A program made the position numbers and the translations under genes. A stretch of DNA of 64,000 bases from the NCBI GenBank assembly GCA_964057225.1, contig OZ059897.1:12834001-12898000 (forward strand), written 5' to 3'. Below the pieces are notes generated by a model. That model ran no database searches, was not told where the DNA came from, and saw only the letters and a list, made by a program, of their open reading frames with translations. Shown here piece by piece: positions 1 to 64,000 of the stretch (position 1 is the stretch's first letter; the number at the start of each line of letters is the position of its first letter). Origin of the DNA: Auanema rhodensis. Its lineage: Eukaryota > Animalia > Nematoda.

Positions 1-139
1 TGAGTTTCCAAGTCCATTCGACGCTGACTGAAGCATACAAATTAAATTTTAACGAAAGTAAAAATAAAAAATTCAGATCAAAAATATCAGTTAAATTGGA
101 ATGGAAAATAATTCAAAATTATATTCTCACTTTTCCAGG

Positions 140-720
140 ATATTGTATCGGACGTCCAAGTACAACCCAGAAAGCGATCGTGCTTCTACCTAAAAAAAAA
201 GAAGGACGAAGTGTCTCGCTTATAAATTGCTTCAAAGTTGCTTCAAAGACTTAATTTTTTATCTAGGAGTCAAAGACTCTGATAATGAGCGGAAATTTTC
301 CAACTCCCATGGATCTTTAAGATTCAAGAAATACAAGTTTTTCGAAGGCGGAACTACTGGAAACTGAACAAGAAGAGTTTCGAAAGGACATGGAAGAAAC
401 TACTTTGAAACGACTGAAAAAAAAGGTTTGCCAATTTTTTAGATCCCAGGAAATGAAATTTTCTCAGGCTGAAATGCTGGAAGATAAGGCAGCAAAAGCA
501 ACTGCAGAAGTTTCTTTTGCAAGAGCTTACTGATAATGAGAAGAAGTTAATTGAGAAGAGACAAACAGCACATCAACAAAGAAAAAAGGTGAGAATTTAA
601 TGAATTCACTTTGTAAAAATAACCGCGATAGTAAGAATAAAGCAAGAGATGAAGCAGAAGATCGTCGAAAACTTGAAGAGTATTAGTTAGTTAAAAGAAA
701 ACTTGAAGAATATAAGTTAT
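140..720 (+). pseudogene. Degraded, possibly spliced E/K-rich coiled-coil coding remnant of unknown family
   Basis: Purine-rich codon-like runs (e.g. AELLETEQEEFRKDMEETTLKRLKK) bounded by ttttccag/ttttag and gt sites; interrupted by stops; no recognisable domain. Confidence 0.25.
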
Positions 721-959
721 TACATTGTGCTGGTATTTTTAAAAAATAGTCATACTGGTATTCATAAACTTTAACCATACTGGTATCATATTCTATCCTT
801 TGGATATAGGAGTCTTCGACTCTGAAGACTCTTGCAATAATGATTGAATACTATTATTTTATCTTCATTACTTTCCTCATTTATTTAAATAAATACATTG
901 ATGTTTGTTTCAAGTGCAAGATAAAGACGAATACGCTCATTATGGTTCGAGTTCTCACA

Positions 960-2267
960 AAGAACAACAGATAAAACAAAACTCCCGAAAAGAGACAAAT
1001 TTTATGACAAGCTCAATAATAAAAAATGTAAAAGAAAGAATTATCGATATGCAGTGAAAGTTTGGAAAAAAAACAAAGTGTACTAGTTTGGAAGATTACA
1101 GTAGAATTTATATAATCAATGATGTCCTATTATTACCAGATGTCTTCGAAAATTTCAGAACTTTGAGTCTAAGGGTTTATCAACTTGATCCTTGTTGGTA
1201 CTTTACTTCTCCAGGATTAGCTTTGGGATGCAATGCTTAAGAAAACTAAAGTAGAATTAGATATACTTCATGATGTTGAGATGTATCTCATGATTGAAAA
1301 AGGAATTAGAGGTGGAATAGTTAATGCTGTCAAAAGATATTCTAAGGTTAATAACAAATACACTAAAAACTTCAATAAAAAACAATTAAATAATTTCCTT
1401 TTGTATTTAGATGCTAACAATTGGTATGGATGGGCAATGTGTCAAATGTTACCTACTGGAGACTTCAAATTTGAAACTCAATCTTTAATAAGTATTCAAT
1501 GGTGAAGCTGAAGCCAAATTGGATCTAAAGGATTATATTGAACATTTGAAAAAGTTAGATAGAGGTTGCATATTTGAAGTAGATTTAGAATATCCCAAAG
1601 AAATACAATCAAGGCATAATGATTTTCCTATGTGTCCAGAGAATGTAAAAATTGTTAATCAAGGTATTAAAAGGTGGGCACTACCTTATTTGATAAAGAG
1701 AAGTATGTGATCCACTATGAAAATCTCTTACAGTGCCTTCAATTTCAAACAATTTCAACAATCATTATTTTCAAGGAAAGCAATTGGTTAGCCTCATATA
1801 TTGAAATGAACACAAATCTAAGAAAAAAGTCTAAAAATTATTTTGAGAAGGATTTTTTCAAATTAACGAATAATAATGTATTTGGAAAAACTATGGAAAA
1901 TGTTAGAGAAAGAGCTGATGTACGTTTAGTTACTGATGACGATAAATTTAAGAAGTTAGCCTCAAAATCTAACTACAAAAGAAGAAGAATGTATAATAAA
2001 GAGCTGTCTGCTGCCGAAATGGAAAAGACTAATATTTTTCTGGATAAACTCATTTATGTTGGCTTTGCTATCTTAGAGTTGAGTAAATGGCTAATGTATG
2101 ATGGAGATAACATTGTATCAGGAGTGTTAAACATCAAATATTCACACAATGTCAGAATAAAGTTGCTCTGAATGATGAATTTGGGGATCATAAACGTTAC
2201 ATCCTCAAAGATAGTCATTCAACTATGGCTTTTGGTAATTGTCATATTAAACCAGAGGTTCTTTGAT
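960..2267 (+). pseudogene. Protein-primed family B DNA polymerase (pPolB) of a Maverick/Polinton, frameshifted and internally deleted
   Basis: Three overlapping ORFs carry GIRGG, YLDANNWYGWAMCQMLPTG (motif A) and FFKLTNNNVFGKTMENVR (motif B); a C-terminal NKVALN..GDHKRYI..STMAFG remnant lies at ~2150-2245; the YxDTDS motif C is missing; no introns. Confidence 0.9.
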
Positions 2268-2309
2268 TCTTAGAATCTTGAGAATATTGCTTCTGAAGTC
2301 ATAAGATTC

Positions 2310-2738
2310 TAATAATTAGAGAAGTAAAAGACAGTAATAACCACATGATGTGCTCCTAATTCTTGTATTTCGAACGTTGAAAACTCTATTTTATCTTTTT
2401 TTATTTCTACTCTTGAGATACTCTTGAAGTTCTAATGGAGGATCTAATTCAAAGGAATCAAAGAAATAAATCTTTCTTTTACTTTTAGAATAACAAACCC
2501 AATGAGTACCTTTACCTTCTGAAGAATCTAAATTTACAATACCAATTTCCTTGTTTTTAACCTTATTTGGTAAAGCGTCTCTCATGAAAACACCACGAAA
2601 ATTCTTGATTTCGAGTACATTTACAAGCTCCAGGAGATCTAGATTTGTGAGAGCTTCAAGGTTTTTATCGAATCTTAGATTCTCAAGCACTCCTGAAGGA
2701 GCTTGCGACGCAGATCTTCCGGATTCATTAAAATTCAT
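2310..2738 (-). pseudogene. Adenain-like cysteine protease of the Maverick/Polinton, frameshifted
   Basis: FRGVFMRD..IGIVNLDSSEGKGTHWVCY..FFDSF (catalytic His and Asp); after frameshifts IQELG/STSCGYYCLLLL (oxyanion Gln and catalytic Cys) at ~2310-2375. Confidence 0.88.
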
Positions 2739-2970
2739 TTATTAGCTTAAAAATGTTTGAAATGATCAAAAATTGTGAAATGGTCAAAATGGTTAAAGAA
2801 CCGTCCAGTACAAAATTGTAATTTTTTCAGAAAAGCCAGATTTTCATTAAGTTACGACAGATTTTGATGATTTTGTGCATTAAAATAGTCAAAAAGTGCA
2901 AAAAATTGGGCAAAATGACCATCTAGCGCCAACTTCTTATATACTACTCAAACAGTATAGGAAATATATA

Positions 2971-3190
2971 CAGTCTTGTGCGAAAAACCTCGGACAAAAA
3001 TCTCTTAGAGGTCCCAGAAATCCCTTCAAACTACAAAAAACAACTTTTTTTTAATTTCATAAGTTTCGTAGAGTCACATAGTATCAGTCAAAATATATGT
3101 TAATATAATGAAAACTGATTTCAATATTATTTCTAAATTTATAAGGAAAAATAGTGTTTTTTGACTATTTTGAATTTTTTTATTTAACAA
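2971..3190 (-). repeat. Dispersed repeat / non-autonomous DNA transposon fragment, related to 61350-61775
   Basis: Reverse complement of 3005-3065 and 3090-3175 aligns with 61706-61772 and 61357-61380/61617-61685; begins TA|CAGTC (Tc1/mariner-like end). Confidence 0.6.
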
Positions 3191-3245
3191 AATTTGAAAT
3201 TAGAAACAACTTAATTCAAATTATGTTTGCAATGATATATAGCAA

Positions 3246-4606
3246 TCATGTTGTAGAAGAAATACTCATTTTCTGTTTGAAGCAATTGTTGATCAGGCTA
3301 GTACTTGTTACTAATATTAGAAGCCTAAAATAACAAAACATTTTAATGTCAACATTAAACCTTTTCTAACCCTTCCAAAGTAATTGACATTACCCAACAT
3401 AATGTAGTAAGTAAAAATACAGTGAGAGTGTCCTCAAAAAATGGACCCGCCACATGAAAGCAGCTTAGCATACACAAGTTATTACAAAGACTAAAAATAA
3501 TCTGAAATAAAAGTGTTAAGTTTGACATCTTGATTTGGAGTACAACTTGTATAAAATAAATATTTTCTTTGTATCTTCTACGATCATTCCATGGCTTTAG
3601 ATTACTCATCTAAAAAGATGTTATTACTCTATTTCATAAAACTTAAAACTTTGAACCTTCCGAGCAGATCTAATGGAGAATAAAGTGAAAAAATTGAAAA
3701 CGAATGATAAAAGATACATAATTACGTTAAAACAAAAATCCATGGAGAATTTCAAAGTATTTCCACACACATTTTCAGAGAATGAGTATATTATTGTGGT
3801 TTCGTGTGCACCAAATGAGCAGTCAACTAAAAAAATTAGAAATTAGAAAGATAATATTTAAATTAGAAATAAAAAGAATATGATCTAAAATACATACGAA
3901 AAAAGTATACGCAAAAATAAATTATGGCAAGAATGGTAACCACAATTAGAGAAATTCTCAAATATTGAAGAAAATCTATGTTCCGGTAAATAACTGGATA
4001 TGACACAGCCATAAATCTGTAAGAAATGTGAGTAAGACCATATATATTCAAATCTGAGCTGTCACGATTACCTGGTTATACAAACTAAAAAATAACTACA
4101 AACAGCACATTCATAAAACATTATAGAAAACTGTCCAAGTATATCATTTACATGACGTAAATATAAAGAATTCGTAGGACCGCTTAAAATAGAAATTATT
4201 GTGGTAAAATATTTACATGTAATCATACATGATGATATAGGTCACAGTCCATATCAGAATACAAATCAATGTTAAACTTTGTGATAAATTATGATATATC
4301 TGTGTTAAAGCATATGGAGTTTTTCTAAATATCAAAAATTTTCTTAGCATTGCTTTATACACAAACTTAAAAATTGAGCTGCTACTAATAGAATACGCTG
4401 ATGATCCATTAAGAATAGCTCCGATACCACATATCTTTAAGTTATTCGAAGATATCGGCAGATTATAAATAAAAACTTACGGAAGCTATTACACTTGCTC
4501 GAAGTAAAGGATTATACAGATATGATTTATTTTGAATAAGTAGAATTTCATTTTGAAGATTGAAAATGCTAGGATCATTGTTGAATCTTGGTCCAATCGC
4601 GATCAT
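3246..4606 (-). CDS. Serpentine chemoreceptor, Srx class (multi-exon)
   Basis: Spliced exons read LLRASVIAS|ICGIGAILNGSSAY..KTPYALTQ..ILGQFSIMFYE..RFMAVSYPVIY..DCSFGAHE..CGNTLKFSMDFCF; exon pattern matches the srx copies at 57.9 and 62.9 kb. Confidence 0.75.
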
Positions 4607-5038
4607 TACTACTAAAAGAGAATGCTGGTGTGGAGGGAAAGTAGCCTGAAACACGATTGGATTGAAATTCCAATGTTTCCCAAGAAATTATTACTCAATG
4701 TTTCTTCCTTCTAATGTTCTTTCGCTTTCCCATGGGTGAGAAACTGTCAATTACTGTTTTACTATGTTGCATTATTGTGAATTTCTTTCAGCATATTCAT
4801 AAGATATATGTTTGTACTTCAAGTTTCCGCAAGAATAGATTCAAGGATAGTTTTTACTCTTTTCAATCGAGTTCAAGATAAATTATTATTAATACGCGTC
4901 AGAAGACAAAACAACAACATCTGTGTAACAACGGTGAAAAAAGAGTTGAATAAAAGACACGTATACCTTTTTTTCCTTAATATATTTCACTACAATGGAG
5001 AGCAAGTTTAAAAGACCGTGGTTTGGTTTTGAAATATT

Positions 5039-7114
5039 TTAGTGGCCAGCATTTGATCCTTGTGGTGGCTGTTGTCCCGGAGTACCTCCCTGCTGTTGCC
5101 AATAACTAAAACGAAAAGGTAATTAATTTCATGTTTTATCAATCCTTACTTTGCCCACTGTTGCATCATTTGAGGATTATTATAATATGTAGCATAGTAT
5201 TGCCAATATTGTTGTTGAGCAGCAGCAGCTGCAGCTGCGTTGGTTCCTCCAGCCTGCTTCAAAATTTTTGTTAATTTATCAACATCTTGGAAAAACCTGG
5301 TGAGCTGCTCCAGTGTAGCCCGATGTTCCATTCCCATAGCCATAAGCACCATAACCATAAGAATTAGCTCCTGCGGCGGCAGAAGTCTAGGAAAGAAGCA
5401 ATAAATTTGTAAATATCGTTAATACTTACTGTGTTACTAACTTTACCCCAGCTGCACCTCACTGTGTGGCCCGACACATCTTGGCCATTCATATTTAGAA
5501 TCGCTCTAGTGGCAGCATCTTTTGTATCAAATTTAACAAAAGCATATCCTTGAACTTTAAAAATTCTAACTTCGGTGATACGTCCAAACTTTTCAAATCC
5601 TTTACGAATTTCATCCTCTGAAAAAAAAAAAAAAATAAATAATGATTGTAAAAACCAACCAGCAAGAAGTGATCCAATATTACCAACATATACAGATGTG
5701 TTATCTGGTGTAGTTGCATTGTAGATTTCGTCGTATGACTTATCGTGAGCAGCTTGTTCTGGACCTCCTTGTCCAGGCTTTCTGGTGGCCCAGTTTGTTC
5801 TGATAGTTCGTCTGCCCAACCACTGCCCATTCATTTGCTCAATAGCTCTCTCAGCTTCCTGCAAAAAAATATATAAAGAACATACATTTTCCCCATACAG
5901 ACCTCTCTCTTCGGGTAAGACACAAAGCCATAACCCTTAGATTTTAAAGTTCCAACATCTCTAATGACTTTAGCATCACTAGGGCGTAAAATGAAAACAA
6001 ATACTAAAGCTTTTCTAAATACCTGATTTCTCCGAATGGAGCGAATGCTTCGCGAAGAGCTTTGTTATCAACTTCAGGAGACAAATCACCAACGAAGACA
6101 TGAAAATGTTCTAAAAGAATGTATATAAAGGAATATCTATTTTTTTAAACATACTGCTTGTATCTACTTTAGCTTGTTGTTGTCCAGGTTCAACTGCCCA
6201 GTTAACTTTCATTTCCTAGAAAAGGACTAATTTAAAGACATCTTATCTTCTGCCAACCTTTTCCAATAACATTCTACGGTTCATGGCTTGCAAAGCTTGA
6301 GCAGCCTGTGAGTGGTCTGAGAATTCAACAAACGCATATGGGTCGTTTGTTCCCTAAAAGAAACTGATGAAATAAAAATCGAAGCATAATAAATCCCCAT
6401 TCAAATTTTTCCTAATTAAAGAATGCTCAGTTTTTTCCGAAAAACAATAAAATAAAAAAAGCGTAGAGTGTAAATAATATACTCTGTTAGCCGGTTAAGT
6501 ACACGGTGGTGATATTTATGCGACCACAGACGGGCGAGGAACGGCCACCTGAGAAGGGACATCTGAGCCAAAAATGAGAGCAATTGAATAAAAGAAAATC
6601 GAAAAGAAAAAAAAAAGAAAAAGAATAGTTCAAAGCTCACCCGCTCACGCAATAGCAATATTTCTAGTTGCAAATCAAAGAGAAGAGCCACAAAATTTTT
6701 TAATTGCTCTTTAACTCTACACTGTGAAACTAACAAAAAAAACCTATGCAATGCTATATCTCGTGTTACCCGCCGCGGCAGAATCAGCGATTTCTGAAAA
6801 CCGAAGAAAAAAGAAACTCACATCAAATATGACTTTAGTTTTAGTTACAACTCCCATTTGTCCAAATAAAGTAGCAATAAATTCTTCAGTAACGGATGAA
6901 TCCAAATTTCCGACATATCTTCAAATACAAATATCTCAAGTCAAATAAGCACCACACTTACAATGTTTTGGGTTCATCATTTACCATAGAAAACCCTTCC
7001 TTCTCCGCAACCTTGGAATGAGTTCTAGGGTTATAAGCATTATCATGTGATTCTCCGTAATACTATATGTGTAAATTAAAAATACTTTCTAAATAATATT
7101 CAACTTACCGCCAT
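5039..7114 (-). CDS. tiar-1: TIA-1/TIAR family RNA-binding protein (3 RRMs plus Q/Y-rich tail)
   Basis: [92 protein letters not shown]. Confidence 0.95.
6483..6793 (-). other. Candidate poison cassette exons in the tiar-1 RRM1 intron
   Basis: Two GC-rich blocks (~6744-6793, 50 nt; ~6483-6562, 80 nt or 66 nt) flanked by AG/GT sites and long U tracts; inclusion frameshifts or adds a stop. Confidence 0.6.
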
Positions 7115-7572
7115 ATTAAACAAAATAATAAATAATATACGGATTAACGGTTACAACCTGAATAATTAGAAATTATAATTATTCAAACAAAATCTTGATT
7201 CTCCAAGAACATCAAAACAAAAAAAGGGACGAGCAAGCGTTGACCTAGCAACCGGAGACCGCTCGCGTGCTAATAAAACCAGCTCCTTGCCTGCGAATCG
7301 ACCGCTCCCGCGCAATTCAAACAGGAAAATTAGCATTTCAGCATTAATACATACGAGCCAAGCAACCAAGATATATTAAACTATAGTGGTAAATACCTTT
7401 TATAGAAGAAAACTTTTAAATAAAAATTCTGTATTCAATCACATTACCAACGCAATTTCACTCCGCTTTGTTTGTTTCAATCGAATAAATCAAACAAAGC
7501 AGAGCATAAATTTCGAACATAATGAATATTATTTGATTTTTCTGTGAAAAATATTAAATTCATAAATATAAT

Positions 7573-8875
7573 TTACAGATCTTCGAGCACAGCTCGGTTA
7601 TTAACACTTCTGGGCGTATCGAAAGAGAATTGAATTTGGTGTCCCGGTTGAGCCAATGGTGTTGACGATTTAAAGCAATGATTACTTTTATTCCAGCCGA
7701 AAAAAAAATCATCACGTTCTTCTCGTAAATGTGAAAGTTCCATAACACTATGATCAGCCTAGAGTATTTTCTAAAGTCCAACCCGTTTCATACTCCGGCA
7801 CAAACTTTCCTGATTTTTTTGTAGCTAGCCATTAATGGGTCATAGTCCAGTATAGTTATCTGGCCATACCTGATTCGGAAACGAGGCAATCTATTAACAA
7901 AAGTATGTCTAAGACAGGAAATACAAAGTATTAGCGCGAGTATCCCAATAACAAATCCTAATAAAATTAGACCTAAAATTATCAAAAGTGTTCTGAAAGT
8001 TCCAACGTCTTACTGATTTGAGCAGAAGTTAATGAACCCGTTGAATTAAAACCGTGCAAAAGTGAGTAAACGGCACTACCTCCAAAAATTAAAAAAAAGA
8101 ATAAACATGTTCCATACTGACAGGCGTATCGACTTAGATAATCTCTGAATGATCCATACTGTAATTCAATTGTAAATATTTTTACAAATTAAATCGGTAT
8201 TCATTACCTTTATATAACGATACTTTACTCCACATAAACGACATGATTTGTGTGTATCAATTATGTTCGCCAAACACCCGTGATGGCAATCCATCCTTAA
8301 AAAGGAGAAATTGTACTTAATGCGATATTTGGAAATAATGAGTTATGTTGCTACTTACTCGCAAAAACATGGTCTTATAAAATGTGTATCATGGAGGGTA
8401 GATTTTGGTTCAGGGTACTTGTCGTTTTGGCAAATGAAGCAAGTTCTATTTAATCTAATATCACTGATTGTCTGAAAATCATCAAGTAGTTGTTTTTTAT
8501 ATCTAATCAAGTACTTTCCGATAGGGCCAATCACATTTCTCACACTTCTGATCACTCCAAATGGTAGATTTCAAAGCACAATTGATATGAACAACACTGG
8601 AAATTAAAAGGTGTCAACTGGCCCATAAGAAGATAAACTTACAGTTCACACTCACATGGTCTACAGTAGCGATTTCTGTCTTGTAATATCACTCTTTTAG
8701 AACATATAACACATGTTTTATTTTTCTCCAATGATGAGCCCTGTTCAATGTCCGAACCTGGAATCTAAATTGAAATTTTATGGAAACAATTCTGATGAGT
8801 CACTTCTAACGATGATGACTTAGCAATCACTTTTTCACCGGAGGTGCCCACGTCACTTTCGCTTTCGACAGTCAT
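7573..8875 (-). CDS. Membrane protein with two tandem RING-CH (RINGv)-like domains, putative E3 ligase
   Basis: Domain 1: CVICS..RPCEC..VHINC..CEKC; domain 2: CFICQ..RPCFC..CHHGC..CRLC; followed by hydrophobic helices (IILGLILLGFVIGILALILCISC); last exon ends ..NRAVLEDL*. Confidence 0.75.
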
Positions 8876-9234
8876 CTAAAAATAATACGAGAAACTAATA
8901 GAGAAGTTAGACTGTTAGAACAATCTTATATGAGACATGAGACATGAGACGGTACGATCGACTAAGGAATAGTCCTATGAAAAATAAACAATTTAAAAAA
9001 TATGTAAAAAATACGCGTATTTATGGCACTTGGATGAGACTCAATATGACTATCATAAGAAAAATATTCACAGGTATGAAAGTATATAAAAGGTAGAAAT
9101 CTAAAAGTCATAAAGCTGTGATGGTAAGAAGCGAAAAATTATCAGCATGCAAGATAACGTGGTCAATGAAATCGAAGTGTTAAACCTGTTAAGAATCATC
9201 ATTCACAGGTACCGGTTAGTGATTTTGGTTAGAT

Positions 9235-11018
9235 CTAGATAGGGGTTTCATTAAAAGGTAAGGGAAGTAACATGGAAGGAGAAATATTGTTAAGGTTTCG
9301 CTCAGGAGTGGAACTATGCTGATTTTGATGTCTACCGCTATCATAATAAAAAGGAGGACGATCTAGAGAAGCTGGAGCAAAATCAAGGGCAACCGGTGAA
9401 ATATTTCTTCTCCAGTTGTAACGAAGAACCCGCTCTTCTTGCTGTGGACTGTCGTAAAGTTCAGTGGAGTTGAGTAGAGGAGAATCTAGTTCCACATTCC
9501 ACATCACAGTCTGTGGGCTACTATCACATCCCCTAACATTTTCAATGTCTTCAGAGATGTACATCTGAAAAAAATATAATGTTTAGGCATCCAAAATATA
9601 GTACGAACTGCATCAGGTGGCACATCATAATTTCGAGAAGGATCTAGAGGAGTTTGAGATGTTGAGTTCGGAGTAGAGCCAACAGGAGTTGAGCGCAAAT
9701 AACCACTTTCCTTTGTACAAGCAATTCTGAAGGATGACATTTCCACTGGCGATAACTCTGAAATTATTTTCTGAGTTTTCAAGAACGAAGTAAAGAAACC
9801 TCGAACAGGAGAGCGGAAAGTCTGATGGCGAAGGGGAGAAACACTCGAAGCGGGATTAGTTGTAGAAAGAAGATCTCGGCTATTTTGTGGTTGTGGTGGC
9901 TGTGATGACTGTGATTGTGATGGCTGGTTTCGCTGTTGTTGAACTATTTGATTTGGATCAATGCCGACAGGGTTCCAGAAGTCCACCTCCATATTCTATA
10001 AATAAAAGTGACCTTTTTTTTTGTAATTATCTGGAAATAACAAACCATTTGCCTGTCTAAAGGTCCTATTATATGGGGATTTAGATCTAACGCAGTTTCC
10101 CGCACATGAATAGAGCCAGGTGAATGTCTTTTCCCACAACAAATTCGACCCTGTTAGGACAAAAAATAAAAAAAGAACGAAAACAGAATTCTAACCAACA
10201 AAGAGCGCAGCTTACGTTTGATCAATGGCCGTCTTGATTCACTCAGCCGATTGTATGTAGTATTATACTGCTGTGACAGTTCAATATCAAGCTGATCGAC
10301 AATAAAAAGAATCTAAATACAACCTCGAACAGCGAATCAACCTGACTCAAACTTCGTTTTTATTCTGCCAGTGCTTGAACTCTGCATAATGATGAACAAG
10401 GGTCATTCCCAGCCAAAACAAGTAAATGAAGACGACAAATGCAGCCATGATAACTAAGACGACCACCTCTCAAAATCAATCATGCGAAGTAGAAAAAAAA
10501 AGGCTTACCTGAAGCCGTGAAAGCTCCTCTATCAGTTATCTCCGGGGATAAGTAAGTAGTTAGCGCAGTATGAACACATAGGTAAGTTATATACATAGCT
10601 GTAGGACCTAACGACATCATGCAAAGCAAATCAGTTATAAACCGCTTATTTGTGCCCTCAGATCCACGCCAACCTCGAACACGTATATAAGCCCGCATAC
10701 CCTGTTTTCTTCTTAACAATTCATCGCAATGCAAATATTACACATCACTGCAAACCTTCCAACTTCGTATTTGAATTTACAAATTTCACAGCATGTAGTT
10801 CTGGAAGTTGACAGCCAATGCTCTAAACAACTTCGATGGTACAATCCCATCGTTCCTCTTAAGTTGGATCTCGAATATGAAGTTTAAACATGAACTAACT
10901 TGCAATGGCAAGGTGAAATAAGCGGTTCGCCTGCATACTTCCCCAAATATGGTATTGAAGATTCTCCGCAGAGACAAACGCGACAAACTGCTGGCCCCAG
11001 TGAACTATTGATATCCAT
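9235..11018 (-). CDS. marc-3: MARCH family RING-CH E3 ubiquitin ligase (MARCH2/3-like)
   Basis: MDINSSLGPAVCRVCLCGESSIPYLGKYAGEPLISPCHC|GTMGLYHRSCLEHWLSTSRTTCCEICKF; two TM segments; S/P-rich tail ending ETPI (PDZ-type); symbol is from recalled similarity. Confidence 0.85.
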
Positions 11019-11397
11019 TTTTAACCCTTTATAGCATACCACTCTGATCCTGTATAAGACATCGTTACCAATACTTGGGTGTCAAATTGATTGAATAATT
11101 TGTGTATTTATCATAAGCTATTATACAGTTTAAAAGGTTTAATTTAAGAAATTGAAAAGGGTTATAATTCAAAAACGTACAAAAAGTTTTAAAAGATTAA
11201 CTTGATATAAGGTGATTGAATACAAAAAAATCCAAAGTGCGCTCGTGTTATCTGCGAGACCATTTACCTTGTACCTTTAGTAGTTAAGAAATATATATAT
11301 TACGGTACAATCTACAATTCTCTGAACCAATGTTTTTAGTGTGGTTTATGTACAATATGATCACTGATCTTTTTAATAAAAAAAGATTCGTAAAATA

Positions 11398-13212
11398 TCA
11401 TCCAGAGTTTAAAGTCATATTCAATAAATTATTGTGTTCTTCAGCTTCTTCAACAATTTCTTCTATTGTGGGTACAATATCAAGAAGGAGTGAGAGCATC
11501 ATAATCATTCCAGAAAATGTCTGAAAATTGTAAAGACTAGGTCAGGATTTACTATTTGTTATTACCGCAAGTATGAGAGGTTTCGATAATACAGCGAAAC
11601 CCCAAATTGTAAGTCCCATATTCGGCTGTTCCATGTGTGAGCCCAGAACTGTTGCAATTTGATAAACCTTCAATATGTTTATAAGAAATCTATATAATTT
11701 GAAATTGTACATCTGCTCTATGAGGCTGCCATACTTTAAGATTCTGACAGAGGCAATTTTTTGAAGAATACATCTAAAAAATAAAAACTAATTTTCTTTT
11801 TCGCAGATTTAAAACTTCTTCATATAAACGAGCTGGAGCTAATGTTAAGCCCAGAAACCCATATACTGTAATCCCTAGAGAGGGCAGACCTTAATTAAAT
11901 AAAATTATAAACAATTCATTGGTAATTAACTTTGATTTTTTTTCACATTGAAATGATTTAATACCTAGTATTATGAGATCAACATAATCATCAACGCGAT
12001 GTGCCAGCATTATTAGAGATAAAAGTGTTGTTGGGATCATAGTAGCGATCATTGTGAAAGCATAAACCTATACAGATTACAATATATTTTTTTATTTATA
12101 TTAATTTTATAACTTACCCTAAACAAGTTATCTAATCTTCGTATTGCTTTCACAATTTCCGAATGTCTTGATATCAGTCGTAATAATTCTTCTTTAAGGA
12201 ATTGTTCATTGTCTCCATCTAGCTAAATATACATATTTACATTATTGTTTTTAAATATTTGATAACTTCACCATTGAAACTATATTGTTGAAGTATCGAA
12301 CTTCCAAATAAGCTCCATCAATTAATATGTTAAATAGAAACAACGATAAGTTCCAACAAACAAATAAATGAATGGTTGAATAACATTGAAGAAATCGCAG
12401 AATGGGGTTTTGGAAAAACTGAAAATATTTCTAAATGATTCAAATATTCTTATATCTGTATTACCACCTCATACTTGCTATGGATATCAAAAGGAGCTGG
12501 CCCGTAATGATAAATTCCAACTATCAACACGAGAGCAACATTTACAAGTCGAAAGATATATATTGATCCTTAAAAATCATCGTTTAAAAACAATTCTATA
12601 TTGACTTTTGAAACAAAATTCACATACTCTTAAGAATCACTACTCCATCCGCTATGCATTCTCCTTTTTGAGATTTTGAAACACTTGCAATATAACACCA
12701 AAGTTGACCATTTATTTGCCACCAGATAATGAATGTCTTTAATTTCAAACTTAATTAGAAGAATACAGCTTTATTACCATTGAAATAAGCGATTGTACGG
12801 TCCATAAAATTCCACATAGCATCGTAGATATCTCAATATCTACGTCTAATCCATCAGCTGAGACTACTTTCATTTCACAGTGAAACATCCAAGTTACTAA
12901 ACATTCTTCTTGACTTATAAATTGTAGTTAATTAAAGTACCTACTACTATCACAATTGTATTTACGATACCATTTAGTATCCATTGAATTCGTGATCCTG
13001 TAGGAGAAAACAGTAAACCACTGAACTTAGTTATCTGAAAAAGATTTCTATTGTCATACATGAAATTAACAAACCTGAATCAATTTCTTGAAATACGTTT
13101 CGATTTCATGATCCTTTCTAATTGATTCATCATCGTTTATTTGAATTTGTATTTGACATCTTTTAGAAGTGATACTAACAGAATGACTTTTGGGTCGAAT
13201 GAACGAAGTCAT
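11398..13212 (-). CDS. Gustatory receptor family (7tm_7; gur/EGL-47/LITE-1-like) protein, copy 1
   Basis: Multi-exon hydrophobic protein with the TM7 signature HMEQPNMGLTIWGFAVLSKPLIL..MIMMLSLLLD. Confidence 0.85.
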
Positions 13213-13609
13213 GTAAAGCTAAAAAATTGGTGAAAGCAGGCAAAATGAAGTATTTACGAATGGTTTTTGCGACAATTATTCGAAATTTTAATCATAATTT
13301 GACAATTTCTAAATGAGGAAAGAAAGGATAAGCAAACTTCATAAAGGAAGAGACAAGTAGACAACTGATCGAGAAATCTGAATATTCGATTTCCGGTAAG
13401 GAAGATGTGCCTAAGATGAGCTCTCCAATTACTATTTAAATTCCGCCTACACCTCACATTTAAAATCAGAATAGGGTACTCGCTGTAGAATCATGTGATT
13501 GCTTTATATAGCAGCCGTCTAACAAAGTATTAAAAAAAGACAATTTATTATCTTAAAAATATACAAACATTGCTATAGATTTCATTTAACATTACGATAA
13601 AAAATATTT

Positions 13610-15406
13610 TTATAACTTTGTAATGTTATGAGTATGTTGAAGTAGTGTTGGATTTGGGGATAATTCTATCAACAGTGATAAAACCATAGCCATAACCGAA
13701 AAAGTCTGAAAAGTAAAGAACAATTCAAATTGAAAACAGCACATTGGTTGAATAGTGTTTCATTAAAACTTGCCGCTAAAATGAATGGCCGGGAAACAAT
13801 TGCAAAGCCCCAAATCGTAATTCCCAAATCATATTGCTCCATATGTTGACATAGAGCAGTAGCTAGTTGATATATCTAGAAAAATTTTGATGACTTTCAA
13901 TATGGATATATCTAATTAGATAAGATACATCTTTTCTGTATGGGAGCCAAATTGAATGATTGTTGAATAAGCAAGATCTTGATCGATTGATTTCATCATG
14001 TAATCGTGCTGGGGCTAATGTTATTCCAAGAAAAGAATAAGCACAAAGAGCAATTGATGGCATGCAGAGTATAAGGTCTTTCAGACTGAAAGTATAAACA
14101 TTTATATTGGTTCAACTTTTCTATCTACCTGTGTATTCTCTGATTCATCATCATTAACGTGAATATTACTGACGGAATTATGATTAATAACATGATAAAA
14201 GCATAAAGCTTAAAGCAATTAGGTTATTATTGTTTGAATTTTCTTGAAACTTACTCGAAATATTCTATCCAATTCTCTGACCACACCAGTCAATCTTCCA
14301 TAAACTTCTAACTTTTTGATTAGATCTGTTTTGATTGTGTTGCTAGATCCATCTAACTAAAAAAAATAAATTAAAAGTTTTTCGTTAATTTATGTAGATC
14401 ATACATCGCTAATTTGTTCATTAAAGTACCGTATTTCAATATAAGCAGTATTTGTGTACATTATGTATAAAAACATGCTAATGTGCCATGTCAAATATGT
14501 ATAAAGAGTTACTAAAGTATTTAGTGGGCGTAGCTCCACAAAATAAAACATCTGAAAGTATACAAATTAATTTTATCGAAAATTATCTTTAATTCTTACG
14601 TGAGCTCTTTTCTCCACAAATTCAGAGTGCATTGTCTCTGTATAATATTTAAATTCAAAAAGACCGATTACAGCTATTTCGAGCCCAAGAATAACATAGA
14701 ACCAGAAAATATTTGCTATAATATCTTGTTAATGTTTTTCATATATCAAACTGTACATTTTATAATATAACTTCCGTGAGCAAGACCTGCTCCATGTTGG
14801 CATCCCATAACATGACGATTATAAGAATGAAGATGACCGAAAAACTGCCAATACACAAAGAAAGCCTAAAATAGAAAAATTGAAACATATTGAAAATGAA
14901 GTTTAGTTGAGATAATGCAACCGATAGAAGAAAAGAAAAGTTTTAAATGAAAAATAGTGAGAATCACGTAGTCGTATTGTATATGTGGAAAAGCTTATTA
15001 CCATTGATACAATTGCTTGGATTGCCCAGGCAATTATCATTAATTGAGACGCCATTTCATACGGAGTATGCTTTTCTTCGAAAGTTGTCTTGAGAGTGAA
15101 TATCAAGCTGTACGTAGCTTTAAACAATAGATCTCAGAATTTTATCCATTTGAACTTATAGCATACCAATTATAAACGTAAAAGAAAGTATACAAGCATT
15201 TAGGATCTTTCCCGCTGTCCAATGATCAGGAGTTAAAAAATTTGCTCGAATTGCAGAAGATACCTGGAATTTACCGTTTGAATAGCTCTACTGATTGTCA
15301 AAAAAAAACGAACTCTATAGACATGTCCAGTGTAATTTTCAAAATTGTCATGATAGTATACGACAGTATCTTTTTCGTCTGTTTTTGAACCCATCTCCAT
15401 CTCCAT
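13610..15406 (-). CDS. Gustatory receptor family (7tm_7) protein, copy 2
   Basis: LGITLAPARLHDE..LCQHMEQYDLGITIWGFAIVSRPFILA; exon structure parallels copy 1. Confidence 0.85.
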
Positions 15407-16647
15407 TTTTCCTAAACGTTCACTTTTAAAAAATTAATAAAGAAATAAATTTTGATAAAGTGTGATAGATACAGAAGCGCTGTTTAGACTGATCGATCTA
15501 CATCATCCTCATTAATCACGATGATAGCTTAAGCAACTGTTCATTTACAAAATTTTTGTCTGTTCAAAAAGTGCATTAAAATTGAAAGAACATGTTTTAA
15601 ATTGAATGAAAAAACAAAGAGAAGTAATTTTTCGTAACATTCATAATTTCTAAATTAAGAAAGATATTGTAAAATGATGATACTTGAATAGAGAGATGAT
15701 TAAGCTTTTGCCTAAATAACTTTATGAATATTTATATTTTCCTATTGACATTTGAAAAAATAAAGATGGATTATACGCTTTTCTTGAATAAGGTTCCACC
15801 TTTGTTCATCCAGTTTTAATTTTAATTAAAAAGTGAAACTTTACTTACTTATGAAGGATAAACGAGACATCAATAGGTTGCCGGAAGTATGTGGACATCG
15901 AAAAAGATCCAGCAAATAGCTTGTATAATCCTATATCCAATTATACTAATTATATGAAAGCTTTCTGTTCATAGTCAAAAAAAAATTTGGTCTTATAAAA
16001 TGAATTTAGATATTGCGAATTCATTTGATCTGATTTCTACTTTCTAAAAATTAAAATATTGCTCTGGTACCCATCATATTATAATTCTCAAAAACTAGTA
16101 TTGCATTCCATTGTGTCTAGACTTCATATAAATCTTGAATAATACTCAAATATTTTTAGTAAAAATGCCTTATATATAGGCAATATTTAAGCTACATGCA
16201 AATGTATGTAAGGTGCAATCGTCCTTAGGATGGCACATCTACACCAATCCATTGTCGAAAATCTTTGTTTGTAGAATGAAAGACATTCCTTGACGTCATC
16301 TAAATGTGAGCATGAGATGGATATTAGAAATCCAAATCATTGTAAACTCGTAAACCAAACGTATTAGGAAACATATCAAGAAGAGCAGAAGTCAAAATCC
16401 ATTTGGAAGATCGTAGGCTATAACATTGGCTTTGACGTCGAATTCAAGCTTTCTTTCTCGTCCTTCTTCCATCCACCCCCACTTCCATACAAACAATCTC
16501 GATTGTTTCTATCTGAAACCGACTCTTTCTCCATTTATTATCGAAATCTCATATTATTTTTCAACCCTTGCAGATATTATTAGTCAGTCCTGCTTCTGCC
16601 ACTGCTTCATCTATTTGTTTTACTCAGATATAGTGGTTTTCTTCAAG

Positions 16648-17979
16648 ATGTGGTGGACTATACTATTTCAATTATGTTATGATATTCCTCTAATGATAGT
16701 ATATTTGATATCAGCATTTATCATGATGGCTAAAAGAAGTCAGTATAAGAGTTCGTTCTTTTCCCTATTCTTGTCAGCAGCACCAGGCGTATGTTTTTAC
16801 TAATTATTTCTCTTAGTTTTAAATGAATGTGGAATAAAAGAACCAAACTGGGACATTTTTCAGAACTTCATTATAACCATTAATAGCTTTGCTGCTGTTC
16901 GTATACCTGCTCAAGTTAGTAAAGAAAATATCTTAGCTCCCATTTACAGGGATTTATCAGCGCCTGTAACACCTCTAGTAAGATAGATCAAGCCTAAGCA
17001 CTATTTGATTGATCTTATTTCAGTTTTTATTCTTTACATTTCAATTACTATTCACTTATCAACTTCATATGTTCATGATGGCCCTGAATAGATTGTCAGC
17101 TATATTTGAACCTATAAGATACGAAAATGTACGTTTCGCTGGAATTTAAATTCAATTAAATAAGAAAATGAAAAAAAAGCAATGAATCGTTAATGATGTG
17201 TGTATTTCAATATTATATTTTAGATATGGTCTTATGTAGTTTTACCCACTTCATTAGCATCTTATGTTCTTCCTTTGATTGTAACATATCCTTTGTTACT
17301 TAAAGACTCGAAGTTTCTATACATTCATAATGTTCAAGGATATTATCTTCGTTTCACAGGAGCGGTAAGTTTCAAATATATATATATATATATCTTTTTT
17401 TGAGTCTTCAAATGAAGAAAATGTTCTTTCACTTTAAATTATTTTTAGGATATTCAGCCTATTTTCTCGGCTTTAATTCGTTTCATGTTACTCATAACTG
17501 CATTTACACTTATTGTTAACCTACTATCTATGTATCTTTTCATCAAAAGAAAATCCAGGAATAGGGCAGAAAATGCTCTATTGTTCACTAGCATCGCTCA
17601 TTTTATCATTCAAAGTGCAATTGCTATCTTTACGGTAAATTTAATTTTAACGCTTTTGAATAAAAGCTTCTTCCTTAGACGGCATTTGCATTTGCTTCGA
17701 GAGATCGAGATCGATGCTCTTGGATAAGTCGTTTTGCAATGGTAGGATATCCCTACATTTCTGATATAGCAACACTATCCAGCCCTCTTTTTTTGATTGC
17801 TTTCAGTAGACAATTAAGGTAAATAAAACAGAGTTCAATGAATATATTAACTAATTGTAATTCATAGGACGGATGTGATTGATTTACTCAGAGGAAGATT
17901 CAGTAGACGAGGCCCGCTAGTAAGACAATTGAGCCGAAAATCCATGAAAAACACCGTATCAACTTCAGCATCTGTATAA
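16648..17979 (+). CDS. Serpentine chemoreceptor (Srg/Srv-like)
   Basis: MWWTILFQLCYDIPLMIVYL..YKSSFF; MALNRLSAIF.PI.Y..IW; AENALLF; YPYISDIATLSSP; 7TM pattern across exons. Confidence 0.8.
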
Positions 17980-18647
17980 TATAATTCCTTTTCAACTTGT
18001 TAAAACTATAATAAATATATCATTCAATCATTTAGGATAATTTGATTGCCTCAAAGTTATCATGTTACCATTTTAATGTATTAAAAATTGTAATTGTTCT
18101 GAATTTGGTTTTTTGATGCGGGATTACTGTTTCTCTTTTTTGTTTATACCACAATTTCGGAGCAATGTCTTATATGAAGTAGTAAATTAATATATTATAT
18201 TTACGAAAGATACAAATCGTTAATTCTTATAAAAATGTTTAGTTCAATTTTAAATATAAATATATTAACACTGTATTTGTAATTTTATCTTCACGTTGCT
18301 ACAGAATAAAAACATACTCTAAACATATTTCTAAAACAAAATATAAACTTTTAACCATATTTCATTTACCCTTTCGGCATTCGATTATCAAGCTAATTTT
18401 TTTAACATGTTGAATTCCAACAAAAAAAAGAAAGTGTTTCAATGAAATTTAAAAACTGTTCATTGATGGACATTGAGTAAACGGGTGAAGTTTGAGTTTT
18501 TTTTTTTCTCATACGTAAGTTCGCGTTAAGCTATGTCATTACTTTCAAGCTTAAAGGAATACCATTTTTTGTCTTCAAACATAAATTTTATCTTTCAAAT
18601 TCAACTTAAAAGTTATTAAAGCATGAAAGTATTTTCAGACTTAGATT

Positions 18648-19869
18648 ATGAAGGTAGCTCACTTGATAAGAACGGCTTCACGACTTCCTGTTTTTCGTTC
18701 ACAGTGCAATGTCTGCATTTCTTATAGATTTTGTTCATCGAAGTAAGTTCCTTTCATGTATTCTGAATTAAGATTTTTTATGAAGAAACACGCAAACACC
18801 TAAAGATGACTTGGAGAAAGAATTAGATAAAATTAGTCAGAAATTGAAGGAAGATTTTGATGGAACTGTTGGCAAAGACACAGTTGATAAAACCTTCATG
18901 AATTTCAAAAACATGAATGAGGTATATATATCTTAAAAGTATTTGCTGATAGATTTATAGAGACAAGCTTACAAAAGAAGTCACATATTTAATTGGAAAA
19001 TTGCCGTTTCAACATTGGTAATAGGTGGGAGTTGCTTACTAGCATTACTGTATATTAGAAAAATTGTATGTTATAGCGGTAAATTTATTTTGTACTTGTA
19101 AAATATTTTATTTCAGCGTTTGGATGAAAGAGAGAAACAACGTAAATTGACTGCTGGAAAAGCTCGTATTGGTGGCGAATGGGAGCTAATGAACACTAAA
19201 GGTAATGGATAAATTTCTAATGCATTGTTAAAATTAAACCCATTTAAAGGTGAGCTGGAAGGCTCTGAGCAATTGAGAGGCAATTGGGTTCTTATGTATT
19301 TCGGATTTACTCATTGCCCTGACATTTGTCCTGATGAAATAGAAAAAATGATTAAGGTTTTTTGGGACTTATTTAAGAATTCTTAGTTTTGTGCTTAGGT
19401 TGTTAGTCTTCTGAAGGAAGATAAGGATGCTATTCCTGTGGTTCCTGTCTTCATCTCCGTAGATCCTACTCGTGACACTATGAAACGAGTAAAAGAATAT
19501 TGTGCAGAATTTTCTCCTGATCTCCAAGGTTATACAGGAGATGTTGAGCAGGTTAGTTTTCTTATATTTTCAAGGCTAAGGAGTTCTATAATAGGTTAAC
19601 AAAGTTGCTAAAACTTTCCGGGTTTATCACAGTCAAGGACCAAAAACAACTCCTGATGACTACATCGTTGACCACACTGTTATAATGTATTTGATCGATC
19701 CTGATGGCAATTTCCATGATTATTACGGGCAGAATAGGTGATTATTCGCTATGAAAACTTATAATGTTAAAAAAAACGTTTTAGAACCGCTGAGGAGATT
19801 GCCAATGTTGTTAAAATCAAAGTCCTCAAACATCGCCTTCAAGAGAAAAAAGGAATATTTAATTTTTAA
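18648..19869 (+). CDS. sco-1: SCO1/SenC cytochrome c oxidase copper chaperone
   Basis: Basic N-terminal presequence; [11 protein letters not shown]; [14 protein letters not shown] (CxxxC); FISVDP.RD; DYIVDHT; TTTTCAG trans-splice-like site at 18632-18638. Confidence 0.97.
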
Positions 19870-20092
19870 CTTTTAACTTTCAACTTTTATAATAGATATT
19901 AGAAGTAGGTTCCTTGTTATTTGTTATTTTTCATAGCTAGTTATGTTAGATAATATATCAATATCGGGTTTATTGTTGAGCTAATAATGTTTTACATCGC
20001 ATTCTAAACTTTTTTTTTCAATTTTTCAAACGTACGATCCGTTCATATATTTTTTTTCTTTTTAATTGTTTTATAATAATATTTTTTTAAGT

Positions 20093-22416
20093 ATGTCTGG
20101 TGGGCCAGTGCAAGAACTTGTAGTAAGAGTACCGAGGTAAAGTAAACATTTGTTTCTTTCATAGTATATATGTATGTTGAGAACAATTTGAAAAATTAAT
20201 TTTAATAAAATATTTCATCTTGTAATCTCGAAAATTATATAACATGTTTAAGGAAGAGTGATATTCGTCGATTTTCAATTTTAAAGTTTAATAATGCTGA
20301 TAATGTTGACCCCTCTGAGTAAGTTCCAAATTTGAATAAAGTTTATAATATTTTTTATTTAGATTTCGAGCTGAATCGGAAGTTCGACTGGAAAGAGAAG
20401 ATAACAGACATGTTGTGATGAGCACTCAAACTGTCCAGGTAAGTCATTCAAGTAGTAGCAATTATATGATTTAATTTTAGGAATATGGTGAAGGGTCAGA
20501 ATATGGTAAAGCTGCTAGAGAAGAAGCCAGAAGAAAAAAATATGGTCGACAATCGAGAACATATCATCTTGATAATCAGCCCTGGAATCTTACTTTTATC
20601 GATGGAGGTATTTCACTGAAACAGTACTCCTATGATGAATGATGAATATTGCAGATAACAAAGAACGCCAAATGAGAAGTATTCGTGAAGGAGACGGTCA
20701 TTCTGACAATTGGATATTTGTGAAAGAAGGCGATTCCTTTATGGCTTATAAAGTTAGTATTACATCTAAAACCTAAGTCAAAGTTTCTTTAAGGTAGATG
20801 ATATGCATAGATTTATACCAGCTATCACTCACAAGACTTTAGATATTGACCAAGCTGAAGAAAAATTCTCTCAGTAAATTTGATTTAATTCTTTATTTAC
20901 TAAAATTGTACGAGTTCAGGCGTAATCGAGTTATGAATCAATTTGCCTTAAAAGCTCAAATTATGAACCAACTTGCTAAGCCCGAAGAGGACGGTGAACA
21001 GATGGAAACAAAATCACGATCTCTAGTATACCTTTATTAAAATTTTAAAATTTGTTTTTCTATTTCAGAAAATTAAAGATGAGCATAGCTCATCTGATTC
21101 TGATAACAATGTTGAAGACGAAGAAGAGAGTTCTAAGGCAAAACAAAAAAAGAAGACAGTATGATATGCTTTATAATTTTCTAACTAGGACATTGCTATT
21201 CCAGGCTAAAAAACCAGTTAAAGACAAACGACAACGTGTTGAAAATTCTGACGAAGTTGCTAGTAAATAATAATTTTCTTGAATAACTAAGGATTTGGAA
21301 TATTTCAGAATACGAGTCATCTGATGGTGAAGACGAAGGTAGAGAATATGATTACATGTCAGACAGTGGGTCAGATTCTGAGTACGTTTTTAATTTTTCT
21401 TTCTACTTTGATATGCTTTTACAAGATCCTGAACATCTCTGAGGTTTGATTTATCTGCTAAGTGTTCTTTATTCCCGTAGAATTCACAGCTGAATTTTTG
21501 ACCTTCTTGCACAACTTTTCCTGAATGTTTAACATTAACCTGAACTTTGATTGAGATACCTATAGTACACAGCCCGACGTAGTTCCATGATCCCAATAGT
21601 GCTAGGTGACTTGCAGCTATAGGACTTCCATGAGAAACGATAAGGATATTTCCTTCATTTCGGTTATAATTAATTGTTTAATTATCAATACGAACCAGTT
21701 GGAAATTTTTCAATTATCTTTCTAAGAGTGCTCTCGATTCTTGGAGCACATCCAACGTCGCCCCCGTATTCTTGTGGAAGTGTAGAGAGTATTGGAGAAT
21801 ATGTAGTATCCACTTCTTTATTTATTTCTCTGAAGAAGAAATTTATAGGTTTACATTATGAATAACTGGGTAACTTACAAAATTTCTTCCATACTAGGGC
21901 TTCCCGGTGGATCATTACAAGCATTCAATGATTCACCCAACCCTGGTTCGATGAAAATTTTTGGTTTGTTCTTAAATTAAATAGTTTTGATAATAACATT
22001 GATGAAATTTATACCTTTTGTTTATGAAATATTCCTGTTATTGTTTCAACACATCTAGTGAATGGCGAACATAAGGCGTATGTAATATCCTCATTACTTA
22101 ATCGTGAACCCACTTCGGAAGCTTGAATATGACCGCGTTCACTACAAATGACGTTTAGCCGTTCAAAAATATACTGGCAAGCTTACCTCAAGGGCGGATC
22201 ATCCCATCTCTTCGCTGTTTTTATCCAATCTGGGTTGATGTTATCAATTCTTTCTCCATGTCGTACAAACCAGATAACTCTTTTGGTCACCATCACTTTT
22301 TTGTGTCTGAAATATTAGAAAAAGTGTAAAACAGAAAGATGATCTGAATGTTCAAAGAATCATTCAGTGCAATCGATATACTCTCGACAGCATACTTAGC
22401 ATTGGAAATATAGTAC

Positions 22417-22463
<47 letters not shown>

Positions 22464-23757
22464 ATATATATATATATATATATGTATATAACAAAATAAG
22501 AAACAATTTAACCTTAAAAATATTGCTTAAAATTTGAGAGCAGTGTTTGCTAATCACTCAGCTGGCAAGAAAAGAATTGACAACTCGTGTCTCTCAATTG
22601 TGTGTTAAAGATATGAGAAGTGCAGATCACTTCTGGAAATTTTTTAAAGATTACAACGATAAAAAAAAAGCACATGACAATATTGTTGCAAATCATTTGC
22701 AACCTTGTTGTTGACAAAAAAAAAGAAAAAGCAACCATAACAACTACTCTGTTTTTGTTTTCTTTTTCCTACGCTAGGCTTTCCCAAATTCCATTTTTTT
22801 GTTAAAAATATCGCAACTAACATTTATAAGATAAAAAATTGAAATTATTCTACAACATTGCTTGTTTTATTCGTAAAAACTATGTCTGATATGATTGTTC
22901 AGATTATTGATTTTTTCCCCTTCTAATCAGAAGCTTTATTTCAGTCGTGATGCTGTTCCTTTGGAAGAGAAAATTGAAAAGGAATTGGTTGGTGTTGGGG
23001 ATGAATCAGGTTTGAAAAAAATGATTGGTTCGGATGATGAAACTGATAGTGAGGATGAAGATTTTAGTTAGTTACTATACTCTATATGAAACTTTACAAT
23101 TTATTTAGCTAAGAAACTGTTGAATCGTCAGGAAGAGAAGAAAAAGAGTGTTTTAGATATTGAGGAGAGAGGTTTTTCATTCAATTTCTTTTACATTTTC
23201 ATAGAGTTCGATGTTTTCCAGATTCTTCAGGAAGTGACTCTGACGCTGATCCGGATAAAGAGAAAATTGACCACGTTGTTTTCATTCCAGTATGTTTGTG
23301 CTCGTATAGTGTTTTTTTGCATTTTTAACATTTAGTCTGATGAGCCTATGGAAGAGGGTACTTCGTCAACTTCTAAAAAACGTCCTGCTGCTCCCGAAAC
23401 AGGAGGGGAAGCTAAGAAAGTGAAGACAGAATCTAAGTAGTCTTGAAATCATTAGGCGATTTTTAATATTTCTTTTCAGTGTACCTGATGGTTTGAATGA
23501 GGAAACTGTTCGTAAGTACCTCCGTAGAAAGCCTCATACAACTAAGGAATTACTCACCAAAGTAAAAGCTAAATGTGGAGATATGTCTAAGTCAGAAATC
23601 GTCACGAAGCTGGCGGCTATTTTGAGGGTCTGCACTAATCATCTTTTACGTTTTAATATGTTTTTTGTATTTTAAGGCTATTGAACCACATCAATTCAAA
23701 CAAAAACAAGGTAAAAAGGATGTTCTTTTCTTCTCGTTGACAAACAACATGGCTTAA
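20093..23757 (+). CDS. gtf-2F1: General transcription factor IIF alpha subunit (RAP74)
   Basis: EYGEGSEYGKAAREEARRKKYGRQ; HKTLDIDQAEE; YESSDGEDEGREYDYMSDSGS; C-terminal winged helix EETVRKYLRRKPHTTKELL. Confidence 0.95.
21390..22293 (-). CDS. Histidine phosphatase / phosphoglycerate-mutase-like protein nested in a gtf-2F1 intron
   Basis: MVTKRVIWFVRHGERIDN..DDPPL; CSPFTRC; IEPGLGE; LIVSHGSPI; lies within intron 21382-22944. Confidence 0.9.
22419..22490. repeat. (TC)n followed by (TA)n microsatellite
   Basis: About 20 TC units, then a TA run. Confidence 0.95.
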
Positions 23758-24052
23758 TTATAATGTAAACGTTATTTTAATTTTCATAGTTACTGTAAAT
23801 GATTTTTTGGTATCTCATGGCATTTTACAAGTATGCTAATAGAAATAAATGGTTATACTCGTGCTGTTTCTTTTTCTGTTTCTTTACTCATGTTCTACGA
23901 AATTTCTATAGTGCAGCAGTGATTTTATGACCTGAATGGGTTTTATGAGGGTTTTGATGTGTACATCAATGCAAAGAATATGACAAAATTCAATCAATGC
24001 TAGAGAAATTGACATTGTTCCTATAAAACATTGGAAGGGCTTGTCGTCAAAT

Positions 24053-24125
24053 ACATCATCTACCTTGCAGCCGAACGTGTATGCACTACATGAGACACAG
24101 CTCGGAACTACAGGGTAAACGATAC
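24053..24125 (-). ncRNA. mir-57: mir-57 (miR-10 family) precursor hairpin
   Basis: 5p arm UACCCUGUAGUUCCGAGCUGUGU (24095-24117) closely matches C. elegans miR-57 UACCCUGUAGAUCGAGCUGUGUGU; pairs with the 3p arm at 24061-24080 plus a basal stem. Confidence 0.92.
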
Positions 24126-24515
24126 CTGACTTTATAAAGAATTTTTCAAGGTGGAATGGGAGATGAAATCTTCAATTTTGCTAAAACTAACAGATTCTCA
24201 CGATTCCTGATGAATAATCGCTTTGTTATGCACTGTAGATGAGTTGCAATCGAAACAAAGAAAGGGTGAATTGAAAAAAATAAAACGATTGGACGTATAC
24301 CAAAGCATCAAAAAGGGAATAAAAAACAGACAAAGAAAAATTATACAATATACAGTTATAGAAAGACTGAAGCAGCACCTAACATATGGATACCTAAGTA
24401 TTTTACTGTTTGGGGGACATTTTCTTTTTTCTATAGTATTGTCTGGATACAAGTATTGTTGAGTATTGATAAATTGATGTAAAATGAAAAAGAACATCGA
24501 TGAAGATTCTTCAAA

Positions 24516-24629
24516 TTACATTGTTGTATACTGGAGATAGCTGGAGAAAGGATGGGTCGGGGCCGGGCTACTAGCCGGGAGGATCCTATTCAAATACGCC
24601 GCTCCAATGCCGTAAAATTTATGGGCCAT
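24516..24629 (-). CDS. Candidate 37-aa micro-ORF upstream of mir-57
   Basis: ATG..TAA gives MAHKFYGIGAAYLNRILPASSPAPTHPFSSYLQYTTM, in a GC-rich island after a TAG acceptor at 24680. Confidence 0.3.
   Translation of the reverse strand: MAHKFYGIGAAYLNRILPASSPAPTHPFSSYLQYTTM
24608..24627. promoter_or_regulatory. Back-to-back posterior Hox/Cdx-type sites (CCATAAA / TTTTACG)
   Basis: GCCGTAAAATTTATGGGCC on the + strand; C. elegans mir-57 is known to be activated by the Abd-B protein NOB-1. Confidence 0.45.
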
Positions 24630-27600
24630 CGCAGGATGGAGGCGGTCGGCGATGGAACAACGATGAACGGACGATGGGCCTAATCAGATAGAAACAGTGA
24701 AGGCTGATGTTACTGATCAGACAAAAGTAGATGAAACGTGATTTTCGGTACATAATTGAAAACAAAAATTAATTTCAGTGTATGTCAGAGAATGGATAAA
24801 ACTGAGAAAGCGGAAAACGAAAGAACTAAATAGAAAGTGGATGGAATGAGGCAAGTGGATTATTCGTTTACTTTTATCTCACGTGGAAAGGATTAATTGA
24901 AGCTAAAAGGTGAAATTATGGGATCGCATAATCGAAATTGGAAACCTGATGGATGAGGGAGAAAAGAGGGATAGAAAGAATTAGAGCCACAGATAGAACT
25001 GAATACCAAAGCCTGTAATGGCTGTCTTTGGATTGTCGAACTATTTTGGGATACTAGCGCCGCCCTCAGTAGTTGCCACGCCCCCTCCCCCTTTTCCCCC
25101 CTTTGAACATCACTGTGATTTGATGATATTTTGTGTTCAAAGTGATAATAAAGGTAAGATAAATGCTATGAAATACATTAAACGTCAACAAAGGTATATG
25201 ATTTATTGAATATTGTTAAAATATTTAAAGAATAATACTAAGAATGAAAGATAGGATAAAATATGAAACATGGTATGATATTCAATTCAACAATAGAAAT
25301 ATATATTAAAATGAAGGGAAATCTATTGAATTTCTGGAATGTTTTTGAGAAAGAAGAAATCACATAGATTTAATTAGAACTTTGAAAAGTTAATAGAAAG
25401 GATCGGATTTCCAATTTCTTTTTACTACACAAGTTTTCACATGTGGGGATGGAAATAATCGTTCCACACGATCATAAGTCAAATGATCGGCATCTCTTTG
25501 TGTTTTCAATGATGGAAATAAGTCACATCCAGGACTATTTTAGGTGGAAACCGTAAAAACTAAGCGGGTGGTCGACAAAAAAATAGAATCGCCATTTGAT
25601 GAGGTATCATCTGTTGAGGTATACAATAGCTATGAAAAGAATTTCAGCAGTCAAAATTGAGTTTGATGAGAATAGAAAGATTTGAGTAGAGATATGCCTT
25701 TTTCTCAACATTTTTTGAAAATATGGCGCTATATAACAAAACAATTTCAAAAAGCGAAGAAAAACCGATGTGAATTCAAAAATCAAAAATAAAATGAAGA
25801 ACATTATTGAAGTAACAACGACAATGGAATGCAGTTCCTAAGAATACACGTAAAGCACTTCAAGAATCCAATGAAGTCAGTTCAACTAATTCAAAAATAT
25901 ATAGTTAGTTATCTAGTTATTATTAAGTCATCACTAAAATATAAGGAAAATAGACTATTCTAATAAAAGTTTAACAAACTTTTCTTAAAGTCATATGTTT
26001 TCATTCACACAGCTGGCACATAAAGTTTAAGCATGATATATGCTTGATGTTTATATGAATCGAGGATAGAATTTGAAAACTTTTACTGGAACAAGTTTTA
26101 TGCCAATGAGCTTCCATGAAGCATAACAGCTTTTGACTATTTGTGAAGGAAAGAAATAAGTAAAGCATGAAAATAGCTGTTTTTTTTTAGTGAAATCGCT
26201 TCTTAACTACCCATTGAGGACTTGTATACGATAATGAAGAAATCAAAAATTTCAAAGCTACTAAAGTTCCAAGAATTGAAAAAATGGTAAAGCTTGTCAT
26301 GAGTCCTTACATGGTACGCATGACGCATATTCTTAAAAGTAAATAAGACTAGACAATTAAAGAGAGATGTAACGTGCTCTGCTCATAAGTACGTTTGATG
26401 TCATGTCATGTCATAGAAGGACAGGGTCATCACTTCCTGTGTATCGTTATCTTATTATCTATACCTATACATATAATCTACGGTTTTTCTTTTAATTCAA
26501 AGGCATCCTCCAATAAAACCATAATTTTATTAATATTTCTGATTGAACGGTAATCCAGCTTAAGATACCATCATCATAAAATGTTTAAACGAGAAGAAAG
26601 TTATTTAAAATATAAAAATATATGTATTTCGCTTGAATATACCAGATGCCCTAACGATTGTAGAATCATAAATAGCCATAAATGAATATTTTAGCTTCTC
26701 AATATCTTTCAATATCTGATGAACAAATAAAAGGTGTTTTTACGGCTATCTTGAAATTCAAATTTGTTAGAATCACCGATAAAGGTTTACAGGCATCTTA
26801 TAAAAGAGGGCCAAAGAGGGCTCGTAATTGGAGAAGGGAAAGGCAAGTAAGGATAATATGGGATCTGAACCATACAACGAAAGATATAGGGAAGACTCTG
26901 TTAGGCAAACAAGGGATTAGCACAAGACTAAGAATAGAGAAAAGGCCAAAACACGATTGTAAAAATAAATAAATAGTTAGAAATATATATGAAATTATTG
27001 ATTGAAATTCTAGTATTGTTGAAGTATTATTGGAATATCCATACGAAATTTTATCTTCTAAAAAGTTCAAATTTTAAATAAAATATACACATATGTGGAG
27101 AAAATTATAATAATATTAATAATATAACAGTTCATTATCTGAGATAGATCTTATCGTGATCATATAAATCAGCATGGATTCATTTATAAAATTATTTAAA
27201 TTATAATATTACCGTAATCTTCTGACGCTTTACTGTCAATTTGTGATTTAAAGGTTTTTTTTCCTCAACGTCTTCAGATCATATACGAAATATAGATAAT
27301 AAAGAAGAGGTAGAAGAGAAGAAGAATAATAATGAGGAGGCTTGAGGATAAGTGGTACGAAGGACAAAGGCTAAAAATAGATAAATGTCTAAGAAACACA
27401 TAAATACAGTTTTATGTGAGGAACTAAAAATACTAGGTGTCAATGCGATTATAGGTCTATATATCTCTTTTAGAATGGGGCCTGGACTATTCTTCTGACC
27501 CTGCTGTTACGTTCAGCAGATTTTATTTGAATAGAAAAGCTGTTTAAAAGGGTTATAAGTAATTCTCAATAAGGAAGGGATAAAACATGTACATGTACAT

Positions 27601-30600
27601 TTGTATTTTTAAAAATCACATTTATTTTATATTGTTGTAAGCATACTAATTTCTGATGTTTAGTTCGCATATTGCTGGAGTTGCCGAGCAAACATTTGGA
27701 AATTTCATCTGTTCTAAATTCTTTTTTCAAACTTAAATGCATTAAGAAAAAAAATCTCTCAATTTCTTTGAATTTAGCAGAAAAGATAGGTGATCGTCAA
27801 GATGTAACTTGAAGTTATCTTGTACCTTGTATCTTCAAATTCAAACTACTACCCCCTAACAATGATAAATGGCTCTTTGTATTAGCATCATAATGTGTTT
27901 CTGAATTCTAAAGCATAACAAATGTTTATTTCTCTTCTACCTGATCTGTCATTATTTGAAAACAACATATCTTATACCTTTTTTTTTCAAAAAAGTTTAT
28001 ATAACAACTTACAAGGACAGATTTATGCATATATTATATTTAATTATACTAGAATGTATTTCAATAATTCTCTTTAATCTGCAGATTAGAAGAATGAGCT
28101 CATTTTACTTCTTCTCCGGAATTTATATGTAAGCAATGATAAGACAATAAGTTAGTTTGAGAAAGTTTGACCTTGCCAGCTGCTTCAATATTTCGGACAA
28201 CGAGCTATGGCCGTTCATCCACAACATTTGAATTATGTCATCCTTAAAAGGCGGCAACATCAAAGAATTTCTCGACAACGTGAATCAAACATTTGCCGTT
28301 AGTGGCATTGGGGGTTTCGAGCCTTTTGTGAAGCATTATTTCGTGGGCATCTTTTATTTTATTCGAGGTCTGTACTATGAGGGTTTCAATAACTATTGTT
28401 GAGAAATGAAGAAAAAAAAGAGAAAGTGGTATCGAATCAGAAAAGAATTGAACTAAACTGATAAACATGAAGAAAAAGGTTTTGAAGTTAAGTCTGAAAA
28501 CAAAATAAGAAGGCTGCAGTTGTGCAAGCATCGTCCGATGATAATGACAATATTTACAAGAATTCCTAATAAATAATAACTATTATTATTCTTATACGTT
28601 CATTCAAATATCATTACTTCAGCTGACGTGATTGCGAACTATTTATTAAATAAATAATAAACTTAATAACATATTTATATACAAATATTATATAAAAATA
28701 TATAAAAAATCATCTAATAAATACATATATCCATATATATACTCATATATCTTTGCATAACTATTAATATAAAAATTTTAAAAAGTTAAAGTTTTATATC
28801 GATTAATTTCTATGTTTATGCATATTTATATTTATCATGGATGTTTAATTTTGTTTAAAATTTCTATTTATTATGTTATTTTATATAGAATTTATTATAA
28901 AAAAGTTTGGTATACACATAATTATGATTTTGAAGAAAGAACTTTTACTTGTGTTAAATGCATTACTTATTTCAAACTTTAGTAGATAGCATCTTCACAT
29001 GTTTTGATAAGGATAGCTTATCATGTCTATAATATCACCAATTTTAATCAATTAAGCACATAGCGATTTAATGAACGTACTCTTTTCGACATTTTTTTTC
29101 CCATTTCTTTTGGTAATTAATTTTCTATTTTATATAAGTTTTTTTCCTTTTTCATTTTTTATTATGTTATCATAAAATTTAATCGAATATTATGTATTAA
29201 GAGTTTCCAATATGATGTTGGTCTGCTGAACATGTTGAGAACTTATAGCCCGATACAACAAGACCTATGCGAAATCCTGTTTCATATTTGAACATTTTCA
29301 CATCTTTCTATAGCAATGGATAAGCTTTAACTAAAATTGTCGTTGGGCTTCTTAAGTTTTCTCTATATCTTCATGTTAAAAGATTCATTTTCATCGTTCT
29401 TTTTGCAATTGTCATTACACTATGTGAGTTATTTTACGTTAATCTAATGTATGTAAACTGTTAGGTGTTTTTTAAAATTTTGTTTTTTAAGATTAAGCTG
29501 AAATCTTGAAATTATCTTTTAATTAAAACTATATATAATTTGGAGAAAGTTTCCGTTTCTTTATTCACTCGCCTATTTGACCTATTTCATCGCCGTCAAA
29601 GTCCAATTTCTGCAATTGATTAGTTTATGTCTTCGATCCTACTAATTTTTTCTCAATTTTAATTTTTGCTTCATAGTTTGTAATGAATGTATAACACTAT
29701 TTAATAACTCTTGCCTATGAAATTTATTGTTTCGTATATGAATGAGCTGAGCCAATTTTGCATCAACACTCTACGTCTATATTAATACAAAATAACTTAT
29801 TGAACCCAAAAATAATGATTCAAGCAAGAAGCGACAGAGAATTATTAATTGCTGAAAATTGCTGTGAAAGTTCCAATCATTATGTGAATATTACAATTAA
29901 AAATATAAAAAATATGAAAAAATCAAATAATGCATTACCTATGAGGACAATGTATTTGTTTTTCAAATTCTTCATTGACTTGACTCACCGATATATGAGG
30001 CATCTTCGCAACTATTGTTGAAAGATCTTCTACATCCTTCATGTTGTCTAGCCATTTTCACTAAGTGACGTAAATCGATTTGCGCATTCTGTGTCCAGTA
30101 TGAATACTTATTCGAGTCAGTCATCTTTAAAGACATCTATTCAGTTTCCTGAAATTCCGCTCAGTTTTAGACTGAATTGAAGTGCTTCTGGTTCATTTTT
30201 TGGTATTGCTACATGAATAATTATTAATTGAATCCATACATTAGATGCAACCATATATGTTAGTGTGTTATAAGAATATATTGATTATTATGACTCTATT
30301 CTATTCTTTTATACTCCATTTTATAAAACATTATTTAAATTTTTTAAAGCTATTTAAACAAAAAAAAACCTTTAATTAGATAAATATATTTGATTTCTTT
30401 TCATCAAAAAGTGTGTAACAATCTTCCGAATGATGCATTGCGTCGTGTAATGGTTCAAAACATAATATTAAAAGAAAATCTATGTAATTTTTGAGTACTA
30501 ATCTACAAATGTATTTTTAATATATTTAATAACCTATATTCTAGTTATTTAAATCAAATTTTGTTATTATTTCATTATATTAATATAGTTTATCATATTT

Positions 30601-30949
30601 GAAACAATAACTATCAAAACAGCTTTCTTTATAAAAATTTATATTTAGAATATAAGTGACCGATTGTTTTTTCATTTCGAAGCCTAAACATCTGTCATAC
30701 TGCTGTCAATTGGTTCTCCCGTTGACCTTTGTTTATTCTGTAGATCGACACCATCTCTTCATATTCGTTATGTTCTTTCATTATATTTCTTATTCTTCTT
30801 ATATTAAACCACTACCCTCTCTAACTAAAATATATTTTTTTTATTTCCAGATGTTAATCATTTTCTTTTTTAAATTTTTTTCTTTTTTTTATGTTAAGCC
30901 TTTTTTTCATTTTAGATTCAAACTGAAGGGTTCCGTAGAGACATCGTTG

Positions 30950-33900
30950 ATGCGCAAGCTGAGCAGGACAACTGACGATGACCCGATTATTAGTAAGTAG
31001 CTTGTAACGATTATTGAATTTTTTTTTAAAGTTACTAATTGTTGTACAATGCTTTTTATTATATATACACATCTATAACGTTAAAAAATAGGCAATAATA
31101 TTCACAATTAATTTCAATAATCATCAAAATAACCACTTTCTAATAATAATAAATGTTTTATTATTTTTCATGGATCAGTTTGCTCAAACGCTGAATATAA
31201 TAGCAGAATTGTGAGAATTTCTTTTCTTTTGAGTTGAGTCAATAACCATGACAATTAAATATTGGAAATGATAGTTTAATTGAACTATCTGACAGTTTTA
31301 AGTCGGCTCTATGACTATGACCTGTCTCTTGGACATTCGACCGGTCTGTTTGTTGAACAGCTCCGGCTCACTCATTTCCCTCTTTATACACATCTCGTTT
31401 ACCTCTTTCGTTTCCTTTTTACTTTCCACTTTCTTCCACTTTCTGTCATATTGATTCTTTCATCTCAAAATGTCTATTTTACCTCGTAAGTTTATGATCA
31501 GATAAATGTATAAAAGGATAATATTTAAAATATCTTCAAAAAAACAACCGCTTATTAAATAATTTCAATTAAAATGAAATTTTAATTAGAAATTAGCATT
31601 CTTTATTGATCTTTCTAATAAGTTCTTATTATGCTTATATTTCAGGTAATTTTCGTAGAGGAATGGTCCGCCATGGCTTCAGACGCTATATTTATATGAT
31701 AGCTTTAGTATTATTATGCTTTCTTATTGTTAGATGGTTCTATCGGCAGCCCGTGCCATATTCCAATTCTGTTCAAGTTGGATATAAAGGAGAAGTAAGA
31801 TTTTTATTTTTATATTCAACAAGTATTCAATCAATTATTTTGATCATATCATATGTTTTTACTTATACTCGGGTGCAGATTGTTGTGAAAGTAGTTTTAA
31901 TTGCTGCTTTTAAAAGTGAAAACATGAAAGTTATATATGCATCATTGCCATGTATGAGAATTATATCGAATATTGTCAAAGTTCGATTAAACTATGCATT
32001 CCCATCTTATGAATGATTTAAAAATCAAATGAAAATAATGTTCAAGTGCCCAGATGTAATTTGAGTTAAGATTAAGAACTATTGGATGATTTTTTAGTCA
32101 ATCTCTTCTTCGTAATTCATTATTTTAAAAGATACTGAAGCATCCATCTATAACATTTTTTGAATCAGCTGCCGTTCTTTCAATTGCTTTTTCGAAGTGC
32201 TAAATCTCATACCAAGTTTCATTCTCATTTTTGAAAGTACTATCATGTCTTTACTCTTCTATCTATTTCTACTGATTCTTCTGGTTAGTTTTTTAACATA
32301 TATTTTTTTAATATTGGAAATATATATATAGAATTTCTATAGTTATGACTTATATATGTATTGAAAATATACATAGTATATACATAAGCATAAATTTTAT
32401 TTCAAGCAAGACTTTCAAAATATTTTAATATTCATTTTAAAGTAAAATGCATTCCACTATACTTTAAACATCTATAAATCACAAGCTGAATCATCACCTA
32501 TAAGATGTAGAGGTGAAAGTTAAACAGCATATGCTATAACATGAGGATGATAATTTCAAATGTCTGTGTCTTCAGCTTAAGCGTAATTCATATCTTATCC
32601 TAACTTTCTTACTTCTCATTTAGTATCTCATGCCCTCCGTCAACTCATCACATCAGTAGAATGATGTTGTAATATCAAATTTGAAGGAATTGTATCAGTT
32701 CATTCATTTAACTATTTCGACTATACATGCTATATCTTCTCTTCTTACGTATATCTGACCTATACGTGTTTTAAAAGTTATTAATGGAACAAATTTGAAT
32801 GAAATATTCAATTTTTATTTCTTTCTATTAATTTATACAATTTTTGAAACTTATCCTTTCTTATTTCTAATGTTTTTTCCCCCCAATTATTCTGAGAAAA
32901 AAATCATTTAAGAATTATATAATGACTTTCCGCTCTCCTTATCGAAAATCTCCTCTCGTTTTGAACACAATAGGATTCGAACTATCTTTCATTGAAATCT
33001 AAAATTTCACCTCAGGTCAAATCAGTTAAATTTGTTCTGTGTTCGAATCACCATTAGAGCTTCAATCCATATTCTTCTGATACTTTGTTTTCACACGCTG
33101 TCCTTTATATCAATTGATTGCATTTATACATTTGATACGTTTAAAGCATACTTTGTGATTTAAATTTCTACAGAGAAGATGCAACTCTTAAGAAAGTTCA
33201 TCCTTTCTTTCATTTCCATCAACTATGTTGTATGCCAAGATGCATTTCAATTACTTAAAAAGGATCTCGAAGCATTAGACTGTTTATTCTTTCGTCGAAA
33301 CTGTTCAAATCATTTAGCAGACTTATCATCAGCAAGTCGTTTGTTCTCAAAAGTAAGATCAAATACCTCACCAATAAATTATATTAGTCCAAAGTACTCG
33401 AAAGTATTATACTAATTCAACATATTTTTAGATTATGTCACCAATTAGACCTGAATCTACCAAATTGAACACAGTAAATCTAGAAATTTTCATGGAGTCT
33501 CAGTGTCCCGATACATCAAGGTAAATTTTATTATATTATATTATATACTACGTGAGCATAATTATTCAAATCATGCATATATTTTTCAGATTTATTCATA
33601 AACAGTTGAAAAGAGCATGGGCTAGCTTAGGAGATACGGGTAGAATAGATTTGACAATTATTCCATTTGGTAAAGCTAGATGCATCGAAAAAGGAGATGA
33701 TTTTGAGTATGTATTTAATACAAATATCTTTCCTTCAAAGTATTTTTAGATGTTCTTGCCAACATGGACCAAATGAATGCATTTTAAACCAGCTGATGAA
33801 CTGTGTCATCGATAGAATCGGTTTTCCTGATAAATATGTTCCGATTATCGAATGTATACAGGTACATTAGAAATGAAAAATAAAAGTGAAAATAAATTTA

Positions 33901-34506
33901 ATTTCTTAAAGGGAAAACAAAATTTGGATTCTGCCATGTCTCAATGTATTGTGAATAATTCTCTTTTGAATGATAAACAGTAAGTTTCCATAAAAATCCC
34001 GTTGCAATGACAAAAACATAATTCAATTTGGAGAAAAAAAGATTTGAAAAAAGATTTTTTACAAAATTCACTAAAATTGTTTTAATAAGATTCTGTATCG
34101 AACCATTACATCTCATATGCAGGTCTATTCAATTATTTTTTCGCCTCTCTACGAACGTATAAGCATTACATAGACAATCATAATCTTTCTAACTCCCAGA
34201 ACATTTAATTTTCAATCTTCGAATTTAATTCAATCAAAAATTTTATTACCATGTACGACTAAAGTATCTCAACTATAACCATATTTTTTCAGAATGCTTG
34301 ACTGTGCTAATGGCCCTCGAGGACGTAGACTTCTTGCTCTTGCTGGTTCAAGAACAGTTGGATTGAAACCGGCAATGACATTCGTACCTTGGATAGTCAT
34401 TGATGGCGAAAGAAATTCCGATGCTCTCTATGATTTGACGGAAAACCTGTGCAAAAAACTTGAGCCAGCTCCAGAAGCATGTTCAGTTTACGAAAATAAA
34501 ACATAA
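30950..34506 (+). CDS. GILT-like thiol reductase with alternative first exons
   Basis: FMESQCPDTSRFIHKQL; IIPFGKA; CQHGPNEC; FVPWIVIDG; long form starts at 30950 (signal anchor), short form at 33179. Confidence 0.9.
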
Positions 34507-35370
34507 TCTCTAATGCTTATCATGACAGCTAGTTTCATTTAATTTAAAAAATTTGAGTCGTTAAGATTTCTTTTGTTTTTGTTCAAGCGTATGCCATGAT
34601 GTTTTGATTTATTTCTAAGATTCTGTACAGATTTTTAAAAAGGAATATTCGACGGGTTCTAGTCTATTCAAATACTCGTCTGGCATTATTTTCCCCTTAC
34701 ATATGTATATTATATATCTTTTTTAATTTATGTATACTCATCTTATATATATATATTTATAATATGCAACATCTTAACATCGACCATGTGCCTTTTATAT
34801 TCAATAATAGAAAAATATAGTAAAATTAATCAAGGGTTTTGGCAATTGTCTATATTCAACCAATAAATTTGTTTCTTTCAAGTCTTATTGACAAATCTTA
34901 TTTTAATAATACTATTATTAAAATCAAAAATTAAACACATTTCTTTTTTCTTTCTCTCTCCTTATTACCTTTCTATTTCTTTAACGAATTACAGTGAATC
35001 CTAATTCACTACAAAAGGATTGTTTTGATTTTGCATTTCATGACTACGTTCTGTTTCATATATTATTTTATATGCAAATATTTATTCCTTGCATGTGTCA
35101 GCATAATTAACATTAACTTTTATTTCACTTACTTATATTTAATATTATTTAATGATATATTCTTTATTAACTGACGTATGCATGAGATTACTTTCGAGGT
35201 TTTTGATATATTCGGATAATTGGCATTTCCACCCGCGGTGTTCAATTTTATTTTCTAATAGTTTTCTCAAATTCAACAAAATGAACGTCTTTTACTAACT
35301 ACTCTAGTATTCAACTGCTTGAACTTATTCAACACAATTCAGGATATAACGTCATTTCCAATATAAACTG

Positions 35371-36645
35371 ATGGGCTGGGTTTCTGAAACTGAAATCTAT
35401 ACTGTATTTCTTATTATAAAGGTGGTGCAAGAATTATTACTTATTTTCTGTTTTATTTTATTTGTATCTTATGCTAATATTTTAATGAGCACAGGAGTAA
35501 GTAATACAAAGAGAATACTATAAACAAAATTTTATCAATCAGATTTATCATCGTAATCTATGCACTTTGTTAGTAGCTTTATCGTTTCAACAGCTAATGG
35601 TAGTTGTACCATTTTCTGTTTTGGATCTGAAATGGTCTTTGGGATATTATGATCCACAAACAGATGTAATTGTGTTATTTTTACATAACGTCGGTAATAA
35701 ATAGTATACATGTCTAAGATTTATTGAAAATGTTGAAGGAGTATTCGGTTTTGTTTTCAATATCCCCATGTTAGCTATTGAGAGGATCTTTGCTTATTAC
35801 TATGTTGAACGTTATGAACATATGAATAAAGTCATACCTTGGACATCAATATTTCTTATAGGAATTCAGGTACTAGTGAGCAATGCACAAGAACTATCTT
35901 GTTTTTTTATAGATATTTTTTTCAATAGGATTTGTAATATGTGTTCATTTGGAATCATTCGATGAAATATCTACATTTGTTATAACTTTTTCTTCTTTTG
36001 CTATTGGATCATTAGTAAAACTTAATATAAATGTTTCAAATTCTTCATTCATTATTCCAGGTTTTCTCAATTATTCCAGCTTTAACCAAACGAGCTTTTT
36101 CTTTAATACGAAAAAAAGGCGGAACTGTATCGGTAAGCACATAATAATATAGCTAATTCATTTATCTGAATACAGAAGCGATATCAATCCACTGAAAATC
36201 TAAGAGCTTCTAAAATGTTGATGAAGTTAGCTATATACGTTATTAGTGTAACTACAGCCCAACTTACCTTTTATTATATTCACTATTTTATATTACCGGA
36301 ATATTTAAATAGCGAACTGCAACAGCAAATTTCAGCTTCTTTACTAGTTTATATGTGGCAAGCAGATGTGAGCTAATTTTTAAAGAATTGCATAATTAAC
36401 TAGGAATAATTATATCCATATATATTGCTGTATTTCAGTTTATAGCTACAGCTTTTATTATTTTACGGTCACACCGTTCTCTATACTTGAAATTTCGTGA
36501 AGGGTTACCCTCGTGCTGCAATAGAATCTTGAAGCAATCTAAGGTCACATCAATGGTTACATCAACTGATGGAAAACAGCTAGAATTTAAACCAGAGGAT
36601 CAGAAGAAAATGTATTTCAAAGCGTATGAATCTATGTGGAAATAA
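35371..36645 (+). CDS. Serpentine chemoreceptor, Sre class
   Basis: HRNL; LAIERIFAYYYVERYE; RYQSTENLR; C-terminus STDGKQL..QKKMYFKAYESMWK*. Confidence 0.85.
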
Positions 36646-36890
36646 TAGTTATAATCGAGAATAATGCAAATGTTATAAGTTATAAACAATAAATAAATAT
36701 TTGAATTCTTATTTTCTTCAAGAAGAAACAAGATATGAAACTAAAAAAGCGTTTAATATATTATAACCTAAAACAATTAGAAAATATACTTCATAATAGC
36801 GCATTGTTTTTTCCTGGAAACTCTTGCGAGCATTGTATTAAAAAGTTTTATGCACATGCTTGATAAATATACATTAGTGCTCAAATTATA

Positions 36891-36934
36891 TTTTCCCGCT
36901 CTGTCGCAAAAGGCGCGAAATCGACGTTTAAAAC
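36891..36934. promoter_or_regulatory. E2F/DREAM-like promoter elements upstream of mes-2
   Basis: TTTTCCCGC and GGCGCGAAA (reverse complement TTTCGCGCC) next to TTTAAA, ~100 nt before the ATG. Confidence 0.45.
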
Positions 36935-37019
36935 GCCATTATTTAACCTAATTTTAATATTTAATTATGCTTTTTTAAACAAAATTTATAAATTTCATAA
37001 GCTTATCATATTTCTAGGA

Positions 37020-39640
37020 ATGCCGCAAACTCCTCCAGCAGTTTCCGATTGTTGGGTTTGTTTAATGTTAACCATAGCAGAACTTGAAGTTTTTATAGGA
37101 TGATCTTACGTTGGACACGTCTCGAATAGTACCACAATTAGAAGAGGAAGCTACTGAGCTTGTTGAGAAGGAGTTTGAACGGATTCGACAGGAATATGAC
37201 ACTACTATTTTGGGAGAAGCAAGGGTAAATAAAGGAACCTAATCCGGTTTACCGTATTTTTTTCAGAAGTCATTTACTCAACAAATTCAGTCATATTCTG
37301 GACCGCTGAAGGCTTATAAATTGTACAATTCCGCGGAGCCCTCTCCTTTGTATCTCTGTCCTTTTGAAAAGGTTAAACGATTTTCTTCCACTAAAAGTTT
37401 ACCTCGAATGCGGTATTGGGTTCATACCGAGCGGAATTTCGAGGTTCTTCCATGTTTTCTTTTGACTTCAACATATGCTACTTTTTAAGACTGCAGACAG
37501 TGTTCGTTTGTCTCATATACCTCATATAGACGATGAATTAGACGATCGAGAGTTTGTTACTGAACTACGACATTGCTATACTGAAGTAGGCTCTTGGAAA
37601 TTTTGTTTGCATTCTTTTTTATTATTAAGGGTATTCATGGTGCAGATTTTGGCTGTGGTGAATATATAAATGATTACATGATATATAAACTTTTATCGGC
37701 AACAATGAAGGAATGGAAAGAAGGTACATTTATAAATTTATTCGAATATTAAAACATGCTTAAGATAAATCATATATTCACGCGGCAATATTTAAGATGT
37801 TTCCAAATAAGTACTCATTTAAAGAACTAGAGGATAGCATGTAAGTAATGTTTTCTTTTATGTTTTTACTTTTTTTTAGTTTTTTGACTTTGAAGGAAAG
37901 GTTCGACCCTTCCGGAAGCATTCCAATCGCTCTTAATAAAGTTGATAATAACGTTCAATGTGTCAACCATATGTTGTGCCTCGTGTGTTTGGAATATGAT
38001 TGTACACAGCATTCGGCTGCTTCTGATCATATTCTTAATCCAGCGAAAAAGTCAAATAATTTTTTTGGGACCATGAAAACCCCTTCAACACCTTGTAGCG
38101 AAACCTGCTTTTTAGTTTACAAGGTAATTGTTTTCAGCTTCGACTTTTTTGATTATCATTATTTTAGGACGGAAACGATGTTATTGTTCCCGATAGTGAA
38201 CTTATTATGACAACTCTTAAAGTTTTATTAACTTCTAATGATTATGAAATTTGTAAGATTGCAAAAGTTTTAAATTCAATTTATACCGAGGTTGATGATA
38301 AGCCAAAAGATTGTGTTCAAGTAGGTGGAGTGTTTGAATATTCTTTATTTGATTACCATATTTAGTGGTTTTTATTAGCAAATTCCCTTATTGAGGGGGG
38401 TAACATAGAAAAAGCATCTGAAGGAAAACGTAAAAAACAAATGAAAAAACTGTAAGTTTAAATGAATGTTTGAAATGTAAGTTGTGTCTTATTTTTAGTA
38501 GCCAACGGGAGAAGTATCGTGTCTTTAAGCGTTATCGTTCATCTGTGAGTTTTCTTGCTTATTTTAGAATCATTGTAATTATTTAGTTGGATAATAGTTG
38601 TAAGATGAGGAGATGTAAACATGAAGGGCCTTGTCATCAGAGTGATGATTGCCCTTGTATGAATCTTGACTTAACATGTACAAAATATTGCGGGTAGACA
38701 TTTTATTGCTAGTTTCTTACTTTTATATGATTTTATAGTTGTGATGATAGCTGTGTTATTAAGTTCCCAGGTTGCTCATGTAGTGCCGGATTATGCGCAA
38801 CACAGCAATGTCCTTGTTTCCTGGGACGATGGGAATGTGATCCCGACCTTTGTCAGTCGTGTAATTGTGATATTGAGAATATCAAAAAAGATGGTGGTAT
38901 GAAGTTATTGCACTCTGTCTTTCTCATCTGTACTTTCAGCAGGGGTGATCTTACCATTCTGTCGAAACGTAGGGCTGCAGCTGGGACTGAAAAAAAATAT
39001 AGATGTATGTTAAGTATATAAGTTAATTGTAAATTCGTGCATCTTTATCTTCAGATAGGATTGTCAAATGTGGCAGGATGGGGTTGTTTTATTAAAGGAA
39101 CAGCTGAAAAGGTATATTTTCAAATCTTCTATGATAATATTTTACTTAATATAGGGGGATTTGATATCGGAATATACTGGTGAAATTATCAGTAGTGATG
39201 AAGCCGAACGTCGCGGGCGAATTTATGATAAAAAACAATGTAGTTATGTATTTAGTAAGCTGTCATGTAATATATATATAAATATATTATGACGTTCTTG
39301 CAGGACTTAATAAGGAGCAATCTGTAGATGCTGGCAGAGTGGGTAACATCATTCGTTTTGCTAATCATTCTGACACCAATCCCAACTGTGAATCTCAAGT
39401 AAGTGGACAAACACATGGTTTCGAACTAATAACTTGTATTAAGATTATGATTGTAAACGGAGATCAGAGAATTGGAATTTATGCCAAAAGACATATCGAT
39501 GATGGTGAAGAGTTGTTTTTCAATTACGGATATCAAGGAAAAAATAAGCAATACGTCTCACTAAAACTGAGCGGGTGAGTTGAAACATAACTTATCTTAC
39601 GAATATTGCAATTTCAGTTCTGCAAAAAACAAAAAATAAC
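37020..39640 (+). CDS. mes-2: Enhancer of zeste / EZH H3K27 methyltransferase
   Basis: LSHIPHI; CXC domain ([19 protein letters not shown]); SET domain [41 protein letters not shown]. Confidence 0.93.
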
Positions 39641-41236
39641 CCTGAATCTCATATTATAAATACTGATCTCCAATCTATATCGAATCATGTGTATTACGTG
39701 TAAGGGATTTTTGTATTTTTATAAATTTTGTACAACATAGGCCCTGTTCGCAATAAAAGTTTTAAATAATATACATTTTTTTTCACTAATTGGGAAAAAA
39801 TCTTTACTTTCCCTTTTATTAATAATATTTCGTTATTCAGTTCAAACAGTCCCTATAATTTCTTGATAAAATTGGTCAGAATTGGTCCTAGCTACATCGA
39901 AAATTTAAAAGGATAGCATGTTATAAATTTCAGTTGTACTTAATTTTAGAGTAAGTAGTTTTCTTCGGAATGAAACTAGTTTTTTTAACCGGTCATCAAT
40001 TCTATGTCAGATGCTCTTATTAGAAAAGAGCGCAGTATCGGTCGTTTTGAATTCTGAAATCCATCCAAAGCCTAATCAAGAGAGCGTTTCAGACTTCCGT
40101 TGTTCCTCTTTTATTAGGTTGTTTATGATGTTTTAAAGTCGTAATGATGAAAAGTATATGACCATATCTATATTATATATACATAAATATAAGATATTAA
40201 GGCGAAGATTCATCAAAAAAAAATTAACTCAAGAGACGATAACTAAAAATACTCAACATGAGAGAAATGGTTTTAACCTTATAGTTGTTGAAATTGTCTG
40301 AAAAAGAGATGTCGCTTGACTCGGATCATTCGTTTAGTACATGCATGAGCTATGTTTGCAGTTCTCCTCGAAATTTCTTCCAAGCTGTCAGAGAGAAAGT
40401 TTAAGAATTCATTAAGATGATTTGTGGCTTATATTTGAAGAATTCGTGTTTGAAATATCCTAGTTGTCGGATTTTTAAATTATAACTGCGCATAGTATTA
40501 TACTAAAGTAAATTTCATTTCAATTCTAATTCCGTTTGATTTATTATTTTAAAGTTGAAAATATGTTTTCAAACGGAAAAAAAATAATTAGAAAACTTAA
40601 ATGAAAATATTATTTATGAATAAACAACTAAAGCCTTTTCTCATAAATGGGAACACTTCACGAGAATTATACTTACATTAAGTTCAAGAAAAATAAAAAC
40701 CAGAAATAACAATGTTTATTGGACGACACGCATACACGACAATTTTTCTAAGAATTCCCATGTTATGGTTGTACACAGCAAATATTGTAAAAGCCAAAAG
40801 AAAAGAGATAGCGAAAGATAAAAATTTAAGATTTAAATGACGTCCGCATCAACTTTGAATAACAATTGGATCAGATGCTGATCTGAACCTGTAGGTGACG
40901 ATATATGACTTGCCACAGCTGACAAAAGATTTTATGTCATAAAGCTTACTGTCTACGCTGTCGATACAGATAGTATCCAGATGTGCAAATATAGAGAATT
41001 AGGACAATATATTGACTCTTATGTGAAAAGTATTAGACAACCATAAAGGACGACGTAATTGACAGAACAGAAGTAGAGTAAGGATAGAGAAGAAGAAAAC
41101 GTATTTTCTTGTTAAAAATCATCATATGAAAAGAAATATAATATGTGAGGTTTCTTCTGCCTTGTTGTTGCTGTTGCTTTGTGATGTTTGTATATGTTTC
41201 GGTAATTCAGCATATTATATCTGCTAATCAGCATGT

Positions 41237-41832
41237 CTATTCGTAGTCCCTGCCTGAATCTGAACGTCCGAATCGAATGAAGCTTGGCTGCGCACGACCA
41301 AATCGGATGAATGACGGACCCCCACGCTTTCCAAAACGAATAAACGTCGGTTTGCCATTAGAAGCAGATCTGAAGAAATGGGAATTCATTAAATCTTATT
41401 AGGTTTTTGATTCATTATTTTATTTATTTATTTATTTATTTACCTTAGATGACGGAATAGTCCAGCTTCTTCTTCGGGTTCTTCAGGGAAAACCTGAGAC
41501 ATTGCTTCGTACATTTCACGTTGTTTCTAAAGTAGTTAGAGTATATATAGATTGTGTTTTTATAAAAAATATTTTGAGAGTTTATAGAGTGAAGGTTTTA
41601 AAAAGTTTTTTTGCTAATCAAAATAAGAGTGATCCAAAACAGAAGATTTGTTGAAATACGCTCGATGTTCTATCAAATTACAAAGAAATATGGAATTTCA
41701 CATATGCCGGCTTAATCCCGATCTTAAAAAAGAGAAAATTGAGCAAACCTGTAAAGTTTTTGCTTCGCCAGCGGGGGCAGCAGCAACCAAAGCCAAAAGG
41801 CAAAGGGAAAATATGAAAATAGTACGAATCAT
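41237..41832 (-). CDS. flp-4: FMRFamide-like neuropeptide precursor FLP-4
   Basis: Signal peptide MIRTIFIFSLCLLALVAA; last exon SASNGKPTFIRFGKR GGPSFIRFGR AQPSFIRFGR. Confidence 0.92.
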
Positions 41833-44800
41833 TCGGAAAGTTGTTACCTGAAGTCTTAAATAATATTATATTATAAGCAAGTTTTCAAACAAAGCTAAAA
41901 CGGCAAAAAAAGTTTTATACAGAAGGCAGACAGAAAGATCATAATTCATATTCAAAGAGGGTAGGTCTTAGAAGTATACATGCATATGTACATGTTAGAA
42001 GGGCATTTAGTATTCAAACACACTTGTCCACATCTGATTTTTCTATTGTGATAGGCGAATGAATGATGACTGAGGTCAGAATTTATAACCAACAAATATA
42101 CATGAACATTCAATTATAACATTCAAAATTAATGCGAAAAAAACGTAAAAGCAAGGTAGGTAAGAACAAAATACGATCAATTGTTTCCTGATTCTATAAG
42201 TCTTTTCATAAATATATTGAAAATATATATTCTATAAATGAAAAGAGAAATAAATACTTTGAAGTAATGCTCTTTATGAATATAAAGCTTCAATTTATAT
42301 ACCATACGAGGCTCCATCTAATGGTAATTGAATATTCTATGCCTTAAAAATGTTCGAGATGATGAAGTCAACTTGCTTGGATACCACCCCGTACATTATA
42401 GCATATCTGAAGTTTTAATTAAAATGCGTTAGTGCACAGGGATGATGTGTCTCAAATAAATCAAAAAAAAAAACGTCGTTTCGTAATAAAGTAAAGTTTT
42501 TTCTTCGTTGGCGTAGTCTTTCCCTTTTTTAAATTCCGGAGACTATGACGACGAAGTTGCGTGTCAATGCACCGGTAGTTTGTAATGGAATTGAATTCAG
42601 GCAAATCACTTATTAGCTCGTCAAGCATATGAAAAAAATAATTCAGTAGGATTAATTAAGAAAAAATAGTGAGACGAAAATAAAAACATAAATTAACGAA
42701 TTTCTTCATTACGATTCGTGACGCTATCATGTGCGGAAGAGGGCTTATCACAGATTATATAGAACAAAATAACACTAAGATGCAACGTTTTTAGATCTGG
42801 CTTCCGAATTTCATATCATACTGATTTCTATACAGATTTTTCTTGTCCTTCCTCGTCTCTTTCTCTCTCTCTCTCTCTTATAGCAAATTAGCAAAAAAAC
42901 AGAAAAATATATAGAAACATTTACATATTATAATGAAAAACAATGATAATAAAGCGTAAAAATAAGATTTTTTTGAGAAACATGCTTCTTATTTTTTAAA
43001 ATTAAAATGAAAATAATAAGCTATTTGAATGTTTTTAGAAACAAAATGTATTTTCTGATCATTAGTGCTCGCGTAGAAAGTTATTGTTCTCTATTCGAAA
43101 AAAAAGAAGATATAATAAGTAAATAAATAAATAAACAATAAAAGATAACTAAATTTGGAAACAAATATGAAAAGGAGCTTGTGTGTTGAATCATTGTTGT
43201 CGATAGGGGGAAGCGGGAATTGTATCTGTACCATAAAGAGCATCTGAAGATGATTCGACACAGCTAGATCGACCGCTACAGGAGATTCAAGTGGGTTGAG
43301 CAGCACAAAATGTTCTTTTATGGGAAAGATGAATGTCGAAAAGGGAGTTGGCAAGATGAGGCCCCGCCTCTATAAGTCTTTCTCTAGTGACTATACAAAG
43401 TTCTATCTCATTGAGTTAAAAATGAGAACAGAAGCAAAGAACTTAGATCAGTTAAACTGTAGAAAACATTTTTATTAGCTTTATGGCGTCAAAAATCATA
43501 TAAATTCTCTTTTTATTTGACAAGGACAAATGCTAGATTAACTTGAGTGAAATATAATTCAGTTTGCCTAGCATTTCCAGAACAGGTAGTTCCTGTGTTT
43601 TTGACTTGAAGTGATATCGTTCACAATATATGCGATGATACTGAGAGGAGACTCTTTTAAGATTCCAAATTGATATTATAGTATAAGCTTTCATATATAT
43701 TTTTCGGAAAAAATATAATAAAATGCTTTCTGCAGAATACTAGACTAGGTCTTCAGTTTTGTAGTTTCTCAATTTAGGAAGAGAAAAAAAGGCTCAGAGA
43801 TCAGATTGATCGCGTGGAAAAATTAGTATAGATAAATGGAAATGAACGAGATATGAATGTGAAAAACAAATTAATACAAAATATATCACTGTATGCAGTA
43901 TGGGTAGCTTATAGCCACATAGTTTAGAATGAGAAAATTGTTAGGAGAGGTCTAGATGTTGATCACCGGCAATCAGCGTTAATAAGAGGGTTTCTGACAA
44001 GAAAAATACCTATTCCGAGAAAAACTACTGAGAAATAAATTGGTTAGAAAATGGTAAACCAAGGGCGACTAAGAACAAGTGGGCAATACGCTGAGAGCAG
44101 TGAAGAAATAGAAGAACAATGTGATGTGTGTTTCAGGATGCGACCGTTCTCAGTGGTTCAATGAATTAAAATGAATATTGAATCAAACGTCATAACATAA
44201 GAGACACGTGAGTGGACACGTAAAAAACATATTGATTCAAGTATTTAAATACTTAAACAGTAGCAAGAAAAGAGAAATGACTAAATGAAAAAAATTATTA
44301 ATTTCTAAGTACTTAGATAGATGTATGGCATGTACTTGCTGTATCCCGACTTAAGAATGTGAAATGCTGCAGATGTTTAATAGATATTTGTAATAATCAA
44401 GATGGTATGGATAATACTCCAATTGTTGCATGAACATTCTGATGTTTTTTTGAACTTAACGAATTCAATGTAGTCAGAAATCTTCAGAACAAATGTATTT
44501 TGGATGAACCACTTCCATGTTCTTTAAGAGTTCTCAGTGTTTATAAAATAACATTATAATATTTGAAAAAAAAATTAATTTTGTTTTCAAGTAGAATCTC
44601 AAAAAAAAAATTTTAATTTAGCACATTTAAAAGGGCGAAACACAAACGAAAAAAGAACAATCCGTACTTTTCATAATCAGAAACATTGGATGATTGTTGT
44701 GATCGTTTGAAAAGTTTTTTATAAATACACATTTAGCTTCAATACTCACATATAGCCTGAGGGAGTATAAGATAAATGTGATAGTTTTTTTAAAAGATTG

Positions 44801-47800
44801 TTTACTATTGCTCTCTTTATTTCCCTTTTTTCCTATTACAGAACTGAAGATTTTTTCATCTGTTGAAGTTGGGTCGAAAGATAATTACTTCAATTCCTGT
44901 CCTTGTTATTATTTAGAGTTAGGTTAAAGATGAAAAAATAAATGTTTCATCTTATTTCAAAAGCTTATAACGATTATTGATTTTTATATAAGAAAAATTA
45001 AATATATCATATAATATACCTTTTCGTATATTTTTTTATAAAAAAAAAGGAATAAAAATATTTCTATCTTGGAATTAAGTTCGATTTCAAGAATTCATGC
45101 TTGAAAGAAATGGGTTCAAATATTAATTTACGAACTATATAATATAATAAATGTTTTTTTAATTAGTTTTTTACTGGAATTCTAAATTTTGTGTTATGTT
45201 AGTTGAGGACACCAGTTCCTCACAGAATATATGCACATTATAGGACTAACTTTTCATTTTATCGTTCATCTCATAGCAATTGCCCTTCGTTGATGATCTC
45301 GATCGAAGCAAGACACTAGAATCTTCTTCAAAATTATTCTTTTCTCTTGATTCGTCATTCAAAGTTGAAGCCCTAGCTACAAAAATCAAAAGGGAAGTAT
45401 ATACTTATAAATTGAGGAAAAAACAACAAGGAAAAGCCTACTTTCTACATATACGAGCACAAAATACGTATTTTGCAACATTCCACAAATAATTTTCAGT
45501 AATATTCATTGAAATCACCTAGTATAACATCTTAAAGCTCGCATTTTATTCCAAAAATTTCACTTGTATCAAGAGACCCAAAACAAAAAATTAAAAAAGA
45601 ATTTAACAACTCATGCTTAGGAATCAAATAACAAAAGATGTTTTTTTTCTATTCATCGTTAGCAAAACTATTTGTCTGAGAATAGTAGAGTGAAAAGTTC
45701 AGATTGAAAACTAGAATGAAATGAAAGGATAAATGGCATACCATTTAGATTTTGATTTCAGCTCAAAAGCAGGGCTGCACAAAAAAAATTCGAAATATCC
45801 TAAATCTTTCAGATTATGAGATGATCCGGATGTTATAATATGCGGGCTTTTCGGAAAAGCTCAAATTTAATCATTTAAGACGGCGAAATATACACATAAC
45901 TACATTGCAGGATCAGTACTAATTGTATGTCAAACAGGGAACTTAGCATGGACGGTTAAGCCTTAAACGTCATATTAAAGTTATTTATATCGCATTACAT
46001 AGTCAATTTGGACAACAGGAAGTTTCAAATATGAGTGAAAATGTCATAAAGATTGTGGCGGGCAAGACTTTACTGAGGACCAATGAAAAACATTTGAAAC
46101 CAGATTTTCTTTAAGAAAAATAACAATTTTTCAACAATTTCTATGGCTATGAATGCAATTACATTAGATTGTAAATTACTTCTAAGTTCCGACATCAATG
46201 CATCTATAAGCTTGTAATCAGATTCATATATAATTATTTGATAACAAAGTAATTACTTTTTAAATTTTATGTTTTGTCTTTTTTTGTTTTTTTTGCAACT
46301 CCGTGGAGAAAATACTTGATTGGCCTTATCTGTCACAATCTAAAAGTTGATTAGAGGATCGTTAGCTGACAAAAAGTAAAACGTCGCTTTTTTTTTGAAA
46401 AAAAAGAGAAACATATGCAATATTTCATATGCAACAGATAAAGCATTCAAGCTTCGCAATATATCTTTCAAACAAAAATTATATTTGGGGAGAAAAAAAA
46501 GGTTAAAATCCGGACTAAAATTAAAGTTATGTTTGTCCTTAACAGACATATAAATTATTCAATGTAAAATATTTTAATATTTTCTGTTTACAATATGAAT
46601 TGCCTTAAGTTTCAGCAGAAAAGCATATTTTTAAATATATTTGTCAAATTTATTCTTTGTACTTATTACAGCAATCTTCAGATTTATGTCATAAACATAC
46701 CAAATGTTCTGCTTTAATCGTTGTATTCGGGAAAATTTTAATTAATGGACATATTTCACATATCTGTAGTGTATATCATTATTAATGATCAAACCTTTAC
46801 TATATTTTTCGTACATTTTGCACCAAAAATACGACGTAAATGATTTTCTATAAGAGGGTTAAACCTAAACCCATCCAGCTCAAACTTTCCATATTAAGAT
46901 TGAAAAACAGTTTTCTTAAAAGATTATTTTATTATTAGTTGTAATACGTTTTCATTGATATAGATTTTCCGGTTTGCAGAGAAACATTTATGTATAAAAT
47001 TTTTGTTGGTTTCTAGTTCCGGAAGAAAGTATGAAACACGAAAAATAAGTTGTGAAATTGAGCTTTGACCTCAGTAACTCAACCTACTTGTAATTTTTCT
47101 CTTATTTATTTATTTTATTATATATTATTTATATACTATAACATCAGATTTTGTTATTATAATAGAATATATAATATGGTATTAATCAAAAAGCACAAAG
47201 CTTTAGAGGATGATATGTTGAAGTTTGGAGTATCTTAATAAGATAAGAATTGAAATAAATTAAATTTCACGATGCATATATGTATGTCTTCTATGTTAGG
47301 TTTTCCTTGTTTATTGGACACAATAAATCAAAAAATTCTATAAAATGTGACAAGTATTTCGTATATTTACGTACATAATAAGTGTACAGTTATAATTTTT
47401 ATTTTTAATATACATACACACATATATATGTATATAAATAGATATATATACATATATACGTATATATAAATATATATTTTATTATATTCAGTTTAATAAT
47501 AATAATTTGTATAGTTGTAGATCAGATTTGATTTATTTATGTATTTTTCTACCCCCCAAAAACAATTACTTTAATCGGAAAATAAAAAAAATTTTAGGAA
47601 ATATTCGAAATCATATTTCATTCAAATGGATTGAGTATGGCATGATATGCTCTCATAAAAATATATAAAGATGTATGTATGTATACATGCTATAAATTAA
47701 AAGTTATCTTTTCTAAAATAAAAAAGTTCTATTGCATTTGAGGCTATTTTCGATGTAAAAATCTTTTGAGTGAAGCGACTTATCTTTATTGTACTCTATT

Positions 47801-48176
47801 ATACATGACAAGTGATTATCACAAAAAGACACAATGACTTTTAGGAGATTACTGTAAGCTGTTAGACTATCTCCAGTTCTTATAGGAAAAGAACAATTGC
47901 ATGAATGAATGTGTTTGAATGATGGTTAAAAAAGGAAAAAACAAACTAGACGACATATATCTAAGCACAGTGACGTCGTCATTTGACTAATGATTTTGAA
48001 CACCCGCATACACTAACAAGGAAATTTGGTAAAAAGAAAATATACACAGCTAACAGATGAGCAAAAGATCTCGAAAAACCTTTTGCAAAAGAAATCATGG
48101 AACATTGTTAGAAACATATATGCAAGTTATGGAATCAATTTAAAGTTGCTGGATTTACAAAGATTTGAGAGTTGAA

Positions 48177-54155
<5,979 letters not shown>

Positions 54156-57100
54156 GCTAGGTTCGATAAATCATAAATCTTAAACAGAAAAATAGTTATT
54201 CCATATGCTTCATTTAATACAATCAAATCAATGCAGATTTAAATATAAAAAAAAGAGAAATTAACAAATGAACTTGCGTCCAACTTGCTTGCACAAGCAG
54301 ACGACCTTTTGATTTCTTTCAGCTTGAGCAAGAAAACTTGAAGCCCACAGTTCTCCGACAGTAAGTGAGAACTACTCAAATTCATTGAATTATGGGAGCA
54401 GAAAGAAGAAAATGATGAACTTGAACTCAAATGTAAAATCTCAGGTTTATATATCGGTGGCATGTAGTGTGCATACAACGGGAATCTCTTCAGGCAGAGA
54501 AATAAAGAGCATAAGAGAGAGTAGCGGTTAAGGAGCATTTCGTAGTCATGTTTGACTACACATCCAACTACAACAAAAGCTAGTCTTTATGTCTTCGGCA
54601 GAAAAATTCGGTAGTTCTTATAACTATTGTCTTTTGCTTCGATAGTTTTTTTACGGAAACGAATTATGATGACGAGAGATAAATATATGAAAAAACCTGA
54701 TAGTGGGTAGTAATTTTCTGTTTCATTAAATAAATAAACAAATACAAAAAAATGTGATTTTAATTATAACGGAACATAGATACATCTATTTGCAATGTTG
54801 TTTCAATTACTGTAATTAACTATTTTTTTCAAGATACATAATTTCAAATTTAAAATTAGTACTTAAAAGGCTTTTTTGAATGGCATGTAAAAAATATTGT
54901 TTACTCAAGTATTTTGCAACGTTATTGATACATAAATCTTTTAATGCAGCATGGTGCAAAAACGCTTTATAGTGAATATATATTTCCTTTTCTCGTTTAA
55001 AATATTAATATTTTATTAAGCTTTTTCTTCTTGTCAAGGAATATATACATAGGTATGTTTGAAATTTATTGGCATAGGTACTGGTGTGTTGACACAACCT
55101 TTCACACATTGTATTGCCTTTGGGCTCAATAGAACCAAAAAGATATTTCTGAAATATTATAGACTTAAGGTATTCGACCAGTTTCAGTCTTAGCTTATAT
55201 CTGTCTGTATCAATCATAGTAATTTAATCATATCCCCCGCGTTTTTAAGCCAACAATTCAGTTTGCCAATAATTCTATTTAAGGAAGTTGTATGAAACTA
55301 TTTAATCGTTTTGATTGTATTGTGCTTGTCGAATATTATTTGAGCAATATCATAAAATATTAGTTTCACAACTTCTTGGCTGGCATCACGTCATCGCCTG
55401 GAAACTAGTTTTCAATTATTCTTCCTGTAAAAAAAGAGAAATACATTATGTTGTAGATGAGAATTGACTAGGAAAATGAGTTCAAACATTTTCAAATTTT
55501 AAATAAACAAAGGACTTCCCTTTCGGTTAGATCGTTTCGCTCATGTTGGCATAAGAGCACAAAAGTGAAGAAAAGCTCGAGGACGAGACAGGAAGCCACA
55601 AACATAGAACAGAACAAGCTCAGAGATTAATAGAAACAAAATGATGACAAAGATTCATGTTCAAATTCTTCTATTCTCTCTCGAGTGGCAAACTTGTTCA
55701 AAAAGTTTTCGCTAAAATCGTTTTTACAGAATGTGTTTTGCGCTACTAAATCTACAAAAGGTGAGCAAAATTTCGGCCTTTTGTTTTCTGTTCGTAAATA
55801 TTATAACATTAATGAGCTATGATATCACTTAAACTATCTGTGATTTTGAGAGAATAATCTTATTCTATTTATTCACATAGTATAAAGTATATTTTAAAAA
55901 AAAAGAAAAAAAGATGAATTCTTTATTTTATATATTTATATATAAAGCAATAATTTGCTGTTTAGAAACATATAAGATATGTTTTTAAAGATTATTAATG
56001 CATCTCATATTTAATAAAAAATAAATAAATAACTTCATTAGATCTATTGCATATAACTTTTGAATAAACGTTGTTTGAAGCTTCGTAAAAATTTAAAAGG
56101 TTTAAAACATTTGAAAATGTTTCATTTTACGCTATATGTAGTAAAAACAAGAACCTTAAATTTACTTAAATAACAATATTTTCATTCATTGAATTACAGT
56201 AGTTCGTTCTTCTTTCAATATGACATCATCAGTATTTCAACCATCTCGATTAAACTTATTGTTTGTTATCTTTTCTACATTCCTCAATCAACAAATTTTC
56301 CGTGGGTTTTATCGGAATTTTTTTTTCGAATTTAATTATATAACAAAAGTTTAATGAAGTAAACTTTTTACAAAAGTTAAAAGTTATGTTTACAGAAATG
56401 ATTTTTTTCAACCCCCTCATTTAACCATAAGATTTGTGGCCTAACCTGAAGCTATAGAATTTATGTCAACGTTAACTATTTGTATACAAAGAGTTCTTGT
56501 ACTTTAACATTGTTTTCTTATAAAATTTGAGATACTATGTGATTAATTTGTTCAGTAGCCCCCTTCATTTTTTCGATCTTTTATCCTATATTTACACGCA
56601 GTTTTTAAAAAAAAATTAAATTAAAAAATATTCAGACAATATGGGCCCCGTTTGGTTTATCAGTTTAAAAAAGAAAAATCTGTGAAGAAGCTTTCTGAAA
56701 AATGAAAAATATATGTTAAGATACATCTTCAGCTTATAGCAAATATAAAAAATGGCTTTCCCTTTTTTAAAACATAAATAATATATCGGGCATAGCCTAT
56801 ATTATAATAATGGACGGATAGAGGTAGGGAATTATAAAAAAGTTTTTCTTCTACTTCCTTTTCTCATAATTATTCGTTTAAGGAATCTGAATATTACTTC
56901 TACAGGCCCTGATAAGAGTGAATAAAGGTGAACAAATCATTAACAGTATAAAGGTCCCAACACGAATTCTGGTTAATGGGGTTTGGTTTGAAGAGTGACA
57001 ACTTCAATTCTTCAGAGGATGTTGAAACTTAAAAAAAGAATTCAGAATCCTGAAGTAAGATAGGAGAACGTCATAGAAAGATTTTTTTAAGCGCGACCAC

Positions 57101-57936
57101 GGAGCAAGTCAACCATCCAACATATAAAGTTAAAAAAATAATATGTCAATGATGATATCTAGGTTCGGATATGACATGTAAATGTGCATAAATCCCAATG
57201 ATCATAAGCTGAATTGGTTTCAATTCAATTAAATATAAAATGCAATAAGATCATATGGTTATCCTTCGATTGAAAATTATTCATATAATTAACATAGAAT
57301 TCATTTCCTTTACTTTTTAGCTTTTTGTTTCAAAAATTCTTATTTTTTAACCATTACCGAGAGGGGAAACCTAAAGTTGAAACCTGTATGCTTTTCAATA
57401 AAATTTTTCAAATTATAATATATTAGTAAAACGTTTGCATATCTAAAGTTCATAAGAAAAGATCTAACATTTGAAACATAGAAGTAAGACACCAAACATA
57501 TCCTAGTCTTAAGAGTATTGAACTGGAATATCGAATTTTTACGAATTTTTTCGAAATTCAAAAATTAGCATAAATTAGATGTTTTTGTTGAATTCAAATA
57601 TTTTCGAAGTTCTGATATTGAACAAAAAGAAATTTACTTCAGACTTTTCAAGTCACTTTCATTATAAACGCTTTTCATATTTGTTCTCAAGCTATCATCA
57701 CAAACGTTATACATGTATATTTGGATACATCTATATTTGGATACACCTAGACATTTGTATGTATATATAAATAAGTATGTGAAAAAGAACCAATGAAATT
57801 AGATTTTTTCAAGAAAATCTCGCCATACCGGTCCAAGTTTTGTATTTTAATAAAGCAGTGAACGGGCGTGGTACAAATATTCGATTATGTCGAACATGCT
57901 TCTTATTCAAATCGAGTAGTACTGAATTTTTAAAGT

Positions 57937-59421
57937 ATGTCCAACACAAATGCTTTAACTGATTCTATTATCTTTAGAGGAGTCATAGTACTGCCAGTAA
58001 GTCTTTATTTCCTCATTTCTTCAGTATTAACTTATAGTTTCTCTTATCCAATGAATATTATAGATATGCTTTTGTGGTTGTCTAATAAATGGGCTTTCAG
58101 CTTATATCATGTATACGCATAGTTCATTTCAGTTAGTTTAATCAATTAGGTTTTCTTAATTTTAAAAAATATTTAGAAATCCTTTTGGACAGTTACAAGG
58201 CCTTAACTCCCTAAGTGATTCGTCAACGTCATTTTTGGTAATGATATGGATTATTATTAATATAGCATCGTAAATATCATATAATATTATATAATAATTA
58301 TAATAAAATAATTTTAAGCGGAAAAAATGCTGTTCATTGGAGATTTATTAATGAAAGAATTGGACAGTATAGCTTGGGATTTTTCGAATGTTCAATTTTT
58401 TGTGCTTTTGCATTAGCACTTACTAGGTTTTTTTTTAAAAATTTGATCATTTAAAACAATTTATTTTCAGATTTATTGCTATAACTTTTCCATTGTTTTA
58501 TCGAGGCAATAGGATGATGCAAATAACTAGAATCCTCAAATATAGTATTATAATATTTACTTTAACATATACTATGATGTACTATATTCGTAAGTTTTAA
58601 AAATTATAATTGAAAATCAATCTAAAAAACATTTTCGGCCACCGCTTTAAAAGGTTGGAAGAAAGTACAATACTACTAATAAATATTTGATTATAACTTT
58701 ATATTGAATATAACTAATTTTTAAATAAACAGATGTAGCTATATAAGAAATTTTATTTCACAAATTACAGCTGGATGTTCATTTGCTGTTGATGAGAATA
58801 TACTTGTCTATACCTTCAGTTCAACACCATGTGGAGAATTTATTAGTTTTTATATTGATTACTGTGCTACTCTTCTTATACATGGTATAGCGGCTGTTAT
58901 AAACTTAGCAACTTATATATCAATTCGATCGAAAAGCATGGTCAACTTGTGTCAACCAAAACCACAAAGTTTTAACTATGTTATTTAGGGTCCTAACGCA
59001 GTTGTCGCAACTAATAATTTGGGGAAAAGGAGAAAACGTGAAATTAAGTTTTATCTTCAGGTTTGTCAATACGCTAAGTTTTAATAAAACTTTTGATAAA
59101 TACAAAAAAAAATTATTTTCAGACTGTTGTACATATGTTGTTGACTTTAACTCTCCAAACAATTTTTCATATTTCCTCATATTTTGAATTCACAGGACTC
59201 TTACTGTTTCTGTTAAGTACTGGAATCTGGATGTTAATACTTATGCTTCAAGGGTAGTTTTGTCTCATTCAGTTTGGAGAAAATATAATATATACTTTTA
59301 CAGATGTGTAGTATTTCTAATGAATCCCGAAATCTTGTCTCATTGCAATTTTTTCCTGCGTTTAAGTGGTCCGTCCCCCGTACTTTCATTAACAAGTGGT
59401 ATATCAATGTTGCGGTGTTAA
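57937..59421 (+). CDS. Srx-class chemoreceptor, copy A
   Basis: Spliced: IIFRGVIVLP|ICFCGCLINGLSAY..NPFGQLQG..GCSFAVDE..TPCGEFISFYIDYC..REIKFYLQ..FLMNPEI. Confidence 0.78.
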
Positions 59422-61006
59422 ACTTAAAGTAAATTTAGAATAAAATAACAATGGAACAAATACTGGTGAATATCACTCTTGTAAGCCATATCTATTATGC
59501 TTGAACATATATGGAGTATATTATTTTCCATATTGCAATTGCAATTAAAATTATACTTATATTTTCATTTACAAACATTCTGTTATATTTTTAGTAAATA
59601 TTGTTGCATTATAAGTGTAAAGTAATTGCAAAATAACAGTTCGGTGAGAACAAAATTTTACAAAAATTATATTTTTGTAACTCTTTTCTTGCAAAAAATT
59701 ATTAAACTACGATCAGCTAAAAAGACGAAACAGTCTGGACGTGAGATCAATAACTTCCAGTTTGGGGGGGGGGGACTATTTACCTATAAAAACAATATCG
59801 TCTGAGCTGAAGCGACAAGATAAACTAAGAAAAATTATATAGTTCAAATTAATTAACGATGAGGCTGCCCGACGCCGTCTGATTAATCTCGCCATCTTTC
59901 CAACTCTAATAATTCAATCCTGCAAATCAGTACAATCGCGCAAAAAATAGCATTCAAAGAAAAGTAACAGCTAATACAAGCTTCTCTAATATAAGATGAA
60001 AATAATCCTCATGAACTAAATTTTCATTTTTTTAATATCAAAATTGAAATCAAAGACCATTTTCAAGGGAAGAAAAAATAGAAAAATTGATCAAAACAAT
60101 ATATGAGCTGGTTATCAATTATCCAAAAGTAACCTTGCTTTCGGTTTGTTTTTCGAAAGAGGATATGGATTCAGATATTATTCGCAATTGTAGCTATGAA
60201 TTAATGTTTTGTTTGTTTTCCTTATATTTTCAACGTTTTTTTCAATGATGAATGAATAGAACATGTGAAAATCTTCTCAAACATTTCTAGATAGTACCAA
60301 ATAGTAAAGATATAAGAAAGATTATTAAAGGATCAATTATCCAATAGACAAAATAAAAATTTTTTTTTCAAGTAAACAGGCTATCATTCTTATTGCTCAA
60401 AAGTATTTCATTCAGGATGAAGGATGAAAATCCCATTATGAAGAAAATCAGAGGAATAAGGTTAATGCTTCAAATTCTTCCACATATGCAACGGGTTCAA
60501 GAGAACTACGTCAACTACACACGTTTTTTATGTTTTTTTTTCAGTCAATTTTAGAAACTATTGAAACATTTGATCCGCTTTTATTTATTTTTTTCACCGA
60601 AAATATAAAAAATTCAAATCTTCGTTATGTTAATTCATTTTTCAGATCTGAATAAGAATAATGGCATCGTAGAGATCCACGCATAATAAAATTAAGTTCA
60701 TGATAGTTCATTTCATATAAATTACTTATCCAATTAATGATTATAAAATAACTAAATAGCAAGTACAAACTAAACTAAACTAGATTCAAAATTAATTTCT
60801 TAATACCTATGGTAGGAACAACTTCATAAACATACTAATATACAAAGATAATTTAATAAATATACATGTCTACATGTGCGATGAAAGTCGGACGCTAGTT
60901 AGAAATTCTTATATCATTTCAAACAAACTTATTAAAATACAGAAAAAAATATTTTAAGTGTTAAAAAACGATAATTAATTCAGAAAGAATTTAAAATAAT
61001 CAAAAA

Positions 61007-62292
61007 ATCATGTTTAAAAGTATTTTCTGAAGTCTCCGAAAATTTTATAAACTGCTTGAAGTCTTCTTTCATGAATTTCATGAGTTTCATCAAAACTTCA
61101 GATATAATCTCTTGATACAGTGTTTGGAGTACACTAAACATCTATTTTTCTTTTTAATGAAGGAATTTGGTTATACGTTAATCAAGTTCTCTTCATAGAT
61201 ATTCAGTAAGATTCAGATGCTGAAGCTTACTTGTTTGAAGCTGATTAGGAAAAAACTTAGTTATTGCTCGAGCTTTGTGCTTAGATTCATTTTAAAATGT
61301 TTGTAATACATTAATATGTTGTTAATATTTAAATTTTGTTGCATCAAAAATGGTTATTCAAAATAGCCAAAAAAACACTATGGCGCTGGTATTGTTTCGC
61401 CCACCCCCCCCCTAATAATCAGAGAGTTAACATTAGAGCGCGCTTATAACATTTTGGGCACACACCAGCTTTGCATAAACTAGCGGGAGTGCTCTATCCC
61501 AGATCCGGGGGGTCTGGGGGGGGTATCCCCCCCCAGATAGAGAGAGCTTCAACAAAATTTAAAAGTATTAAAAGTATCAGAGAGAGCACTCCCACTCGCA
61601 GAAACGATACCAGCCCAACACTATATTTCCATAAATTGAGGAATTTTATTTAAATCAGTTTTTATTTAATTTAAATATATTTTAATTGAATATATACTAT
61701 ATGATCTAGCAAAACTTATGAAATTGAAAAAAATTTTTTTTTGTAGTTTGGAGGTGTTTTCTGGAGAATCTAACATAGGGGTGTGCAACCTTCATCGCAC
61801 AGGTACATGTATGATGAAAATTGAAAGCTAGTTTGAAATTCTTAAATCATCTCAAACAAACTTACAAAGATCCAAAACAAAAAAAGCATTTTGAGTTGAA
61901 AAAACTGTGTTGAATTGAGAAAATGTTTTTTTTTAATTAATCATGTTTAAAAGTATTTTGCCCGAAATCATCAGTAACTTCTTAAAGTTCATGATAGCCC
62001 AAGACTTCAGGCCATATAATTCTCCCAGTTTGTATGGAATACACGAAGTTTTTCATTTTTAAACAGAAAATTTTGGTTACAAGTTTACAAAGCTCTCTTC
62101 ATAGATATTCAAAGGAATTCAGATATGGAAACTGATTTGCCTGCTTAAAACATTCAAGCTATGCTCTAGGAGAAACGTAGCTGTTAATCTAGCTGTGTGC
62201 TTAGTATCGTTATTTTGCTAATGAATGAACTTGGCTCTCGTCTTAAACTTTGTTACAGCAAACATGGTTATTCAAAATAGTCAAAAAACATT
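61007..62292 (+). repeat. Two diverged ~360-nt direct repeat copies (61007-61380 and 61939-62292)
   Basis: Shared blocks ATCATGTTTAAAAGTATTTT, CTCTTCATAGATATTCA, TGTGCTTAG and ATGGTTATTCAAAATAG. Confidence 0.75.
61382..61616. mobile_element. MITE with 8-bp target-site duplication (Merlin-like)
   Basis: TSD AACACTAT at 61374-61381 and 61617-61624; imperfect TIRs GGCGCTGGTATTGTTTC / GAAACGATACCAGCCC; internal GC palindromes. Confidence 0.75.
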
Positions 62293-62912
62293 ATTAAATA
62301 CATTTTTATTAAAAACTCAGTTTTTATTACATTAAGAAGAATAAAAAAGCGGCTTCTGAGCCTTTTTAAAGACGACTATCAGATTTTCATCGCACATGAC
62401 TGTTTTTTATGTATTATATATCTTTGAGGATATTCATAAAGATATATGTCTGTATCAATAAAATAGACTTCTCTTCTTGTTTTCGACTTAATCATGTCTT
62501 AGACAATGAGATATGCTAATTTCACGTTATTTTATTCGTGCGTGAGGTATAGAACTATTGTAGATACTTGTCTTAAAAGGCAGACAAAATTATTATTATC
62601 TATTAATTCAACTATATAGTCAAAGAACAACAACTACTTGAATTTTAAATGAGTTCTGTTAAAACATGTCTTAATAAACAATAATTCTCCATCCTTTTAA
62701 GAACCATTTCTTATAGGATTTTTAATTATATGTACTGATATGTTCTTTTTCATTTTTTTTAGATGAAACTTGATGTATTGGTACAAATTATTGTATTGAA
62801 ATACAATTTTATAAAACGGTCAATATACTTTATACCAGAAAGTAGACATTTCAACACTTTCACTTTCGAAATATTTCTGTTATTTTCTTTACACATATTT
62901 AAAATTCAAAGT

Positions 62913-64000
62913 ATGTCCAACACAAATGCTTTAACTGATTCTATTATCTTTAGAGGATTCATAGTACTGCCAGTAAGTCTTTATTTCCTCATTTCTTCAG
63001 TATTAACTTATAGTTTCTCTTATCCAATGAATATTATAGATATGCTTTTGTGGTTGTCTAATAAATGGGCTTTCAGCTTATATCATGTATACGCATAGTT
63101 CATTTCGGTTAATTTAATCAATTAGGTTTTCTTAATTTTAAAAACAAAATATTTAGAAATCCTTTTGGACAGTTACAAGGCCTTATGTCTTTCAGTGATT
63201 CGTCATCATCATTTTTGGTAATGATATGGATTATTATTAATATAGCATCGTAAATATCATATAATATTATATAATAATTATAATAAAATAATTTTAAGCG
63301 GAAAAAATGCTGTTCATTGGAGATTTATTAATGAAAGAATTGGACAGTATAGCTTGGGATTTTTCGAATGTTCAATTTTTTGTGCTTTTGCATTAGCACT
63401 TACTAGGTTTTTTTTTAAAAATTTGATCATTTAAAACAATTTATTTTCAGATTTATTGCTATAACTTTTCCATTGTTTTATCGAGGCAATAGGATGATGC
63501 AAATAACTAGAATCCTCAAATATAGTATTATAATATTTACTTTAACATATACTATGATGTACTATATTCGTAAGTTTTAAAAATTATAATTGAAAATCAA
63601 TCTAAAAAACATTTTCGGCCACCGCTTTAAAAGGTTGGAAGAAAGTACAATACTACTAATAAATATTTGATTATAACTTTATATTGAATATAACTAATTT
63701 TTAAATAAACAGATGTAGCTATATAAGAAATTTTATTTCACAAATTACAGCTGGATGTTCATTTGCTGTTGATGAGAATATACTTGTCTATACCTTCAGT
63801 TCAACACCATGTGGAGAATTTATTAGTTTTTATATTGATTACTGTGCTACTCTTCTTATACATGGTATAGCGGCTGTTATAAACTTAGCAACTTATATAT
63901 CAATTCGATCGAAAAGCATGGTAAACTTGTGTCAACCAAAACCACAAAGTTTTAACTATGTTATTTAGGGTCCTAACGCAGTTGTCGCAACTTGTAATTC
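62913..64000 (+). CDS. Srx-class chemoreceptor, copy B (runs off the window)
   Basis: Near-identical to 57937-59012 at an offset of ~4980 nt. Confidence 0.78.

Follow-up and report, generated by a model that had tools for sequence, protein, structure and literature searches.

What is the short GC-rich block that lies just upstream of a mir-57 microRNA gene in a nematode outside Caenorhabditis, and what might it contribute to that gene? An earlier note on this DNA had read the block as a possible dual-function locus, in which a spliced leader of the primary mir-57 transcript carries posterior-Hox sites and is also translated into a 37-aa peptide. Each sequence feature listed there was found on the − strand, either exactly at its given position or a few bases away. 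We analysed the block within a 64-kb stretch of the Auanema rhodensis genome (hereafter the window), whose features around mir-57 are as follows.

22945–23850, + strand: last six exons of the TFIIF-alpha gene, convergent with mir-57 (spliced RNA contigs, three runs)
24048–24128, − strand: mir-57 (miR-10 family) precursor hairpin (Rfam RF04194 and fold)
24516–24629, − strand: 37-aa ATG ORF encoding MAHKFYGIGAAYLNRILPASSPAPTHPFSSYLQYTTM (ORF list; judged a chance ORF)
24516–24680, − strand: GC island, proposed non-coding cis-regulatory block (composition, position, copy number)
24610–24624, no strand assigned: near-palindromic posterior-Hox/Cdx-type site pair (CCATAAATTTTACGG on −, CCGTAAAATTTATGG on +)
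24627–24680, − strand: CATCG motif cluster (three direct copies and one inverted)
24681–25039, − strand: pyrimidine-rich (65% C+T), AT-rich spacer between two GC blocks (composition)
25040–25100, − strand: G-rich tract (44% G) with two Sp/KLF-type GC boxes, candidate core-promoter element (sequence)

The mir-57 gene and its surroundings

Judged by sequence and fold, the hairpin at 24048–24128 is a genuine nematode mir-57 (miR-10 family) gene with a predicted mature product. In a covariance-model search it matched RF04194 at 48.3 bits (gathering score 44) with model positions 1–84 fully covered, and its folding energy is −37.9 kcal/mol (z = −5.16 against shuffles). The predicted mature 5p arm begins at 24117 (UACCCUGUAG...), and its first 10 nt are identical to the RF04194 family consensus. 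Its match to the Rfam mir-10 model is weak (25.6 bits, under that family's cut-off). A search of the 181-Mb genome found the hairpin in one copy, while a scan of metagenomes with the mature sequence returned three chance matches on prokaryote-like contigs, none of the three with an Rfam mir-57 match. The stretch under study thus does lie directly upstream of a real mir-57, on the same strand, as had been supposed.

The neighbours of mir-57 in the window are SCO1, TFIIF-alpha, GILT, an E(z)-like SET gene and a flp-type neuropeptide gene. In this respect the locus is unlike those of miR-10 in bilaterian Hox clusters, with which it nonetheless has in common the microRNA family and a presumed link to posterior Hox proteins. 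There was no homeobox gene among the reading frames inspected in the window, so that any Hox input would have to act in trans, via sites like that at 24610–24624. On the 3′ side the locus is bounded by the exons of TFIIF-alpha, whose five GT..AG introns of 42–50 nt are documented by RNA contigs from three runs with no differing letters, and whose exon 5, searched alone, matches PF05793 proteins at ~80% identity. These contigs stop at 23836–23850, ~200 nt from the hairpin.

Beyond that point, the three same-species RNA assemblies contain nothing over 23974–26500, though TFIIF-alpha is covered at a depth of 38–138. The only splice joints in 22500–26500 in the three runs are those of the five TFIIF-alpha introns, the proposed leader having no coverage at all, and a search of sequencing runs listed none for the stretch. 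Such assemblies are contigs built from 31-letter words, which show presence rather than absence and cannot represent 22-nt RNAs; the missing coverage is evidence neither for nor against a short-lived pri-miRNA.

Relatives were reached through the neighbouring genes, with Logan contigs at 51–67% identity to a SCO1 exon and at ~80% identity to TFIIF-alpha exon 5. One contig, L016, has SCO1 and TFIIF-alpha in the same order and continues for 2 kb beyond the stop codon of TFIIF-alpha, the other contigs being too short; those 2 kb contain no mir-57 and nothing similar to the GC island.

Composition and motifs of the upstream flank

The GC island lies 390–550 nt upstream of the hairpin, both on the − strand, and no other gene lies in the intervening 390 nt. 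At 54.5% GC, compared with 31.1% for the window, it ranks first for GC among 165-nt stretches, in keeping with its earlier description as a block far above background, and at least 50% GC is reached at just one other place. Its 13 CpGs are the joint-highest count for a 165-nt stretch of the window, and it is C-rich on the − strand. DNA searches and six-frame searches with the open frame of each of its strands returned no paralogue in the 181-Mb genome; being unique, the island does not belong to a repeat family. It has no Rfam match even at E values up to 10 and contains no tRNA, and a Pfam search with five of its reading-frame pieces found no match. The second GC-rich spot of the window (61358–61623) resembles a repeat-type palindrome, so that GC islands in this DNA need not be regulatory.

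Within the island, the back-to-back Abd-B/Cdx motifs that had been pointed out are indeed present: CCATAAATTTTACGG at 24624–24610 (−) comprises TTTATGG and TTTTACGG as an inverted pair that matches the posterior Hox/Cdx consensus. TTTATGG is both the Abd-B consensus and a Hoxd11 ChIP motif, while TTTACG is the Hoxd11 array motif (PMC551538, PMC5805373). The pair sits 490 nt upstream of mature mir-57, and its 15-mer occurs once in the 181-Mb genome. The window has a single inverted TTTAYGG pair where a Markov-1 model predicts 0.025, a post hoc figure for a pattern defined after sight. Adjacent to it, direct copies of CATCG begin at 24676, 24665 and 24654, a spacing of exactly 11 nt, and an inverted copy (CGATG, ending at 24631) belongs to a CCATCGC/GCGATGG inverted repeat; this amounts to four copies in ~50 nt compared with 1.06 per kb in the window, again for a pattern picked post hoc.

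Further upstream, the G-rich tract includes the GC box proposed earlier (GGGGGCGTGGC, 25085–25075, −) and a second one (GGGCGG, 25065–25060, −), the two falling within 25 nt. The window has only two copies each of GGGCGG and GGGCGTGG, and one copy of each falls inside 25040–25100, a rarity that was calculated, like the other motif figures, once the motifs were already known. The spacer between this tract and the island contains the intron suggested by the earlier note, from GT at 24945–24944 (CAG/GTTTCC) to AG at 24681–24680 (GATTAG/GCCC). Both dinucleotides are where they were said to be, but nothing sets them apart from chance: in the three runs 24945/24680 is backed by neither an RNA contig nor a splice joint, and nor is the spliced leader. 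The five TFIIF-alpha acceptors that RNA confirms are also richer in T than the acceptor GATTAG.

Coding potential and alternative readings

The 37-aa ORF is present at 24516–24629 (−) as described, and its frame runs from stop to stop over 24519–24683 (55 codons), with no interruption between the proposed acceptor and the stop codon. The + strand of the island likewise has one frame open throughout (59 codons), and its ATG ORF is the longer of the two (43 aa compared with 37 aa). ATG ORFs of 37 aa or more arose in 14.6% of dinucleotide shuffles and a fully open frame in 53%, the shuffles being confined to the island since an adjoining in-frame ORF inflates the shuffled lengths. That adjoining frame is a 99-aa ORF at 24198–24497, directly past the stop of the 37-aa ORF. 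Codon usage is that of non-coding DNA, with GC3 at 0.595 compared with 0.295 in supported exons, a log-likelihood of −4.52 per codon that is within the out-of-frame range, and a GC1/2/3 pattern of the island that is inverted relative to supported exons, whose overall GC content is 36–46% as opposed to 54.5%. The start context (CCTGCGATGG) is not A-rich.

An exhaustive HMMER search of 1.84 billion protein representatives with the 55-codon frame yielded no credible relative, in libraries from which short ORFs of related nematodes may be missing. Two matches, one a tandem-repeat translation and the other a TPR protein, were rejected as repeat-summed artefacts. An exact look-up of the 37-aa peptide found no record, and a word-based protein search with the + strand frame found no match. 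With 60% pyrimidine and a GC content of 54% on its − strand, the block has few stop codons, and the ORF can be understood as a by-product of composition; the 37-aa ‘peptide’ looks most like a chance open frame.

These results bear on two alternatives that would make the island coding. The dual-function locus, a pri-mir-57 leader spliced at 24945/24680 and translated into the 37-aa peptide with Hox sites in its first codons, can draw on the existence of the ORF, its ATG and the GT/AG pair, on a frame open from acceptor to stop, and on the fact that miRNA-encoded peptides are an established class, mainly in plants. Like plant miPEPs such as miPEP165a, the ORF is short, starts with ATG and lies upstream of the hairpin in DNA that may be part of the primary transcript; its non-coding codon usage sets it apart from them. 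The ORF failed every intrinsic coding test run on it (shuffles, GC3, codon score, homologues, Pfam): its length is expected by chance, its GC3 is twice that of supported exons, its codon score is the same as for out-of-frame reading, a longer ATG ORF lies on the opposite strand, and only two repeat-driven artefacts came from the protein libraries. The three runs gave no RNA contig or joint here, the acceptor is poor in T relative to confirmed ones, and a literature search found plant and general small-peptide papers only, with no nematode miRNA-encoded peptide among them; we know of none in any nematode. We therefore consider the dual-function locus very unlikely. Harder still to credit, if anything, is a reading of the island as an exon of an unannotated protein-coding gene, whichever the strand: one frame per strand is open across the block (55 codons on −, 59 on +), but its GC content exceeds that of exons, its GC1/2/3 pattern runs the wrong way round, neither frame has a homologue, Pfam match or paralogue, and no RNA contig covers it while its neighbour TFIIF-alpha is at depth 38–138.

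Two non-coding alternatives must also be weighed. The stems listed in the earlier note are present on the − strand (CCATCGC at 24655–24649 with GCGATGG at 24632–24626, and CCGGCTAGTAGCCCGG at 24578–24563), but folding on this, the microRNA strand, is no stronger than chance (z = −0.41 for 24500–24700 and z = −1.45 for 24600–24680, against shuffles). The + strand of 24600–24680 folds at −30.5 kcal/mol (z = −3.03; no fold as stable arose in 200 shuffles), and GC-rich islands in AT-rich genomes are often RNA genes, so a separate small structured RNA, for example a hairpin antisense to the mir-57 leader, might be encoded here. We regard this as improbable given that the hairpin is the best of ~300 overlapping windows, has many internal loops, which is atypical for a pre-miRNA, lies in an island with neither an Rfam match (E up to 10) nor a tRNA, and is represented by no RNA contig on either strand. 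Less remote, if still unlikely, is that the island is neutral DNA, either a decayed insertion or a compositional oddity, with coincidental motifs. This would agree with the relative that has the same gene order and no similarity to the island or to mir-57 within 2 kb, with the post hoc nature of the motif tests, and with the palindromic character of the other GC-rich spot. Arguing against it are the uniqueness of the island in 181 Mb, the co-occurrence of several independent rare motifs within 600 nt of a Hox-linked microRNA, and the lack of any protein or RNA-family remnant signal in the island.

A candidate promoter region for mir-57

Taken at the level of sequence, then, the stretch is probably the non-coding 5′ flank, that is the promoter/enhancer region, of a single-copy mir-57 gene in a non-Caenorhabditis nematode. 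Under this reading, the G-rich tract at 25040–25100 with its two Sp/KLF-type GC boxes would serve as the core promoter for the primary transcript or lie close to it, and the 165-nt GC island at 24516–24680 may act as a promoter-proximal enhancer-like module, with the Hox/Cdx pair CCATAAATTTTACGG and the CATCG motifs, one helical turn apart, as its putative binding sites. Were transcription to start near 25040–25100, the island would also fall within the unprocessed pri-mir-57 leader, and it is plausible that the stretch is transcribed as such a leader. Direct posterior-Hox/Cdx input to mir-57 through the island, with no peptide involved, is a doubtful possibility. That the island should provide such input to a miR-10-family gene that has left the Hox cluster and also, after transcription as part of the pri-miRNA leader, serve as template for a 37-aa miRNA-encoded peptide strikes us as extremely unlikely.

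Among nematodes the miR-10 family is represented by mir-57. To our knowledge, its feedback loop with nob-1, a posterior Hox gene, has been established by genetics alone and in no species but C. elegans, where the published promoter offers the closest comparison. There, 2.26 kb upstream of mir-57 function as a promoter that drives posterior expression, contain blocks conserved in C. briggsae and, in many copies, titrate a factor; nob-1 is required for normal mir-57 expression, and in mammals the counterpart of mir-57 is given as miR-10 (Zhao et al., 2010, PMC2932687). A regulatory role for our stretch is consistent with these findings: both regions lie upstream of the orthologous microRNA on the same strand, and the flank here has posterior-Hox-type sites. 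The passages of the C. elegans paper that were consulted mention no promoter site to which Hox proteins bind directly. In C. elegans a LAG-1 site lies 55 bp upstream; it has no canonical counterpart here (GTGGGAA is absent near the hairpin, the sole near-match being around 24150–24165), which may mean that promoter logic is not the same in the two species.

As it stands, the stretch is ordinary DNA upstream of a microRNA, in which a few motifs invite testing, and it lends no support to a nematode miRNA-encoded peptide. If the Hox/Cdx-type pair were conserved and bound, it would provide a concrete cis element for the mir-57/nob-1 loop in a distant nematode, which would be a useful if incremental advance.

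Position and neighbours of mir-57

The stretch at 24516-25100 (-) is probably the non-coding 5' flank of mir-57 with its promoter and enhancer, and possibly part of its pri-miRNA leader as well. Since the hairpin at 24048-24128 (-) is a real mir-57, this stretch is DNA 390-970 nt upstream of it. The hairpin folds at -37.9 kcal/mol (z = -5.16), has one copy in the 181-Mb genome and represents the sole Rfam family above its gathering score across the 64-kb window. Its mature arm starts at 24117 (-), beginning UACCCUGUAG, and departs from the Rfam consensus beyond position 10. Mir-57 has no surrounding host gene and appears to be an independent unit with 24516-25100 as its 5' flank.

Genes and exons recognized in the window
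19399-19596 (+), SCO1-like exon, upstream of TFIIF-alpha
22945-23850 (+), six C-terminal exons of TFIIF-alpha, from spliced RNA contigs of three runs, with GT..AG introns of 42-50 nt
24048-24128 (-), mir-57 hairpin, Rfam 48.3 bits against a gathering score of 44
38731-39575 (+), E(z)/MES-2-like gene whose exons show a Cys-rich CXC region and include a SET-like exon
41240-41395 (-), flp-type neuropeptide exon with the FMRFamide-like peptides PTFIRFGKR, GPSFIRFGR and AQPSFIRFGR
48180-52576 (-), multi-exon ABC transporter of the P-glycoprotein type, PF00005 at E = 5e-34
Within the window, a GILT-like exon, by reading-frame inspection

The three runs, all RNA and filed under the same species label, gave contigs that match the window with zero differing letters, skip five introns (GT..AG, 42-50 nt) and cover 22945-23850 (+) only. 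As these TFIIF-alpha contigs stop at 23836-23850, about 200 nt short of the minus-strand hairpin, the two genes converge. Exon 5, searched alone, matched PF05793 proteins (about 80% identity); a loose end of 30 nt ahead of 22945 suggests another upstream TFIIF-alpha exon. None of the contigs covers any part of 23974-26500, which is compatible with a short-lived pri-miRNA but lends no support to the stable spliced leader (joint 24945/24680) or the translated message that had been proposed for this stretch. The flp-type exon, which resembles flp-4, ranks among the top three places of the window by CpG count. No homeobox gene was seen among the window reading frames inspected.

The GC-rich island and its elements

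The earlier note was right that a GC-rich block stands far above background: 24516-24680 has 54.5% GC, compared with 31.1% across the window, is the richest 165-nt stretch there and ties for its highest CpG count. At least 50% GC is reached elsewhere only at 61358-61623, where a G/C-homopolymer palindrome (CCAGATCCGGGGGGTCTGGGGGGGGTATCCCCCCCCAGATAG) between AT-rich flanks looks like a small inverted-repeat element with no relation to the mir-57 island. All of the individual elements listed for the flank are likewise present (GC box, GT/AG, 37-aa ORF, Hox-type motif and short inverted repeats).

Elements of the mir-57 flank, read from the sequence
25085-25075 (-), GC box GGGGGCGTGGC
24945-24944 (-), proposed donor GT
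24681-24680 (-), proposed acceptor AG
24624-24610 (-), Hox-type motif CCATAAATTTTACGG
24516-24629 (-), 37-aa ORF
24198-24497 (-), 99-aa F/L/I-rich ATG ORF between island and hairpin, sharing the frame of the 37-aa ORF and lying just beyond its stop
Minus strand, in the stretch, short inverted repeats CCATCGC/GCGATGG and CCGGCTAGTAGCCCGG

The Hox-type motif reads CCGTAAAATTTATGG on the plus strand and consists of TTTATGG and the opposite-strand TTTTACGG in tail-to-tail arrangement. The TRANSFAC Abd-B consensus (PMC551538) has TTTATGG as its core, and for Hoxd11 the top ChIP motif is TTTATGG and the array motif TTTACGA (PMC5805373). Because the Hox-pair, CATCG and GC-box patterns were defined post hoc, their statistics are indicative only: the window has a single inverted TTTAYGG pair with a span of up to 12 bp, the one described here, against 0.025 expected per 64 kb (Markov-1); CATCG, with a background of about 1 per kb across the window, has three copies spaced exactly 11 nt (24676, 24665 and 24654, minus strand) and one inverted (24631); and the G-rich tract at 25040-25100 holds GGGCGTGG and GGGCGG inside 25 nt, each present just twice in the window. 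That the island is simply neutral GC-rich DNA is, in our judgement, an unlikely alternative.

Coding and small-RNA alternatives

Length, codon usage and start context spoke against the 37-aa ORF as a coding sequence, and neither relatives nor RNA lent it support. When the 168-nt block was shuffled with its dinucleotides preserved, 53% of the shuffles had one or more frames open throughout and 14.6% an ATG-to-stop ORF of at least 37 aa. The block itself is open throughout in one or more frames on either strand, and the opposite-strand ATG ORF is longer (43 aa); stop codons are depleted here because the minus strand is about 60% pyrimidine. The same bias, on a T-rich strand, best explains the 99-aa ORF, which has no Pfam match. 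Compared with 1,368 codons of window exons backed by recognizable protein similarity or RNA contigs, GC1/2/3 is 0.43/0.51/0.60 in the 37-aa ORF versus 0.51/0.40/0.30. Its log-likelihood of -4.52 per codon falls among real exons read out of frame (-4.2 to -5.1; in-frame, -3.6 to -4.06), and does not exceed that of the block's remaining frames.

When the enclosing 55-codon stop-to-stop frame (24519-24683, minus strand) was searched exhaustively with HMMER against 1.84 billion representative proteins, the only hits were a translated tandem repeat and a TPR protein, both scoring through 5-7 weak repeated stretches. A word-based search with the plus-strand open frame found no protein relatives, five frame pieces of the block had no Pfam match, and the block has no paralogues in the genome. 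A-rich start contexts are usual in nematodes; that of the ORF, CCTGCGATGG, is not A-rich. MiRNA-encoded peptides are established in plants, and a literature search combining them with elegans yielded plant and general small-peptide work only, with no nematode case. We regard a miRNA-encoded peptide as highly improbable, and a hidden coding exon as slightly more so.

The stem-loops claimed for the miRNA strand are no better than shuffles (24500-24700, z = -0.41; 24600-24680, z = -1.45). A separate small RNA could instead lie on the plus strand, where an 81-nt segment (24600-24680), antisense to the putative mir-57 leader, folds into a hairpin (-30.5 kcal/mol, z = -3.03, 0/200 shuffles as good). 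However, this hairpin was picked post hoc as the best non-mir-57 one among about 300 scanned windows, is crowded with internal loops and has neither an Rfam match nor RNA evidence. We regard such an RNA as quite improbable.

Comparison with other nematodes

A metagenome scan for mature mir-57 relatives gave chance matches only. Among Logan contigs of relatives reached via SCO1 and TFIIF-alpha, all but one (L016) were too short. L016 preserves the SCO1-then-TFIIF-alpha order (687-5547) and runs 2 kb beyond the TFIIF-alpha stop, a span with neither mir-57 nor similarity to the block; in that relative, mir-57 either has another location or is separated by a longer spacer.

In C. elegans, posterior expression is driven by the 2.26 kb upstream of mir-57, which include blocks conserved in C. 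briggsae; many copies of the fragment cause tail defects, apparently via factor titration; the fragment requires a LAG-1 site 55 bp ahead of the mature miRNA; and normal mir-57 expression requires nob-1 (PMC2932687). The A. rhodensis island agrees with that account as a candidate regulatory block. A canonical LAG-1 site is absent here. At 24150-24165 (-), 34-48 nt upstream of the mature start, CTCCCATTCCACC is only a near-match to the LAG-1/CSL site GTGGGAA.

The flank at 24516-25100 would be a putative promoter/enhancer of mir-57, possibly transcribed within the pri-miRNA leader. The testable point of the locus is its near-palindromic candidate Hox/Cdx-type site, a 15-mer that occurs once genome-wide.
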